Positions 1 to 64,000 of a stretch of 64,000 nt of DNA are shown here, piece by piece. The position numbers and the translations under genes were made by a program. The DNA is from Alphaproteobacteria bacterium (GTDB lineage: Bacteria; Pseudomonadota; Alphaproteobacteria; GCA-2731375): assembly GCA_021776235.1 (NCBI GenBank), contig JAJFGG010000051.1, forward strand, positions 25,618 through 89,617, written 5' to 3'. The notes beneath the pieces were generated by a model. The model was not told the origin of the DNA, ran no database searches, and was given only the letters and a program-made list of their open reading frames with translations. The stretch's first letter is position 1; every line of letters begins with the position of its first letter.

Positions 1-258
1 CCGGAAGCCTCGACCCTGAAGATCAACGGCACCGAGGTGGAGCAGACCTTGAACGAGCTGATGATCGAGGCCATCGGCCATTATGCCGCCCCCTATCCGG
101 CCGACGCCCAGGATCCGGAGCGAAACGAGCCGCCCATAGGCCCGGCCCACGGTGTCGGCCTGATGCAGGAGCGTTTGTTGCGCCGGGCGGCGACTATTTA
201 TGGCGGCAGCAACGAAATTCAACGCAATATCATCGCCAAGGCCGTACTGGAACTTTAG
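1..258 (+). CDS. acyl-CoA dehydrogenase, C-terminal fragment (5' end outside window)
   Basis: Frame is open from base 1. The tail ...IYGGSNEIQRNIIAKAVLEL is the typical acyl-CoA dehydrogenase C-terminus. Confidence 0.7.
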   Translation, partial: PEASTLKINGTEVEQTLNELMIEAIGHYAAPYPADAQDPERNEPPIGPAHGVGLMQERLLRRAATIYGGSNEIQRNIIAKAVLEL

Positions 259-270
259 GGAGCACGCAGC

Positions 271-1215
271 ATGCGTTATGGATTTTATCTGCCCACGCGG
301 GGGCCGACGTCAGGGCCGGACGATCTGGCAACACTGGCGACAAGGGGCGAGGCACTGGGTTTCCATTCGGTGATGATCGCCGATCACATCATATTCCCAA
401 CCCGGATCGAGTCGAAATATCCCTACACCGTGACCGGCGCCTTTCCCGGCGAGGGCGATGCCCTGGAACAACTGACCCTGATGGCGTTTATCGCGGCCAA
501 GACCGAAAAACTGCGTCTGGTAACCTCGGTGATGATCCTGCCACACCGCAATCCGGTGGTGACCGCGAAGGTCCTGGCCACAATAGATGTGTTATCCAAG
601 GGCCGGGTCACGGTGGGCGTCGGGGTCGGTTGGATGGCGGAGGAATTCGCCGCCCTGAACGCCCCTGATTTCGCCAAACGCGGCGCCGTCAGCGATGAAT
701 ATCTTGAGATCTTCGCCAAACTCTGGTCCGGCGGGCCGGTCAGCCATCAGGGTGAATTCTACCAGTTCGATGAAGTCCGCTGCGAGCCGATCCCCATCCA
801 GCGGCCCGGGCCGCCAATCTGGATCGGCGGCCACAGCCGCCCCGCGCTGCGCCGTGCCGCCCGCCATGGCGATGGCTGGCACCCGGTCGGCGCCAACGCC
901 GCCGTCCCTCTGCCGGCGGATGAACTGGCGGTCAAGATATCGGAGCTAAAGCAACTGACCGTGGCCGAGGGCCGGGATTTCGACGCCATGACGCTGTCTT
1001 TCAAAGCGCCCCTGTACGACGCGGCGGTGGCCCAGCCCGATGGGGCCCGCCGCCCCTTTACGGGGACCAACGATCAGGTGATCGAGGACATTCACACCTA
1101 TGCCAATCTGGGCATCGCAGAACTGATCTTCGACATCCGTTCGCCGACACTGGCCGAAAGCCTGGAACGCATGGAACATTTTGCCACCGACATCATGGCG
1201 CCCGCCGGAGTCTAG
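271..1215 (+). CDS. LLM-class (luciferase-like) flavin/F420-dependent oxidoreductase
   Basis: 314 aa. N-terminus MRYGFYLPTRGP...LGFHSVMIADHIIFP, then VGVGVGW and WIGGHS motifs typical of luciferase-like monooxygenase family proteins. Confidence 0.8.
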   Translation: MRYGFYLPTRGPTSGPDDLATLATRGEALGFHSVMIADHIIFPTRIESKYPYTVTGAFPGEGDALEQLTLMAFIAAKTEKLRLVTSVMILPHRNPVVTAKVLATIDVLSKGRVTVGVGVGWMAEEFAALNAPDFAKRGAVSDEYLEIFAKLWSGGPVSHQGEFYQFDEVRCEPIPIQRPGPPIWIGGHSRPALRRAARHGDGWHPVGANAAVPLPADELAVKISELKQLTVAEGRDFDAMTLSFKAPLYDAAVAQPDGARRPFTGTNDQVIEDIHTYANLGIAELIFDIRSPTLAESLERMEHFATDIMAPAGV

Positions 1216-1822
1216 AGAGCATCGAGTAAACTGGCGCAATGACGCCAGACCGGTCGTGCGGTCCACGTGATCGGGCCGTGCAAGTATATATGCGGGACGG
1301 CATGCCCGTGGATCCGCCGGTGAAAGGCCTCGAGAGCTATCGCGCCTTCTTCAACGAACTCTATCAGACTGCCGAGGGGCCTGGTGGCCCGCCATGGACA
1401 CGCCTTGGCTTTACCTATGACCGGAATCCGCAAACCCCAATATACGGCGCCAGCAAATACATCGTCACACCGGACGCGCCCTCCACGGTCGCCAGCGCAA
1501 CATCGATCGCGGCATACTGCAATCCGTAGAGCGCACAGCGCCCGGCGATGACATAAGGCGCCTGAATACGCCGCTCCCTATTATAGAAAAGCGTCCGAAT
1601 CCGGCGGACGGAATTGCCGCCCGGCCTGCACCGATGCAACGGTCCTATGACCAAGCCGGACCACGCCCGCCGTTAAAGCAATGGCCACATTTTTGCCATT
1701 AACGGCCATGGAATTGCCCAACTGCTTGCATGTGATTGCCACAGTCTCGGAACATCCTGTCACCATCAAAGACCGGGCTGCCGCCATTGCCCGCAACGGC
1801 TGCGCTACAGAGAGACAAATAA

Positions 1823-2452
1823 ATGATCAAAAAGCTCATCGCGAAGAAGCAGGACAAAGTCCCGGCCGACAAAAGCGTGCAACGGGAAACGAACGGCATT
1901 CCGGCGACGGCCAAGAACCATGGACGCGCGACGGTGTTGGAACGCAACCCCGAATATCACGTTGACCGCCTGCACGATATGATGGCCGCGCAGCCCCCTT
2001 CAGCCCAACCACGGACAACGGATATTGCCCAGCGATCGGTCCTCGTTGGTCCGGGCGTCGAATTCGACGGCACGATCAGACATTGTGACGAGGTGGTCAT
2101 CGAAGGAACGGTGACCGCCGACATCACGGCTGCCTATCTTCTCATCCGCGAGGCCGGCTTATTTTCAGGCAGTGCCGAAGTTGGGAAAGCCGAAATCCAT
2201 GGTCATTACGACGGAACCCTCACCGCCAGTGCAAAACTGCTGATCCATGAAACCGGCAGGGTTGCCGGCGACATCAACTACGCCCAGCTGGAGATTAACT
2301 CGGGTGGCGTTCTGACCGGCAACGTCAGCCTGGTGACCGACACCGAGGAGATACAACGCCTCGATCAACACCTCGAACGACCCGGCGGGCAGCGACAAGG
2401 GGCGAAAACAGCCGCCGCGGACAAGCATCCCGACTTACAGGAGACTACCTGA
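1823..2452 (+). CDS. bactofilin (polymer-forming cytoskeletal protein) with a Lys/Pro-rich N-terminal extension
   Basis: Repetitive beta-helix-like core VEFDGTIRHCDEVVIEGTVTADI...AEIHGHYDGTL...RVAGDINYAQLEINSGGVLTGNV. The stop overlaps the next start (TGATG at 2450-2454). Confidence 0.8.
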   Translation: MIKKLIAKKQDKVPADKSVQRETNGIPATAKNHGRATVLERNPEYHVDRLHDMMAAQPPSAQPRTTDIAQRSVLVGPGVEFDGTIRHCDEVVIEGTVTADITAAYLLIREAGLFSGSAEVGKAEIHGHYDGTLTASAKLLIHETGRVAGDINYAQLEINSGGVLTGNVSLVTDTEEIQRLDQHLERPGGQRQGAKTAAADKHPDLQETT

Positions 2453-3276
2453 TGAAATATTTTCTCGCAGCCGGCACGATTTGCCTGCCGCTTGTCCTCG
2501 CTTCTATTACGGCACATGGGAGCGAAGCGGGCGAATACAATACGGCCTTCACAGGGGAGCATTTTGACCATCTCGCCCAAGATGATTTCGTCGGTTACCA
2601 GGCCCTTCGGGCGGCGCTTAATCCTTCCTCCAAGCCTTCCAATCCGGTCAAAGGCGCATACGAGGCGACGGAACGCGATACCTATGGACATGCCTGGATC
2701 TATTTGCGCGCTCTTGGAGATCACGATCGCCAGTCACCGCGCCGGCGGACAAGCGAAAGGGCATATGCCTGCTATCTGACGGCCCGGCGCAACGCCATGG
2801 CAACCGTCGTTTCGGAAGGCCGGGATGCGACCGGTGCCTGGCTTAAACTGGCTGATCATTGCGCAGCCGGTCTACGGACCAGCCTGGTAAAGTGGGCCAA
2901 AGGCAACGCTGTGCCGTTGCTTCGGGAGGACCTTCAGGGGGCCGAGCCATACCGCATGTTCTTTCCGTTCGACACCGCCAGAATTACCGCAATCAGCGAT
3001 GGCATCATCCGTTACATCGCCGCATTCGAGAGGCCGGATAGAGCAGCCAGCATGGTCGTTGCCGGCCACGCCGACCGTTCCGGTGATGAAGACTACAATT
3101 TAAGCCTATCGAGAAAGCGGGCAGACGCAGTGACAACCAATTTCGCTGGGCATTTGCGGAAGGCCCCCGCCCTTCGCATTCACACGGCAGGGGAAACCAG
3201 ACCTCTTGCCGCAACACCTGATGGCGTTCGGCATCCCCGCAACAGGCGCGTCGAGATCATATTCGGCCGGCTATGA
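2452..3276 (+). CDS. OmpA-family periplasmic protein (signal peptide, unknown N-domain, C-terminal OmpA-like peptidoglycan-binding domain)
   Basis: Signal peptide MKYFLAAGTICLPLVLASITAHG. C-terminal GHADRSGDEDYNLSLSRKRADAV...NRRVEII motif. SD CAGGAG at 2438-2443. Confidence 0.8.
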   Translation: MKYFLAAGTICLPLVLASITAHGSEAGEYNTAFTGEHFDHLAQDDFVGYQALRAALNPSSKPSNPVKGAYEATERDTYGHAWIYLRALGDHDRQSPRRRTSERAYACYLTARRNAMATVVSEGRDATGAWLKLADHCAAGLRTSLVKWAKGNAVPLLREDLQGAEPYRMFFPFDTARITAISDGIIRYIAAFERPDRAASMVVAGHADRSGDEDYNLSLSRKRADAVTTNFAGHLRKAPALRIHTAGETRPLAATPDGVRHPRNRRVEIIFGRL

Positions 3277-3359
3277 CGACATCCAGTTGCGGCAATTTAT
3301 TTTCTGGTTTGAGCCGGGCATACCATCATGCCGCGCTTCGTAATGTCATATTGCCAGCG

Positions 3360-4454
3360 CTATTTTCTTGACTGGTTTCCATATGAGATGCGCCAAATCA
3401 GGTGGCCATGATTATCTGAAACCAACAATGAACCGTCAGGCAATTCGGCGATATCAACTGGGCGTCCCAGTTTCGATCCCGCGTTCAACCAACCTTCAAT
3501 GAATGGTTCATGGCTGACGGCAGTACCGTTCTGATCAAAGCGGACCCGCACCACCCGATAGCCGGCCGGAGTTGAGCGGTTCCAGCTGCCGTGTTGGGCC
3601 ACAAAGGCGTCATGTTGATATTCCGGCGGGAACATGGACCCACGATAAAAATGGATACCGAGGGGCGCAACATGAGCGCCGAACGCGATGACTGGAGCGC
3701 TCAGCTTCCGGTCAGGCAAGGGACGGCGGGCAAATTGCGGCGTACGGTCCTGGCCGCCGCCGAACCAGGGAAAGCCGAAATGCTGGCCCGCGTTTTCAAG
3801 CTGGTTTAGCTCATCCGGCGGACTGTCGTCGCCCATATTGTCGGCGCCGTTATCGGTGAAAAACAATTGTCCGGTTTTTGGATGGAAGGCCAGCCCAACC
3901 GCATTGCGCACACCCATAGCTACCTTCTCGGGCTTTCCGCCACCTGGCGAGAGCGCAATGATCGTCCCTTCGAGACCCTTTGGGGCGCAGACATTACAAG
4001 GCGCACCAATTGAAATATACATTCGACCATCCGGCCCAAACGTCGCGTAACGCCAGCCATGATGCGATTTATCGGGCAGCCCATCGAATACAACCTGTAT
4101 GTCTTTGCTGCCATCCGTTGATACGCGGATAACCTGGTGTTGTTCCGCGACATAGAGAAATCCGCCCCGATAGGCCAGGCCGTTGGCGGCCCTGAGACCG
4201 GCGAGAAAAACATCCGTTTTCCGGGTTCTCAAATCAATGGAAAAAACCTTGCTGCCGCGGGTGCCAACGAAAACGGTCCCCATATCCGCCGCGACCTCAA
4301 GTGAGCGGGCGCCCGGTACATGGGCAAAAATCTCGGCCTGAAAACCCCTGGGCAGGCGAAGTTCCTGAAGGGTTCTTTCAGGCGAGGCGCCGGCCGAAAT
4401 GGAGGCACCAATCAATGCCAGAGACAGAAGCAGGATTCGGTATTTCATTCTCAC
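3360..4454 (-). CDS. PQQ-dependent sugar (glucose/sorbosone) dehydrogenase family protein, secreted
   Basis: 364 aa with a signal peptide. Beta-propeller-type sequence, with FTDNGADNMGDDSPPDELN and GFPW motifs typical of soluble sorbosone/glucose dehydrogenases. Confidence 0.75.
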   Translation of the reverse strand: MRMKYRILLLSLALIGASISAGASPERTLQELRLPRGFQAEIFAHVPGARSLEVAADMGTVFVGTRGSKVFSIDLRTRKTDVFLAGLRAANGLAYRGGFLYVAEQHQVIRVSTDGSKDIQVVFDGLPDKSHHGWRYATFGPDGRMYISIGAPCNVCAPKGLEGTIIALSPGGGKPEKVAMGVRNAVGLAFHPKTGQLFFTDNGADNMGDDSPPDELNQLENAGQHFGFPWFGGGQDRTPQFARRPLPDRKLSAPVIAFGAHVAPLGIHFYRGSMFPPEYQHDAFVAQHGSWNRSTPAGYRVVRVRFDQNGTAVSHEPFIEGWLNAGSKLGRPVDIAELPDGSLLVSDNHGHLIWRISYGNQSRK

Positions 4455-4598
4455 TTTTTACCATGTGGACAGCCCGGAATAGGCCAGTGAATATTTTGTG
4501 TTGCTGACGTTATCGGCAACGGCCCGACCCCGAGCGTATCCCCGTTGCAAGCCGTCCGCCTAAACCGGGCAGGTGCTCACCACAATTTTCGGGTCCCG

Positions 4599-5045
4599 TC
4601 AGGCGCCCAACTCACCTTTCTGCAACAGGCGGCAGCCATTGATGCGCCAAGCTCCTGTCTTATCCTTGACCATGGTATAGACCGCCAGCGCCTTGTGTCC
4701 ATCTGTCCCGGTAAATATGACCAGTTGAACCAACTTTCCGTTTACAAGGGTCAGCTCGCCGAAATCCGCCCGGCGGTGGCGATAAACCTGTGGGTAACCG
4801 GTCCGCACCATGGCCAGGAATGTCGCCGGGTTTCTAAAAAGCTCCTGGATCATCGGCGAAGCGAAGGCAAAAGCCGCGCCGGCATCATCGCGCAAAAATG
4901 CGCTCAATTGCCGCTTTATGACGGTCTGAACATTGGTCTGTTCCGACGCTGGAGGCCGGTCCGCTGCCTGCGCGCCAATGCCCGAAATCATCAAGAGAAC
5001 CACAAATGCCGCCAGCAACGGCAAGCGCCAGGAATGAATTCTCAT
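4599..5045 (-). CDS. DUF4864-domain secreted protein
   Basis: Signal peptide MRIHSWRLPLLAAFVVLLMISGIGAQA. Pattern IKRQLSAFLRDDAGAAFAFASP...FLAMVRTGYPQVYR...WRINGC. The ORF extends to 5099, but the ATG at 5045 has an AAGGGG SD. Confidence 0.65.
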   Translation of the reverse strand: MRIHSWRLPLLAAFVVLLMISGIGAQAADRPPASEQTNVQTVIKRQLSAFLRDDAGAAFAFASPMIQELFRNPATFLAMVRTGYPQVYRHRRADFGELTLVNGKLVQLVIFTGTDGHKALAVYTMVKDKTGAWRINGCRLLQKGELGA

Positions 5046-5366
5046 GACCAACCCCTTCATGTCACGAATCTGCGGCGCAATTTTGTGACGTGGCATCATT
5101 CAGGGGCCAGGATCCGATTGCGCTGCGTTGGTTGCCCTCCGGGATTAACTTTGGTGGTCTAACGAAGAGAGCTGCGATTTAACAGTATGGGGGACTTGAG
5201 CCCTCTCTGAAAGCGATATCGGTCCTGGTCGGTACGCCGCGGGCCAGGTTCTGAATTACGTTGACATAATGGGATGGCTCGAGACAAAAGGGGCCGATAA
5301 TGGAGAGCAATCATCTCCTTTGCACAGTTGCGTTTGGCAGCACCATGGCTCTCCGGAGATGAACCG

Positions 5367-5756
5367 ATGCCCATGTCCTATCGGATCGACAAAACCCAGA
5401 ATGTCGTCTTCATGGAGGGCAACGGCACCCTCACCGATGAAGATATGGTCGATTGTATCCGCCGGCTGCGGGAAGATGCGGACCTTGAAGCCAACATGAT
5501 GACGTTATCCGACATGCGGCCGGTGGAGCGTTTAGCCATCACCACGAGCGGTATTGAAACAATGATTGGTCTGATGAAGGCGACCGGCGCCAGTCGAGGC
5601 GAGGCAAAGGCGGCGATTGTGGCGGCGGAAGACGTACAATTCGGCATGGCACGAATGTTTCAGAGCAAGGCCGAGGACACGGTCAACCCGCAAGTTCAGG
5701 TATTTCGTGATATCGCGGCAGCAAGGATCTGGATCGGCCTGGCGCCGGAAGGTTGA
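5367..5756 (+). CDS. hypothetical protein (possibly STAS/SpoIIAA-like fold)
   Basis: Protein-like composition. GGAGA SD lies 9 nt upstream of the ATG at 5367. No confident family assignment. Confidence 0.45.
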   Translation: MPMSYRIDKTQNVVFMEGNGTLTDEDMVDCIRRLREDADLEANMMTLSDMRPVERLAITTSGIETMIGLMKATGASRGEAKAAIVAAEDVQFGMARMFQSKAEDTVNPQVQVFRDIAAARIWIGLAPEG

Positions 5757-5843
5757 TGGCTTGAGCAGAGGCGGACCAGATAAGAACGACGTCGGGTGAA
5801 TTCGTTTCAAACTGATCTGGGCAATATGATTTCCCCAGCGCGG

Positions 5844-6236
5844 TCAGGCAGTTGGCGGCCAAATTCCCTGGACCGGCAGAGCCTCTTCAGTATCCGGCCA
5901 GGGTGGCATGGTCACGGCCACGGCCGCGAGTGGCTGGCCGCCGAGGGCGCGAAACTGGAAATGCGTGCCCAAGGGAATGGTCAGGCAGACGCCCGCCTCA
6001 ACCGGTACAACGTCTTCCCTTTGCCCCTGCTTGCGCCACATTTCCCCCTGGCCGCCAAGACAGAACCAGATCTCCTCGACCGTTCTGTGCGTGACCGCGC
6101 GTGAGGTCTCGCCCGGGGCCAATTCAAAATGAGCCATGCCGCCCCCTGCAAGGCCCAGCAGCACCCGCACATCGGAGCCGTCGGGCGCAACCACATCCCG
6201 GTCCACCGGCAGCCGCATGGTATCGAATTCGCGCAT
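5844..6236 (-). CDS. cupin domain-containing protein
   Basis: HFELAPGETS..H...EEIWFCLGGQGEMW...AGVCLTIPLGTHFQFR is a two-motif cupin pattern. The ORF runs to 6281, but the ATG at 6236 has a GAGG SD. Confidence 0.7.
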   Translation of the reverse strand: MREFDTMRLPVDRDVVAPDGSDVRVLLGLAGGGMAHFELAPGETSRAVTHRTVEEIWFCLGGQGEMWRKQGQREDVVPVEAGVCLTIPLGTHFQFRALGGQPLAAVAVTMPPWPDTEEALPVQGIWPPTA

Positions 6237-6421
6237 GGCATACCTCGCTCTTAACAGTCCTGAATGATCCAAATTCCGCATCGGACGTGGTTACGTCCCC
6301 CTGCAGCGACTTTGCCAATATAGGGCGGAACTATCAATTATTCTGATTGCACGGCGGGACTGGATAATTTGCGGACCGTCCGCCAATATCCGGCAATTGT
6401 ACAAGGGGTATTTGGGAAAGA

Positions 6422-7390
6422 GTGATGAGCAAAAAAACCGTTCTATTGATACCGCGTAAACTTTCGAAGAATAGCGAGGCCCGCGCGGCTGAAGACTACG
6501 ATGTGCGCCTGAATCCGGAGGACAGGTTGTATTCACCCGAAGAGCTTCTGGAGAAATGCCAGGGAGTGGATGCCATACTGCCCTGCCATTCCGAGCTTTT
6601 CACCTCTGATCTTGTTTCCAGACTGCCTGATCGCGTCAAGATAATCGCCAACCATTCCGTGGGTGTAGATCATTGTGATCTCGCAGCATTACAGGCGAGA
6701 GGGATCGTCGTCACCAATACGCCGGAGGTGCTTTCCGACGCGACGGCCGAGATCGCGATGCTGTTGCTATTGGGCGCGGCGCGGCGGGCCAGTGAAGGCG
6801 ATGGCATGGTCCGCACGGGGAAATGGGCCCACTGGAGTCCATCATTCATGGTGGGGACGCAGGTTACGAGCAAACGGATCGGCATCGTCGGGATGGGGCG
6901 GGTCGGCCAGGTTATGGCCAGACGCGCCCGCGGCTTTGATATGGAAGTCCATTACAATAACCGCAACCGCCTGCCGCCTGATCTGGAACAGGGGGCGATT
7001 TATCATGAAGACGTCGATAAGCTGCTGGCCGTATCGGATTTTCTGTCCCTGCATTGTCCGGCGACCCCGGAAACGACCGGCCTTCTCTCCGAGGAGAAAT
7101 TAAAATTGCTGCCGGACGGGGCTATTGTTGTCAATACGGCGCGCGGCGCCTTGATTGATGAAGCAGCCCTGATCGCGGCCTTGCGCTCCGGAAAAATCTC
7201 CGCTGCCGGCCTCGATGTTTTTGCCCATGAACCAGGCGGCAACCCGGAGTTTGCTTCGCTCAGCAACATCTTCATGCTGCCACACATCGGCAGCGCCACC
7301 TTCGAGACCCGCGACGCCATGGGCTTTCGCGCCCTCGATAATCTGGACGCCTTCTTTTCCGGCAAAGAGCCACGTGACCGGGTCGCGTAG
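6422..7390 (+). CDS. D-isomer-specific 2-hydroxyacid dehydrogenase (glyoxylate/hydroxypyruvate reductase-like)
   Basis: NAD-binding GIVGMGRVGQVMARRA. Catalytic-region motifs LSLHCPATPET, VNTARG.LID and MLPHIGSAT. Confidence 0.85.
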   Translation: MMSKKTVLLIPRKLSKNSEARAAEDYDVRLNPEDRLYSPEELLEKCQGVDAILPCHSELFTSDLVSRLPDRVKIIANHSVGVDHCDLAALQARGIVVTNTPEVLSDATAEIAMLLLLGAARRASEGDGMVRTGKWAHWSPSFMVGTQVTSKRIGIVGMGRVGQVMARRARGFDMEVHYNNRNRLPPDLEQGAIYHEDVDKLLAVSDFLSLHCPATPETTGLLSEEKLKLLPDGAIVVNTARGALIDEAALIAALRSGKISAAGLDVFAHEPGGNPEFASLSNIFMLPHIGSATFETRDAMGFRALDNLDAFFSGKEPRDRVA

Positions 7391-7431
7391 GACCGGCCCA
7401 TAGGATAGGCGCAAATGGAAAGGCGCCGCCC

Positions 7432-9060
7432 CTACGCCTCCGCCCGCAGTTCGACCCGGCGGATCTTGCCCGAGATGGTCTTGGGCAGGGCTTCGCGGTA
7501 TTCGATTTCGCGCGGGTATTTGTAGGGCGCGGTCAGGTTCTTGACGAAATCCTGAATCTCCACCGTCAACTCATTCGAGCCCTCGTAACCGGCGGCCAGA
7601 ATTACGTAGGCCTTCACAATCTCGCCGCGCAGCTCGTCCGGCTTGCCGACCACCGCGGATTCCGCCACCGCCGGGTGTTCCACCAGGGCGCTCTCCACTT
7701 CAAAGGGAGAGATCCGGTAGCCGGCCGAGGAAATAATGTCGTCGGAGCGGCCAACGAACCAGATGTAGCCGTCCGCATCCCGGGTCGCCGTATCGCCGGT
7801 GTAATACCAGCCGTTCCGGAAGGATTTTGCCGTTGCCTCGTCGTCACGGAAATAGCCATGGAACAGGCCGGGCGGATGGGGGTCGGTGACTTTCACCGCA
7901 ATATGGCCCACGGTATCGTCGTCGACGATATTGCCGTCGTCGTCGATGATGCCGATATCGATGCCCGGCACCGGCTTGCCCATGGAGCCGGGGCGGATTT
8001 CCATGCCCGGATAGTTGGCCACGATATTGACCGTCTCGGTCTGGCCATAGCCATCGTGAATATCGCAGCCCGTGGCCGCCTTCCAGGACCGCATGGCCTC
8101 GGGGTTCAGGGGTTCGCCGGCACCGATGCAATGGCGGATGGAGCTGAGGTCATAGGGCGAGACATCCATCTGCGCGAACAGTCGGTAGACCGTCGGCGGG
8201 GCGCAAAACGTCGTGACCTTGAATTTTTCAATCAGCTTCAGGTGCATATCCGCATCGAAACCGGCGGCATCGTACAGCATGATCGCCGCACCGGCGATGA
8301 TCGGGGGAAAGATGATGCCCCAGGCTGCCTTGGCCCAGCCCGTATCGGTCAGGGTCCAATGAATGTCGTCCCGGCGCAGGCCCTGCCAGTAGTTGCAGGT
8401 GATGGTATGGGCCAGGCCATAGCTGTGGTCCCGGGCCACCATTTTCGGCATCGAGGTGGTGCCGGAGGTGAAATAGATCAACATCGGATCATCGCGGCTG
8501 GTGGGCGGCGCCATACTGCGGTCGAATTTGTCGGAGGCGGCGGCGCCGGCGCTTTCCTTGCAGGTCCAGCCGTCGCGTTCCTCGCCGATGATGATCAGAT
8601 GTTCCAGGCTCGGGCATTTGTCGCACACGGCCTCGACCTTTTCGGCATGCTCGGCGGTGACGATGACAATTTTCGCCCCCGAACGGTTCACCCGGTATTC
8701 AATATCGTGCGCGGTCAGCAAATTGGTGCCGGGCATGGCCACGACGCCGGTTTTCATGCAGCCGAACAGCACGTGATAGAAGGCCGGAATACGGGTGATC
8801 ATGACAAAGGCGAAATCACCCTTGGCCGCACCCAGATCCTTCAGCACATGGGCGAATTGGTTCGAACTGCGTTCCAGATCACCATAGCTGTGTTCTTCCG
8901 CGCTGGCGCCGTCATTGGCCACGGCGATCAGGGCCGTCTTGTCCGCCTCGGCTGCCTGTTTCGACAGCACATCGAAGGCGAAATTGAAATCGTCCGGTAT
9001 CTCCAACTTGAAGTCGGCCCGCGCCGCCTCGTAGTCGAATGTTCCCGCATCATTGCCCAT
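7432..9060 (-). CDS. AMP-dependent acyl-CoA synthetase (medium-chain acyl-CoA ligase-like)
   Basis: AMP-binding motif IYFTSGTTSMPK, then YGQTE, YYTGD and the C-terminal SGKIRR. The ORF extends to 9291, but the ATG at 9060 is preceded by GGGAGG. Confidence 0.85.
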   Translation of the reverse strand: MGNDAGTFDYEAARADFKLEIPDDFNFAFDVLSKQAAEADKTALIAVANDGASAEEHSYGDLERSSNQFAHVLKDLGAAKGDFAFVMITRIPAFYHVLFGCMKTGVVAMPGTNLLTAHDIEYRVNRSGAKIVIVTAEHAEKVEAVCDKCPSLEHLIIIGEERDGWTCKESAGAAASDKFDRSMAPPTSRDDPMLIYFTSGTTSMPKMVARDHSYGLAHTITCNYWQGLRRDDIHWTLTDTGWAKAAWGIIFPPIIAGAAIMLYDAAGFDADMHLKLIEKFKVTTFCAPPTVYRLFAQMDVSPYDLSSIRHCIGAGEPLNPEAMRSWKAATGCDIHDGYGQTETVNIVANYPGMEIRPGSMGKPVPGIDIGIIDDDGNIVDDDTVGHIAVKVTDPHPPGLFHGYFRDDEATAKSFRNGWYYTGDTATRDADGYIWFVGRSDDIISSAGYRISPFEVESALVEHPAVAESAVVGKPDELRGEIVKAYVILAAGYEGSNELTVEIQDFVKNLTAPYKYPREIEYREALPKTISGKIRRVELRAEA

Positions 9061-9221
9061 GAGCCAACACCTCCCGCCGGTAATAAATTCCGTTGCTGAC
9101 AGATTATACCAAGTTGCGCCGACGGAAACCCATCTTTCCCCTTGTCGAATGGCCCTGGGCGGTGAAAACTGGCGCCGGAAAATAGTCGCCGGCATTTTGT
9201 TCAATAAAAAGGGGGAGAGGC

Positions 9222-10256
9222 ATGAGCCCGACCAGTTCAGGAAGACCGACACGGCCCGGGGGGCGCTATCAACCAAAGCCGCTGCTGACACCGGGTGGTC
9301 AAATGCCGGGCCGGACCGGACCGCGCGCCGGCAGTGGCGGCAGCGGCGGCAAAAAGGAAATCCTTTGTGCCTTTGGCGTCGACGTGGATGCGGTCGCCGG
9401 CTGGCTGGGCTCGTACGGCGGTGAAGACAGCCCCTGTGATATTTCCCGTGGGCTGTTCTCGGGCGAGGTCGGGGTGCCGCGCCTGGTGAATTTGTTTGAC
9501 CGTTATGACCTTCCCACCACCTGGTTCATCCCCGGCCATTCCATCGAAACCTTTCCCGAGCAATGCAAGTTGGTGGTCGATGCGGGGCACGAAATCGGCA
9601 TGCACGGCTATTCCCACGAGAACCCCATCGCCATGACGCCGGAACAGGAAATCGCCGTGCTGGACAAATGTATCGATCTGATCGAGCGTTTGGCCGGGCG
9701 CCGGCCCACGGGTTATGTCGCGCCGTGGTGGGAGTTCAGTCCCGTGACCAACGAGTTGCTGTTACAACGCGGCATCAAATACGATCACAGCCTGATGAAC
9801 GACGATTTCCATCCCTTCTATGTTCGCGTGGGCGACAGCTGGACCCCGATTGACTATTCCAAACACCCGGACGAATGGATGACGCCCCTGGTCCGCGGCC
9901 AGGAAACCGATTTGATCGATATTCCCGGCAGCTGGTACCTGGATGATTTACCGCCGATGATGTTCATTAAATCGGCGCCGAACAGCTTCGGCTTCGTCAA
10001 TCCACGGGATATCGAAGAACTTTGGCGCGACCAGTTCGATTGGGTCTACCGCGAAAACGACTACGCCGTGTTCACCATGACCATCCATCCGGACGTTTCG
10101 GGACGGCCACAGGTGTTGTTGATGCTGGAGCGGATTATCGAATATCTCACCTCCCATGCCGGTGTGCGGTTTTGCACCTTTGATGAAATCGCCGACGATT
10201 TCCGCCAACGCTGCCCCCGCGAAGGCGCCTCCGCCAGCGCCGCGGCACCGGCATAG
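9222..10256 (+). CDS. polysaccharide deacetylase family protein (start uncertain; 9303 possible)
   Basis: NodB-type motifs [21 protein letters not shown] and [13 protein letters not shown]. The Gly/Pro/Arg-rich first ~30 codons may not be translated. Confidence 0.75.
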
Positions 10257-10265
10257 TCCGGCGCC

Positions 10266-10589
10266 ATGTGTGCTTTGTGCGGCGTCCTCGGCGGGCGGGG
10301 CCACTGGACCGAAAGCGCGGCGTCGCCCGAGGCCTTCGCCTCCCGTGCCGAGGCGCACACCCGGGCGCGGGAGCGGCAGACCCGCACCCGGCTGGTGAAC
10401 AGGGTGTTGGGCCATTACGGCCTGCGTCTGGGCGATTGGTCGGGCGGCGGCCATGTGCTGCGCGGCCCCACCGGGCGCACAGCCCTGGTCAATAACCTGT
10501 CCGAGATGTGGGCCGCGGCGGACGATTTGAGCCGCCGGGCCTGCGATCCTCTTGACGAGGATTTGCTGCGCCATCTGAAGGGGGCCTAA
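10266..10589 (+). CDS. small hypothetical protein with N-terminal CxxC (MCALCGVLGG..HW)
   Basis: 107-aa ORF, 3 nt upstream of the CobW-like gene. Protein-like composition. No family recognised. Confidence 0.45.
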   Translation: MCALCGVLGGRGHWTESAASPEAFASRAEAHTRARERQTRTRLVNRVLGHYGLRLGDWSGGGHVLRGPTGRTALVNNLSEMWAAADDLSRRACDPLDEDLLRHLKGA

Positions 10590-10592
10590 GGA

Positions 10593-11642
10593 TTGGGCGA
10601 ATTTTCCGAACAGACGCCGATCAACATCATTACCGGCTTTCTGGGCAGCGGCAAGACGACCCTGTTGAAGGGTCTTTTGGCGGCGCCGGATTTGTCGGAC
10701 ACGGCTGTCCTGATCAACGAGTTCGGGGCCGTTGGTCTGGATCACGAACTGGTGCAGAACGTCACCGAAACTACCTTGTTGCTGGACAACGGCTGTCTGT
10801 GTTGCGCCATTCGCGGCGATCTGCAAGGCGCCCTGCGCGATTTACTCTCGCAACGGCAGGCGGGCCTGGTGCCCTATTTTCGCCGTGTGGTGATCGAGAC
10901 CTCGGGTTTGGCCGACCCCGCGCCCATCGCATACACGTTGCTGGCGGAGCCGGTGCTGCAGCACCATTTTCGCCTGGGCGGCATCATCACCACCGTGGAT
11001 GCGGTCAACGGTGGGGAACAGCTGCAACGCTTCCCCGAATCCGTAAAACAGGCGGCCGTGGCGGACCGCCTGATCATGACCAAGACCGATCTGGCCGGGC
11101 CCGAACAGATCGCGGCCCTGTACGCCAATTTGCGCCGCCTGAACAAATCCGCCCCGATCGTGGAGGTGGCTGACGGCGATATTCAGCCCGCCACGCTTTT
11201 GACCGATGACATGTATGACGCGGCGGGCCGGGATCGGGAGATCAGCCAATGGCTGGCGCCGTCATCCGGGCCGGATATGGCTCAGGATGCACTGATCCAC
11301 GAGCATGCCGACCACATTCACTCCTTTGCCCTGACCTACGACAGCCCCCTGGACTGGACCGCATTCGGCATCTGGATGACCATGCTATTGCACCACCACG
11401 GCGATAACGTGTTGCGTATCAAGGGATTACTGAACGTGGCCGGGGTGCCGACGCCGGTTCTGATCAACGGCGTGCAGCATATTGTCCATCCCCCCGCCCA
11501 CCTGCCGGCCTGGCCCAGCGCCTCGCGCCAGTCACGCATCATCTTCATTGTCAGGGATATGGAGCAAGGCAAAATAGAGGCCTCGCTAGCCGCCTTCAAC
11601 AAACTCGCCAACCCGGACGCGGTGGCAGGCCGCGCGGCTTAG
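10593..11642 (+). CDS. CobW/G3E-family GTPase (putative metallochaperone)
   Basis: P-loop GFLGSGKTTLL, metal-binding CLCCAIRGDL, ETSGLADP and MTKTDL. Apparent TTG start. Confidence 0.85.
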   Translation: MGEFSEQTPINIITGFLGSGKTTLLKGLLAAPDLSDTAVLINEFGAVGLDHELVQNVTETTLLLDNGCLCCAIRGDLQGALRDLLSQRQAGLVPYFRRVVIETSGLADPAPIAYTLLAEPVLQHHFRLGGIITTVDAVNGGEQLQRFPESVKQAAVADRLIMTKTDLAGPEQIAALYANLRRLNKSAPIVEVADGDIQPATLLTDDMYDAAGRDREISQWLAPSSGPDMAQDALIHEHADHIHSFALTYDSPLDWTAFGIWMTMLLHHHGDNVLRIKGLLNVAGVPTPVLINGVQHIVHPPAHLPAWPSASRQSRIIFIVRDMEQGKIEASLAAFNKLANPDAVAGRAA

Positions 11643-11654
11643 AGCTTGTCGGGG

Positions 11655-12182
11655 CTAGTCGCCGAGCGCCGAGCTTGAACGCCGTGGGCGGCCGCGTCCG
11701 GTGCTCCAGCCATCCCGGAAGGCGCGCACCAGATGGTGCAGCAGATAGAACAATATGGCGAGAATGACCATCAGGACGATGGCCAGCAGGTGCCCGCCGA
11801 ATTCTGAACCGATAATAGTGCCACGATTGACCAGATGCTCGCCCAACATGGCCACGGCCTGCAGGGTGCCGCCGGCGCAAAAGATCACCGCGATCAAAAT
11901 CGCCACCTGCAAGCTGTCAAAGACCAGCACTTCAACATTCAAGGCGCCACTATCACGGCCAAACTGGCTGCGAAAACTCTGCCAATGGGCGATCACATAG
12001 CCGACGGTGCCAACCAAGGAGGCGAACCAGAAGACCACGTTGGAGAAATGCACCTGGGGAATGTGGGCCACCAGATAGCTTTCGAACGGCTTATAAAAAT
12101 ACAGGAAAATCAGCAGAATGATGATGGCGATCAAGCTGATCCAGAACTTCGCCTGCCGCCCGGTTGTTGTCTGTTCCGCCAT
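11655..12182 (-). CDS. small multi-pass membrane protein, paralog of 34803-35276
   Basis: About 4 predicted TM segments. Shares LIFLYFY(K/Q)PFE, AGG(T/A)LQAV and the basic tail with the second copy. The ORF extends to 12212. Confidence 0.6.
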   Translation of the reverse strand: MAEQTTTGRQAKFWISLIAIIILLIFLYFYKPFESYLVAHIPQVHFSNVVFWFASLVGTVGYVIAHWQSFRSQFGRDSGALNVEVLVFDSLQVAILIAVIFCAGGTLQAVAMLGEHLVNRGTIIGSEFGGHLLAIVLMVILAILFYLLHHLVRAFRDGWSTGRGRPRRSSSALGD

Positions 12183-12446
12183 TTTACCCCAACTAAGCCG
12201 CGCTACGATCACATACGCTTCACGCCTGGATCGTCTATTTCGATCAATTCAATGGAGCGGATGGTACCTGAAACATGCTATTTGTCAAAAATAACCAAAA
12301 GCGCCGCCGCGAATGGCCGGAACGAGTTGACCGGCAGCGAACGCCCGGTAACATGCAGGTTTGGTTTGCGGTCGATTTGGGCCGACTTGGGGGCAGTAAT
12401 TCCCAAGCGGATTGTATAGAATGGGCGGGCACTATGGGGAGGCGGA

Positions 12447-14504
12447 ATGAGTAGTCGGCTGGGCGTGGATGTCGGTGGCACTTTCACCGATTTGTTGCTG
12501 TTCAACGAGCAGAACAGCGAACTGCGCCTGTTGAAGACGCCTTCAACCCCGCAGGACCAATCCATTGGTATCTTGAAGGGCATCTCGCAATTGATTGCCG
12601 AGGCCGGCATCGCTCCGTCCGAGATCAATGGCCTGTTGCACGGCACCACCGTCTCCACAAACATCGTGCTGGAGGAAAAGGGCGCCAAGGTCGGCCTGCT
12701 GGTGACCAAGGATTTTGAACAGGTCCTGCATCTGGCCCGGTCCCAGACGCCGGGTCCCCTGGCCGGTTGGATGATCATGGAAAAGCCCGATCCCCTGGCG
12801 GATCTGGAGCTGACCCGGGGCATCCCCGAACGCATGAGCGCGCGCGGCGAGGTTTTGCGGCCGTTTGACGAGGCGGCGGCGCGGAAAGCGGTGCGGGAAT
12901 TGCTTGATGCGGGGGTCGAATCGATCACCGTGTCGTTGCTGCATTCCTATGCCAATCCGTCCCATGAGCAGCGCCTTCGCGGCATTATCGAAGAAACCGG
13001 CACCGACATCCCGATTTCGCTATCTTCGGAAATTTTGCCGGAATTCCGTGAATACGAACGCACCCTGGTAACGGTGATGAATGCCTATGTAGGGCCGTCC
13101 ATGCGGCGCTATCTGGCCAATTTCGAAGACAAGCTGAAGAGCATCCAGTTTTCCCCGCACGTCAATATTGTCCGCTCGGACGGCGGCCTGATGTCCGTGC
13201 AACGGGCCTCGGAATCGCCGGTCCATACCATGTTGTCGGGGCCGGCGGGTGGTGTCTCGGGCGCGGCCTTTCTGGCCTCGTTGGCGGGATATGACAACGC
13301 CCTGGGTTTCGATATGGGCGGCACTTCAACGGATGTTTCCCTGATCCAGAACGGCCAGCCGCTGATCTCGCGGCAGACATCCCTGGGCGATTACCCCATC
13401 AAGGTGCCTTCGGTGGAGGTCCATTCGGTGGGCGCGGGGGGCGGCTCCATCGCCCACGTGCCCATGACCGGCGCCCTGCGGGTCGGTCCGGAAAGCGCCG
13501 GTGCGGCGCCGGGACCGGCCTGTTATGGCCAGGGCGGCGAACAACCGACCGTGACGGATGCCAATCTGCTGCTGGGGCGGCTGCCGCCGCGGCTGCTGGA
13601 CGGCCGGATGGACCTGGATGTCAAGGCGGCCGAGGACGCCGTGGGCAAGATAGCCCGCGCCATCGGCCTTGATCTGCACCAGGCGGCCCAGGGCATTCTG
13701 GATATCGTCAACGAAAACATGTTTGGCGCCCTGCGCCTGGTTTCCGTGCAAAAAGGGCTGGATCCCCGCGATTTCGCCCTGGTGGCATTTGGCGGCGCCG
13801 GTCCCCTGCACGGCAACGCCATGGCCATGTTGGGCCAATGTTATCCGGTCATCGTGCCACCGACGCCGGGCGTGTTATCCGCCCTTGGTTTCCTCTATTC
13901 CGACGTCAAGAATGAATTCGCGCAAACCTACGTGCGCAATATTGCTGACGTGGACGGGAGCCAGTTGGGCCAGATTTACGACCGTCTGGGCCGCGAGGCG
14001 CGCGGCTGGCTACGTGAAGAGGGCATCGAGGAACAGCGCCAGGAATTGAGCTTTCAGGCCGATGTGCGGTACTTCCGCCAAGGCTATGAGTTCGCGCTGC
14101 AAGTGACCCCGGATGGCCTGAGCAACGGCGGTCTGGCGGATCTGGAAGCCCGCTTTGGCGCCGCGCACGAGCGGCTTTACGGTTTTCGATTGGAACAACC
14201 GGTGGAACTGGTCAATCTGCGCGCGGTCGGCGCCGGCCAGGTGGAAAAAGTGCAATTGCCCAGTTTCGAGATGGAGGCCCCGGATGCCTCGGCCGCAGTG
14301 GTCGAACAACACCGGGTCTACTTCGATGGACGTTTTTTGAACGCCAACATATATGATCGCAAATTGTTGCGGGCCGGCCATCGCCTGACCGGGCCGGCGG
14401 TCATAACCCAGGCGGATTCGACCACGGTCATTCATCCTGGCCACGTGGGCGCCGTCGACCGGTACCTGAATATTCTGATTTCCCCCGAAGGTGGGCAAGC
14501 ATAG
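12447..14504 (+). CDS. hyuA: hydantoinase/oxoprolinase family protein, A subunit (HyuA-like)
   Basis: 685 aa. N-terminus LGVDVGGTFTDLLL, FDMGGTSTDVSL and SVGAGGGSIA motifs. GGAGG SD. Confidence 0.9.
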   Translation: MSSRLGVDVGGTFTDLLLFNEQNSELRLLKTPSTPQDQSIGILKGISQLIAEAGIAPSEINGLLHGTTVSTNIVLEEKGAKVGLLVTKDFEQVLHLARSQTPGPLAGWMIMEKPDPLADLELTRGIPERMSARGEVLRPFDEAAARKAVRELLDAGVESITVSLLHSYANPSHEQRLRGIIEETGTDIPISLSSEILPEFREYERTLVTVMNAYVGPSMRRYLANFEDKLKSIQFSPHVNIVRSDGGLMSVQRASESPVHTMLSGPAGGVSGAAFLASLAGYDNALGFDMGGTSTDVSLIQNGQPLISRQTSLGDYPIKVPSVEVHSVGAGGGSIAHVPMTGALRVGPESAGAAPGPACYGQGGEQPTVTDANLLLGRLPPRLLDGRMDLDVKAAEDAVGKIARAIGLDLHQAAQGILDIVNENMFGALRLVSVQKGLDPRDFALVAFGGAGPLHGNAMAMLGQCYPVIVPPTPGVLSALGFLYSDVKNEFAQTYVRNIADVDGSQLGQIYDRLGREARGWLREEGIEEQRQELSFQADVRYFRQGYEFALQVTPDGLSNGGLADLEARFGAAHERLYGFRLEQPVELVNLRAVGAGQVEKVQLPSFEMEAPDASAAVVEQHRVYFDGRFLNANIYDRKLLRAGHRLTGPAVITQADSTTVIHPGHVGAVDRYLNILISPEGGQA

Positions 14505-14518
14505 GGGATGGAAAGAGC

Positions 14519-16807
14519 ATGAACGATTTGAACCCGGAACGCGGCAGGATTTCGCTGGATGACCTGCTGAAGGCGAACAAGGAGCAGTTCGACAAGGTCT
14601 TCGCCAGCCAAATGGATCAGAGCGGCCTGCTTGCCGTCGATCATCGTCCGCCGACCGGCGCCGACCTGAAATCCGCCGGCCTGGCGTCCAGTCCGGCCAA
14701 TACCGAAAACCCAGTCGATGTTGCGGCCCGGTTGAATGCCCGTTACGGCAGCGCCTGGTCATCGGAAATCCTGGAGCACAGCAGCGAACGGGGCAGTGTC
14801 ACCGTACTGTGCAAGCTGGTGGTCGATGGGGTTTCGAAAATGCAGTTCGGCAGCGCCCGGGCGAACGGCGACCCGGGCAAGGCCCTGCAGCGGGCATCGG
14901 ACAACGCCCTGGCAAAATGCGCCGCCATGCTGGCGGACGAGGCGCCCGACGCCGGCAGCGTCCCGGAACCCGGCGCAGAACAGCGGCGGCGGCGCCCCGC
15001 CCTGGCCGAGGCCGGCGACCCGCGGCAGGCGGCCGCGGGCGGCAAACTGGATATCGTTACCCTTGATCTGATCGAAAACGCACTGCGCAACGCGCGCCAC
15101 GAAATGGATGCGGTTCTGTTCCGTTCTGCGATGTCGCCGGTCATCCGTGAACAGCACGACGAATACCCGATGATTACCGACCCCAAGGGACGGATGATTG
15201 TCGGCCAATTCGGCTCCTACGTGCCGGAGATGCTGAAGACGCAGAATTTCGATCTGGAACCGGGCGATGTCATTCTGCAAAGCGATCCGTTCAAATGCGG
15301 CGGCGCCGTCAGCCATATCAACGACTGGTTGATCCTGGTTCCGGTGTTCTTTCAAGGGGCGCTGGTGGGCTTTACCTCCATGTTCGGCCATATGATGGAC
15401 GTGGGCGGCCCGGTGCCCGGCTCCATGCCCACCGCGGCGACCTCGATTTTTGGCGAAGGCCTGCGCATCCCGCCGATCAAGCTGTACGAAGCCGGCGCGC
15501 TGAACCAGGCCGCGCTTGACCTGATCATGAACAACACCCGCACGCCGGAAATGAACTATTCCGACCTGATGGCGATCCTGGCCGGTTGCCGGGCGGGTGA
15601 AAAGCGGGTGATCGAACTGTGCGAGCGATTTGGCCCAGAAGTCTATGCCCAGGCCTGCGACGCCTTGCTGGAACGCACCGAACGGGCCATGCGGAAACTG
15701 ATCGTGCAGAACCTGCCGACCGAGCCGCAATCGTTCGAGGATTATGTCGACGACGATGGTTGCGGCAATGGCCCCTTCAAGATGAAACTGACGGTCTGGC
15801 GCGAAGGGGAACATGCCTATTTTGATTGGACCGGCACCGCGCCCCAGGCGCCGGGACCAATCAATTTCTATCTACATGACGGCATGTTCAAGATGTTCAT
15901 CGGGGTCTACATGATCATGGTGTTCGATCCGCAGATCCTGTTCAACGACGGCTTTTATGATCTGATCCATGTCACCTTGCCCAAGGGTTCCCTGGTGCAT
16001 CCTGATTTTCCCGCCGCCCTGGGCTGCCGCACCCACGCTTTGTCCCGACAGTTTGACGTGCTGGGCGGCGCACTGAGCCACAATGCACCGGATATGGCGA
16101 CCGCCGCCGGCTATGGCTCCAGTCCGCATTTTCTGTATTCGGGGACGGACAAGGATGGGCGAAACTTTCAACTGATGGAGATTCTGTACGGCGGTATTCC
16201 CGGGCGGCCCATCGGCGACGGCATGGACGGGCATTCCTGGTGGCCGCTGTTCGAGAACATCCCCACAGAATATCTGGAAACCTATTATCCCATGGTGATT
16301 GAAGCCTATGGCTCGATCAAGGATACCGGCGGGGCCGGCCTGCACCGTGGCGGCAATGGCATCGAAAAAATCTATCACCTGCTGGCCGAAGGCGATGTCT
16401 CCATCCACGACGACCGTCATTTAAGCCAGCCCTGGGGTATTCTGGGGGGTAAACCCGGCGCGGTTTCAGAAAAATGGCTGATCCGGAAAGACGGCGACAA
16501 ATCGCCGTTGCCTTCGAAAATCGATAATGTCCGGGTTCGGCCCGGCGACCGCATCGTCTTTTGCACCGCCGGGGGCGGTGGCTGGGGCGATCCGTTGGAG
16601 CGGGACCCGACATGGGTGCGCAACGACGTGGCGCGCCGGCTGCTTAGCGGGGAAAAGGCCCGCGGCGAATACGGCGTTGTCCTGGATGGGGCTGGTCTGA
16701 CCGTTGACCGGCGAGCCTCTCAGGATTTGCGCGAAAGTATGCGACGAAACCGAAAGTCATTGCCATTGTTTGATTTTGGCGAACGGCGAAGCAACAGATT
16801 GAACTAG
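14519..16807 (+). CDS. hyuB: hydantoinase B/oxoprolinase family protein (HyuB-like) with an N-terminal extension of about 175 aa
   Basis: From aa ~177 (LDIVTLDLIENALRNARHEMDAVLFRSAMSPVIREQHD) to the end it reads as a typical HyuB. The preceding 14519-15046 is continuous ORF of unknown family. Confidence 0.85.
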   Translation: MNDLNPERGRISLDDLLKANKEQFDKVFASQMDQSGLLAVDHRPPTGADLKSAGLASSPANTENPVDVAARLNARYGSAWSSEILEHSSERGSVTVLCKLVVDGVSKMQFGSARANGDPGKALQRASDNALAKCAAMLADEAPDAGSVPEPGAEQRRRRPALAEAGDPRQAAAGGKLDIVTLDLIENALRNARHEMDAVLFRSAMSPVIREQHDEYPMITDPKGRMIVGQFGSYVPEMLKTQNFDLEPGDVILQSDPFKCGGAVSHINDWLILVPVFFQGALVGFTSMFGHMMDVGGPVPGSMPTAATSIFGEGLRIPPIKLYEAGALNQAALDLIMNNTRTPEMNYSDLMAILAGCRAGEKRVIELCERFGPEVYAQACDALLERTERAMRKLIVQNLPTEPQSFEDYVDDDGCGNGPFKMKLTVWREGEHAYFDWTGTAPQAPGPINFYLHDGMFKMFIGVYMIMVFDPQILFNDGFYDLIHVTLPKGSLVHPDFPAALGCRTHALSRQFDVLGGALSHNAPDMATAAGYGSSPHFLYSGTDKDGRNFQLMEILYGGIPGRPIGDGMDGHSWWPLFENIPTEYLETYYPMVIEAYGSIKDTGGAGLHRGGNGIEKIYHLLAEGDVSIHDDRHLSQPWGILGGKPGAVSEKWLIRKDGDKSPLPSKIDNVRVRPGDRIVFCTAGGGGWGDPLERDPTWVRNDVARRLLSGEKARGEYGVVLDGAGLTVDRRASQDLRESMRRNRKSLPLFDFGERRSNRLN

Positions 16808-16866
16808 CCGAAAATGGCTATCCGATAAAATGAAGATACCAACACGGAAACAAGGGTACTTGCACG

Positions 16867-19683
16867 ATGTATGAAGTTGGAATTGCGTTGTTCATTACGG
16901 CCATCGTCGTCCTCGCGATCCTGTATATTATTTCCATCTGGATTTATAAGCGGGCACCGTCGAACATGTGCTTTATCCGCACGGGCTTTCGCGGCACGAA
17001 GGTCTGTCTGGGCCAGGGCGCCCTGGTATTGCCGGTATTTCATGAAGTGTCCTGGGTATCGCTTGAAACCCTGAAATTGATTATTTCCCGGTCGCGGGAT
17101 CAGGCAATCCTGACGTCCGACAATATTCGTATCGACGCAGTGGTCGAGCTGTACACCCACGTTGGCCATACGGAAGACGCGGTGCTGATCGCCTCACGAA
17201 GTTTGGGCGAGAAGACCTTCGATTCCGACAAGGTGCGCAACCTGTTGGAAGCCAAGGTGGTTGGCGCCCTGCGCAGCTATGCCGCGACCAAGACCCTGAA
17301 AGAGCTGCATCAGAACCGTGACGCCTTTGCCTCCGACATCCGCAACGGCGTCACCGAAAGCTTTACCTCCAACGGGCTGGTCCTGGAAGAAGTCTCCATC
17401 GTCACCTTGGAACAGGCCGGCAAGGAATTCTTCCGCACCGACAACGTGTTTGACTCCGAGGGCCTGAAGGTGATCACCGAGATCACGTCCGATGCCCGGC
17501 GCAAAGTGCACGACACGGAAAAACGCACCACGGTGTCGATCCGCCAAAAAGATCTGGATACCCAGTTGGAATTGTTGGAGATCGAACGGCACGAGGCCGT
17601 GGCCCGGGCCAATCAGGACAAGGAAATCGCCAACGAGCAGGCCAAGCAACTTGGCGAAAAACAGATCTATGTGCTGGATCAGCGCATGGGGGTTGAGCAA
17701 AAGGAAATCGACAACGAAAAAACCCTGGAAATCATCCGTACTGAACGGGATCTGGCCGTAACGGAAGAGGGCAAACGCCGGGAAATTGCTGAAATTCAAA
17801 AAGAACTGGCCTTGGAGAAAGAGCGCCGCGACCGGGAGATCGATTTAATTGCCAAGGCGCGGGAAGAAGAACTGGCCAACATCAGCCGCAACCTGACCCT
17901 GGAAAAAGCCGAACGGGACCGCCAGATCGAGCTGGTGGGTAAGGCCAAGGACGCCGAGCTGGCGGAAATTGAACGTGTCCTGGCGCGGGAACGGGCGGAA
18001 AAACAACGGGAAATCGAACTTTCCCAGAAGGAAAGAGAGCGGCAACAGTCGGAGATTGCCCGCATTACCGCCGTTATGGCAGACGAAGAGACGGCCCGTG
18101 ACGCCCGCCACAACGCGGCGGAAGAAGCCGCCCTGTCGGTACGAAAACGGGCCCTGGAAACCCGGCTGGAAATGTTGGAGCTGGACAAACAGGACAGCTT
18201 CGCCGCCGCCAAGCAGGAACAGGAAGTGGCCAATGAAAAGGCCCGTGTCCTGAGCGAGCAACAGCGTTTCATCCTGGATCGCCGCTGGGAGGTGGAGCAG
18301 GAAGAAATCGCCAAGGCCGAAGCACTGGAAAAAGCCCGCCTGCAAAAAGATACGGCCGTTATCGAAGAGAGCAAGTCGAAGCAAACAGCGGAGATCGAGC
18401 GTTCCTTGTCGCGTGAATCGGCGGAACGAGACCGCGAGATTGTCTTGATCGGCAAGGCCGAGGAGTTGGAACGGGCGGAGATCCGCCGCACCCTGGCCCG
18501 GGAACAGGAAGAACGGGACCGCGAAATAGCCTTGGTTGAGAAAGCCAAGGAGCTGGAACAGGTGGAGGTCCAGAAACATCTGGCGATCGAGTTGGAGCAA
18601 CGCCAGCGGGACATTGCCTTGATCGAGAAGGACAAGGAACGCGAAGCCGCCGACATCCGCCGCTTCCTGGCCCGCGAGACAGAGGAACGCAACCGCGAGA
18701 TCGCCCTGGTGGATAAGACCAAGGAATTGGAGGCCGCGGAAGTGCAGCGCCTGACCACTACGGCGGAAAAGGAAAGCGCCCAACACCGGGTTGAATCGGT
18801 CCGCCTGTTGGCGGATGCCGAGCGCGCCAAGGAGGTCGAACAGATCGATGCGGAAATGCTGGCGGAAATCCGGCGCATCGACGAGGAAAGCAAAGCGGCC
18901 ATTACCCGCATGCATATGATTACTCAATCCGAAGCGCGAAAACTGTCGGCGGAACAGGAATCGGATGCCACCATGATCCGCGCCCGTGCTTCGGCCGAGG
19001 CCCAGAAAATTTCGGCCGATGGCATAGAGCGCGAGGCCGGCGCCAAGGGCCGGGCGGAAATGGAGATCGAAGCCCTGCGCGTCAGCAATACTCAACGTAT
19101 GTTGGAGGCGGAGGCCAGCGGCATGGAAGCCAAGGCCGACGCCCTGAAAAAATACAACGACGCCGCTACTTTTCTTGAATTGGCAAAACTGTCAATCGAG
19201 GCCGACCGGGATATCCACATCGATCAGGCCCGCGCCATGGGCAATGCCCTCGAAGGGGCGCAGATCCGCATGTACGGCGGCGGCGACGGCACGGTGGACA
19301 CCATTCGCGGTCTGTTCACCCAGGGCTTTGGCGTGGGCGAGGTGCTGGAAGGATTTGCCCAATCCATGCCCGACGGCCTGCGGCAGAAATTCACCGCCAA
19401 CGGCCTGCGCGGCCTATTCGGACGCCCTTATGGCCAGGGCGGTCTGCGCGAGGCGGCGGAGCATCTGTCGGCCCTGGTCGATAGCACGTTGAACTCGAAG
19501 AAAGCCCGCGGCGCGAATTTCCCGGAGGCCCTTGAGAAACTTGTTGAAGCAGCCGGCGACGATCAAACCATGAGCCAGACCCTTGCCATGTTGAAGGAAT
19601 TGAACAGCCAGGGCAGGTTCGATGACGTACCCTTTGACAACGTCTGGAACATCATACAGGCGATGGCCAAGACGGCCGATTAG
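16867..19683 (+). CDS. flotillin/SPFH (band 7) family protein, unusually long (938 aa)
   Basis: N-terminal TM segment. SPFH-like region (aa ~30-200). Long E/R/K/A coiled coil. Flotillin-type C-terminus (...AKADALKKYNDAATFLELAKLSIEA...). Confidence 0.8.
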   Translation: MYEVGIALFITAIVVLAILYIISIWIYKRAPSNMCFIRTGFRGTKVCLGQGALVLPVFHEVSWVSLETLKLIISRSRDQAILTSDNIRIDAVVELYTHVGHTEDAVLIASRSLGEKTFDSDKVRNLLEAKVVGALRSYAATKTLKELHQNRDAFASDIRNGVTESFTSNGLVLEEVSIVTLEQAGKEFFRTDNVFDSEGLKVITEITSDARRKVHDTEKRTTVSIRQKDLDTQLELLEIERHEAVARANQDKEIANEQAKQLGEKQIYVLDQRMGVEQKEIDNEKTLEIIRTERDLAVTEEGKRREIAEIQKELALEKERRDREIDLIAKAREEELANISRNLTLEKAERDRQIELVGKAKDAELAEIERVLARERAEKQREIELSQKERERQQSEIARITAVMADEETARDARHNAAEEAALSVRKRALETRLEMLELDKQDSFAAAKQEQEVANEKARVLSEQQRFILDRRWEVEQEEIAKAEALEKARLQKDTAVIEESKSKQTAEIERSLSRESAERDREIVLIGKAEELERAEIRRTLAREQEERDREIALVEKAKELEQVEVQKHLAIELEQRQRDIALIEKDKEREAADIRRFLARETEERNREIALVDKTKELEAAEVQRLTTTAEKESAQHRVESVRLLADAERAKEVEQIDAEMLAEIRRIDEESKAAITRMHMITQSEARKLSAEQESDATMIRARASAEAQKISADGIEREAGAKGRAEMEIEALRVSNTQRMLEAEASGMEAKADALKKYNDAATFLELAKLSIEADRDIHIDQARAMGNALEGAQIRMYGGGDGTVDTIRGLFTQGFGVGEVLEGFAQSMPDGLRQKFTANGLRGLFGRPYGQGGLREAAEHLSALVDSTLNSKKARGANFPEALEKLVEAAGDDQTMSQTLAMLKELNSQGRFDDVPFDNVWNIIQAMAKTAD
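17791..18738 (+). repeat. in-frame 87-nt (29-aa) tandem repeats inside the flotillin gene, in two blocks
   Basis: Units resembling EI.R.LA.E.AERDREI.L..KA.E.E.A: three at ~17791-18051 and four at ~18391-18738. The blocks are separated by a duplicated spacer module. Confidence 0.6.
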
Positions 19684-19706
19684 TTCCAGGACGATCGGGC
19701 ACGATC

Positions 19707-20816
19707 ATGGCCGAACTTGACGTCGTCATAGAGCATGTGGACAAGACGTTCCCGGGCAATACCCGGGCTGTCATAGACTTCAGTGTCGAGATCGAACATG
19801 GCGAATTCGTCTCCATGCTGGGGCCGTCCGGTTGCGGCAAGACGACGGTGTTGCGCATGGTCGGCGGCCTGGAGGAGGTTACATCCGGACGGATCTTCAT
19901 CTCCGGCAAGGATGTCACGGACCTGCCGCCGTCCCATCGTGACACATCCATGATGTTTCAAAGCTTTGCCCTGTTCCCTCACCGCACAGTTTTCCAGAAC
20001 GTCGGGTTCAGCCTGAAGATGCAGGGCATCGACAAAGGAATCGCCGACCGGCGGGACTGGGCAAAGTTGGAAACCGTCGGCCTGGACCAATAATCCGAAC
20101 GCCGTCCTTCGGATCTGTCCTGCTGTCAGCAACAGCGCGTCGCCCTGGCGCGGGCCTTGATAAGCGAACCAACGGTGTTGTTGCTGGATGAACCCCTTGG
20201 CGCGCTGGATTACAATCTGCGTCAGACCATGATGGTCGAATTGAAGAAAATTCAGCAGGACACTGGCATCACCTTCATCATGGTTACCCATTCCCAGCAG
20301 GAAGCCATGTCCATGGCCGACAAGGTTATTGTCATGAGCGACGCCATGGTGCAGCAGATCGGCTCGTCCCGGGAAATTCACGAAAACCCGCGCAACCGTT
20401 TCGTGGCGGAATTCATCGGCAACAACAATATGTTCAAGGGCATCATCCGCTCGCGCAGCGGTTCCATGGTCTTTATCGAAGCGGGCGAGCAACTTTATTA
20501 TGTCCGGGTACCCGAACATATCCGCCAGGTCCCCGTAGGCCAGGAGGCTCATTTCTCCGTCCGCGCCGATCTGATGCATACGGGCGACAACCCCGAGATG
20601 GCCAACAAGATCATCGGCAGCTACGTGGCGACTGAATTCCTGGGCACGCTGGAGACCGACGTATTCGAAGTGACGCCGGGCCATTTCGTTCATGTGGAGC
20701 AGCATCGCCACCTGTCGGATTCGAGCTATGGGGTCGGCGAACGTGAAACCCTGTGTTTTGCGGCTCATTCAGGTATGCTTTTAGAAGCAACCCGGCGACC
20801 CGAGGATGTCGCCTGA
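19707..20816 (+). pseudogene. ABC transporter ATP-binding protein (PotA/spermidine-putrescine type) interrupted by an in-frame TAA
   Basis: ORFs 19707-20093 and 20157-20816 share one frame, with TAA at 20091-20093. Walker A GPSGCGKTT and Walker B LLLDEPLGALD are intact. The signature reads LSCCQQQRV instead of LSGGQ. Confidence 0.75.
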
Positions 20817-20833
20817 CCAACAGAGGCGAGCCG

Positions 20834-22114
20834 ATGGATAGAACGGCCGATGTCGTCGTGATCGGTGCCGGAATTGCCGGCACAGCCACCGCATACTATC
20901 TGGCCAGGGGCGGCGCACGGGTCATCGTCTGCGAAAAGGGTGAAATTGCCGGCGAACAATCCAGCCGCAATTGGGGCTTCGTCCGCCAACAGGGCCGGGA
21001 TCCGGCGGAAATCCCGTTGATGATGGAAGCCAACAAGATCTGGCGCGGCCTGGAACGAGAATTGAACGCCGATCTGGAATGGATTTCGGCCGGCAACATG
21101 GTGACCTTTGCGACCGAAGAAGAGCGCGCCGGATGGGAAGCCTGGCAAAAGACGGCGGCGCAGTACGGGCTTTCATCGCGCATTCTGGGCCGGGCCGAGA
21201 TGGAAGCGGTGATCCCCGGCAACGCCTTCGACTGCCTGGGCGGCATCTTCACGGAAAATGACGGCCAGGCGGAACCGGCCAAGGTTACGGCCGCCCTGGC
21301 CCGCGCGGCAGAGGGCCGAGGGGCTGAATTCCTTACCCATTGCGCCGTCTACGAGGTGGAGACCACCGCGGGCGCTGTTTCAGGCGTAATAACAGAGCGG
21401 GGCGGCATCCGGGCCCCTGTCGTGGTCTGTGCCGCCGGCGCCTGGTCGGGCCGGATGTTGCGCACCCTGGGCCTAAAGCTGCCGCAGATGTGGTTGAAGG
21501 GTTCAGTGGCCCGCACCACGCCCGGCCCGATCATAAGTCATAGCGCGACCTGGACCGGAGTCGCCTTTCGTCAGCGCCGGGATGGCACCTTCAACATCGC
21601 CACCCGCTCGGCTGATCATGACCTGACCGTGGAAAGTCTGTTGAATTTACCTGCCTTCATGGGCAGTTTCGCCCGCAACAAGCGGGCCATCAAGCTGCGC
21701 CTTAATCACCTGTCCCGCGATCTGCTGGCGGGCAGCTTTTCCAAGGCCGCCCTAGGCCGGGAATTGACCACCCACCGAATTCTGGATCCAACGCCGAATC
21801 ATAAAGTACTGAATCAGACACTGGCCGCCCTGCACCGCCTGTTGCCGGCCACGGCGGAGGTCAGGATCGACCGAAGCTGGGCCGGCTATATCGACATGAC
21901 ACCGGATATGTTGCCCGCCATCGATGCCGTCGGCGAACCGTCCGGTCTGGTCCTGGCCACCGGCTTCTCGGGCCACGGCTTTGGCATGGGGCCGATCGTG
22001 GGCCGTCTGGTATCCGAACTGATCCTGAACGGCGAAGCGTCCCTGGACCTGAGCGCCTTTCGCTTCGGCCGCTTTCACGACGGCACGAAACTGACGCCCC
22101 ACACTGTTGTCTGA
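20834..22114 (+). CDS. FAD-dependent oxidoreductase (DAO family; D-amino-acid/sarcosine/opine oxidase-like)
   Basis: Dinucleotide fold DVVVIGAGIAGTATAYYLARGG and C-terminal ATGFSGHGFGMGP. The ATG at 20834 is preferred over the ORF start at 20753. Confidence 0.8.
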   Translation: MDRTADVVVIGAGIAGTATAYYLARGGARVIVCEKGEIAGEQSSRNWGFVRQQGRDPAEIPLMMEANKIWRGLERELNADLEWISAGNMVTFATEEERAGWEAWQKTAAQYGLSSRILGRAEMEAVIPGNAFDCLGGIFTENDGQAEPAKVTAALARAAEGRGAEFLTHCAVYEVETTAGAVSGVITERGGIRAPVVVCAAGAWSGRMLRTLGLKLPQMWLKGSVARTTPGPIISHSATWTGVAFRQRRDGTFNIATRSADHDLTVESLLNLPAFMGSFARNKRAIKLRLNHLSRDLLAGSFSKAALGRELTTHRILDPTPNHKVLNQTLAALHRLLPATAEVRIDRSWAGYIDMTPDMLPAIDAVGEPSGLVLATGFSGHGFGMGPIVGRLVSELILNGEASLDLSAFRFGRFHDGTKLTPHTVV

Positions 22115-22127
22115 CGGAAGGAAATCG

Positions 22128-22961
22128 ATGAACGGCAAGACAGAGGCCATGGATACCGTCCTGATCACCGGTGCGGCGGGCGGCATCGGCAGGCGGCTGC
22201 GTCAGTTGCTGAAAGGTGTCTATCCGCGATTACTTCTCAGCGACCGGGAAAGGCCCAACGATCTGGGGGCCGACGAGGAATTCATGCCTGCCGAGCTTTC
22301 CGATAGAACGCAGGTCGAAAATCTGCTGCAAGGCGTCGACGGCGTTATCCATCTGGGCGGCCGCGCCATGGAAGATGATTGGGAGGTCATCCATCAGGCC
22401 AATATCGTCGGTTGCCATAATTTGTTCGAGGCGGCGCGGCTGAATGGCACCCGCCGGGTCGTCTTCGCCTCGTCAAACCACGCCATCGGGTTTTATCCGC
22501 GCCACCAGATGATCAACGTCGACCACAAGGTCCGCCCTGACAGCCGTTACGGCGTATCGAAAGCCTTTGGCGAAGCACTTGGCGCGTTTTATGCCGAAAA
22601 ATTCGGATTGGGTGTGCTGGCCATCCGGATCGGCAATGTTGATGACTATCCGGTCGACGAACGGCGCCTTTCGATCTGGATCAGCCCGCGCGATCTGGTG
22701 CAATTGATGCGCATAGGCCTGGAACATCCGGAGCTGCGCTATGAAATTGTCTGGGGCGCGTCCGGGAACGCCCGCGGCTGGTGGGACAATGAGCCGGCCC
22801 ACCGCCTCGGCTATCGCCCCGATGATCGGGCCGAAGAGCATACCGCGCGAGCCCTGGCCGCCCAGGCGGGCCGGCCCGCCGATCCGGTTGGCGACTATTT
22901 CCAGGGCGGCGAATTCTGTAGCATGGAATTCGCCGGCCCAATGCCCGACACAGAGGCATGA
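22128..22961 (+). CDS. NAD-dependent epimerase/dehydratase family protein, uronate-dehydrogenase-like
   Basis: VLITGAAGGIGRRL, FASSNHAIGFYP, YGVSKAFGE, VWGASGNARGWWDN and YFQGGEF closely parallel my recollection of Agrobacterium uronate dehydrogenase. Confidence 0.75.
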   Translation: MNGKTEAMDTVLITGAAGGIGRRLRQLLKGVYPRLLLSDRERPNDLGADEEFMPAELSDRTQVENLLQGVDGVIHLGGRAMEDDWEVIHQANIVGCHNLFEAARLNGTRRVVFASSNHAIGFYPRHQMINVDHKVRPDSRYGVSKAFGEALGAFYAEKFGLGVLAIRIGNVDDYPVDERRLSIWISPRDLVQLMRIGLEHPELRYEIVWGASGNARGWWDNEPAHRLGYRPDDRAEEHTARALAAQAGRPADPVGDYFQGGEFCSMEFAGPMPDTEA

Positions 22962-23049
22962 CCGCAGCGACGATCTAAGCGGTTGATATCTTTTACCTGC
23001 GCAGGCCCGAAGTCGAAGCGGTCGCCGACAACAGCCAGGATTCCCTGCA

Positions 23050-23877
23050 TTATCGTGACCGTCGAAAGAGAATTGTATAGATCCCTAAAAACACCGAAAT
23101 CATTAGCAGCGAAAATATGGTCGAGGCTGTGCCCAGCGCAAACAAGGTGGGGCGGATGCGCTGCGTCATGGAGGCGTTGATGTCCAGGGGCAGGGTGTTT
23201 TCGGCCCCTGACAACAGGGTGGTACGGGCGAATTCGTCGTAGGACAGGGTAAACCCGAACAACCCGGCAGCAACGACACCGGGTGTGATCAAGGGAAAGG
23301 TAACCTCCTTGAACACCGTCCACTCATCGGCACCCATATCGCGGGCCGCCTCCTCCAACCTGGCATCAAAGCGGTTGAAGACCGCCATCATTACCAGATA
23401 GCCAAAGGGCAGGGCCCAGATAACATGCACCGCCAGGCCGGATGAATACCAGGCCGGCGGCAAGCCCAGTTGCCGCAGCAGGATGGCCATCCCCAGGCTG
23501 AGCAATACGCCGGGCACCATCAGGCCGGTCAGGATGGTGTAAAAAAGGACGTTGGAGAATAGAAAGGCCTTGCGGAAGGCCATGGCCAGCATGGTCGAAA
23601 ACAGTGCCGTGATGACCATCACCATCAAGGCCAGAATAATCGACCGGCCCATGGCCCCCTGCATATCGCCGACCGTCGACGGCTCCAGCAGTTTATTCCA
23701 CCAATACAGGCTAAACCCCCGCATGGGGAACGAGGTGCCGCCACGCCGGCCCTGAAAGGACAGCACGAACATGGCGAACATGGGGCCGTAGATAAACAGC
23801 AGAAAGATCACGTAATAGATGGAAAAGCCGGTCTTCACCCGCAACTTGCGCCAACGTTCCGGCGTCCAGCGCGCCAT
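23050..23877 (-). CDS. ABC transporter permease (PotC-like)
   Basis: Six-TM permease with an EAA-type loop (EEAARDMGADEWTVFKEVTFP). The ORF reaches 23913, but those extra codons lie inside the repeat element, so the ATG at 23877 is preferred. Confidence 0.8.
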   Translation of the reverse strand: MARWTPERWRKLRVKTGFSIYYVIFLLFIYGPMFAMFVLSFQGRRGGTSFPMRGFSLYWWNKLLEPSTVGDMQGAMGRSIILALMVMVITALFSTMLAMAFRKAFLFSNVLFYTILTGLMVPGVLLSLGMAILLRQLGLPPAWYSSGLAVHVIWALPFGYLVMMAVFNRFDARLEEAARDMGADEWTVFKEVTFPLITPGVVAAGLFGFTLSYDEFARTTLLSGAENTLPLDINASMTQRIRPTLFALGTASTIFSLLMISVFLGIYTILFRRSR

Positions 23878-23880
23878 GTT

Positions 23881-24154
23881 ACACCAATGATCCCTGATAT
23901 CGACCTGTTTCACCGAGATGATTTTTACCGCCAGGTAGGAGCGCGCCGCGCCGTAGTGTGGCCCACTTCAAGCAGTGCGCGACGCCGCTGGCGGTAAAAA
24001 TCATCCGGCCGAAGGTGGGCCGATCCGGCCCTCGGGCTATGTTGCGGCGTTTGCCCCCAATTCGGCAGACTGCACCACATCGCGCGGCGCGCCGCGCCTC
24101 GCCCGCGAACCGGATCGACCCATGAAACAAGTCTATATCAGGGATCATTGGTGT
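23881..24154. repeat. 274-bp nested-palindromic (MITE/REP-like) element between the two permease genes
   Basis: 33-nt terminal inverted repeats 23881-23913 / 24122-24154 (30/33). Perfect 18-bp stem 23917-23934 / 23988-24005. Second stem 24017-24028 / 24110-24121 (11/12). Confidence 0.7.
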
Positions 24155-25134
24155 TACAGTTCCTTGCGAATATCGACGATGCGCAATATGACGATGATGC
24201 CAATGACCATGGCCAGCATCAGCATCAACGCGTTCACGGCGGCAAACGGATAGTTCGCGATACCATAATAATTGAGGATCACGGTGCCGGCGGTCGAGGT
24301 CTTGCCGCCATAAACCACGACCGCGGTGGCGAATTCGCCCGTTATCATGACGAAAATGAAAATCATCCCAATAGCGACGCCGGGCAGAGACATGGGCCCG
24401 ATGATTTCGCGAAAGATCTGAAATGGCGTGGCGCCCATATCGGTGGCGGCCTCGATAATGTCCTTGTCGATCTTGGCCAGCGAGAAAAATATCGGCCCTA
24501 TGCTCAACACCACATAGATCTGCACCAATGCCATGGTGTAACCGAATTCCGAATAGAACAGAAAACTGACCGGTTTATCCACGATGCCCATGCCCAACAA
24601 AGCCTGATTGATCAGGCCCCGGCGGCCCAACATGGGCAGCCAGGCCACGGCCCGGATTAAATACGAGGTCCAGAAAGGCACCATGCACAACAAGAACAAC
24701 GCCAACTGCCACTTGAAGGCCTGCACCTGCATGGCCAGGAAATAGGCGATGGGGTAACCCACGATGAGGCACAATAGCATGGTCACAAGGGTGAAATAGA
24801 GCGTTGATCCAAGGGTGCGGATAAATACGCTTGGCAGCAGGAAACGGTCCGCTTCGGGATCAAAAAATCCCTTGGTATAAAAATACTCGCCGTAGAATTC
24901 CAGGGAAAAGGCCGGGCTCAAACCCTGGGGCGTATTCTCCCAAAAACTGAAAATGACGATAGAGACCAGCGGGACGACCAGGAACAATACAAGCCAGATG
25001 GTCGCCGGCGTAATCAGCCAGACCGTGGCGAAGCCTTCCTCGGTGTGGCGGATCTTGGCCTGGACGGCGGCTTCATCCGGCTCGGGTTGGCTGCCGATCA
25101 GGCCGGTATGATGCAATTCGCTGACTTTTGACAT
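24154..25134 (-). CDS. ABC transporter permease (PotB-like)
   Basis: Multi-TM permease with loop IEAATDMGATPFQIFREII. The ATG at 25134 is preferred; the ORF begins with TTG at 25140. Confidence 0.8.
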   Translation of the reverse strand: MSKVSELHHTGLIGSQPEPDEAAVQAKIRHTEEGFATVWLITPATIWLVLFLVVPLVSIVIFSFWENTPQGLSPAFSLEFYGEYFYTKGFFDPEADRFLLPSVFIRTLGSTLYFTLVTMLLCLIVGYPIAYFLAMQVQAFKWQLALFLLCMVPFWTSYLIRAVAWLPMLGRRGLINQALLGMGIVDKPVSFLFYSEFGYTMALVQIYVVLSIGPIFFSLAKIDKDIIEAATDMGATPFQIFREIIGPMSLPGVAIGMIFIFVMITGEFATAVVVYGGKTSTAGTVILNYYGIANYPFAAVNALMLMLAMVIGIIVILRIVDIRKEL

Positions 25135-25253
25135 AAACAACCAGGGTCAAATAGCGGCTTGTCGAAATTGGGCCGGCGCGGCATTTACCGCACCGGCCCG
25201 TATATTATCCCACGCCCGTCGCAATTAAGAAACGGCCCGGAAACCAAAGATCA

Positions 25254-26540
25254 TCAGGCGGTCAGGAATTCCGTCCAGCGTTTCACCAGATAATCGTTCT
25301 CGCTCATGATAGAGTTCCATACGGCGATTTTCTTGAAGCGTTGTTCATAGGAACCGCCATCACGCACCACCCCCTTCGCGACGAGTGGCGAGCCGAAGGG
25401 ATCGGGCAGTTCCTTGGCCGCCGGTTTGCCTTCGTACCAGAAATCCCATTCATCCGCCGGCAGATGCTTTTTGGTGTTGGCCGGCGTTGACATGTAATAC
25501 CCCTGGCGGGCGACAAAGGCGCCGGCCCAGCCATCGAGCCACCAGTTCAGGTACTCATAAGCCTGGTCCAGCTTCTTGCCGGTGGCCTTGGCCGATATGG
25601 AGATGGCCCCGTGCCAACCGCGCATGCCTTCCTTGGGTGATGCGTAGATGCAAGGCACGCCCTCGGCATTGACGGCAGTGACCGCCGGCGACCACATGCT
25701 CTGCAAAGCGACCTCGCCACTAACCATCAGATTTACCGATTGGCCGAAGGTCTCCCAGAAGGCCCGAAAATGGCCCTCCTTCTTCTTCTTGGTCAGAAAG
25801 TCCACCAGGAAGTCAATTTCCTTGCGGGTCATATTGCCTTTGTCGCCGAACTTGATCAGTCCCAGGGCCTCCACGCCCATGGCGGCGTCCATGGCACCAA
25901 TCTGGGGCACATTCAGAAGCGCCACCCGGCCCTTGAAATCGGAACTGAACAATTCCGCCCAGCTTTCGATAGGCCGGCCCGTATCATCAGGGTTGTAACC
26001 CAGGGAATCGGCGTTGTGCCAACCAGGCAGGGCGGAAATATACCGCGATGGCCCCTTGGTCCGGGCGCCATTCTCGTCCACCCAAATCTGACGTACCGGC
26101 GCATCGCCCTGGCCGACCTGCGAGCCAGGTGTCAGCATGCCGGTCTTGGTCAGATTGGAGACCTTGTCCCAATCCTTGATGCGTTTTGTATCGATGGGCT
26201 GGAACACCTTCGACGGGATCATGACATCGAACATGTCAAAGTAGCATTCCGAAACTTCATATTGATCGTTCTGGTTAAGGGTTTTTCCGAACAGCGCGCC
26301 GTAGCCAAGGGCCTGACCACGTATGGGAAAACCAACATCCTTGGCCGCTTTGGCCTGGATTTCATTAATGATGCTGACGCCCAGGCCGATCGTCCGAATT
26401 GGATCGGCGGCCTGCACAATATTGGGGAATCCGGTGATCGTTCCCGCTGCCGCGACGCTCGCGGCGGTCCCCATGAATTTCCGGCGGCTGATATTCGACA
26501 GCGCGCCACTTGATTTGTTACTGCCATTTTTCACGGTCAT
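25254..26540 (-). CDS. ABC transporter periplasmic substrate-binding protein (PotD/PotF-type) with Tat-like signal
   Basis: SRRKFMGTAASVAAAGTITGFPNIVQA signal peptide. GGGAGG SD. Position is upstream of the two permease genes. Confidence 0.8.
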   Translation of the reverse strand: MTVKNGSNKSSGALSNISRRKFMGTAASVAAAGTITGFPNIVQAADPIRTIGLGVSIINEIQAKAAKDVGFPIRGQALGYGALFGKTLNQNDQYEVSECYFDMFDVMIPSKVFQPIDTKRIKDWDKVSNLTKTGMLTPGSQVGQGDAPVRQIWVDENGARTKGPSRYISALPGWHNADSLGYNPDDTGRPIESWAELFSSDFKGRVALLNVPQIGAMDAAMGVEALGLIKFGDKGNMTRKEIDFLVDFLTKKKKEGHFRAFWETFGQSVNLMVSGEVALQSMWSPAVTAVNAEGVPCIYASPKEGMRGWHGAISISAKATGKKLDQAYEYLNWWLDGWAGAFVARQGYYMSTPANTKKHLPADEWDFWYEGKPAAKELPDPFGSPLVAKGVVRDGGSYEQRFKKIAVWNSIMSENDYLVKRWTEFLTA

Positions 26541-26733
26541 TTCTAACCTCCCATTTGCCTAACGATTGCGCGGCAATCATCGCACGATCCTTGGCGGTAA
26601 ATCCACGCCTTATCCGTCCCTTGCGCCTGGCATCAATCCGCAGATCAACCACCTAGCGCAAAGCTGGTTTAATGATACATTAGCTTCAGAAACCGCCAAA
26701 CTTAAAGTAACGGAATAGTTCAGGGAGAAGTCT

Positions 26734-28203
26734 GTGACGGTCCTCATAAAAAACGGTCGCATCGTAACGGCGGCGGATGATTATTATGCCGACATATTCA
26801 TCGGCGGAGACACGGTCTCGCTGATTGGCCGCAATCTGGAGATCGATGCGGACCACGTTATCGATGCCACCGGCAAACTGGTGATCCCGGGCGGTGTTGA
26901 TCCGCACACTCATTTGGAAATGCCGTTCGGCGGCACCACTACCTCGGATACTTTCGAAACGGGCACCCGGGCGGCAGCCTATGGCGGCACCACCACAATC
27001 GTCGATTTCGCCATCCAGACCAAGGGCACCTCGACCCTGGAAGCCCTGGATAGCTGGCATGGCAAGGCGGCGGGCCGCACCGCCATCGACTATGGCTTTC
27101 ACATGGTCATTACCGACATGCCCGAGGAGCGTCTGCCGGAAATGCGCCGTCTATCCGAAGAAGGCGTCACCTCGTACAAGTTGTTCATGGCCTATCCCGG
27201 CGTCCTGCTATCGGACGATGGCACCATATTCCGCGCCATGCGCAAGGCGGGCGAGGACGGCACCCTGGTCTGCATGCACGCCGAAAACGGCATCGTCATC
27301 GACGAACTGGTCAAGATTGCCCTTTCAGAGGGCCATATAGAGCCGAAATATCACGCCCTGACCCGCCCGACGCGCCTGGAAGCCGAAGGCGCGCACCGGG
27401 CCCTGGCCATTGCCGAGGTGGCCCAGACGCCGGTCTATCTGGTGCATCTGAGTTGTTTTGACGCCCTGGAACAACTGCGTATGGCCCAGGCCCGCGGCGT
27501 CATGGCCCATGCCGAAACCTGCCCGCAATATCTGCTGCTGGACGTGGATTGCTATGACGAGCCGGGCTTCGACGGCGCCAAATACGTGCTGACGCCGCCC
27601 TTGCGGGAAAAATGGAACCAGGCCGAATTATGGGGCGGGCTGCGCACCTCGGCCCTGGATGTGATCTCGACCGATCACTGCCCCTTCTGCATGCGTGACC
27701 AGAAGGAACTTGGCCGCGACAACTTCAGCCAGATCCCCAATGGCGGGCCCGGCGTGGAAAACCGCATGAGCCTGATTTATCACCGGGGCGTCAACCACGG
27801 CAATATCTCCCTCAACCGCTTCGTCGAATTGACCTCCACCTCGCCGGCCAAGATCTTTGGCCTGTTTCCCAAAAAAGGCACCATCGCCGTAGGCAGCGAC
27901 GCCGACATCGTGATCTTCGATCCAGACCGGGAAGAAACCATATCCCTGCACAACCCGCACACCCATCACATGAACATCGATTACAACGCCTATGAAGGCA
28001 CCAAGGTGCGCGGTTTTACCGAGACCGTGCTGTCGAGGGGCCGGGTCATCATCGACAAGGGCAACTATCTGGGCAAGCCCGGCGACGGCGCCTTCGTCAA
28101 ACGCGGCCCCTACGGCGGTCTACACGCCTCCAGCCGCGCCGCCGCCTCTTCCATCGCACTATCCACCTCAGCCCGCCTGGGCGCACCGGGGGCGCATCGG
28201 TAG
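26734..28203 (+). CDS. dihydropyrimidinase / D-hydantoinase
   Basis: VLIKNGRIVTA...IPGGVDPHTHLEMPF, KLFMAY, VHAENG and STDHCPF are cyclic-amidohydrolase metal-site motifs. GTG start with AGGGAG SD. Confidence 0.9.
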   Translation: MTVLIKNGRIVTAADDYYADIFIGGDTVSLIGRNLEIDADHVIDATGKLVIPGGVDPHTHLEMPFGGTTTSDTFETGTRAAAYGGTTTIVDFAIQTKGTSTLEALDSWHGKAAGRTAIDYGFHMVITDMPEERLPEMRRLSEEGVTSYKLFMAYPGVLLSDDGTIFRAMRKAGEDGTLVCMHAENGIVIDELVKIALSEGHIEPKYHALTRPTRLEAEGAHRALAIAEVAQTPVYLVHLSCFDALEQLRMAQARGVMAHAETCPQYLLLDVDCYDEPGFDGAKYVLTPPLREKWNQAELWGGLRTSALDVISTDHCPFCMRDQKELGRDNFSQIPNGGPGVENRMSLIYHRGVNHGNISLNRFVELTSTSPAKIFGLFPKKGTIAVGSDADIVIFDPDREETISLHNPHTHHMNIDYNAYEGTKVRGFTETVLSRGRVIIDKGNYLGKPGDGAFVKRGPYGGLHASSRAAASSIALSTSARLGAPGAHR

Positions 28204-28282
28204 CCAATACCAGCAGAGCAGAAACTATAGATATATCGAATTTTCGACATTGAAAAATGTAGAAAATATCTATATATTTATC
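28204..28282 (+). promoter_or_regulatory. AT-rich promoter/operator region of the toxin-antitoxin pair
   Basis: TTGAAA (28250-28255), 17-nt spacer, TATATT (28273-28278). Inverted 9-mers TATAGATAT (28226-28234) / ATATCTATA (28266-28274). Palindrome TCGAA-TT-TTCGA (28236-28247). No SD before the ATG at 28283. Confidence 0.35.
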
Positions 28283-28558
28283 ATGGTAGCGATACTTAGA
28301 AAGCCCGCAACCCGCACCCTTCGCAAGATGGGCCTAACAGATCGCAAGCGGATTTTGGAAGCTATCGAAAGCCTGGAGCAAAACCCCAGCCAAAAGGGCG
28401 CGGACAAGATAGAAGGCATGAAAAACCTGTATCGCTACCGGATCGGCGGACGCCGCATTATCTTCAAGCGGGACGGAAACGACGTAGATATTCTGGGCAT
28501 CGCGACTCGCGGCCAAGCTTACGATGTCCGTCGCCTGCAACAGTTGGATAAGGACTGA
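28283..28558 (+). CDS. type II toxin, RelE/ParE superfamily
   Basis: 91 aa. ...RKRILEAIESLEQNP...LYRYRIGGRRIIFKRDGNDVDILGIATRGQAY is typical of RelE/ParE-family toxins. Lies in a low-GC islet. Confidence 0.75.
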   Translation: MVAILRKPATRTLRKMGLTDRKRILEAIESLEQNPSQKGADKIEGMKNLYRYRIGGRRIIFKRDGNDVDILGIATRGQAYDVRRLQQLDKD

Positions 28559-28562
28559 GACA

Positions 28563-29030
28563 ATGGCAGAAAAGGACAGCACCGGCGGCACGGACATTGC
28601 CATCATGATCGGCTCCGATGGCCGTCTTAAGGCTCTGGTGGATTTTGACTACCTTTTCGATTTAGCGAAAAAGGCCGGCGAATCCGCGCCGGTCGGCGAG
28701 GTCACCGCCTTTCTGCGATCTACAATGAAAGAACATGCCGCGCGCATGGAAGCGGAAGACGAAGATGCCATAGACATTGCGCTTGCCGAAGCCGCGATGA
28801 AAGAGGAAGCGTTACCTCTCGACGTCGCAAGAAAGCTCATCAACGGTGAAAGTCCGATCAAGGTTTATCGGAAGTATCGTGGCCTCACACAAGATGAGTT
28901 GGCGGGAAAAGTCGGCAGCAAGCCTGCATACATCTCCCAAATAGAAACCGGACGCCATACGCCTGGACTCAAACTGATTGGCAGGATCGCCGAAGCCCTG
29001 GATGTCACGATTGACGATCTTGTTGACTAA
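28563..29030 (+). CDS. antitoxin with C-terminal XRE-family helix-turn-helix (HigA-like, toxin-first order)
   Basis: C-terminal YRGLTQDELAGKVGSKPAYISQIETGRHTPGLKLIGRIAEALDVTIDDL. The ATG lies 4 nt after the toxin stop. Confidence 0.75.
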   Translation: MAEKDSTGGTDIAIMIGSDGRLKALVDFDYLFDLAKKAGESAPVGEVTAFLRSTMKEHAARMEAEDEDAIDIALAEAAMKEEALPLDVARKLINGESPIKVYRKYRGLTQDELAGKVGSKPAYISQIETGRHTPGLKLIGRIAEALDVTIDDLVD

Positions 29031-29650
29031 GGAAACTCATGCAGGCGCGTCTGGCTCCCAGGTTAACCGCCCCGAGTGTGCCGGAGCGGGTTTGAGCCAC
29101 GCTGCGAGGACAGCTGACACTCTGGCAAGAGCGACTGTCCCTCTGGTAGCATTAGCATTGAATTTTCTGCCGTTCATTCTTGGCGCTGTTTAGGCAACCA
29201 AGTCCCATATGGAGATGAATACCCAGCCGTTGTTGTCCCCGTCGTAGTAACCCTACAGCGCGGCCAGAAGCACCTTGGTGGGCGGGGACCGGGGCAAATA
29301 GTCCAGGCTGTCCAACAGACATTTAGACAGACGCCCATGCTTCGCACTGGCGGCGCGTGGCCCTTTTTTTCACCGCGTCCGCCGCCGTTCAGCCCAACCA
29401 CGCCTAAATCCTTGTCGCGATTTGTCGCGTCGGCATATTCGCGTTTCTCGCCGGCACCAATTGCGCCTGCGGCACAGCATGGCCGAAAAGGTTTGCGGCG
29501 AAGGCCGGCGGCCGCCGCCGCGACAGGCGCCAGCCGTTGTTGCTTGTTGCTGGAGGCGCCGTGCCGCAGTAGGTATAGGGGGTCCTTCCGGGCGTCCGTT
29601 TCACCGATTTCGCCGATCCTCCCTGAACAATTGAGCGTAAAATTGCCATC

Positions 29651-32600
29651 ATGATTACTGGAAAACTTCTGGTTGCCAATCGCGGTGAGATCGCGACGCG
29701 CATCTGCCGCGCCGCCGCCGAGCTTGATTTACCCACCGTTGCGGTCCATCCCGAGGATGACGCCGCCAGCCTGCATACCCGCAAGGCCGACCAGGCCTGC
29801 CTGTTGCCCGAGCGCGGAGCCGCAGCGTATCTCGACGGCGACGCCATTATTGCCGCCGCCAAGGAGAGCGGCGCGACGGCGGTACATCCCGGTTACGGCT
29901 TCCTTTCGGAAAATTCGGATTTCGCCCGCGCCTGCGCGGCAGCGGGGCTGATATTCGTGGGGCCGGCGCCGGAAACCCTGGCGCTGTTTGGCGACAAACA
30001 TGCGGCGCGGCGATTGGCGGTGGAACAGGCAGTGCCGGTGCTGCCGGGCACCGCCGCGCCGAGCACCGTGGAAGAGGCGCGCGCCTTTCTGGCCGATCTT
30101 GGTCCGGGCGGCGCGGTGATGGTCAAGGCGGTGGCGGGTGGCGGCGGCCGGGGCATGCGCCCGGTCTTCAGCGACGGCGATCTGGAAGAGGCCTTCACCC
30201 GCGCCCGTTCGGAAGCGGCGGCCGGTTTTGGCAACGGAGATCTATTTGTCGAACGCCTGCTTCGCCGGGCCCGCCATATTGAAGTTCAAATCATGGGCGA
30301 CGGCAGCGAAGTATCGCATTTGTGGGAGCGCGACTGCTCCCTGCAGCGCCGCCGGCAAAAGATTGTCGAACTGGCGCCGGCGCCTGGCCTGGCGCCGGTA
30401 TTGCGTGCTCAACTGATCGACGCCGCCTTGCGCCTGGGCGAGGCGGCGGACTATCTCAATCTGGGCACTGTCGAGTTTCTGGTCGATGGCGACAGCGGCG
30501 AGTATTTCTTCATCGAGGCCAACCCCCGTCTGCAGGTCGAACATACGGTGACGGAAGAAATCACCGGCCTGAACCTGGTGGAGCTACAGCTGCAACTGGC
30601 CGGTGGCCAGAGCCTGGACGAACTGGGTCTAAGCCGCGAAGATGTGCCGGCGCCGCGCGGCATTGCCCTGCAATTGCGCATTAATACCGAGACTATGGCC
30701 GCCGATGGCGAGGCCAGGCCCGGCGGCGGTACCATCACCGCCTTTGAAGCGCCGTCCGGCCGTGGCATCCGGGTCGACAGCTATGGCTATGTGGGCTACC
30801 GAACCAGCCCGGCCTACGATCCGCTGCTGGCCAAGCTGATCGTGCATACCGGCTCGGGCCGCTTGCGCGACATCATGAACAAGGGCTATCGCGCCTTGTG
30901 TGAATTCCACATTGCCGGCCTGCCGACCAACCTTTCCTTTCTGCAGGCCTTGCTGTGTGACGATGCGGTGCGTGGCGGTGCGGTCGATACCGACTTCGTC
31001 GAGACCCGGGCGGCGGCGCTGGTATCGGCGGCCGGGACGGCGCATCCCCATCTCTATTTCGCCCCAACCACGGGGGCCGAGGCGGCCCCCGTTCATGGCG
31101 GCCGCGCCGGCGCCAACGTCGATGCCAACGATCCGCTGGCGGTGCTGGCCTATGGTCAGGCGCAGCGGCAGGGTCCCAGCGGCCAACGGGAGGACGAAAC
31201 GGCGCTTGGTGACGGCATGTTGGCAATACGCGTGCCTTTGCAGGGTACGGTGGTCTCGCTCGAGGTCACGGAAGGCAGCGCGGTGGCCCGCGGCGCTCAA
31301 CTGGCGGTGATCGAGGCGATGAAGATGGAACATGTCATTGCTGCCGAGGCGGCCGGTACCGTGCGCGCCCTGCATGTGGCGCCCGGCGATACCCTATGGG
31401 AAGACCAGTTGCTGATGACCCTGGAACCGGACGAAGGCTTGGGCGAAACGGAACGCGCGGCCGAGGATATCGACCTGGACGCCATTCGCGGCGATCTTCG
31501 TGACGTGCTGGATCGCCGCGCCTTGACCAAAGATGCAGCACGCCCCGATGCGGTGGCACGGCGGCGTAAAACCAAGCAACGAACAGTGCGCGAGAATGTC
31601 GAGGATCTGGTCGATGACGGCAGCTTCATCGAATATGGCCCGCTGGTGGTGGCGGCCCAGCGCCAGCGCCGGGGTTTGGAGGACCTTCTTACCCGCAGCC
31701 CGGCCGATGGCCTGATTACCGGTGTCGGCAGCATCAATAGCGAACTGTTCGATGATCCGGCCTGCCGCGCCGCCGTCATGGCCTATGACTATACCGTGTT
31801 TGCCGGCACCCAGGGTGTGCATAACCATTGGAAAACCGATCGCCTGATTGATATTTCCGAACAAGGCCGCCTGCCCTTCATACTGTTTGCCGAGGGCGGC
31901 GGCGGCCGTCCCGGCGACACCGACTACGGCGGTTTCGTCGGGCAGAATACCTTTCACCATTTCGGCCAGCTATCGGGCCTGGTGCCCATGATATCGATTG
32001 TTTCGGGCCGATGTTTTGCCGGCAACGCGGCGTTGCTGGGCTGTTGCGACGTCATCATCGCCACCGAGGATGCCAATATCGGGATGGGCGGGCCGGCGAT
32101 GATCGAGGGCGGCGGCCTGGGCGTTTTCACGCCGGAGGAAATCGGGCCGATTTCGGTACAGACGGCAAGCGGGGTTGTCGATCTGGCGGTTTCGGATGAA
32201 GCCGAAGCGGTCGCCATGGCGAAAAAGTACCTGTCCTATTTCCAGGGCCGGGTGGCGAACTGGAAAGAACCGGATCAGCGGCAAATGCGCGCTATTGTGC
32301 CGGAGAACCGGTTGCGGGTGTACGAAGTGCGCCGGGTGATCGAAACCCTGGCGGACGAAGACTCGATGCTGGAACTGCGGCGGGCCTTCGGATGCACCAT
32401 GATTACCTCTCTGGTGCGGGTGGAAGGCCGGCCGCTCGGTATCATCGCCAACGATCCCCAGCATCTGGGCGGCGCCATCGACAGCGATGGTTCCGACAAG
32501 GCGGCGCGTTTCATGCAGCTATGTGATGCCTTCGATATTCCCGTGCTTTATCTTTGCGATACCCCCGGCATCATGGTCGGCCCGGAGGTGGAGAAAACCG

Positions 32601-33034
32601 CCCTGGTGCGCCATTCCTCACGAATGTTCCTGGTTGGCTGCAACATGTCGGTGCCCTATTTCACGGTGGTGTTGCGCAAGGCCTATGGTCTGGGCGGAAT
32701 CGGCATGGCGGGCGGCAATTTCCGCGCACCCTATTTCACAGTGTCCTGGCCGACCGGCGAATTCGGGCCGATGGGTTTGGAGGGACAGGTCAAACTGGGC
32801 TACCGCGCGGAACTCGAAGCCATTGAGGATCCCGAGACACGGCGGCAATATTACGAAAAGCTGGTTGCAGAGTCCTACGAAGACGGCAAGGCCCTGCAGC
32901 GTTCCACAAGTTTCGGTGTCGACGATACCATCGACCCGGCGGACACCCGCCGCTGGCTGTCGGCGCTGCTCGCCTCGGTCCGCCCGCCGGTCCCGCGCGA
33001 CGGCAAGAAACGGGCGATGGTGGACGCCTGGTAA
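29651..33034 (+). CDS. single-chain biotin-dependent acyl-CoA carboxylase (biotin carboxylase + BCCP + carboxyltransferase fused; LCC-like)
   Basis: N-terminus KLLVANRGEIATRI and biotin carboxylase motifs. Biotinylation motif EAMKMEH (Lys codon 31322-31324). C-terminal ~520 aa carboxyltransferase (AEGGGGRPGD..., PTGEFGPMG). Confidence 0.85.
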   Translation: MITGKLLVANRGEIATRICRAAAELDLPTVAVHPEDDAASLHTRKADQACLLPERGAAAYLDGDAIIAAAKESGATAVHPGYGFLSENSDFARACAAAGLIFVGPAPETLALFGDKHAARRLAVEQAVPVLPGTAAPSTVEEARAFLADLGPGGAVMVKAVAGGGGRGMRPVFSDGDLEEAFTRARSEAAAGFGNGDLFVERLLRRARHIEVQIMGDGSEVSHLWERDCSLQRRRQKIVELAPAPGLAPVLRAQLIDAALRLGEAADYLNLGTVEFLVDGDSGEYFFIEANPRLQVEHTVTEEITGLNLVELQLQLAGGQSLDELGLSREDVPAPRGIALQLRINTETMAADGEARPGGGTITAFEAPSGRGIRVDSYGYVGYRTSPAYDPLLAKLIVHTGSGRLRDIMNKGYRALCEFHIAGLPTNLSFLQALLCDDAVRGGAVDTDFVETRAAALVSAAGTAHPHLYFAPTTGAEAAPVHGGRAGANVDANDPLAVLAYGQAQRQGPSGQREDETALGDGMLAIRVPLQGTVVSLEVTEGSAVARGAQLAVIEAMKMEHVIAAEAAGTVRALHVAPGDTLWEDQLLMTLEPDEGLGETERAAEDIDLDAIRGDLRDVLDRRALTKDAARPDAVARRRKTKQRTVRENVEDLVDDGSFIEYGPLVVAAQRQRRGLEDLLTRSPADGLITGVGSINSELFDDPACRAAVMAYDYTVFAGTQGVHNHWKTDRLIDISEQGRLPFILFAEGGGGRPGDTDYGGFVGQNTFHHFGQLSGLVPMISIVSGRCFAGNAALLGCCDVIIATEDANIGMGGPAMIEGGGLGVFTPEEIGPISVQTASGVVDLAVSDEAEAVAMAKKYLSYFQGRVANWKEPDQRQMRAIVPENRLRVYEVRRVIETLADEDSMLELRRAFGCTMITSLVRVEGRPLGIIANDPQHLGGAIDSDGSDKAARFMQLCDAFDIPVLYLCDTPGIMVGPEVEKTALVRHSSRMFLVGCNMSVPYFTVVLRKAYGLGGIGMAGGNFRAPYFTVSWPTGEFGPMGLEGQVKLGYRAELEAIEDPETRRQYYEKLVAESYEDGKALQRSTSFGVDDTIDPADTRRWLSALLASVRPPVPRDGKKRAMVDAW

Positions 33035-33131
33035 CACCAATGGCCATGGATATTGACCTGGATAGCCGGCTACCTGGGTCGGAATGGGTATCGCTGTTCG
33101 GAGCCCTCGCGGCGCGGTGCGCCCTGGCGCA

Positions 33132-33845
33132 TCAGCGGCCCAGAAAGCCCAGGATCCAGGTGGCGGCGATGGCCTCGTCGGTCGGCTCTTGCAGGCTGTC
33201 CAGGGCGGTATCCACCGATGCGCTGCCCATGCGGTCACGGCGCTTGTGGTATAGCTCGCCGGCAAATTCCCTGGTCATTTCGGGGTGATTCTGGATACTC
33301 AGAACATTGGGGCCCACGGTCATGACGCCAATGGGGCAGAAGGAACTGCCCCCCAATACCTCGGCCCCAGGCGGCGGTGTCGTGACCTGATCCTGATGTG
33401 AGGCCAAAAGGGCCAGGCTTGCCAGGGGCGGCTGCATCCAATCTGGCCGGCCATGGGGCTGGGCCGTGATGTCATGACGATGCACCCCGATACCCCAGGC
33501 GGGGGCCTTCGCCACTGTGCCGCCAAAGGCCTGGGCCACCAGTTGATGACCGAAACAGACACCCACCACGGGCCGAGCGTCCGCCGCCGCCCGGGTGAAG
33601 GCTTCCAATTGGGCGATCCAATCATCGCCGTCGTAGACACTGGCGGCACTGCCGGTAATCAGCCAAGCGTCGCAGGCACCGCCCGCCTGGGGAAACTCAC
33701 CCCGGTAACAACGGTAGGGCCGCAGGGTTGGACCCACACCGCCAGGGCACAGAAAGCGCTGGAAAGAGTCCGTGAAGGAAGTCAAATGGGCCGAGAATTC
33801 CGCGCCCACCGCGCCCGCTTCAAGAATGCCTATGGTGATCGCCAT
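33132..33845 (-). CDS. class I glutamine amidotransferase-like protein
   Basis: Nucleophile elbow VGVCFGHQLVAQAFGG and a downstream HPE motif. The ATG at 33845 is preferred; the ORF TTG start is at 33851. Confidence 0.75.
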   Translation of the reverse strand: MAITIGILEAGAVGAEFSAHLTSFTDSFQRFLCPGGVGPTLRPYRCYRGEFPQAGGACDAWLITGSAASVYDGDDWIAQLEAFTRAAADARPVVGVCFGHQLVAQAFGGTVAKAPAWGIGVHRHDITAQPHGRPDWMQPPLASLALLASHQDQVTTPPPGAEVLGGSSFCPIGVMTVGPNVLSIQNHPEMTREFAGELYHKRRDRMGSASVDTALDSLQEPTDEAIAATWILGFLGR

Positions 33846-33854
33846 GTCCAATAA

Positions 33855-34772
33855 TCACGGCTCGATCAGATTGCCCTTATGGTCGCGGGTTTCGGGTCCG
33901 CGCACCCGGGCCCGGCCATCGCCGAAATCCTGGTCTCGGCCCGCCAAGGCGGCCTTCAGGCCTTCATCCTTCGCCACCTGGCGGAAACTCCGAGTCCCCG
34001 GCGCCAGGTGGGCGCGGGCGTCGTTTTCCGCCGCCATCCGCTGCAGGGTCCGCGCACCCATCAACTCCAAACCAAGGTTGACGATGCGTTTGTTGGCGGC
34101 CAGCAGATCGGGATCAATACGCGCCATACGGCCGGCCAGGCCTTCGACCTCCGCTTCCAGCAGACCAGCGGGCACGGATTTCATGACCAGGCCGATCTCC
34201 ACCGCTTCGGCGCCGGTGATGGTATCGCCGGTCAGGACCAGGCGCTTGGCCCACTGCGGTCCGCAATGATAGACCCACATCTGGTTCGGCAACGAGCCCA
34301 GATCACGGGCCGGGGGAAAGCCGATCACGGCATCATCCGCCGCGATCACCATATCGCATAACAGGGCGATATCAGTGCCACCCGCCAGACAATGGCCATG
34401 CACCTGGGCAATGGTGGGCTTGTGCATATCGAACAGCACCATGCGCAGGCGCTGGCTGTATTCCAGCCGCCAGATGTCATCGTCAATGGTAGGATCGGCA
34501 TAGATGCCGCCGTCCCGGTAGGTTCGTCCGGTCCGCCCGCCGGCGGGCGGATTGTTCAGCCCCGGGGTCAGATCGTAACCGGCACTGAAGGATGGCCCGG
34601 CGCCACGGATGATGATGCTATGGACTGCCTTGTCGTTATCCGCCTCCCACAGGGCAGCGTTCAATTCCTCCAGCAGCGGCAACGAAAGGGCGTTGCGTTT
34701 GGCGGGTCTGTTCAGGGTAATGCGGGCGCGGCCGTCCACGGCCTGGTAAATGATGTGCTCGAAATCATCCAT
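33855..34772 (-). CDS. enoyl-CoA hydratase/isomerase (crotonase) family protein
   Basis: ITLNRPAKRNAL, IIRGAGPSFSAGYDL and VHGHCLAGGTDIALLCD are crotonase oxyanion-hole motifs. Confidence 0.85.
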   Translation of the reverse strand: MDDFEHIIYQAVDGRARITLNRPAKRNALSLPLLEELNAALWEADNDKAVHSIIIRGAGPSFSAGYDLTPGLNNPPAGGRTGRTYRDGGIYADPTIDDDIWRLEYSQRLRMVLFDMHKPTIAQVHGHCLAGGTDIALLCDMVIAADDAVIGFPPARDLGSLPNQMWVYHCGPQWAKRLVLTGDTITGAEAVEIGLVMKSVPAGLLEAEVEGLAGRMARIDPDLLAANKRIVNLGLELMGARTLQRMAAENDARAHLAPGTRSFRQVAKDEGLKAALAGRDQDFGDGRARVRGPETRDHKGNLIEP

Positions 34773-34802
34773 GCCGACAACCTATACCTGGATTGGCCCG
34801 TA

Positions 34803-35276
34803 TCAAGCCCGGCCCCGGCTGCCGACCGGCCGCATAACTTTCAACAGCCAGAAGATGACGCAAAAGACGCCAGTCAGTATGACCAGGGCGAGCACCGCGG
34901 CGAGTCGCTTGCCAAAGGCTTCATCCAGGCTATAGCCGGGCGCCAGCAAATAGACGCACAGAATCTGTACGGCCTGGAGGGCGCCACCGGCACTGAATAA
35001 TATGGCAATAAAGGTGGAGCCGCGCAGCGAGGTCAGCACCATCGACTCGACGCTGCGCTGTTGCACGATATGGGTTTGATAGGCGCGCCAGTGATAGCCG
35101 CAAAAGCCGACAATACCGACGATCACCACGGCCCACAGAATCCCATTTTCATAGCTCAAACCGTTCAGGACCAGATTGAACAGATCCTCGAACGGTTGGT
35201 AGAAATAAAGAAAAATCAGGACGACGATGTAGATTATGAAGCCAACCAGGGTCCAGAACCATTGCCAACCACTCAT
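34803..35276 (-). CDS. small multi-pass membrane protein, paralog of 11655-12182
   Basis: 157 aa, about 4 TM segments. Shares LIFLYFYQPFE, SAGGALQAV and the basic GSRGRA tail with the first copy. Confidence 0.6.
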   Translation of the reverse strand: MSGWQWFWTLVGFIIYIVVLIFLYFYQPFEDLFNLVLNGLSYENGILWAVVIVGIVGFCGYHWRAYQTHIVQQRSVESMVLTSLRGSTFIAILFSAGGALQAVQILCVYLLAPGYSLDEAFGKRLAAVLALVILTGVFCVIFWLLKVMRPVGSRGRA

Positions 35277-35367
35277 ATGCCGTCCCCTTCGAACCCCGTC
35301 ATGGCAAGCATTTTAACCCCCTCGATGGTATAGCGATAGACCCAGGTTCCATAAAAGCACAAGGAAT

Positions 35368-36210
35368 TCAGTTGTTTTCCGGCAAGGCGCCCTTAATCAG
35401 ACGGCCAAAGATGACCATCTCCGGGCTGGTCCGCCGGTACATCTCCAGGGCGGCCAGCACAGCGGGAATTTCGTCGGGCACCGGCAGCCATTGCGCCGGC
35501 GAATCCGCCTGGGCCGGCAAGCTGGGAAACAGGTCCGCGACCGCGGCGTCGATGCCGGCCAGCAAGGCCGCCCGAGCCGCCTCGGTTTCAGGTGCTGTTG
35601 CCAACGGCGCCAGCCGTCCGCCCAGATGCGCCATAAATGCCGGCCACCGGGCCAGTATAAGGTAGAGCCCCGGCACGAACGGGATATCATCGACATTGGT
35701 GCCAAGCCGCAGCAACACCGCCTGGAGATCCTGGTCCAGCCCCGCGAAATCGGCCAGGGCGGGCAGCGTCGGCAACGACGGAGGCGGCTGCCAGATCGCA
35801 GTGGGCAATTCCTGATCAACGGCGCCGGCGGGCCGCTCGCCCTTCAACAAACGCCGCAGCAGGCCGGAAAAGACCAGATTGACCGGCGCCACCCGAATAA
35901 ATCCGTCGCACACATTGGCAATGACCCGCTGGTCAGCGGCATCGACGCCAAGCCGGCGCAGGGCTGAGGTAGACAGCGGCGGCAGGGTTGGCAGATCCAG
36001 ACCGGCGGCCACGCGCCAGCCGGCGGTCTGCGCCCGCCCGGACACGAATGCAGACCCCAGGGCCGCCCAGCTCCATTGCAGCCAGCCCGGGCGGGTGGCC
36101 AGATGGCGCTGCAGAGAGGATACGTAGGGCACGGCCCAAAGGCGGCGGATCTCGCCATAGATTTCGCCGATCCGGCCGTCAGCCTCGGCTTCAGGTAGTT
36201 CAGCCAGCAT
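35368..36210 (-). CDS. DehI-like (group I halocarboxylic acid dehalogenase family) protein
   Basis: N-terminal GRIGEIYGEIRRLWAVPYVSSLQRHLATRPGWLQWSW parallels my recollection of DehI (...YEDIRLTLRVPWVAFGCRVLATFPGYLPLAW). Later segments also run in parallel. The function is not implied. Confidence 0.5.
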   Translation of the reverse strand: MLAELPEAEADGRIGEIYGEIRRLWAVPYVSSLQRHLATRPGWLQWSWAALGSAFVSGRAQTAGWRVAAGLDLPTLPPLSTSALRRLGVDAADQRVIANVCDGFIRVAPVNLVFSGLLRRLLKGERPAGAVDQELPTAIWQPPPSLPTLPALADFAGLDQDLQAVLLRLGTNVDDIPFVPGLYLILARWPAFMAHLGGRLAPLATAPETEAARAALLAGIDAAVADLFPSLPAQADSPAQWLPVPDEIPAVLAALEMYRRTSPEMVIFGRLIKGALPENN

Positions 36211-36272
36211 CTATTTTACTTTCAGCATGTGTTGAACCGGCAGCGGCCTGTTCCAGAGGCGTTGAAAATGTT

Positions 36273-37703
36273 TCAGACCGCCAATGGCGGGCGGCGTTGA
36301 TGCCATTCCGTGGCCTGCTCGTAAGCATCCGCCACCTGCAGCAGCAAAGGTTCCTCAAACCAGGGGCCCAACAGCTGCAATCCGATGGGCAGGCCGTCCT
36401 GGGTGAAACCGCAGGGAATGGAGATCGCCGGCTGACCGGTGAAGCAGGCCAGCCGGGTCAATTTCCCCAGAACTTTCCAGCCGATCACCGATTTATCGCC
36501 CACCATTATCTCGCCGGTATCAATGGGGACCGACGGTATCACGGCGGTCGGCATGGCCAGAATGGGCGTCCGTTCCAGAACGCCGGCCATTTCCCGGCGC
36601 ACCCTCGCCTGGGTTTGCCGCGCCAGGATGTAGTCCGTGGCGGACAGCCCCTCGCCCAGGCGCAGACGCTGGTTCACGTCCGGCGACAGATCGGCGGCGT
36701 TGTTCTGCAAATGCGTACCATGCACCGTATGGGCCTCGCCCATGGCCATGACGTTCCAGCCCTGGCTCGCCTCGCGGGTGAAAGGCAGGACGACCTCTTC
36801 GACCACGGCGCCCAAACCGTCCAAAACCACCAGAGCCGCCTGCACCGCGGCCTCGACATCGGGATGCAGACGGTCAAAGAAGAAATCCCGCGGCACGCCG
36901 ATGCGCAGACCCTCCAGGGGCTGGCCCAACAGGGCAGTATAGTCTGCCACCCTGGCACCGGCCGTGCTGGGATCGGCCTCGTCCACGCCGGCGATGGCAT
37001 CCAGCACCAGGGCCGCGTCACGTACCGTGCGGGCCAGGGGGCCGCCGTGATCAAGGCTCTCGCACAGGGGATAGATGCCCGCGCGCGAGGCCAGGCCATA
37101 GGTTTGTTTCAGGCCGACCACGCCGCAGAGGGCGGCCGGAATGCGGATCGAGCCGCCCGTATCGCTGCCCAGGGTCGCCATGGCCAGGTGTGCGGCGGTC
37201 GCACAACCCGATCCGGAGGACGAGCCGCCGCAGACCCGGTCCGTGTTCCATGGGTTCCGTGCGGTACCGACGATGGGATTGATCCCGGTCGGGCCAAAGG
37301 CGAACTCGTGCAAACTCAACAGACCCAGCATGATGGCGCCCGCCTCGCGCAGACGGGCAACGGACGTGGCATCACTGTTGGCGACGCCTTCGGCCAGAAT
37401 GCGGGAACCACAGGTGCGCTCCATACCCGCGACCTGAAACAGATCCTTCACCGCCATCGGTATGCCATGCAGAGGACCGCGGTAACGGCCCGCCGCAATC
37501 TCCGCCTCGGCCTCTTTGGCTGCCGCCAGGGCAGCCTCTGGGTAAAGCGAGACATAGGCGTTCAGGTCCGGGTTCAACGCCTCAATCCGGGCCAGTTGGC
37601 TTTGCATCACGTCCACCGGCGAGACCTCGCTACCGGCAATCAGCGGCGCCAGCGCCGCGATATCCATCAAGGCCAAGGCCTCATCGCTCACGTCGCCACT
37701 CAT
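36273..37703 (-). CDS. amidase (amidase-signature family)
   Basis: GGSSSGSG signature, conserved GIPMAVKD, and Ser-cisSer-Lys region motifs. The start overlaps the upstream stop (ATGA at 37700-37703). Confidence 0.9.
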   Translation of the reverse strand: MSGDVSDEALALMDIAALAPLIAGSEVSPVDVMQSQLARIEALNPDLNAYVSLYPEAALAAAKEAEAEIAAGRYRGPLHGIPMAVKDLFQVAGMERTCGSRILAEGVANSDATSVARLREAGAIMLGLLSLHEFAFGPTGINPIVGTARNPWNTDRVCGGSSSGSGCATAAHLAMATLGSDTGGSIRIPAALCGVVGLKQTYGLASRAGIYPLCESLDHGGPLARTVRDAALVLDAIAGVDEADPSTAGARVADYTALLGQPLEGLRIGVPRDFFFDRLHPDVEAAVQAALVVLDGLGAVVEEVVLPFTREASQGWNVMAMGEAHTVHGTHLQNNAADLSPDVNQRLRLGEGLSATDYILARQTQARVRREMAGVLERTPILAMPTAVIPSVPIDTGEIMVGDKSVIGWKVLGKLTRLACFTGQPAISIPCGFTQDGLPIGLQLLGPWFEEPLLLQVADAYEQATEWHQRRPPLAV

Positions 37704-38797
37704 GCCGCCGCCTCCGGCACCGCAATAATCAGCACAATGCCATAGACGGCGACAAAGATGGCGTCCTTGGTTGCGCCCAGGCCCTGCTTGCCCTCGCTGC
37801 CGGCATCATTGCCCTGGATCAACAGCACGATGATCTCCAGCACGAAGCCGATGATGGCCAGGAAAAAGAACGGCCAGATACTGCTCCACCATGGCAATTC
37901 CGCCGGCAACACGACGCCTTGCACGGCCCGCCAGATCAGCAGCAGAAGGGGCAAGCCAATCAGATAAGCATGGGTAAGCAGGAAACGAAGGCGGGTGCGC
38001 GTGCGGTCCAGCAGCCAGAAGATCAGGAAAAACAGTGCCACGTACAGAACATCCCAGAACATCGCGGCATATTTTTCACCCCCCTCGTTTTGTTGCAAAT
38101 TAAGGAAACCGAGGATCAGCAGGAAAGTAATGCCATCGCACAGCAGCCATTCACGAAAATTTTCGGACCCGCCCTTGACGTTCCAGCCCCGCGCCGCCTT
38201 ATCAAACAACAAGACCAGGGCGACCGCCAGGCTGGCCGGATAGATCAGGCGCAAAACCAGCAGATACTGCTCCCCATGGGGCAGATAAACCCAGTTCAGC
38301 AGCAAAAACGTTATAAACAGCGCCAACAGGCCCAACATACGTAATCCCGCCGAGGTCGGCTGGGCAATGGCTTCCGCGGTTTCGGGCGCCGTGGTGATCC
38401 CCCCCGCCGACGCCGGCGCTGCATCCGCCCCGCGCCCCTGCACAGCCGGGTGCCGGCGGGAGGACAGGGTGATCAGATAAACCAAGAATCCGATCAAACC
38501 CAGGCCGGCGACCACCAGCATAATGACAAAAAAAGCGATGGCCCGGCCATCGGCCCGCCAATCTACCGCCTGACCCAGCAGGCCCTGCGTGGAAAACTGC
38601 CAGACCCCGAGGATAACCACCACCACCAGCAACAGCGCCGCCAACAGATATTGATACCATCGGTTAGATAGACCGCCTGAAATTCCGCCCTTAGAATGGG
38701 ACAGCGCGCGGCCAACCAAAAAAACCAGGAATGCCAGCACCCCGACCACGGCGATGGCGGCCATCACCTGCAAAAAAATTACCGAACGACTATCCAC
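37700..38797 (-). CDS. polytopic membrane protein of unknown family (about 10 TM segments)
   Basis: 365 aa and strongly hydrophobic, with an Ala/Gly-rich loop near aa 125-160. Translationally coupled to the amidase. Confidence 0.6.
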   Translation of the reverse strand: MDSRSVIFLQVMAAIAVVGVLAFLVFLVGRALSHSKGGISGGLSNRWYQYLLAALLLVVVVILGVWQFSTQGLLGQAVDWRADGRAIAFFVIMLVVAGLGLIGFLVYLITLSSRRHPAVQGRGADAAPASAGGITTAPETAEAIAQPTSAGLRMLGLLALFITFLLLNWVYLPHGEQYLLVLRLIYPASLAVALVLLFDKAARGWNVKGGSENFREWLLCDGITFLLILGFLNLQQNEGGEKYAAMFWDVLYVALFFLIFWLLDRTRTRLRFLLTHAYLIGLPLLLLIWRAVQGVVLPAELPWWSSIWPFFFLAIIGFVLEIIVLLIQGNDAGSEGKQGLGATKDAIFVAVYGIVLIIAVPEAAA

Positions 38798-38909
38798 TAA
38801 ATACCCCGTACCCCATGTTCCGCTCTACCGCAAAAATTTCCCATCGTTACGATGCTTTATACCAATGCCCTCATAGGCGGCCGTCACCTATCAGACCCTT
38901 TCCCAAATT

Positions 38910-39659
38910 CTACGTCCGCAGCGTTACGCCAAAACGGTCCTTGAAGGCCCGGCGCAACGCGTCAAACTGCACGCCAACCCGGATCACGGAAAAATCACGG
39001 AAATCTATAATAGTCGAGGATCGGCCCTGATGGTTAGCATATTGCGACAGACCGTAATCGAAGGCGATGTCGGCAGCGGCACGGACCACATCGTCAATAT
39101 CATCCAGTCGGTACTTGCTGCCCGATAGGGACAGATTGGCGGAGGAACCGAAAACCGACATCTCTCTCGCCCAGGCCTGGGCCGCAATCTCGTCATGCAT
39201 CTGGCCGGCGTTCAAAAGCATATCCAGGGTGCCCGCCTTGGACGAGGATTGCAGGACGAAAGGGTCGACTTTCTCCAGAATGGGATGATCCTCGCGGAAC
39301 GGCGCCACCACGGAAAATGGCAGCCCCACCGCCTCGACCATTTCCCGCACCATGGCGTGCTGTTCGTCCGCCAGGATATGCAAGGCCGCGCTCATGGTAT
39401 AGTTGCCGAACATGCCGCTTGGTTTCTCGTAACTGCGCTGTTTGGCATCGAAAATCCGCCGGATAGCCCCCGGCGTCGCCGCCAGTATGGCATAGGCCAC
39501 ATCCAGAGGCGCGATGGCGACGCCGCCGTCCGCCAAAACATCCAGCAGGGCACTGACATCGGCGCTCAGCTTTTCCGGAGCCACCGGGTCTTGGCTGCGC
39601 CGCTCGCCCGGGTGTGCCGGTTGCAGTGGCGTTTCGGCTTCGATCTCCGGATCCGGCAT
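38910..39659 (-). CDS. Sua5/YciO/YrdC-like domain protein (divergent)
   Basis: GGVAIAPLDVAYAILAATPGAIRRIFDAKQRSYEKP resembles the YrdC-fold motif (PTDT.YGL...K.R....P). The ATG at 39659 lies 1 nt after the upp stop. The ORF extends to 39695. Confidence 0.5.
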   Translation of the reverse strand: MPDPEIEAETPLQPAHPGERRSQDPVAPEKLSADVSALLDVLADGGVAIAPLDVAYAILAATPGAIRRIFDAKQRSYEKPSGMFGNYTMSAALHILADEQHAMVREMVEAVGLPFSVVAPFREDHPILEKVDPFVLQSSSKAGTLDMLLNAGQMHDEIAAQAWAREMSVFGSSANLSLSGSKYRLDDIDDVVRAAADIAFDYGLSQYANHQGRSSTIIDFRDFSVIRVGVQFDALRRAFKDRFGVTLRT

Positions 39660-39660
39660 T

Positions 39661-40296
39661 CTATTTGGTGCCATACAGACGGTCACCGGCATCACCCAGG
39701 CCGGGCAGAATATAGCCGATATCGCTTAACTGCCGGTCGATGGCGGCGGTCAGAACAGGCACGTCCGGATGGGCCGCGGCAAAGGCCTGGATGCCCTCGG
39801 GCGCCGCAACCAGGGCGACAAACTTGATCCGTCTGGCGCCGGCCTCCTTCAACCGGGTAACCGCGGCGGCGGCGGAATTGCCTGTCGCCAACATGGGATC
39901 CACCACGATCACCTGCCGCTCGCCAATGGAATGGGGCAGCTTCAGGTAATACTCCACTGCCTCCAGGGTATCGTGATCACGATACATGCCAATATGGCCG
40001 ACCCGGGCCGCCGGAATCAGATCCAGCATCCCGTCCAACAGACCGTTGCCGGCCCGCAGGATCGACACCAGACACAGTTTTTTGCCAGCCAGAGCCGGGG
40101 CGTCCATGGCTTCCAGAGGTGTTTCAATTTGCACCTGCATCAGGGGCAGATCGCGGGTCGCCTCGAAGGCCAGCAACAAGGCGATCTCGCGCAACAATTG
40201 CCGGAATTCCACCGTCGATGTTTCGGCCCGCCGCAGCAAGGTCAATTTGTGCTGGATCAGCGGATGATCCGCAACCGTGACATTCGGTGCCGCCAT
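39661..40296 (-). CDS. upp: uracil phosphoribosyltransferase
   Basis: [40 protein letters not shown] and [16 protein letters not shown] are canonical Upp motifs. The ATG at 40296 is preferred; the ORF extends to 40434. Confidence 0.9.
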
Positions 40297-40612
40297 GCTG
40301 TTTTGCCCCTCAGTATAATTTGCGGCCCAGTCTAACCACAGGCTCCCGGGGGAAATAGTCCTTTCACGGCATTTCAGCCGAAAATCGATGAAAATGGCGG
40401 CCGAACACGGACACCCGTACGCGGCCCTTGCCAACCGGGCAGCGTTAACCTGTCGTTAGTGTTTTACAGCTACCGTACCCGTGCCCGGCGTTATGCGGGG
40501 AGCGATCCACGAAAAGGCAAACCGTCGGTAACGGCGGGACGCAAAGCCACCGGTCCAGACAGCCCCGAAAGGGCTGCGGATAGCGGAGCCATCGAAAAGG
40601 AAGACGCAGACA

Positions 40613-41431
40613 ATGGTAAACTCCATCAACACCAACACCGGTGCCGCGACCGCGTTGCGGCAGTTGTCGGACACCCGCGGCAACCTGGACAAAAATCAAA
40701 GCCACATTTCTACTGGCAGGAAAATCAATTCGCCCAAGGACGATGCCGCCACCCTGGCCATCGCACAGCAGTTGATGGCCACCTTTTCCGGCACGGAAGC
40801 CGTGCGCGACGGCCTGAGCCGGGCCAGCGCCAGCCTGGATGTTGCCGTGGCCGCGGGCCAATCGACCTCGGACCTGCTTGTCGAGATGAAGGGCCTGGCA
40901 GTACAGGCCAACCAGGAGGGGCTGGACCAAACCTCGCGCGACGCCCTGAATTCCGCCTTCGGCGCCCTGCAGGCGCAGATCGCAACCATCAACGACAGCG
41001 CCGATTTCGCGGGCACCAACCTGATTGCCGCGGGCGCGCCCAACCAGAACATCCTCAGTGACGACAACGGCGGCCGCATCAGCGTCAAGGCCCAGGATTT
41101 ATCCACCGGCGGTCTCGGTCTCACCGGGCTTTCCCTGGATACTTTCGGCAACGCCACCGGCGCGTTGAGCGCCCTGGATGCGGCGATCGCCGATGCTTCG
41201 GCGAAACTGGCGGATCTCGGCAGTTCGGCCAAGCGTATCGAAACCCACGACGATCTGCTTGGCATACAAAACGACACCTTGCGCGCCGGCATCGGCGATC
41301 TGGTGGACGCTGACATGGCGGCGGAAAGTGCCGCGCTGCAGTCGAACCAGATCAAGGAATCCCTGGGCATGATCAGCCTCAGCGTCGCCAACGCCGCCCC
41401 GTCCCGGATGCTCGCGCTGTTTGGCGGTTAA
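40613..41431 (+). CDS. flagellin (short, 272 aa)
   Basis: N-terminus MVNSINTNTGAATALRQL...ISTGRKINSPKDDAA and C-terminus ...SNQIKESLGMISLSVANAAPSRMLALFGG. AAGGAAG SD. Confidence 0.85.
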   Translation: MVNSINTNTGAATALRQLSDTRGNLDKNQSHISTGRKINSPKDDAATLAIAQQLMATFSGTEAVRDGLSRASASLDVAVAAGQSTSDLLVEMKGLAVQANQEGLDQTSRDALNSAFGALQAQIATINDSADFAGTNLIAAGAPNQNILSDDNGGRISVKAQDLSTGGLGLTGLSLDTFGNATGALSALDAAIADASAKLADLGSSAKRIETHDDLLGIQNDTLRAGIGDLVDADMAAESAALQSNQIKESLGMISLSVANAAPSRMLALFGG

Positions 41432-41452
41432 TTCCAACGAGCGCTGGTTTGA

Positions 41453-41719
41453 CCTAGACCACGTTTACAGAACATAGACCGGTTTGACCGCACTTCCCAG
41501 CTTCGTGGCTAGGCGAAGGTTGCCGCGCGTAGTGGGACTACGGGCAAAACCTTCAACGACGCCACGGCGCTGGGAAGCGCGGCCTTCGGTGGCGCGTGGA
41601 GGCCATTCGTTTGCGTTGTTTTGCTTGCCCGTAGTCCCACTACGCGCCGCGCAAAACGCCTACCCGAATGACCTCCACACGCCATCAAACGGATCTATGT
41701 TCTGGAAACGTGGTCTAGG
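41453..41719. repeat. 267-bp nested-palindromic (MITE-like or structured-RNA) element E1
   Basis: 35-nt terminal inverted repeats 41453-41487 / 41685-41719 (32/35). Two internal hairpins (41488-41582, 41590-41684). Their 26-nt loops are reverse complements of each other (24/26). Confidence 0.75.
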
Positions 41720-41775
41720 CGCCAAATGGCGCGTGGCCCTCTGGCGGCAATTCGGCCTAGTATCGTGAAGCGATA

Positions 41776-42044
41776 CTAGTGTCCTGGGTCAGTAGTACGT
41801 CGCGTTTAGGACGGCCATACAGGTCCCTCGGCGAGGAGCGTGGTCCGCCGTGATGTGGTGCATCATTAGGATCGCGCGACGACGTCCGAGGGGCCTGTAT
41901 GGCCGCCAACTTGGTCGTTTTTCCGGGTCTCCGGATGGCGTCGGCGCCGCGTGTCGAAGTGCCGCCTCGCCGGCGCGGCGCCTCCTACCCGGAGGCCCGG
42001 AAAAGCGATCCTAAACATGACGTACTTCTGACCCAGGACACTAG
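41776..42044. repeat. 269-bp nested-palindromic element E2, same architecture as E1
   Basis: 37-nt terminal inverted repeats 41776-41812 / 42008-42044 (33/37). Hairpin stems 41813-41831 / 41886-41904 (18/19) and 41923-41934 / 41989-42000 (11/12). Confidence 0.75.
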
Positions 42045-42053
42045 GAGCGAAGC

Positions 42054-42725
42054 ATGGCAGAGATCAGTTATCCGGCGGACTGGCGCGATATCCCGCCCGA
42101 ACGTTTTGCCCGCATGCTGCTGACGCCGGCACAATATACCGCCATGCGGGCGGAACGCCTGGCCCGGGAAGAGGCCGCGCCGTCGGTCGGCCAGTTGGCG
42201 CCAAATTTTACCCTGGAACGGCTGTCGGCAGAGGGCAAGCGAACCGGCGAGATGGTCAGCCTGTCGGACAACTTCGCAGGCGGCCAGAGCCGGCCGGTCG
42301 GCCTGATCTTCGGCTCCTACACCTGACCGCCGTTTCGTATTCAGGCCGTGCGCCTGAACGAGATTGCGGCCCAATTCAAGGATCGGGTAGATTTCTATTG
42401 CGTCTATATTCAGGAAGCGCATCCGGACGACGGTTGGCAGGTGCAGCAGAATTTGGACCAGGAGATCATTCTGAACGCGCCCGGCAACATCGACGAACGC
42501 GCGGCCATCGCCGAGGTTTGCGCCCTGCGCCTGAACCTGGCCATGCCCATGTTGCTGGATGACATGACCGATCAGGCCGACAGATTGTATAACGCGCTGC
42601 CGGAGCGTTTGTACCTGATCGATGAAGCCGGCATTGTGCGTTTTAAGACCGTGGCGGGCTCCCGGGGTTTCGAGCCCGAGGCCTGGGCCGCGGCCATCGC
42701 CGGTCTGGTGGGGCCGCCAGGTTAA
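42054..42725 (+). CDS. iodothyronine-deiodinase-family thioredoxin-fold protein, probable selenoprotein (Sec at codon 91, TGA 42324-42326)
   Basis: Two same-frame ORFs are joined by a single TGA. The joined product reads LIFGSYT-U-PPF...VYIQEAHPDDGW...LYNALPERLYLIDEAG, matching deiodinase motifs. AGGAG SD at 42043-42047. Confidence 0.8.
42340..42358 (+). promoter_or_regulatory. candidate bacterial SECIS hairpin
   Basis: TTCAGGC-CGTGC-GCCTGAA is a perfect 7-bp stem starting 13 nt after the TGA. The apical loop contains GU. Confidence 0.55.
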
Positions 42726-42746
42726 ACGGAATCCCGCCGGCCCAGC

Positions 42747-43619
42747 ATGGAAAAACAATCGCTGCCGCGGGGCATCATCTACGTTATCCTATCGGCCATG
42801 GTTCTGGTGCCCATGGTGTCGGCCTCGATCAAGCATCTGGGGCAAAATTATGGGGTGGTGGAGATTGTCTGGGTCCGGGCCCTGGGACAGACCTTGTGGA
42901 TGACGGTCTTACTGGTTCCCCGTCATGGCTGGCGCATTTTGCGGCCTTACCGGCTCGGGGGCCAGTTGCTTCGCTCGGGCGTCCTCTTTATCTCGACCGT
43001 ATGCTTTGTTTTCGGCATCAAGGCCGTGCCGTTGGTGACGGCCCATGTCATCGGTTTCATCGCGCCGATGATTGTCGTCGTCCTGTCCGCCGTATTCCTG
43101 GCCGAACGGATCAACGCCGCCCGATGGATCGCCGTGATCGGGGGTTTCCTTGGCGTTCTGATCGTCTTGCAGCCAGGTCTGGAAACGGCCCTGCCCCTGG
43201 CCTCGCTCTGGTTGCTGGGCGGGGCGGTATGTTGGGCGGTGGTGCAAATTCTCAGCCGCCAGATGGCCGGCCATGATCGATCGGAAACCACCGCGATTTA
43301 CACCTATGCGGTCGCCCTGGCCGTGATGACGCCCCTGGTCCCCGGCAGCCTTGATATTTCTCATTCTCCCGGCACGGGCGATTGGCTGGCATTTATTCTG
43401 ATCGGTCTGGTCGGCGGCATGCGCCATTATTGCAGCATCAAGGCCTATGCCCTGGCGCCGGCTTCCATCATCGCCCCATTCAACTATACCGAAATACTGG
43501 GTGCGACACTGGTCGGGGCAATTGTGTTCGGCAGCACACCCGATGGCGCGACCTGGCTGGGCGCCATGGTGATCATCGCCGCCGGACTTTATCTGGTCTA
43601 TTGCGAGCGCCGCGGCTAG
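42747..43619 (+). CDS. DMT-superfamily (EamA-like) transporter
   Basis: 290 aa, about 10 TM segments, with two EamA-like halves. Confidence 0.85.
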   Translation: MEKQSLPRGIIYVILSAMVLVPMVSASIKHLGQNYGVVEIVWVRALGQTLWMTVLLVPRHGWRILRPYRLGGQLLRSGVLFISTVCFVFGIKAVPLVTAHVIGFIAPMIVVVLSAVFLAERINAARWIAVIGGFLGVLIVLQPGLETALPLASLWLLGGAVCWAVVQILSRQMAGHDRSETTAIYTYAVALAVMTPLVPGSLDISHSPGTGDWLAFILIGLVGGMRHYCSIKAYALAPASIIAPFNYTEILGATLVGAIVFGSTPDGATWLGAMVIIAAGLYLVYCERRG

Positions 43620-43695
43620 AGAAGACCCGCCCGCCCGCTGATATGGATCAATTCGCCGATGGCGCCCGGCCCCTATACTGCCGGTCATTGATCCC

Positions 43696-44667
43696 ATGGT
43701 CGAGAGACGGACAACGATGACGGAACGCGCGCGATTATCAGAGCCAACGGATTTTGGCGAGGAGCAGTATCCCCACGCCCTGGTCAATGTCACCAATGTC
43801 TGCAACCTGGATTGCCGCCATTGTTTCGTCTTTCGCGCCGATAACCCGAACGCGCCGCGGGACAAGATGAACGACGCCACCATGTTGCACCAGTTGGCAG
43901 AATTGCGCGACAAGCACGGCATCCGTTCCATGCTGTTCATGGGCGGAGAGCCGATGATCCGCAAGGATCTGGTGCTGCAGGCGGTACAGCTATTTCCTGA
44001 AAGCGCCATTGTCACCAATGGCACCTATGGCATTCCATCCGTGCCAGGCCATCTGGTTACGGTCTCGTTGGACGGGCCGGCGGAATTGAACGATCCCATC
44101 AGGGGCGACGGCGTCTTTGCCAAGGTCCGCGAGGCGGTGTTCGCCCGCGACCCGGCCGACGGCACCACGGTAATGCTGCAAATGGCGGTGACCCGCGAGA
44201 ACGCGCCCGGTCTGGAAGACTTCATGGCCGAAGTCGCCGATTGGCCCATCGCGGGGGTGGCATTCAGTTTTTACGTACCTGTGAAAGATGACAGCACGGG
44301 TCTGGCCTGGCCGGACCTGAAGGAGCGGGACAAAGTCCTGGACCGGGTCATCGCCCTGAAACGGCAGTATCCCCATATGATCAAGTCAAACATCCCGACC
44401 CTGGAAATGATGAAGTCGGACGTCGCCATCCAATCAACCGGTGAAAATGGCGAACATTGCATCCTGCGCCGCGACACCCTGCCCCTGTACATGGGCGAGG
44501 GCGGCCAGTTCGAAAAACCATTCTGCTGCTATGGCAACGATGTCGACTGCAGCCGCTGTGGTGCCTATGCGGTGTTCAACCGGGCCTATTTGGCCGCCCA
44601 GGGCCGAGGCGACGCCGCGCGTTATGGCCGCGACGGCGCGGCGAAACTGGCGGCCCTGGCGGAATAG
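43696..44667 (+). CDS. radical SAM protein with Cys-rich C-terminal (auxiliary-cluster/SPASM-like) region
   Basis: CNLDCRHC (CX3CX2C) encoded at 43801-43824. FMGGEPM glycine-rich motif. C-terminal C...CC....DCSRCG cluster. Confidence 0.8.
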   Translation: MVERRTTMTERARLSEPTDFGEEQYPHALVNVTNVCNLDCRHCFVFRADNPNAPRDKMNDATMLHQLAELRDKHGIRSMLFMGGEPMIRKDLVLQAVQLFPESAIVTNGTYGIPSVPGHLVTVSLDGPAELNDPIRGDGVFAKVREAVFARDPADGTTVMLQMAVTRENAPGLEDFMAEVADWPIAGVAFSFYVPVKDDSTGLAWPDLKERDKVLDRVIALKRQYPHMIKSNIPTLEMMKSDVAIQSTGENGEHCILRRDTLPLYMGEGGQFEKPFCCYGNDVDCSRCGAYAVFNRAYLAAQGRGDAARYGRDGAAKLAALAE

Positions 44668-44694
44668 GCAGCAACGCAAACGGCGGGCGGGGGA

Positions 44695-45453
44695 TCAGCC
44701 GCGCCCAACAAACGGCATCTTGGTGGCCATCACCGTGAGAAACTGTACATTGGCGTCAGGCGGCAGGCTGGCCATGTAGAGCACCGCGCGGGAGACATTA
44801 TCCACGTCCATCAAGGGTTCCGGCCTGGTCGAGCCATCCGCCTGGGGGACGCCGTCTTTCATGCGCGCCGCCATGGGCGTGAAGGCATTGCCGATATCCA
44901 GCTGGCCGCAGGCAATATCGTATTTGCGGCCGTCCAGAGAGGTCGATTTGGTCAACCCGGTGACCGCGTGTTTGGTTGAGGTATAGGGTGCCGAATTGGG
45001 CCTGGGTGCATGGGCGGAAATCGAGCCGTTGTTGATAATGCGCCCGCCCATGGGATCCTGCGCCTGCATCACCTTGAAGGCCTCCTGGGTGCACAGAAAA
45101 ACACCGGTCAGGTTGACATTGACCACACCGCTCCATTGTTCAAAGGTCAACTCTTCCAGGGGCACGGGCGGCGCACCCGCGCCGGCGTTGTTGAACAACA
45201 GATCCAGGCGGCCAAACGCCTGGACCGTGGCCGCAAACAGCGCACTGACCGAGGCCGGATCGCTGACATCGGTGGGTACCGCCAGGGCACGGTCGCCGTC
45301 GGCGCCCGCCTCGGCAATGGACTCCTGCAGGGCATCCTGCCGCCGCCCGGCCAGGGCCACGGAATAACCTTCGCCCAACAACGCCACGGCGGCGCCGCGG
45401 CCAATGCCGGACCCAGCCCCCGTCACGATCGCAACCTTGCCCTGTCCACTCAT
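44695..45453 (-). CDS. SDR-family oxidoreductase
   Basis: [20 protein letters not shown] and Y..TK catalytic motifs. The ATG at 45453 is preferred; the ORF extends to 45513. Confidence 0.85.
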
Positions 45454-45509
45454 CCCGTCCGCCTTTCCATTACGTAAACTCCCGGCCGCGAGCGTAGTCC
45501 GCACAGCAT

Positions 45510-46376
45510 TCAATAATCAATGTCGAAATGCGCCGGCCGGCCCAAAGGCCAATATTCACCCCAAACGTCCGCGCCGCCGTCGACGGTCAGGACCGAGCCG
45601 TTGACGAATTGTCCCGACGGCCCTGCCAGATAGACCGCGGCCTGGGCAATATCCTGCACCGTGCCCATGCGGCGCATGGGATTATGATCGAAACTGGGTC
45701 TGGCGGTGTCGGGATAATGCACCAGGCCCGGTGAGGCCACCACCCCGATGGCAATGGAATTGAGGCGGATATCGTAGGGCGCCCATTCCACGCACAGGCT
45801 GCGGGTAAGGTGTATTTCACCGGCCCGCGCCGCCTGGGTATGGGCTATGCCGCTGGTGCAGGTCGCCAGGACCGTCACCATGTTGATGACGCAGCCCGGC
45901 TGTTCGTTATCCCGCCAATGACGCGCCGCGGCCTGCATCATGAACCACGAACCGTTCAGGTTGGTATCGACCACGGTGCGCCAGCCATTGGGGCTGATAT
46001 CCATGGCCGGCGCCGCGAATTGCCCGCCGGCGTTGTTGATAAGGATATCCAGGCGGCCAAAGCGGGCCCAGACCGCCGCCATCAGGGCGCCCACCTGATC
46101 CGCATCGCGGATGGTCATGGCCTGGGTAAAACAGGATATATCCAGGCTGGCCATGGCCGCTTCAAAGGCCGCCATCTTGTCTCCATCCCGGCCACAGGAA
46201 ACGATGGTGGCGCCCAGGCGGCCGAACAATACCGCCGTGGCCAGACCGATCCCTCCAGCCCCGCCGGAAACCAGCACGACCTGATCCTTGAACAGATCAT
46301 CGCGATAAACGGTGGGCAGGGCCGCAAGTTCGGCGGCCGTGGGGGCGGCATGGGCCGCGTCGTCGCGATCAGCCAT
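45510..46376 (-). CDS. SDR-family oxidoreductase
   Basis: [15 protein letters not shown] and NNAGG motifs, with a Rossmann-fold pattern. Confidence 0.85.
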
Positions 46377-46381
46377 GGCTT

Positions 46382-46957
46382 CTATTCCGCCGCCTGATAG
46401 TCGTCGGGGAAGTACTCGCGAACGAATTTGCTGTCGCTGTTATAAGTGTAGCAGGTGTTCAGCATCCCCGCCGGCAAGCGCCGTGGCGGGCGCGGCGCAT
46501 CGCCGCCGCCTTCCCTGGCCTCGCCCATTGGCGCCCGCTCGGTCCAGACAGCCTGCATGGCCGTGGTCGCCATTTGCGCGAGCATTTCCACCAGATGGGT
46601 GCAGCCGCGGCCATGGCCAACCCGCTCGCGCACCATGCGGTTCCAGCCGGGACCGATCCGCAGACCCGCCAGGGCCTCGAAATTCGGCGCCACCAGATGG
46701 CATATGCCATGGGCCCCGACATCCAGCTTGGCCTCGGCCGATTGCACCACCATGGTCCGGTCAATGGTCAGCCGCAGCCACAGATCGTGCACCGGCTCGC
46801 CGGCAGCACGATGGGAATCCAGCAGGTGATGGGAGAACGGCTTGATATCGAGAATATGGCCTTCCACATCGACCAAACCGTCGTTGCGCTGATAGGCGGT
46901 GATCGAAATTGTGCGGTTGTGAATCTGTTCCCGTTCCGTGGCCTGGGAAAGCGGCAT
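46382..46957 (-). CDS. DUF2889-like protein
   Basis: The pattern R.I...Y.R.DG...VEG.L.D.K...HD.WL.L.ID and GCTHL.EML matches my recollection of the DUF2889 family. Lies 5 nt upstream of the SDR gene. Confidence 0.5.
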   Translation of the reverse strand: MPLSQATEREQIHNRTISITAYQRNDGLVDVEGHILDIKPFSHHLLDSHRAAGEPVHDLWLRLTIDRTMVVQSAEAKLDVGAHGICHLVAPNFEALAGLRIGPGWNRMVRERVGHGRGCTHLVEMLAQMATTAMQAVWTERAPMGEAREGGGDAPRPPRRLPAGMLNTCYTYNSDSKFVREYFPDDYQAAE

Positions 46958-47091
46958 TGTGACACCTCGAATTATCTAGAACGTTGTAGCCCTGCGATAG
47001 CGTGCCGGCGGCCAGAAGGCAAGCCGGCAACGGCTGTACGCGGGCTATAATGCCATGTAGATAATGGATCTATCATCGCAAGGCGGTATAA

Positions 47092-48324
47092 ATGCAGACA
47101 GAAACGCGCGGCGGCAAGGACGACCCGTACGGCTGGGTCATGGTGTTCGTCGGGTTTTCCCTGATGGCCCTGAGCTTTGGCGGCCTGGGCGCGGTCGGGG
47201 TTTTTTTGAAGCCAATCGCAATGGAATTCGGCTGGTCGCGCGGCAGCATCGCATTGGGCTATACCACGGCGGCGTTTTCAGCGGCACTGTTCGGTATCCT
47301 CTGGGGCTTCCTTGCCGACCGCTATCCGACCCGGCGCTTCACGGTGATGGGCGCGCTCGCTATTGGTATCGCCATGCTGCTATTGAGCTGGACCACGGCG
47401 CAATGGCAGTACTATCTTTGCTATTTTGTTTTCGGCGCCTTCGGCCATGGGGCTCTGGCAAGCACCATGTGGGCCAATATCGGGCAATGGTTCACCCGCA
47501 ACATGGGCCTGGCCCTGGGCATCGGCCTGGCCGGCGGCGCCTTTGGCCAGGCCGTGGTGCCCCTGTCGGCGCGGTTCCTGATTTCCGCCTACGACTGGCA
47601 GACCGCGTTCCTGGTATTGGGTGCGGTCTATTTGCTGCTGGGCCTGATGATCGCCGCCTTGACCCGCGACCCGCCTGTAAAGCGGGCCCGTCTGGCGGCG
47701 CTCGGCCAGGCCGGGGCCAAGGGCGGCTCCTGGCAGCTGGGCGAAGGCCGCCACGCCGTGACCTGGTTCAGCATGGCCGTCATATTCTGCTGCACCTGCA
47801 TGTCGCTGGCGGTCGTCCATGTCGTCCCCATGCTATCGGACCGGGGTTTCCGCCCGGAGGTCGCCGCCGGCGCCCTGGCCACGTTGATGCTGGTGGGGGT
47901 GTTGGGACGTATGGGCGCCGGACGGATCTGTGACCTGATTGGACCCATACGCACCTATGCCATGATGTCCCTGGGCCAGACCCTGCTGGTGATCTGGTTT
48001 CCCCATGTCGAAACCCTGCTTGGCGTATACCTGTTGGCGGCGCTGTTCGGCTTCGCCTTTTCCGGCGTCATGGCCTCTATGGTGATCTGCGTCAATGTCG
48101 CGGTCCCAGCCCAGGTCGCGGCGCGGGCCTGGTCCATCGTTTCCTTCTTTGCCTGGATCGGCATGGGCACGGGCAGCTACATGGGTGGGTTCATATTCGA
48201 CCTGACCAATGGTTACACCTGGGCCTATGCCTTCGCCGCCGCCATGGGCTGTATCAATTTGGTGGTCCTTGCCCTGTTCTATATCAGCCGCGGCAAACGC
48301 CAGCCGGTTCTGGCCGTTGGCTAG
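47092..48324 (+). CDS. MFS transporter (12 TM segments, oxalate/formate-antiporter-like)
   Basis: 410 aa, with two six-TM halves and a GFLADRYPTRR-type loop-2/3 motif. Confidence 0.85.
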   Translation: MQTETRGGKDDPYGWVMVFVGFSLMALSFGGLGAVGVFLKPIAMEFGWSRGSIALGYTTAAFSAALFGILWGFLADRYPTRRFTVMGALAIGIAMLLLSWTTAQWQYYLCYFVFGAFGHGALASTMWANIGQWFTRNMGLALGIGLAGGAFGQAVVPLSARFLISAYDWQTAFLVLGAVYLLLGLMIAALTRDPPVKRARLAALGQAGAKGGSWQLGEGRHAVTWFSMAVIFCCTCMSLAVVHVVPMLSDRGFRPEVAAGALATLMLVGVLGRMGAGRICDLIGPIRTYAMMSLGQTLLVIWFPHVETLLGVYLLAALFGFAFSGVMASMVICVNVAVPAQVAARAWSIVSFFAWIGMGTGSYMGGFIFDLTNGYTWAYAFAAAMGCINLVVLALFYISRGKRQPVLAVG

Positions 48325-48508
48325 ACCAGGGAAATACACACCCCACAAAACAGGAAAGCAACCTGCCATCAAATTGGATTGTTCGCTACTGCCGGTCCAA
48401 ATTCACCAAATATTCTGTGGAATTTTGAATTTCCGTCTACAATTGCGCCGTTTTCAGATGCCGCCAAGAATAATTTGAACGCGAAAGTGGCATATTCGCG
48501 ATCTGACA

Positions 48509-49411
48509 ATGGCCTGGGTCTGGCAGATTCATTATGAGGATCTCTGTATGCTTCCGACTAAATCAAGCCTCTTCCGCTCAAAGGCATTGGCAATCTTTGA
48601 CCCCAGGTTGGTAGCGAAGTCATCGTTAAGAATGGCAATCGTCGCTATTATGATATTTGTCTCCGCATGCAACGTGATGAGTTCAGTTTACAACTCGAGT
48701 TTCCAATTGGACTCAACCACACCTGAAGCCAGAAAAGAATTCACAGCAAGATATCGCGATACTTTCACATCAACATCCAGCGATACTGAAGAGCTGCCTG
48801 CGGCAAAAGAGGAGATCAATGAATCGACCGCGATCGTGCTTGCTGCTCTTACCTTGACGCCAGTGTCCAACGCCAACCTCCCGCCATCGGTTTTTGAGAG
48901 TTATTGGTATGCGGTTGATCAACGAACTAAGCATCTTATACCGACCATAGATCCGGCAATAATCGGCGGCTCCTACGATTGGACTGCAGGTAGTCGAACG
49001 AACCCAGCCTATGTTGCCATTGAAATCCCCCCTGGCGACTATGTTCTTGGTGCTGGATTGGGTGTTTACATATTTGGGATCCGTTCCATTTCACAAATGC
49101 TGTCGGACGGTATCTTCAAAGACAAAGGCCCGACCCTGACCACCAGAGCGATAAATCCCACTTGGGAACCCAACGATGCAAAACTCGGCAGTATAGACAC
49201 GCCCTATTTTGAAGCCAGAGCCGGCGAGATCATCTATCTGGGTGACCTGCATTTTGTTGCCAGACCGATTGGGCCCGGCGGTGGGAGATATCCGAAATTC
49301 TCACTGTCCGAGGTAACCCAAAACCTGGAAGGCGTACGGGCTTTTCTGCATAAAAATTACCCTGCACTCGAGGCTAAAGTTACCTCCCGCCAACTGCAGT
49401 GGCCGGACTGA
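48509..49411 (+). CDS. hypothetical lipoprotein (start uncertain: 48509, 48548 or 48632)
   Basis: Lipobox-like IFVSAC after a basic n-region. Clearly lower GC than its surroundings. No family recognised. Confidence 0.5.
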   Translation: MAWVWQIHYEDLCMLPTKSSLFRSKALAIFDPRLVAKSSLRMAIVAIMIFVSACNVMSSVYNSSFQLDSTTPEARKEFTARYRDTFTSTSSDTEELPAAKEEINESTAIVLAALTLTPVSNANLPPSVFESYWYAVDQRTKHLIPTIDPAIIGGSYDWTAGSRTNPAYVAIEIPPGDYVLGAGLGVYIFGIRSISQMLSDGIFKDKGPTLTTRAINPTWEPNDAKLGSIDTPYFEARAGEIIYLGDLHFVARPIGPGGGRYPKFSLSEVTQNLEGVRAFLHKNYPALEAKVTSRQLQWPD

Positions 49412-49447
49412 TAGGTGTTCGTTTGCGCAGACTATAGGCCTGACGGT

Positions 49448-50212
49448 ATGGTGATATCTATCAAACGGCTCCTTGCAAGCGTGATCCTTGCAATACCCAT
49501 GCTAACGTTTCTGACCACGGGCCAGGCTAGAGAGGCCCTGCTGATCCCTACGGAAATCCAAGGCGATGAGTTCCTTAGCTGCGCCGCCTTGGATAGCGAG
49601 ATTGAGGGTCTCCATTGGAAGACCTTCGGACTGTACATGGAGATGGACCAATCGACCCGTGGAAACGTCGCCTTCCTGGCCCTCGCCATACTCAGCCCAG
49701 TAACTTTAGTAGGCCTGACGTCTACCGATACCGCGACCAAGGAGTTGATCAGCTACCGTCAGCGCTATGACCGTTTGGTCAAGCTCCATCAGGCAGGAAC
49801 ATGCCCGAGCGTAGTCGAGAAATTTCCGACTGCCGACGATATGGAGAGAGCCAGAGAGGCGGATAAAAAGATATCTAATGCCACACGGCTTGGGAAAATC
49901 AAGGCTTATGCGGGCAAGTGGGTCGGTGCGAGTAAACCTGCCGTAAGCCCGAGTTCAAATTTCACCGCCACCAATTCCATCAACGAAGCCTGTCCCGCAT
50001 TGAAATTCAAGATTAGGGTTCGCAATCAATATCTTTCGGGTTTCGCAAGCGATGGCAAGGGCCGGCGCATCGGCGTTGAGGGTACGGTCCGGATGAATGG
50101 CAGGCTATGGGAAGCCGTGCTCGGAACCGCACCACTAAATGGCAGCCTCTGGGAAGGCACCTACCACATGCCTGGCTGCATCAGGGAGTATCAATGGCAG
50201 AAGATCGAATAG
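49448..50212 (+). CDS. hypothetical secreted protein
   Basis: Signal peptide MVISIKRLLASVILAIPMLTFLTTGQA. Low GC. No family recognised. The ORF begins at 49415 with a non-ATG codon. Confidence 0.5.
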   Translation: MVISIKRLLASVILAIPMLTFLTTGQAREALLIPTEIQGDEFLSCAALDSEIEGLHWKTFGLYMEMDQSTRGNVAFLALAILSPVTLVGLTSTDTATKELISYRQRYDRLVKLHQAGTCPSVVEKFPTADDMERAREADKKISNATRLGKIKAYAGKWVGASKPAVSPSSNFTATNSINEACPALKFKIRVRNQYLSGFASDGKGRRIGVEGTVRMNGRLWEAVLGTAPLNGSLWEGTYHMPGCIREYQWQKIE

Positions 50213-50245
50213 CATCCACCATCAGAGTCGTTATTGACCCTTTCC

Positions 50246-51724
50246 CTAGGCGTTGCGCGAAGCATCCGGGTCCAGGGGATAGATCGGCCGGCGCAGGTTC
50301 TTGAAGGGGAACGCGCTGTAGTCCGAACTGCAAACGCCGGGACCGGCGACCAGCACCACGTGTTTGGCGATGGGGCCGAAACCGGCCCTAAAATGCTGCC
50401 GCGACTTGATCAGGACATAACGCTTGGCCGCCGGGTCGATGCCGGCGTGGGTGAAACAGCCCGTATCAAAGGGCTCGTGGCGCCGTTCCGAGACCACGAT
50501 ATCGACGCCGCCCGCACGCAGTACCGCGGTGCGGCCCATATTCATGGGGCTGCCCGTGGCCATGGGCCCGGTGACGATAAAGCGGCCATCGGTGATGCAG
50601 CGGACGGTACCGCTGACGGCAAGGGGGCGGCCCGCCAGATCCAGCATCGGGCTGTCGGTCTTGCCGCCCAGTTGCAGGCTGACTTCGGCGCCGACACCGG
50701 CATCGATCATCCGGGCCACGCTTTCGGGATCCCAGATCGGCCCCGCCGCGACATCTTCCAGGCCAAGGCGCAGGACCTCTTCCAGCACCTCCATATTGTC
50801 CTGTGGCCCGCCGGCGCCGCAATTGTCACCGTGATCCACCAGGATCACCGGACCCCCATCCAGTTCCCGGGCCCGCGCCAAAGAGACGGCAACCGGTTCG
50901 ATCTCGAAGACAAAGTCACCGCGCCGGCGCCAGGCCTCGTCCATCAATTCGTCCAACAGGCCGCCGGCCGCCGCGGCGTCGCCGTCACCAACCACCACGG
51001 CGCCCAACCCCACATGTGGGATATCCGCCAGGGGAAAGCCGCCAAACACGGAGGCGTTCAGCACTTCGCCCGCGGCCTCGGCCGCCATGGCGCGGTTCAT
51101 GATATCCTTCATGGGCTGAACCAGCGGTGTCTGGCGCAGCATATGGGTCAGCATGGGCAGGGAATGCCACAGCATCACGGGCCTAACCTCGCCGCGCATG
51201 GCCCGGACCAGGGTTTCGCCGGCGCGGCGCCCGGTCTCGGCCATGTCGATATGGGGATAGGTGCAATAGCCGGTAATCACGGTGGCATTGGCAACCATCA
51301 CCGCCGACAGGTTGGTATGGAAATCCAGGGCCACGGCAATGGGCACCTCCGGCGCGACGGCGCGGATAAGGCGCAACAACTCGCCTTCACCGTCGTCATG
51401 ATCTTCCGTCACCATGGCGCCATGCAGATCCAGCATGACGCCGTCACAGCCTTGCCGCACCGCATCACAGATGGACCCGGCCATCTCGTCGAAGGCAGCC
51501 TGATCCACGGCGCCGCTGGGACTGGCGTTGGCGATCAAAGGCACCACGTATTCGGCCCCTTCCCGCTCGGCGATATCGATGTAGGCTGCGATCGGGTTGT
51601 TGGTGCCCCGGTATATATCGACCGCTTTCGCCCCGGATTTCGGACCGAAGGCGCCCAGCGGCGTCGGCAGCGGAGAGAATGTGTTGGTTTCGTGCCGCAT
51701 GGTGGCCAGGACCAGTCGCATCAC
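50246..51724 (-). CDS. M81-family metallopeptidase (MlrC/microcystinase-C-like)
   Basis: N-terminus MRLVLATMRHETNTFSP and the overall 492-aa layout are typical of MlrC-like proteins. Confidence 0.8.
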   Translation of the reverse strand: MMRLVLATMRHETNTFSPLPTPLGAFGPKSGAKAVDIYRGTNNPIAAYIDIAEREGAEYVVPLIANASPSGAVDQAAFDEMAGSICDAVRQGCDGVMLDLHGAMVTEDHDDGEGELLRLIRAVAPEVPIAVALDFHTNLSAVMVANATVITGYCTYPHIDMAETGRRAGETLVRAMRGEVRPVMLWHSLPMLTHMLRQTPLVQPMKDIMNRAMAAEAAGEVLNASVFGGFPLADIPHVGLGAVVVGDGDAAAAGGLLDELMDEAWRRRGDFVFEIEPVAVSLARARELDGGPVILVDHGDNCGAGGPQDNMEVLEEVLRLGLEDVAAGPIWDPESVARMIDAGVGAEVSLQLGGKTDSPMLDLAGRPLAVSGTVRCITDGRFIVTGPMATGSPMNMGRTAVLRAGGVDIVVSERRHEPFDTGCFTHAGIDPAAKRYVLIKSRQHFRAGFGPIAKHVVLVAGPGVCSSDYSAFPFKNLRRPIYPLDPDASRNA

Positions 51725-51749
51725 GGACTCCTCAAATTTTCAGACGGGT

Positions 51750-52763
51750 TCAACTTTGGCGTTGCGGCGGCACGCCATCATCGCTGACCAGATGACAGGC
51801 CACCGCATGCCCCGCGCGAATGCGGCGCAGGGGAGGCGTTTCCTGTACGCAAAGGGCCTGGGCGAACGGACAGCGGGAGGCAAAGCGGCATCCAGGCGGT
51901 AGATCGATGGGGCTGGGCGGATCGCCTTCCAGGCGGATACGGTCGGCCTGCTCGCGGGCCACGGGGTCGGCAGAGGGCACGGCCGAGAGCAGAGCCCAGG
52001 TGTAGGGGTGCAGCGGCTCGGTGAACAACGGGATGCGATCGGCATGCTCCACGATCTGGCCCAGATACATCACCGCGATCTCGTCGCACATATACTGCAC
52101 GACACCCAGATCGTGGGAAATGAACAGATAGGTCAAACCGAATTCCTGTTGCAAGGCGCGCAGCAGGTTCAGGATCTGGGCCTGGATCGCCACGTCCAGG
52201 GCCGAGACCGGCTCGTCACAAACCACCAGCTCCGGCTGGGTCGCCAGGGCGCGGGCGACGCCGACGCGCTGGCGTTGGCCGCCCGAGAACTGATGCGGGA
52301 AAAGCGCCTGTTGCTCGGGCCGCAAACCGACTTTGCCGAACAGTTCGGCGACCCGGGCGTCGCGCTCCCCTGGAGCGCCGATATTCATCAAGTCCATTGG
52401 TTCACGGACAATGGCGCCGGCGCGGACGCGGGGATTGAGCGAGGAATAGGGGTCTTGAAAAATGATCTGCATGCGCCCCCGGGCCTGGCGCAAGGCCTCG
52501 CCTTCCAGGGCGACCAGATCGGTATCGCCCAACCGCATGGCGCCTTCGGTGACCGGCGTCAGGCGCATCACCGCCATGGCCGTGGTGGTTTTGCCCGAGC
52601 CGCTTTCGCCGACGATGCCCAGGGTGGTCCCGCGTTTGACCTGAAACGAGACGTCATCAACCGCGTGAACCTGCGACGCCTTTGCCAGGAAGTTCTTTCG
52701 CGGCAGCTGGAAATAGACTTTCAGATTGGCTACATCCAGCAGGATATCGTCATTAGCGCTCAT
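51750..52763 (-). CDS. peptide/nickel-type ABC transporter ATP-binding protein (DppF/OppF-like)
   Basis: Walker A GESGSGKTT, signature FSGGQRQRV, Walker B VVCDEPVSALD, and a C-terminal oligopeptide-type extension. Confidence 0.9.
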   Translation of the reverse strand: MSANDDILLDVANLKVYFQLPRKNFLAKASQVHAVDDVSFQVKRGTTLGIVGESGSGKTTTAMAVMRLTPVTEGAMRLGDTDLVALEGEALRQARGRMQIIFQDPYSSLNPRVRAGAIVREPMDLMNIGAPGERDARVAELFGKVGLRPEQQALFPHQFSGGQRQRVGVARALATQPELVVCDEPVSALDVAIQAQILNLLRALQQEFGLTYLFISHDLGVVQYMCDEIAVMYLGQIVEHADRIPLFTEPLHPYTWALLSAVPSADPVAREQADRIRLEGDPPSPIDLPPGCRFASRCPFAQALCVQETPPLRRIRAGHAVACHLVSDDGVPPQRQS

Positions 52764-53755
52764 GCCGCCGCTTCCCGTTCCGTCAGCCAGCAGGCGACAT
52801 CGTGGCCGCTATCGATGGCTGTCGAGGGTGGCATTTCCGCGCGGCATTTGGCGTCGGCATATTGACAGCGCGGTGCGAAGGAACAGCCGCTGCCAAGTTG
52901 TGAAAGGGCCGGCACCACGCCTGGAATTTCCAACAGCGGCGGACGCTCCACGCTTGGGGTCTGGGTCAGGTGCGGAACACAGCGGATCAGGCCCTGGGTA
53001 TAGGGGTGCCGCGGATCGGTCAGGATCTGGCCCACATCGGCCTGTTCGATGATATGCCCGGCATACATCACCACGACCCGCTGCGCCATTTCCGCGATGG
53101 CGCCCATGTCGTGGGTAATCATGATGATGGCGGTACCGGTTTTTTCCTTCAGGTCGTTCAACAGATCGAATATCTGCGCCTGCACGGTAACATCCAGGGC
53201 TGTCGTCGGCTCATCGGCGATCAGCACCCGCGGCTTGCAGGCCAGGGCCATGGCGATCATCACCCGCTGCCGCATGCCGCCGGACATTTGATGCGGATAT
53301 TCGTTGATGCGTCTTTCCGCCGCCGGGATGCCCACGGCCCGCAACATCTCCAACGCCCGCGCCATGGCGTCGGCCCGCGACAAGCCTTCATGCAGGCGCG
53401 CCGTTTCGGCAATCTGATCGCCAATGGAATAAACCGGATTGAGCGAGGTCATGGGTTCCTGGAAAATCATCGAGATTTCGTTGCCGCGCACTTCACGCAT
53501 GCGCGGTTCGCTGGCTTGAAGCAAATCCTCGCCATCCAAAAGGATGCGGCCGCCGGCGATGCGCCCGGGCGGGATCGGCACCAGGCCCATGATCGACAGC
53601 GCGGTCATGCTTTTGCCGCAACCGGATTCTCCCACGATGCCCAGGGTCTCGCCGGTTTGCAATGAGATGTTGAGGTTATCGATGACCTTGGCGATACCGT
53701 CGCGGGTCTTGAATTCGACCCGAAGATCCTCGATTTCCAGCAGTCGTTCGGGCAT
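52760..53755 (-). CDS. peptide/nickel-type ABC transporter ATP-binding protein (DppD/OppD-like)
   Basis: GESGCGKSMT, MSGGMRQRV and LIADEPTTALD. 4-nt overlap with the downstream ATPase gene. Confidence 0.9.
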   Translation of the reverse strand: MPERLLEIEDLRVEFKTRDGIAKVIDNLNISLQTGETLGIVGESGCGKSMTALSIMGLVPIPPGRIAGGRILLDGEDLLQASEPRMREVRGNEISMIFQEPMTSLNPVYSIGDQIAETARLHEGLSRADAMARALEMLRAVGIPAAERRINEYPHQMSGGMRQRVMIAMALACKPRVLIADEPTTALDVTVQAQIFDLLNDLKEKTGTAIIMITHDMGAIAEMAQRVVVMYAGHIIEQADVGQILTDPRHPYTQGLIRCVPHLTQTPSVERPPLLEIPGVVPALSQLGSGCSFAPRCQYADAKCRAEMPPSTAIDSGHDVACWLTEREAAA

Positions 53756-53758
53756 CGA

Positions 53759-54673
53759 TTACCTCTCCCTCAGCTTCGGATTTGTCGCATCGTTCAGGCC
53801 ATCGCCAATCAAGCTGACCGCCAGGACGGTCAGGAATATGAAAATCCCCGGAATGGTCACCGTCCACCAGGCGTCCATCAGATAGTCGCGGCTTGATCCG
53901 ATCATGAAGCCCCAACTCATGACATTTGGATCGGCCAGGCCAAGAAAACTCAGGCCCGCCTCGAACAAAATAGCACCGCCAACGGCCAGGGTCGCCTGCA
54001 CCATCAGGGGCGGCATGGCATTGGGCAGGATCACCAGCCAGATAATGCGCCGGTTGCTGGAGCCTATGGAACGGGCCGACTTGACATAGTCGAGAGAGCG
54101 GATGCGCAGGAACTCGGACCGCGCGAGCCGGGCGACCGCCGTCCAACTGACCACACCGATGGCAAATGCGACGGTGGCGACCGACGGTTTGAACAGGGCC
54201 ACGATAACCATCGCGAACAACAGCGTGGGCAGGACCTGGAAGAACTCGGTAATCCGCATCAGAACCTCATCGACCCAGCCGCCGTAATAGCCAGCCAGGG
54301 ATCCCACCGAAAGGCCGATGATCACCGCCAATATCGCGGCGGCCCCCCCCACCGCCAGGGTCGCCCTGCCACCGTGTACGATGCCGGCCAGAATATCCCG
54401 CCCCAGGTAATCGGTACCGAAGGGGACGTTTTCCGTGCCCGGTGGCGACAGGGGCGCCCATACCAGATCGAAGGGATCAACGGTGTAGAAGAACGGCACC
54501 ACCAGGGTCAGAAGCAAAATCCCGATTAACAGGATTAGACCGCCGACCGCCGCTTTGTTGCGCGCGAACATGCGGGCTGCTTCGCGCAAGGGATGCTCGA
54601 TACTAGGCATCTGGATCTCTGCTTCAAACGCTGCTGAAGCGGCTTGGTTCGGGCTGCTGTGTTGTTCGCTCAT
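53759..54673 (-). CDS. ABC transporter permease (DppC/OppC-like)
   Basis: Six-TM permease with the loop YVKSARSIGSSNRRIIW. Confidence 0.85.
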   Translation of the reverse strand: MSEQHSSPNQAASAAFEAEIQMPSIEHPLREAARMFARNKAAVGGLILLIGILLLTLVVPFFYTVDPFDLVWAPLSPPGTENVPFGTDYLGRDILAGIVHGGRATLAVGGAAAILAVIIGLSVGSLAGYYGGWVDEVLMRITEFFQVLPTLLFAMVIVALFKPSVATVAFAIGVVSWTAVARLARSEFLRIRSLDYVKSARSIGSSNRRIIWLVILPNAMPPLMVQATLAVGGAILFEAGLSFLGLADPNVMSWGFMIGSSRDYLMDAWWTVTIPGIFIFLTVLAVSLIGDGLNDATNPKLRER

Positions 54674-54689
54674 GTCAATGCGCGCCCCA

Positions 54690-55676
54690 TCATTCCTTGC
54701 TGCCGAGGCGAATTCGCGGGTCGATCAGGTTGTAGGTAAGGTCGGTCAGAAGATTGAAAATCACCACCACCACGGAGGAGAAGAACAGAATACCCAGGAT
54801 CGTCGGACCATCGCGGCGCAATATGGCTTCCAAGGCCAGAGTGCCCAGGCCGGGCCAGGTAAACACCGCCTCCACCAACACGGCGCCAGACAGAACCTGC
54901 GCGAACTGCAGCCCGGCGATGGTCACGATGGGGATCAAGGCGTTGCGCAGGGCGTGTTTGTAAACCACGACCCGCTCGCTCAAACCCTTGGCACGCGCCG
55001 TACGGACATAATCCGAGCCCAGGACATCCAACATACTCGCCCGCGACAGCCGGCTGTAAAACGCCAGATAAATCAGCGCCAGGGTCAACACCGGCAGCAC
55101 CATGTGGTGCAGCACGTCGAGATAATAATCCAGACTGCCCGGCTGCAGGTCAGGCGCCGCCATGCCGGCCGGTGGAAACAGAGGAAAGAAGGAGGCGAAG
55201 GCGATCAGGAACATAATCCCGGTCCAGAATACCGGTGCCGAAAAGCCAACCAATGCCAGCACCGTGATCAAGTGGCTGAAGGCGCCGTTCGGCCGGCGCG
55301 CGGCGATGACGCCAAATATGGTGCCGATCACCAGCGCCAGGCTCAACGCCGTAATAACCAGTAGCAGGGTCTGCGGCAACGCGTCCCAGATCAATGTGAC
55401 AACCGGCGTATCATAAAAGAAGGAATGGCCCAAATCGCCCTGCAGAATCCTTAGGACATAAAGCCCCAATTGCTCATAGAGCGGCTTGTCCAGGCCATAG
55501 TCAGCCCGGATCTCGGCAATCAATTCCGGACTGATACCGCCCATTTCGCCGGCGATGGTATCGACAATGTCGCCGGGCGCGATATGGATCAGCAGGAAGT
55601 TCAGAATAACGACGGCCAAAATCAGCGCCGCCGCGTTAAGTATCCGTTTAACGACGATAATGGAAATATTGGCCAT
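54690..55676 (-). CDS. ABC transporter permease (DppB/OppB-like)
   Basis: N-terminus IVVKRILNAAALILAVVILNFLLIHIAPGD and the loop YVRTARAKGLSERVVVYKHALRNAL. Confidence 0.85.
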   Translation of the reverse strand: MANISIIVVKRILNAAALILAVVILNFLLIHIAPGDIVDTIAGEMGGISPELIAEIRADYGLDKPLYEQLGLYVLRILQGDLGHSFFYDTPVVTLIWDALPQTLLLVITALSLALVIGTIFGVIAARRPNGAFSHLITVLALVGFSAPVFWTGIMFLIAFASFFPLFPPAGMAAPDLQPGSLDYYLDVLHHMVLPVLTLALIYLAFYSRLSRASMLDVLGSDYVRTARAKGLSERVVVYKHALRNALIPIVTIAGLQFAQVLSGAVLVEAVFTWPGLGTLALEAILRRDGPTILGILFFSSVVVVIFNLLTDLTYNLIDPRIRLGSKE

Positions 55677-55806
55677 GCTGCCTGCCTGTCCCCTACAGAG
55701 CCGGAGGTGCCAGCGACTTTGACTTTCCCCGCGCTCCCGGCTGGGTTTCGAGCCAGGGGCATGAGCGTTGGCTCAGCCCCCGGCCCGCCGGGAAAACGCT
55801 TTGCCC

Positions 55807-57411
55807 TTACTTGAGCTTGTAGATCCGGTCCAGAGGATGAGCCGTGCCCCATACCGTGTCCGGAACGCCGCTGACGGCCTTGTTGTTGAAGACCGTGTGA
55901 TAGGCGATCACGTTGACAGGATAGACGGGAAGATCCCGGGCCAGGATCTTCTGGAACTTGGCATAGTGACCCTTGCGCTTGTCCAGATCCAGTTCGACGC
56001 CGGCCTTGGCCAGAATGGCGTCCACTTCCGAGTTGGCGTAGTTCTGCGTATTCGACCAGATCACCCCTTTCTTGATGTTATTGCTCAGGTAGGTGCGATG
56101 CACGCCGATCACCGGGTCGCCCCAGTTGAACGGCACATCCATGGTCATGTCGAAGTCCCAGTTGCGCACATAATTGGACCAGGTGGGAAAGTCCGGCGAA
56201 ACCCTGACGACCACGTTAATGCCGATCTTCTTCAATTGCGGCTTCAGGTATTCGGCGATCGCCTTTTGGTTCTCGTCGATCGCCGCCGCCGGCAGATAAT
56301 CCACCTTGAGGGTGAAGCGCATGCCATCGCCGCCCTTGCCATAACCGGCATCGTCAAGAATCTTGTTGGCCTTCGCAAGGTCAACGTCATAAAGCTCTAC
56401 TGCGTCTGTATAATAAGGCGTGCCCGGCACGATCGGGCCAGTGGACGGCTTGGAGAAGCCGCCGTGCAGCGCCTTGGTGACGAAATTACGGTCGACCGCA
56501 TAGGCAATGGCCTGACGCACCCGCACGTCGGAAAGCTGCTTTTGCTTAAGATTGAAGGCAATCCAGTTGTTCGGGCCGATGGCGACATAGTGGTCCGAGG
56601 TCACCGTTAGATTTTTGGATTTTTTCAGTCTCGCCAGGGTTCGGCTGGAACTGCTCCAATGCATCATGTCGGCCTTGCCCTGTTCCATGGCAATGATCTG
56701 GCTGGCCACCTGGCCGAAATTCTGCATCACGATCTTGTCGAGATACGGCCCCTCCATGAAGTAATTGTCGTTGCGCTCCAGGATGATGTGTTCGCGCCGC
56801 TTGAACGCCGCAAGCCTGAAGGGGCCGGAACCAACCACGTCCTTGGTATTGCGCGGGTGCTTCTTGATATTCTGGCCGTCGCCGTAGACGTGCTTTGGAA
56901 TGATTGCCGACAGCGGTGCGGTCAAAGCCAGCATGAGCGCCGGATGCGGCTGTTTCAGGCGCAGGACCACCTGATTGGGTGTTGGCGTCTCCACCTCCTG
57001 CAAGGGTGCGAACATCGCCTTGAAGGGGTGATTGTCGCGGTTCGCCTTCAGTGAAAAAGCCACGTCGGCAGAGGTAATGTCATGACCATCGTGGAATTTT
57101 GCACCTTTCCGCAAATTCAACGTGACCGACAGGCCATCGTCGGCGATTTTCCAATCGGTTGCCAGATAGGGGTGGGTTTTGAATTGCCCATCGAGGCGCA
57201 ACAGGGTGGCGAACAGTTGCGCGCCTGGCACCATGGTGGCAACGCCCGATTGCACCGCGGCGTTGAAGTGCCGGGGATTGGCGGTATCCACGATGGTGAG
57301 AGTGCCGCCCCTTTTCGGATCCGCTGCGTGCGCCGTACCTGCCACGGCACCGGCAAGGGCCACCGCGGCAACGAGTTTCGTACCGGAAAATAGGATCCGA
57401 CTTTTCTGCAT
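55807..57411 (-). CDS. ABC transporter substrate-binding protein, family 5 (DppA/OppA-like)
   Basis: Signal peptide MQKSRILFSGTKLVAAVALAGAVAGTAHA. Strong GGGAGGTGA SD before the ATG at 57411. The ORF extends to 57522. Confidence 0.85.
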   Translation of the reverse strand: MQKSRILFSGTKLVAAVALAGAVAGTAHAADPKRGGTLTIVDTANPRHFNAAVQSGVATMVPGAQLFATLLRLDGQFKTHPYLATDWKIADDGLSVTLNLRKGAKFHDGHDITSADVAFSLKANRDNHPFKAMFAPLQEVETPTPNQVVLRLKQPHPALMLALTAPLSAIIPKHVYGDGQNIKKHPRNTKDVVGSGPFRLAAFKRREHIILERNDNYFMEGPYLDKIVMQNFGQVASQIIAMEQGKADMMHWSSSSRTLARLKKSKNLTVTSDHYVAIGPNNWIAFNLKQKQLSDVRVRQAIAYAVDRNFVTKALHGGFSKPSTGPIVPGTPYYTDAVELYDVDLAKANKILDDAGYGKGGDGMRFTLKVDYLPAAAIDENQKAIAEYLKPQLKKIGINVVVRVSPDFPTWSNYVRNWDFDMTMDVPFNWGDPVIGVHRTYLSNNIKKGVIWSNTQNYANSEVDAILAKAGVELDLDKRKGHYAKFQKILARDLPVYPVNVIAYHTVFNNKAVSGVPDTVWGTAHPLDRIYKLK

Positions 57412-57612
57412 GATCACCTCCCTATTGTTCATTGCATTTGATTCAAGACCTAAAAAATATCCGTCGTCAAGCAATGCAGTAGGCATGGCCCCAGTTTCAC
57501 GCCCTGGCATGGCAATGGTCATTGATACGACTTGGTAAATACCGTTTAGCCGTTAAGCTGCAATTGCAGAGAATTCCAAGATTTATCCAGTCATCTCATA
57601 TAGAGGCATGGA

Positions 57613-59268
57613 ATGAGCGAGATAACCGTTTTTACGGCAAAAATCATTCACACCATGAACCCGTCATTACCCACGGCGACGGCGGTTGCCGTGCGCGGCG
57701 GGATGATTATCGAAGTTGGCACGCCCGAGACCATGGGCCCCTGGCTTGATGCCCATCCCCACCACATTGATGATCGATTCCAGGACAAGGTTTTGCTGCC
57801 GGGCTTCATAGATCCCCATTTGCATCCCTCTCTCGCCGCCGTCCTGCTGCCGATGCATTTCATTACCGCGATGGAATGGAAGCTTCCGGATCGTGTGGTG
57901 CCGCCGGTTAGAGGCCATAACGCCTATTTCGATCGATTGCAGGAAATTGAAAGCAGCCTAAGCGATCCCGGAGAACCCTTGATGACCTGGGGCTATCACC
58001 AGATCTGGCATGGACGAATGAACCGTGCCGCCCTGAACGCGATTTCAACGGAGCGTCCGATTGTCGTCTGGCAGCGGTCGTATCATGAAATCTACGCCAA
58101 TGATGCCGCCATTGCCTGGATGGGGCTGGACGAGGATACAATGGACCGGCACCCGCAAATCGATGCCGCCGAAGGCCGCTTCTTCGAAAGCGGCAAGGCC
58201 GTCGCTTCCACTGCGATGCGCGACTACCTGTTGGCCCCGAAGCGTTTCATAAATGGCCTGAAACTGACCAAGCAAGCGGTGCATGCTGGCGGCCACACAA
58301 CAATTGCCGACCTGACCGGTGGATCCTTCGACAACGAAGAGGAATGGCAGGCATTATGCGATACGCTGGACACTGACGACACGCCATTCCGGGTTCAGAT
58401 GATCCCGGCGGGTCATCGCAGGGCAAATGGCATTGGCGACGAAGAAAACGCGCTGAAATGGGTGCAAAGCCGGGCCGAACGCAATACACCCCGACTGTTT
58501 TACCGCGATCACGTGAAGCTTTTTACCGACGGCGGTTTTTTTGCCGAGTTGATGCAGGTCCAGGAGCCCGGGTTTATTGATGGCCATTGCGGTGAATGGA
58601 TGATCGCACCGGAATTCTTTGAAACCCTGGCGCGGACCTACTGGAACGCGGGCTATAAGATCCATGTCCATTGTACCGGCGATCTGGGCGTCGAACTGGC
58701 GCTTGATGTACTGGAAAAACTGCAATGGGAACGGCCGCGTTTTGGCCATCGCTTCACCATTGAGCATTTCGGCCTGTCAACGCCCGAGCAAGTCCGCCGC
58801 GTCGCCGATTTGGGCGCGCTGGTTTCGTGCAATATCTACTATGTGCATGAGCTGGGAGAGGCCTATTGGAAACATTCCATCGGCCATGAACGGGCCTCGC
58901 AGATGTCGCGCCTTGGCACGCTTGCCCGCCACAACGTGACCACGGCGCTGCATTCCGATTTTACAATGGCCCCCGCCTTGCCACTCTATAGCGCCTGGGT
59001 TGCGGTTAATCGCCTGGGCGAGAATGGCGAGGTCTTCGCGCCGGAGGAACGCCTTAGCCTCGAGCAGGCGCTGCGCGCGATTACCATTGACGCCGCATAT
59101 GTTCTGGGCATGGAGCATGAAATCGGCAGCATCCGGGCCGGGAAAAAGGCCGATTTCACCGTTCTTGACGCCGATCCATACGAAACGCCAGTTGAGAATC
59201 TGAAAGACGTCGGGATTTGGGGCACGGTTTTTGAAGGCAAACCGCATAAAATCGAACCCCAGGCCTAA
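57613..59268 (+). CDS. amidohydrolase-family metallohydrolase (Amidohydro_3/YtcJ-like)
   Basis: PGFIDPHLHP metal-binding motif, HCTGD, and C-terminal GSIRAGKKADFTVLD. Confidence 0.8.
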   Translation: MSEITVFTAKIIHTMNPSLPTATAVAVRGGMIIEVGTPETMGPWLDAHPHHIDDRFQDKVLLPGFIDPHLHPSLAAVLLPMHFITAMEWKLPDRVVPPVRGHNAYFDRLQEIESSLSDPGEPLMTWGYHQIWHGRMNRAALNAISTERPIVVWQRSYHEIYANDAAIAWMGLDEDTMDRHPQIDAAEGRFFESGKAVASTAMRDYLLAPKRFINGLKLTKQAVHAGGHTTIADLTGGSFDNEEEWQALCDTLDTDDTPFRVQMIPAGHRRANGIGDEENALKWVQSRAERNTPRLFYRDHVKLFTDGGFFAELMQVQEPGFIDGHCGEWMIAPEFFETLARTYWNAGYKIHVHCTGDLGVELALDVLEKLQWERPRFGHRFTIEHFGLSTPEQVRRVADLGALVSCNIYYVHELGEAYWKHSIGHERASQMSRLGTLARHNVTTALHSDFTMAPALPLYSAWVAVNRLGENGEVFAPEERLSLEQALRAITIDAAYVLGMEHEIGSIRAGKKADFTVLDADPYETPVENLKDVGIWGTVFEGKPHKIEPQA

Positions 59269-59356
59269 TACTTCGGTGCGACGACAGGACCCGTCGCATC
59301 GCAAGGTGGTATGATACCAACGAGCGCTGACAGGAATTATGCGGGAGAGAAGACAG

Positions 59357-60172
59357 ATGGCAACCGACATGGCACCAGACGATCAGCAACTGAACGGCAA
59401 GGTCGCCATCGTCGCCGGCGCCGGCGCGGCGGAAAATGGCATTGGCAATGGCCGCGCCGCCGCCATTCTGCTGGCCAGGGCCGGGGCGAGGGTTTTTGCC
59501 GTCGACCGGGATCTGGAACGGGCGGCGGAAACCGTCCGGATGATCGAAGAGAATGGCGGCGAGGCGCTGGCCCATGCCGGCGATATGACCGACGAGGCCG
59601 ACTGCGAGGCCATGGTGGCCCTGGCAATGGAAAAATTCGGCCGGGTCGACGTTCTGGACAACAATGTCGGCATCGGCAGTTCCGGCACCGTGGTGGATGA
59701 GGTGGTGGAGGTTTGGCAGCGGGTCATGCGGGTCAACGTGCAATCCATGTTCCTGACCGCCAAGTACGCCGTTCCCGCCATGATCGCTAGCGGCGATGGC
59801 GGGGCCATTGTCAATGTGTCCTCGATCTCGGCCCTGCGTCCGCGCGGCCTGACCGCCTATTCCGCCTCCAAGGGCGCGGTGATTTCGCTGACCCGGGCCA
59901 TGGCCATCGACCATGCCGCCGACGGCATCCGGGCCAATTGTATCGCGCCGGGGCCAGTTTACACGCCCATGGTCTATGGCCGCGGCATGTCCGACGAGGC
60001 ACGGGCCCAACGCCGCCAGGCCTCCCCCCTGGGGATCGAGGGCACGGGCTGGGATATTGGCAATGCGGTGGTATTCTTGTCCTCGGCCCGGGCCCGCTAT
60101 ATCACCGGGCAGACCCTTGTCGTCGATGGCGGCATTACCGTTTCCGGTCCCGCCCGGGATCCCAACGCATGA
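59357..60172 (+). CDS. SDR-family oxidoreductase
   Basis: VAIVAGAGAAENGIGNGRA, NNVG, YSASKGAV and ITGQTLVVDGG. Confidence 0.85.
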   Translation: MATDMAPDDQQLNGKVAIVAGAGAAENGIGNGRAAAILLARAGARVFAVDRDLERAAETVRMIEENGGEALAHAGDMTDEADCEAMVALAMEKFGRVDVLDNNVGIGSSGTVVDEVVEVWQRVMRVNVQSMFLTAKYAVPAMIASGDGGAIVNVSSISALRPRGLTAYSASKGAVISLTRAMAIDHAADGIRANCIAPGPVYTPMVYGRGMSDEARAQRRQASPLGIEGTGWDIGNAVVFLSSARARYITGQTLVVDGGITVSGPARDPNA

Positions 60173-60193
60173 ATTCCAGGAGCAGATATCACC

Positions 60194-60739
60194 ATGGCAC
60201 GTATCCCTTATCTTGACCCGGAGGACCTGGCCGAGGACGACCGCGATCTTTTGAAGCGGACCATCAATCTGCACCGCGCCCTGGTCAATAGCCCCGGCGC
60301 CGCACGCAATTTCGGCCATCTGGGCAGCTACATCAGGTTTGGCTCCAAACTGGATCCGCGGTTGCGGGAACTGGCCATTTTGCAGGTCGGCTATCTGAGC
60401 AAGAGCGAGTACGAGTACAGCCACCACATCAAAATCGGCCGCGATTTCGGGGTCACCGACGATGATATCCGGGCCATGATTACCGAAACCGAGGGCCGGA
60501 ACAGCGGTCTACCCCGCCTGGACCGGGCTGTCCTGAGTGCGGCGCGGGAAATGACAGAGAGCGGCCGGATTTCCGATCTTACTTTCGCCAAACTTGAAGA
60601 GGCCCTGAACCCGGAACTGCTGGTCGATCTGACCATCGTCATCGCCTTTTACAATGCGGTGGTCCGTGTCCTGGGCACCCTGGAGATCGACGTCGAGGAC
60701 AGCTATGCGCCCTTTTTGGAGGAATTTCCGTTGCCGTAA
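60194..60739 (+). CDS. carboxymuconolactone decarboxylase (AhpD-like) family protein
   Basis: 181 aa. The pattern LRELAILQVGYLSKSEYEYSHHIKIG is typical of the CMD family (non-Cys variant). Confidence 0.7.
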   Translation: MARIPYLDPEDLAEDDRDLLKRTINLHRALVNSPGAARNFGHLGSYIRFGSKLDPRLRELAILQVGYLSKSEYEYSHHIKIGRDFGVTDDDIRAMITETEGRNSGLPRLDRAVLSAAREMTESGRISDLTFAKLEEALNPELLVDLTIVIAFYNAVVRVLGTLEIDVEDSYAPFLEEFPLP

Positions 60740-60772
60740 CACCCTCCTACATTGATCCAATAACCAGGGCCG

Positions 60773-62287
60773 TCAGCGCTGCCTGATCCTGATGAACAGC
60801 ATCAACGGCAAAGCAGCAACGCAGGCGATAGTGTACATCACAAAGGCGTTTGTGTAGCCGATCAACGTCGCCTGACGGCCGATTTCATCTGCCAAGGCGC
60901 CCAGGCCTGGCGTCGAGTCTATGCTCCACAGGCCGCGTATGCTGTCGAAGGCGAAGGCCTCGTTGAACGGGCTGACGGTCTCGGTAATCTCGGCATAGGC
61001 CACGCTTCCGCTGCGGACCACCGCCAACACACTCAGGGAGATGAAGATACTGCTGCCGAAATTACGCAGCAAATGGAAGATTGCCGAGGCGTCTGGCAGC
61101 AAACGGGCCGGCAGGGTGGCAAAGGTAACCACGGACAACGGCACCCACATGAGGCCGCAGCCGAAGCCTTGCAGGACGCCAATCCAACCGACCTCGAAGG
61201 CCGAAATATTGAAGTCGAAGCCGGCGGTGCGCCAGCCGCTGAGACCGATCAGCCCGAGGCCGAGAAGGATGCCGATGCGCGGATCGAGGCGGCCCATGCG
61301 GGAGGCGGCGAAGAAGCCCAGCACCATGCCGGCGCCGCGCGTACCCAGCAATGTGCCAATCAGGCTGTCGGGAAAACCCATCAGGTCGTGGAGCAGGGGC
61401 GGCATCAACACCAGGGGCGTCATGTTCAACATGCCGTATACGAAGACCAGAAACAGGCCGACCGAGAAGTTGCGGTCAAGAAAAAGCGCCGGGCTGATGA
61501 ACGGCCTGTCAGTCGTCGCCGTGTGCACCACGAACATGTACAAGGAAAGACCAATGAGCATAGCAAGCAGAATAATCAGGTCCGATTCGAACCAGTCGAG
61601 GCGCTGGCCGCGGTCCATGACGAACTGCAGCGCGCTGACCGCCAGCGACAGCAGGATGAAGCCGGTCCAGTCGAGCCGGGTGCCGGGCTGCCGGCCGCCA
61701 TCGCGGATAAAGGCCAGCACGCCCAGCAAAGCAATCACGCACAACGGCAGGATCAACAGGAAAATCCAGCGCCAGCCGTATTCCTCAGCCAGATAACCGC
61801 CCAGCATCGGCGCGATGGCCGGGCCTATCACCACCGACATGCCAAAGACACCCTGCGCCATCGCCCGTTTCGCCGGCGGATAGTTGGCAACGATGATCGC
61901 CTGCGCCAGGGGCACCAGAGGCGCGCCCAAGGCGCCCTGGCCGATCCGGTAAAACAACAGCGGCGGCAGTGTGGTAGCGGTGGCGCAGAGCAGCGAGAAC
62001 AGGGAAAATCCGGCAACCGACCAGATCAGCACCTGGCGCTGGCCAAAACGCGCCACCATCCAGCCGGTCATGGGCGTCACCACCGCGGTCGCCACCACAT
62101 TCAATGTCACCACCCAGGATACCTGATCCGGCGTCGCTGACAGGGCGCCTTGCAATTGCGGCAGCGCCACGTTGACGATGGTCATGGTCAGGGCATAGAG
62201 CATGGTGCACAGGGATACGGTGATCAGAACGATCAATCGGCTGGCCGCCGTGGCATCGGGGACTGCGGCTGCTGGGCTGGCGCTCAT
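60773..62287 (-). CDS. MFS transporter, DHA2 (EmrB/QacA-like, 14 TM segments) family
   Basis: 504 aa. N-terminal LYALTMTIVNVALPQLQGAL and GWMVARFGQRQV motifs. Confidence 0.85.
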   Translation of the reverse strand: MSASPAAAVPDATAASRLIVLITVSLCTMLYALTMTIVNVALPQLQGALSATPDQVSWVVTLNVVATAVVTPMTGWMVARFGQRQVLIWSVAGFSLFSLLCATATTLPPLLFYRIGQGALGAPLVPLAQAIIVANYPPAKRAMAQGVFGMSVVIGPAIAPMLGGYLAEEYGWRWIFLLILPLCVIALLGVLAFIRDGGRQPGTRLDWTGFILLSLAVSALQFVMDRGQRLDWFESDLIILLAMLIGLSLYMFVVHTATTDRPFISPALFLDRNFSVGLFLVFVYGMLNMTPLVLMPPLLHDLMGFPDSLIGTLLGTRGAGMVLGFFAASRMGRLDPRIGILLGLGLIGLSGWRTAGFDFNISAFEVGWIGVLQGFGCGLMWVPLSVVTFATLPARLLPDASAIFHLLRNFGSSIFISLSVLAVVRSGSVAYAEITETVSPFNEAFAFDSIRGLWSIDSTPGLGALADEIGRQATLIGYTNAFVMYTIACVAALPLMLFIRIRQR

Positions 62288-62660
62288 GGCGCAAGTCTAG
62301 AATATATTTGGGACCGGCGTGCAATTCGCGCTCCCTGACACCGGCAGGGAAACCATTCGTCACGAACGAACCGGGACTTTGCAAAAAAGTTCCTAATACT
62401 TTCCCTTCCTCCTGCCCGTTCAGCGAGGAGGTAGAAGCACGAACAATCTTGCAGATTAAAATTGGCGATCCTGCCGCCTACTATCCCGGATAATAGAATT
62501 ATCCTCGAGGAAGGATGAGAAATGACCGCGTCGCTGTCACGAATTTTCTGGATCAAATAAGGCCGGGGTGTGAGCGCCAAGGGCCAACGGGCTGGTTTCG
62601 ATCATGATGCGTGACGGCACCCAATTTTGCTGCGAGTATCGGCATGGAAGGAGGAGAGCC

Positions 62661-63986
62661 ATGGCAAATTTGTCCGATGAGCAACGGGCCGATCAGGAGC
62701 GGCAGTTTGCGCAGGCCCGCGAACTCCACATGGCCGGGCAGCAGGAACAGGCCGGGCAGATCTATCAACAAATACTCGCCACCGATCCTGAACATGCCGA
62801 TACACTGCACTTGAGCGGCGTCCTCTGTCTGCAACGCAAGCAATATCCGCGGGCCATCGATCTGATCGGACAAGCCATCGCGATCCGTCCCGGGCAAGCC
62901 AGGTATCACAGCAATTTGGGCAACGCCCTGCGCGACAGCGGACAGTACGATGCGGCCCTGGCGTCCTATGGTCAGGCGCTTGAAGTCGATCCCCGTTTTA
63001 TCGACGCGCAGCAAAATCTGGGCAAGGCATACTTTGACGCCGGTGAGGCCGAGGCGGCGCGGGCATGTTTTGAACAGGCGCTTGAGATCGATCCTGATTT
63101 CGCCCCATCGCTCAGCGGCCTTGCCATGGTGCTGCAACAGCAAGGACACTTGGATCAGGCCCTCGCGGCCTACCGGCGGGCGATCGAACTGGAACCTGGC
63201 CGTACGGAGTTTCGCACCAACATGGCGACGATCCTGCTCCAGACCGGTGCTGCCGCGGAAGCCCTGGATTTCTGCAATTCCTGCCTGGCGGCGGGGCAAC
63301 AGACCGTAAGATCCCTGGCCATCAAGGGCATTGCTTTGGCCGAGTTGAAGCATGAGACAGAGGCCCGGGCACTGATGGACCTGGACCAACTTATCGATAT
63401 GGCCAGGGTCGAGACGCCGGCGCCTTACGACAGTCTGGCCGCCTTCAACCGCGATCTGGCGGACCACGTCGCTGCCCATCCATCATTGCTGCGCTCGCCG
63501 CCCAACAATGCGACCCGGTTTGGCTGGCACACGGGCGAACTGGCCCACGACGATCATAGCGCCATCCGGGCCCTGAAAACCGTGCTACTGGCCAGTGTAA
63601 ACCGGCGGCTGGCCGACGAACCGGCGGACCGCGCCCATCCTTTCTGGGCGGCCAGGCCAATGCGTATCAAATTGAACATCTGGGGGGTGGTCATGGAAAG
63701 CCAGGGCCACCAGTTGTCCCACGTCCACCCATCGGCCTGGATGGGGGGTGTGTACTATCCCGAGCTGCCGCCGGAAATCGATGACCCTGCGCAGGCGCAG
63801 GCGGGGTGGATCGAATTTGGCAGGGCCAACGACGAATTTTATCACCATTCCGAGCCAATGACGCGGGTGCTGAAGCCGGCGGAAGGTTTACTGGTGACCT
63901 TCCCGTCCTATTTCTGGCACCGAACGATCCCATTCCAATCGAACCGGCGGCGGATCAGCGTCGCTTTCGACGTGGTGCCGGAATAA
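62661..63986 (+). CDS. TPR-repeat protein fused to a C-terminal 2OG-Fe(II)-oxygenase-like domain
   Basis: About 7 TPR units (aa ~15-260). C-terminal H.H...YY.....GWIEFG....LV.FPSY..H....N.....RISVAFD pattern. GGAGGAG SD before the ATG at 62661. Confidence 0.65.
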   Translation: MANLSDEQRADQERQFAQARELHMAGQQEQAGQIYQQILATDPEHADTLHLSGVLCLQRKQYPRAIDLIGQAIAIRPGQARYHSNLGNALRDSGQYDAALASYGQALEVDPRFIDAQQNLGKAYFDAGEAEAARACFEQALEIDPDFAPSLSGLAMVLQQQGHLDQALAAYRRAIELEPGRTEFRTNMATILLQTGAAAEALDFCNSCLAAGQQTVRSLAIKGIALAELKHETEARALMDLDQLIDMARVETPAPYDSLAAFNRDLADHVAAHPSLLRSPPNNATRFGWHTGELAHDDHSAIRALKTVLLASVNRRLADEPADRAHPFWAARPMRIKLNIWGVVMESQGHQLSHVHPSAWMGGVYYPELPPEIDDPAQAQAGWIEFGRANDEFYHHSEPMTRVLKPAEGLLVTFPSYFWHRTIPFQSNRRRISVAFDVVPE

Positions 63987-64000
63987 TACCAACGAGCCCG

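Follow-up and report, generated by a model that had tools for sequence, protein, structure and literature searches.

The 64-kb stretch of DNA analysed here (the window) carries, at 42054–42725 on the forward strand, one genuine gene that annotation has mis-split at an in-frame TGA codon. Judged from comparison with homologous sites, residue 91 of its product is selenocysteine (Sec), inserted at this UGA, with the Sec-decoding machinery assumed to be present in the host. The product itself is very probably a soluble 223-residue oxidoreductase of thioredoxin fold that belongs to the bacterial deiodinase-like family, a reading that includes both the decoding of the UGA and the catalytic cycle proposed below. 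The gene and its elements are the following:

42054–42725, + strand: coding sequence of the deiodinase-like selenoprotein, 223 residues (UGA position counted) plus TAA stop
42043–42047, + strand: Shine-Dalgarno-like AGGAG, 6 nt 5' of the start codon (direct sequence reading)
42324–42326, + strand: UGA codon for selenocysteine, residue 91, in the motif FGSYT-U-PPF (codons at homologous sites; alignment with Dio3 and Dio2)
42340–42358, + strand: SECIS core with a 7-bp upper stem UUCAGGC/GCCUGAA and a 5-nt apical loop CGUGC (bSECIS scan; covariation)
42327–42369, + strand: predicted extended SECIS helix (minimum-free-energy fold)
42519–42521, + strand: TGC codon of Cys156 (Sec+65), the proposed resolving cysteine (conservation)

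The first-pass annotation had described ORFs 42054–42326 and 42348–42725 as sharing one frame and being separated by a TGA only, and these coordinates check out: between the ATG start codon at 42054 and the TAA at 42723–42725, the sole in-frame break is the TGA at 42324–42326. Seven sense codons (42327–42347) lie between this TGA and GTG 42348, which is the earliest start codon past the TGA and sets the listed start of the second ORF. As foreseen in the same annotation, standard gene callers split the gene into ORFs of 90 aa and 125 aa, called separately. The relatives are affected in the same way, as the protein database lists all close homologues as C-terminal fragments of 122–133 aa, and the adjoining ORF of 86–90 aa is annotated as a separate call. 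Compared to close relatives, both halves of the gene show third-position-biased substitution, and the tblastn matches to relatives span residues 1–222. A Logan contig, SRR15505512_91412 (L081, 2756 nt), is identical to window positions 42015–44770 at every base, and the TGA is thus reproduced in a second, independent assembly.

Bioinformatics analysis of the read-through product revealed a match to the Pfam family T4_deiodinase (PF00837; 89.2 bits with a cut-off of 27; E-value, 3.4e-25) that covers residues 23–208 and runs across the TGA. The only sequence matches in the PDB were mouse Dio3 (4TR3; E-value, 1.3e-16) and Dio2 (9H48; E-value, 1.2e-14), whose columns correspond one to one with those of the product in the motifs FGSxT[U>C]PPF and EAHPxDGW. 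The AlphaFold model of a Cys homologue (P0031; pLDDT, 91.8) likewise best matches the structures of Dio2 (TM 0.78) and Dio3 (TM 0.71), followed by ResA/TlpA-type proteins and peroxiredoxins. The assignment to the deiodinase family, made earlier from the sequence motifs, is therefore supported by the Pfam, PDB sequence and fold searches. The NCBIfam model NF038285 (deiodinase_rel, 347 positions) gives 168.9 bits, below its cut-off of 250; the match covers profile positions 169–339 only, and the N-terminal part of ~168 positions is absent from the product. No hydrophobic N-terminal segment was found, and the highest 19-residue Kyte–Doolittle mean (1.57) starts at residue 150, inside the domain.

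At the homologous sites, which come from many phyla, the codon in the Sec column is TGA in 64 out of 74 cases and TGC or TGT in the other 10, while TAA and TAG do not occur (0/74). The TGA of the window was claimed to fall exactly on the Sec position, and it indeed aligns with the Sec column of Dio3 and Dio2, as well as with the Cys column of the bacterial homologues, so that the column represents a Sec/Cys pair. At all 64 TGA sites, the six codons 5' and the four codons 3' of the TGA vary at their third position only, the first two being invariant, and such synonymous-only variation indicates that translation continues through the TGA. These data bear on the alternative that the TGA is a true stop, whether in a pseudogene, by a sequencing error or between two genes, the first encoding 90 aa and the second 125 aa re-initiated at GTG 42348. 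The split produced by gene callers everywhere, the presence of a GTG 7 codons past the TGA, and the absence of Sec machinery from the window would all agree with a true stop. Nevertheless, it is extremely improbable, as TGA is kept across many phyla and never exchanged for TAA or TAG, the codons from the TGA to the GTG vary synonymously while keeping their amino acids (PPFR...) and are thus translated, and the sequence is reproduced by an independent assembly. In addition, the break lies within the Pfam domain as well as within the predicted thioredoxin fold, and exactly at the catalytic motif. The Pfam span and the synonymous flanks also argue against the possibility, raised with the first description of the gene, that the two halves are separate or decayed in homologues.

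The hairpin downstream of the UGA consists of TTCAGGC (42340–42346), the loop CGTGC (42347–42351) and GCCTGAA (42352–42358). Its stem starts 13 nt past the TGA, the spacing from the TGA to the loop is 20 nt, and the apical loop has a G at position 2 followed by a U, which verifies the perfect hairpin with GU in the loop noted at this distance by the first-pass annotation. The upper stem-loop alone has a free energy of −9.1 kcal/mol. According to the published bSECIS model, the loop has 3–9 nt, the upper stem 4–16 bp, and a G is found in the first two loop positions, at a distance of 16–37 nt from the UGA and with an MFE ≤ −7.5 kcal/mol (PMC13188914). The hairpin, at first termed SECIS-like, agrees with this model in every respect, and its conservation with covariation is confined to sites where the codon is TGA.

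Minimum-free-energy folding extends the core by a predicted lower stem (42332–42337 with 42359–42364) and an outer stem (42327–42330 with 42366–42369). Pairing of the lower stem extends to most relatives, where the conserved peptide may account for it, and that of the outer stem was seen only in the closest relatives. The UGA together with the following 57 nt folds at −24.5 kcal/mol compared to −12.3 ± 3.6 kcal/mol in 2000 synonymous-codon resamplings (fraction at least as stable, 0.001), and the 73-nt region has a z of −3.55 relative to dinucleotide shuffles. The 7-bp stem alone is unexceptional for the peptide encoded, as it was matched in 13.5% of the synonymous resamplings. The weight of the case for a SECIS element is in the comparison of homologues, rather than in the window sequence by itself.

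The TGA-bearing homologues have a hairpin 16–20 nt downstream whose loop contains a G, with compensatory base changes at pairs 18–34, 19–33 and 22–30 (alignment A3). Within the deiodinase-like family, two hairpin registers 3 nt apart were distinguished, with the loops CGUGC/CGGGC and AGUUG. Pairing in the two registers (72% and 82.5%) exceeds that with slid partners (23–38% and 38–58%, respectively), and the covariation scores of both were reached by none of 500 shuffles. Among the 10 Cys homologues, none passed the bSECIS scan. Bacterial SECIS elements are family-specific, so it says little that no SECIS match was found in Rfam, either at gathering thresholds in the whole window or at E ≤ 10 in the region 42250–42450. 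Similar to the E. coli fdhF-type and consensus bSECIS elements, the hairpin is located within the reading frame immediately 3' of the UGA, and has a small loop with G then U, a spacing within 16–37 nt and a stability below −7.5 kcal/mol. It differs in having no primary-sequence similarity to these elements and no match to an Rfam SECIS model, and in occurring in two registers within one protein family.

TGA terminates 20 out of 45 long ORFs of the window, and all three stop codons are used as terminal stops of deiodinase-like genes. As TGA ends many of the window ORFs and many of the deiodinase-like genes, the genetic code is standard, which argues against UGA being read through as something other than Sec, i.e., as Trp or Gly in a reassigned code, as Cys via a Sec-like tRNA, or by hairpin-aided near-cognate suppression. 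Apart from the Sec machinery being absent from the window, such readthrough would agree with the W placed at this site in some homologues by gene callers; W was found in three database proteins, of which P0019 was examined at the DNA level and has TGA there. Moreover, the homologues carry Cys at the Sec column and never the Trp codon TGG, the small G-containing loop and its spacing are typical of SelB-dependent decoding, and the published family has been classed as selenoproteins by the same criteria (PMC1088965). Readthrough with an amino acid other than Sec is thus considered very unlikely.

A tblastn search with E. coli SelA, SelB and SelD revealed no selA, selB or selD homologue in the 64-kb window or in the fetched loci, and ARAGORN detected no tRNA of any kind, hence no selC, in the window. 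Both results confirm the earlier statement that the window lacks selA, selB, selC and selD. No sel gene was found in the relatives within 3–10 kb of the deiodinase-like gene, and the regions of ±10 kb around the gene on the 539-kb and 2.26-Mb contigs of relatives were also without sel genes. Following the standard bacterial pathway, the mRNA hairpin 42340–42358 would form 20 nt behind UGA 42324–42326 during translation and recruit SelB with Sec-tRNA(Sec), so that the UGA would be read as selenocysteine rather than as a stop.

According to the alignments and the structural model, Sec91 is predicted to lie where a beta strand meets the N-terminal end of helix 1, i.e., in the place of the catalytic Sec of animal deiodinases. 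The proton-relay network of the animal enzymes consists of Ser/Thr, Glu and a solvent-exposed His, plus Tyr (PMC9141512). Residues of the deiodinase hydrogen-bond network are present in the product (Ser88, Thr90, Tyr118, Glu121, His123 and Glu184), and the bacterial family shows no variation in the network Ser, Thr, Tyr, Glu and His. The window protein shares with animal DIO1–3 the thioredoxin-fold core, the FGSxTUPPF and EAHPxDGW motifs, the Ser/Thr/Tyr/Glu network residues and Sec at the N-terminus of helix 1. In contrast to DIO1–3, which are membrane-anchored homodimers (PMC9141512), it has no N-terminal membrane anchor, and its SECIS is of the bacterial in-frame type, whereas that of animals is located in the 3'-UTR. 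Further differences from the animal enzymes are a Tyr that replaces the proximal Cys at −2, an Ala aligned to Dio3 Arg275, and an invariant Pro (Pro143) aligned to the relay His (DIO1 His174/Dio3 His219), a region where the HMMER alignment is less certain. Thyroid hormones are not anticipated as substrates of the window protein.

A cysteine is found at Sec+65 in 72 of the 74 Sec/Cys sites and at +66 in the other two, while the Ala variants all (4/4) have Phe or Leu in its place. Its near-universal presence at the Sec/Cys sites and its loss in the Ala variants suggest that Cys156 pairs with Sec91 as a redox pair. Based on the HMMER alignment and the model, Cys156 does not align with the distal Cys of the animal proteins (Dio3 Cys239) and is located about 8 residues earlier, inside a helix; in the animal enzymes, the distal Cys is at +69 to +76 (PMC9141512). 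The tables of current reviews give the deiodinase-like motif as UxxC (PMC9312934, PMC13188914), whereas the window protein, as well as all 64 Sec sites, has U-P-P-F/Y without a Cys at +3, and the conserved Cys is at +65. In the proposed catalytic cycle, the selenolate would attack an electrophilic atom of the substrate, either an organohalide's halogen, by analogy with deiodinases, or the oxygen of a peroxide, by analogy with peroxiredoxins. Cys156 would then resolve the Se-X or Se-OH to an intramolecular selenenylsulfide, and a cellular thiol reductant (thioredoxin, glutaredoxin or glutathione) would regenerate the enzyme.

Another reading is that the product is a selenoprotein that functions as an ordinary peroxiredoxin or thiol-disulfide oxidoreductase, with its likeness to deiodinases due to shared thioredoxin-fold ancestry only. 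The product does match AhpC/TSA (PF00578; 30.7 bits, above the cut-off of 26), and ResA/TlpA proteins and peroxiredoxins come close behind Dio2/Dio3 in the fold search. However, the deiodinase profile is far ahead (89 versus 31 bits), the invariant network residues are those of deiodinases, and the peroxiredoxin active-site motif, PxxxTxxC, is lacking, as Leu84 occupies position −7, with the Pro found at −10, and Ser88 occupies position −3 (direct reading). Sec forms also outnumber Cys forms (64:10 here), an unusual pattern for peroxiredoxin-type families; in the GOS data, the Sec:Cys ratio was 22:21 for deiodinase-like proteins versus 68:2608 for the Prx-like family (PMC2398784). On the other hand, Dio3 itself has been termed peroxiredoxin-like (PMC9141512), and a generic redox function was proposed by the discoverers of the bacterial family (PMC1088965). 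An ordinary peroxiredoxin-like role is therefore quite possible, though short of probable. Atypical 2-Cys peroxiredoxins and TlpA/ResA-type proteins have in common with the product the thioredoxin fold, a nucleophile at the start of helix 1 and, probably, an intramolecular resolving cysteine, but the product scores much lower with their profile than with that of the deiodinase family, it lacks CxxC and Pro −7, and the nucleophile of most family members is Sec.

A more specific and rather unlikely reading is that bacterial deiodinase-like selenoproteins are selenium-dependent reductive dehalogenases that remove I or Br from marine and soil aryl halides, with recycling through Sec91–Cys156. Candidate substrates may include halophenols and halotyrosines, attacked by the halogen-bond chemistry of deiodinases. 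The retained network residues, the heavy reliance on Sec and the better match to deiodinases than to peroxiredoxins are compatible with this reading. If true, a dehalogenation route that is free of cofactors and uses neither corrinoid nor flavin would be widespread in more than eight phyla, and these proteins would be the evolutionary source of thyroid-hormone deiodination in animals.

To our knowledge, the enzymes that switch thyroid hormones on and off have no prokaryotic relatives other than the deiodinase-like family. Bacterial Sec- and Cys-containing deiodinase-like proteins with a bacterial SECIS were described by Zhang, Fomenko and Gladyshev in 2005 in the Sargasso Sea selenoproteome (PMC1088965), and the family also appears in the GOS analysis (PMC2398784) and in current reviews (PMC9312934, PMC13188914). 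The window gene is a further, mis-annotated member of the family described in 2005, genuine but not new: PF00837, the in-frame UGA with Cys homologues, the downstream G-loop SECIS and the marine uncultured bacterial source are all shared, and nothing essential differs. A literature search for biochemically characterised members found no experimentally studied bacterial one. The comparative data leave the existing knowledge of the family unchanged. With regard to annotation, the window gene and at least 63 further copies in other species stand in public databases either as a pair of hypothetical ORFs or as one truncated fragment, which should be corrected by merging the split ORFs and adding a Sec translation exception. 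The family is also unusually selenium-dependent compared to other thioredoxin-fold families, and offers several handles for biochemical work: the invariant Cys at +65, the joint loss of Sec and Cys in the Ala variants, the two SECIS registers, and the lack of both the proximal Cys and the thyronine-binding Arg.

The window was also screened for other selenoprotein genes. It contains 117 places where an in-frame TGA joins two open stretches, and the deiodinase junction alone combines a redox motif with flanks that are both coding-like in composition; a U-x-x-C candidate at 17845–19413 on the reverse strand is spurious, as it is antisense to a real gene of 938 aa. A promoter and terminator scan of 41400–44800 gave nothing beyond the shuffled background. 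When the flanking ORFs of 81 loci were clustered, no shared partner was found save short-chain dehydrogenases in 19 loci, a co-occurrence that does not clearly exceed what would be expected given the large size of that family, and no conserved neighbour gene indicated a substrate or reductant. The gene order UPRT, flagellin, deiodinase-like gene, EamA, radical SAM and SDR is a feature of the closest clade only.

The deiodinase-like product of 223 residues is encoded by the frame 42054–42725 (+), whose sole interruption is the TGA at 42324–42326 (residue 91). The ORF finder returned the gene as a 90-aa ORF (42054–42326) and a 125-aa ORF from the GTG at 42348, and sense codons fill all seven positions between the TGA and this GTG. 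The first-pass annotation had described two ORFs sharing one frame and separated by the TGA, and reading of the sequence confirmed its coordinates. The following features are relevant to the locus:

Features of the selenoprotein locus (window positions)
40506–40596, + strand: c-di-GMP-I riboswitch RF01051 (59.5 bits, E = 4e-9)
42054, + strand: start codon ATG, preceded by AGGAG at 42043–42047
42340–42358, + strand: hairpin TTCAGGC-CGTGC-GCCTGAA, 13 nt from the TGA to the stem and 20 nt to the loop
42723–42725, + strand: stop codon TAA, ending the frame opened at ATG 42054
42747–43619, + strand: EamA-family transporter gene, beginning 22 nt past the selenoprotein stop codon
43696–44667, + strand: radical SAM gene, next after the EamA transporter gene

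The code of the window is standard, with TGA terminating 20 of 45 long ORFs. Logan contig L081 (run SRR15505512, 2756 nt) is identical at every base to window positions 42015–44770, thus an error from the window's own assembly is unlikely.

Gene callers were expected to split such a gene, and this is borne out by the protein database: all of the listed matches above about 60% identity are fragments of 122–133 aa covering the C-terminal 55% of the query, and full-length matches among those listed are found solely at 42–57% identity. In the full-length proteins listed, the UGA column is mostly Cys, with 'W' in three (P0019, P0028 and P0102) and Ala in four. In P0019 (locus L089, 139–879), the 'W' codon is TGA: the gene caller used a UGA=Trp code on this standard-code contig, and the resulting protein is full-length yet wrong. 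DNA of 80 relatives was fetched from species-representative genomes, all of them MAGs. The nearest (75–85% identity) belong to marine Alphaproteobacteria/Rhodospirillaceae, and the others are labelled Myxococcota, Thermoanaerobaculia, Terriglobia, Chloroflexota, Gammaproteobacteria, Planctomycetota, Gaiellaceae, Fimbriimonadia and Eisenbacteria. The codon following FGS[YF]T is TGA at 64 of 74 recognisable sites (window counted) and TGC/TGT at 10, as expected of a Sec/Cys column. Neither TAA nor TAG occurs at any of the 64 TGA sites, while TAA, TAG and TGA all serve as terminal stops in these genes. In the six codons 5' and four codons 3' of the TGA, positions 1–2 are essentially invariant and position 3 is free (CCN CCN TTY CGN on the 3' side). 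Such synonymous-only variation indicates that translation continues through the TGA; a restart at the downstream GTG after stopping at the TGA is contradicted, and by codon conservation the TGA is read through. Substitution is third-position-biased in both gene halves (versus the closest indel-free relatives), and conservation of the halves and of the flanking codons as coding sequence across homologues speaks against separate or decayed halves.

A perfect SECIS-like hairpin with GU in its loop had been described 13 nt past the TGA, and it is present in the sequence as described. RNAfold lengthens it to a helix at 42327–42369, with −29.7 kcal/mol for the 73-nt region (z = −3.55, dinucleotide shuffles). 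The UGA plus 57 nt folds at −24.5 kcal/mol, compared with −12.3 ± 3.6 kcal/mol in 2000 synonymous redraws, only 0.1% of which were as stable; the 7-bp stem by itself arose in 13.5% of the 2000 redraws. Thus, the support from the single sequence is good, but short of overwhelming. According to the literature, bacterial SECIS elements have a loop of 3–9 nt with G in loop positions 1–2, usually followed by G or U, an upper stem of 4–16 bp, a UGA-loop distance of 16–37 nt, and an MFE of ≤ −7.5 kcal/mol (PMC13188914). The window element falls within all four limits (CGUGC, 7 bp, 20 nt, and −9.1 kcal/mol for the upper stem-loop alone). A strict scan that scores only the uninterrupted upper stem passed 29/64 TGA genes and 0/10 Cys genes; most of the failing TGA genes narrowly miss the energy threshold. 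Of the covariance-model check proposed earlier, the part based on these limits and on alignment covariation came out positive, while the Rfam SECIS models gave no match to the window hairpin, which is unsurprising as SECIS elements are family-specific.

A hairpin at a matching distance was found in nearly all TGA-bearing genes, whereas the Cys genes are without it. The mean MFE of the UGA plus 57 nt is −15.5 kcal/mol in TGA genes versus −11.0 kcal/mol in Cys genes, and the mean longest stem is 6.1 versus 4.4 bp. Codon-anchored, ungapped alignments (A3 and A4, one per hairpin register; UGA to +45 nt, 64 genes) resolved two registers. The first (n = 45, including the window) has stem columns 17–23/29–35 and the loop CGUGC or CGGGC. 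In its 17-pair structure, 72% of the cells are paired, versus 23–38% with the partner slid by 1–3 columns; pairs 18–34, 19–33 and 22–30 show compensatory changes, and covariation is 0.152 versus 0.098 in shuffled alignments (0/500 shuffles reach the score). Outer-stem pairing in this register is confined to the closest relatives, and conservation of the lower stem may be due to the conserved peptide. The second register (n = 19, other phyla) lies 3 nt nearer the UGA and has the loop AGUUG, with 82.5% of the cells paired, double changes in four of six pairs, and covariation of 0.629 versus 0.179 (0/500 shuffles). The registers are exactly one codon apart within a single protein family, and the split tracks phylogenetic groups.

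For profile searches, Cys was put at the UGA position of the product. PF00837 (T4_deiodinase) matched residues 23–208 (E = 3.4e-25) across the TGA break, AhpC/TSA matched weakly (30.7 bits), and Redoxin stayed under its cut-off. In a PDB sequence search, only mouse Dio3 (4TR3; E = 1.3e-16) and Dio2 (9H48; E = 1.2e-14) matched, in agreement with the proposed assignment to the deiodinase family. FGSYT[U]PPF aligned with FGSCT[C]PPF and FGSAT[C]PPF of the Dio3/Dio2 structures, placing the TGA on the deiodinase Sec position as previously suggested, and QEAHPDDGW with EEAHPSDGW. A model of the Cys homologue P0031 (45% identity; pLDDT 91.8, pTM 0.88) stood in for the window protein. Its best fold matches were Dio2 (TM 0.78) and Dio3 (TM 0.71), followed by ResA/TlpA-type thiol-disulfide oxidoreductases and peroxiredoxins. 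In this model, the catalytic residue lies at the point where a strand gives way to the first long helix, the classical nucleophile position of the thioredoxin fold. The NCBIfam 'deiodinase_rel' model (347 positions) matched through its own C-terminal half alone, with a score under the cut-off, and the protein is outside this equivalog.

In 2005, Zhang, Fomenko and Gladyshev described 'deiodinase-like' proteins (Pfam00837) of both the Sec and the Cys form, together with bacterial SECIS elements, from the Sargasso Sea metagenome and suggested a redox function (PMC1088965). The family is still listed as one of unknown function in reviews of 2022 and 2026 (PMC9312934, PMC13188914), and the literature search turned up no experimental work on any bacterial member. 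The window gene agrees with the published family in all sequence-level characters and is a new, mis-annotated member of it. It is not a strict animal-type deiodinase: no hydrophobic N-terminal segment was found, so that the protein, unlike the membrane-anchored animal enzymes, is predicted to be soluble; the SECIS type differs, the distal Cys is at a different position, and the set of substrate and relay residues appears incomplete.

The bacterial family is invariant at Ser88, Thr90, Tyr118, Glu121 and His123, and most members also have Glu184; these residues correspond to those that surround Sec in the hydrogen-bond/proton-relay network of DIO1 and DIO3 (PMC9141512). Tyr89 stands at −2 in place of the proximal Cys, and the relay His (DIO1 His174, Dio3 His219) aligns, in a less certain stretch of the alignment, with an invariant Pro. 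Dio3 Arg275, which reportedly binds substrate, aligns with Ala. A conserved Cys at Sec+65, apparently a new observation, was found by alignment at 74/74 Sec/Cys sites (+66 in two); in the window protein it is Cys156 (codon 42519–42521). In the P0031 model, this position lies in a helix leading toward the near-invariant cis-Pro-type Pro165 beside the active site. In the proposed cycle, the substrate would oxidise Sec91, giving Se-X or Se-OH; resolution by Cys156 would yield a selenenylsulfide, and a thiol reductant would regenerate the enzyme; atypical 2-Cys peroxiredoxins use the same resolution by a second Cys, and selenenylsulfide resolution has likewise been proposed for deiodinases.

The family may have a peroxidase or generic thiol oxidoreductase function. 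Sequence comparison nevertheless leans towards deiodinase-type electrophile (halonium) abstraction, because the fit to deiodinases is much better than to peroxiredoxins, the Pro of the peroxiredoxin active-site motif PxxxTxxC is absent, and Sec forms unusually dominate over Cys forms (64:10 here). In the GOS survey, the Sec:Cys ratio was 22:21 for deiodinase-like sequences versus 68:2608 for a Prx-like family (PMC2398784). That bacterial deiodinase-like proteins are selenium-dependent dehalogenases seems rather unlikely, and the present analysis adds no proof of it. The four Ala variants (P0027, P0033, P0049 and P0116) share the motif FGSYT-A-TPF, and the Ala of P0027 is a genuine GCG codon (locus L090, 1216–1887). 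They have Phe or Leu in the +65 column (4/4), having lost the otherwise invariant Cys, and two carry a Cys one helical turn further along; these variants may be catalytically dead or have a different chemistry.

As reported previously, selA, selB, selC and selD are absent from the window: no tRNA gene was found within the 64 kb, and E. coli SelA, SelB and SelD queries matched nothing there or in any relative's flanks. The Sec machinery is assumed to be encoded by the source genome, since without it there would be no sense in a UGA-interrupted gene that purifying selection maintains across 64 lineages. On this condition, the locus is very probably a real selenoprotein gene of the described family; the earlier reading as a Sec-decoded deiodinase-family gene is supported by the TGA column of the homologues and by hairpin covariation. 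Pfam analysis of about 50 window ORFs revealed ordinary functions in metabolism, transport and motility, none of them related to selenium, and no second selenoprotein candidate was found within the window. A U-x-x-C-like TGA context antisense to the gene (16867–19683, +) of a 938-aa protein with an N-terminal SPFH/Band 7 domain was rejected as misleading, long antisense ORFs being spurious. A CMD/AhpD-like ORF (181 aa; 60194–60739, +), from a family with Sec-containing forms elsewhere, is uninterrupted; the SDR gene directly 5' of it ends with a same-frame TGA.

The order UPRT, flagellin, selenoprotein gene, EamA transporter, radical SAM, SDR is limited to the closest clade, and no recurring partner was found in the relatives' flanks across phyla; thus, the neighbourhood is no guide to the substrate. 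The selenoprotein, EamA and radical SAM genes may be co-transcribed, and their layout recurs in loci L002, L003, L004, L009 and L012, but not outside the close clade. The riboswitch lies 17 nt 5' of the flagellin gene (40613–41431, +; Flagellin_N and Flagellin_C domains), which is also a neighbour of the deiodinase-like gene in its nearest relatives. About 6 kb upstream of the deiodinase-like gene, a 280-aa ORF (35368–36210, −) has a borderline match to the halocarboxylic acid dehalogenase family DehI (28.8 bits versus a cut-off of 28.9, E = 1.4e-6); it is mentioned because both genes would concern halogenated compounds, but is too weak for inference. Some genomes have more than one deiodinase-like gene, in each case two: a pair of UGA-containing copies stands in tandem in L011 (sites 470 and 1150), two contigs of MAG SI074_bin97 each carry a copy (L003 and L015), and on contig CBDFKK010000008.1 L052, with Cys, lies 29 kb from another relative, L059. 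In L087, on a 2.26-Mb contig of a relative, the creatinase/Peptidase_M24 gene beside the deiodinase-like gene was split by the gene caller into two adjacent ORFs (10401–10886 and 10936–11763, −); it may be a pseudogene, or the split may come from a frameshift or a further case of recoding.
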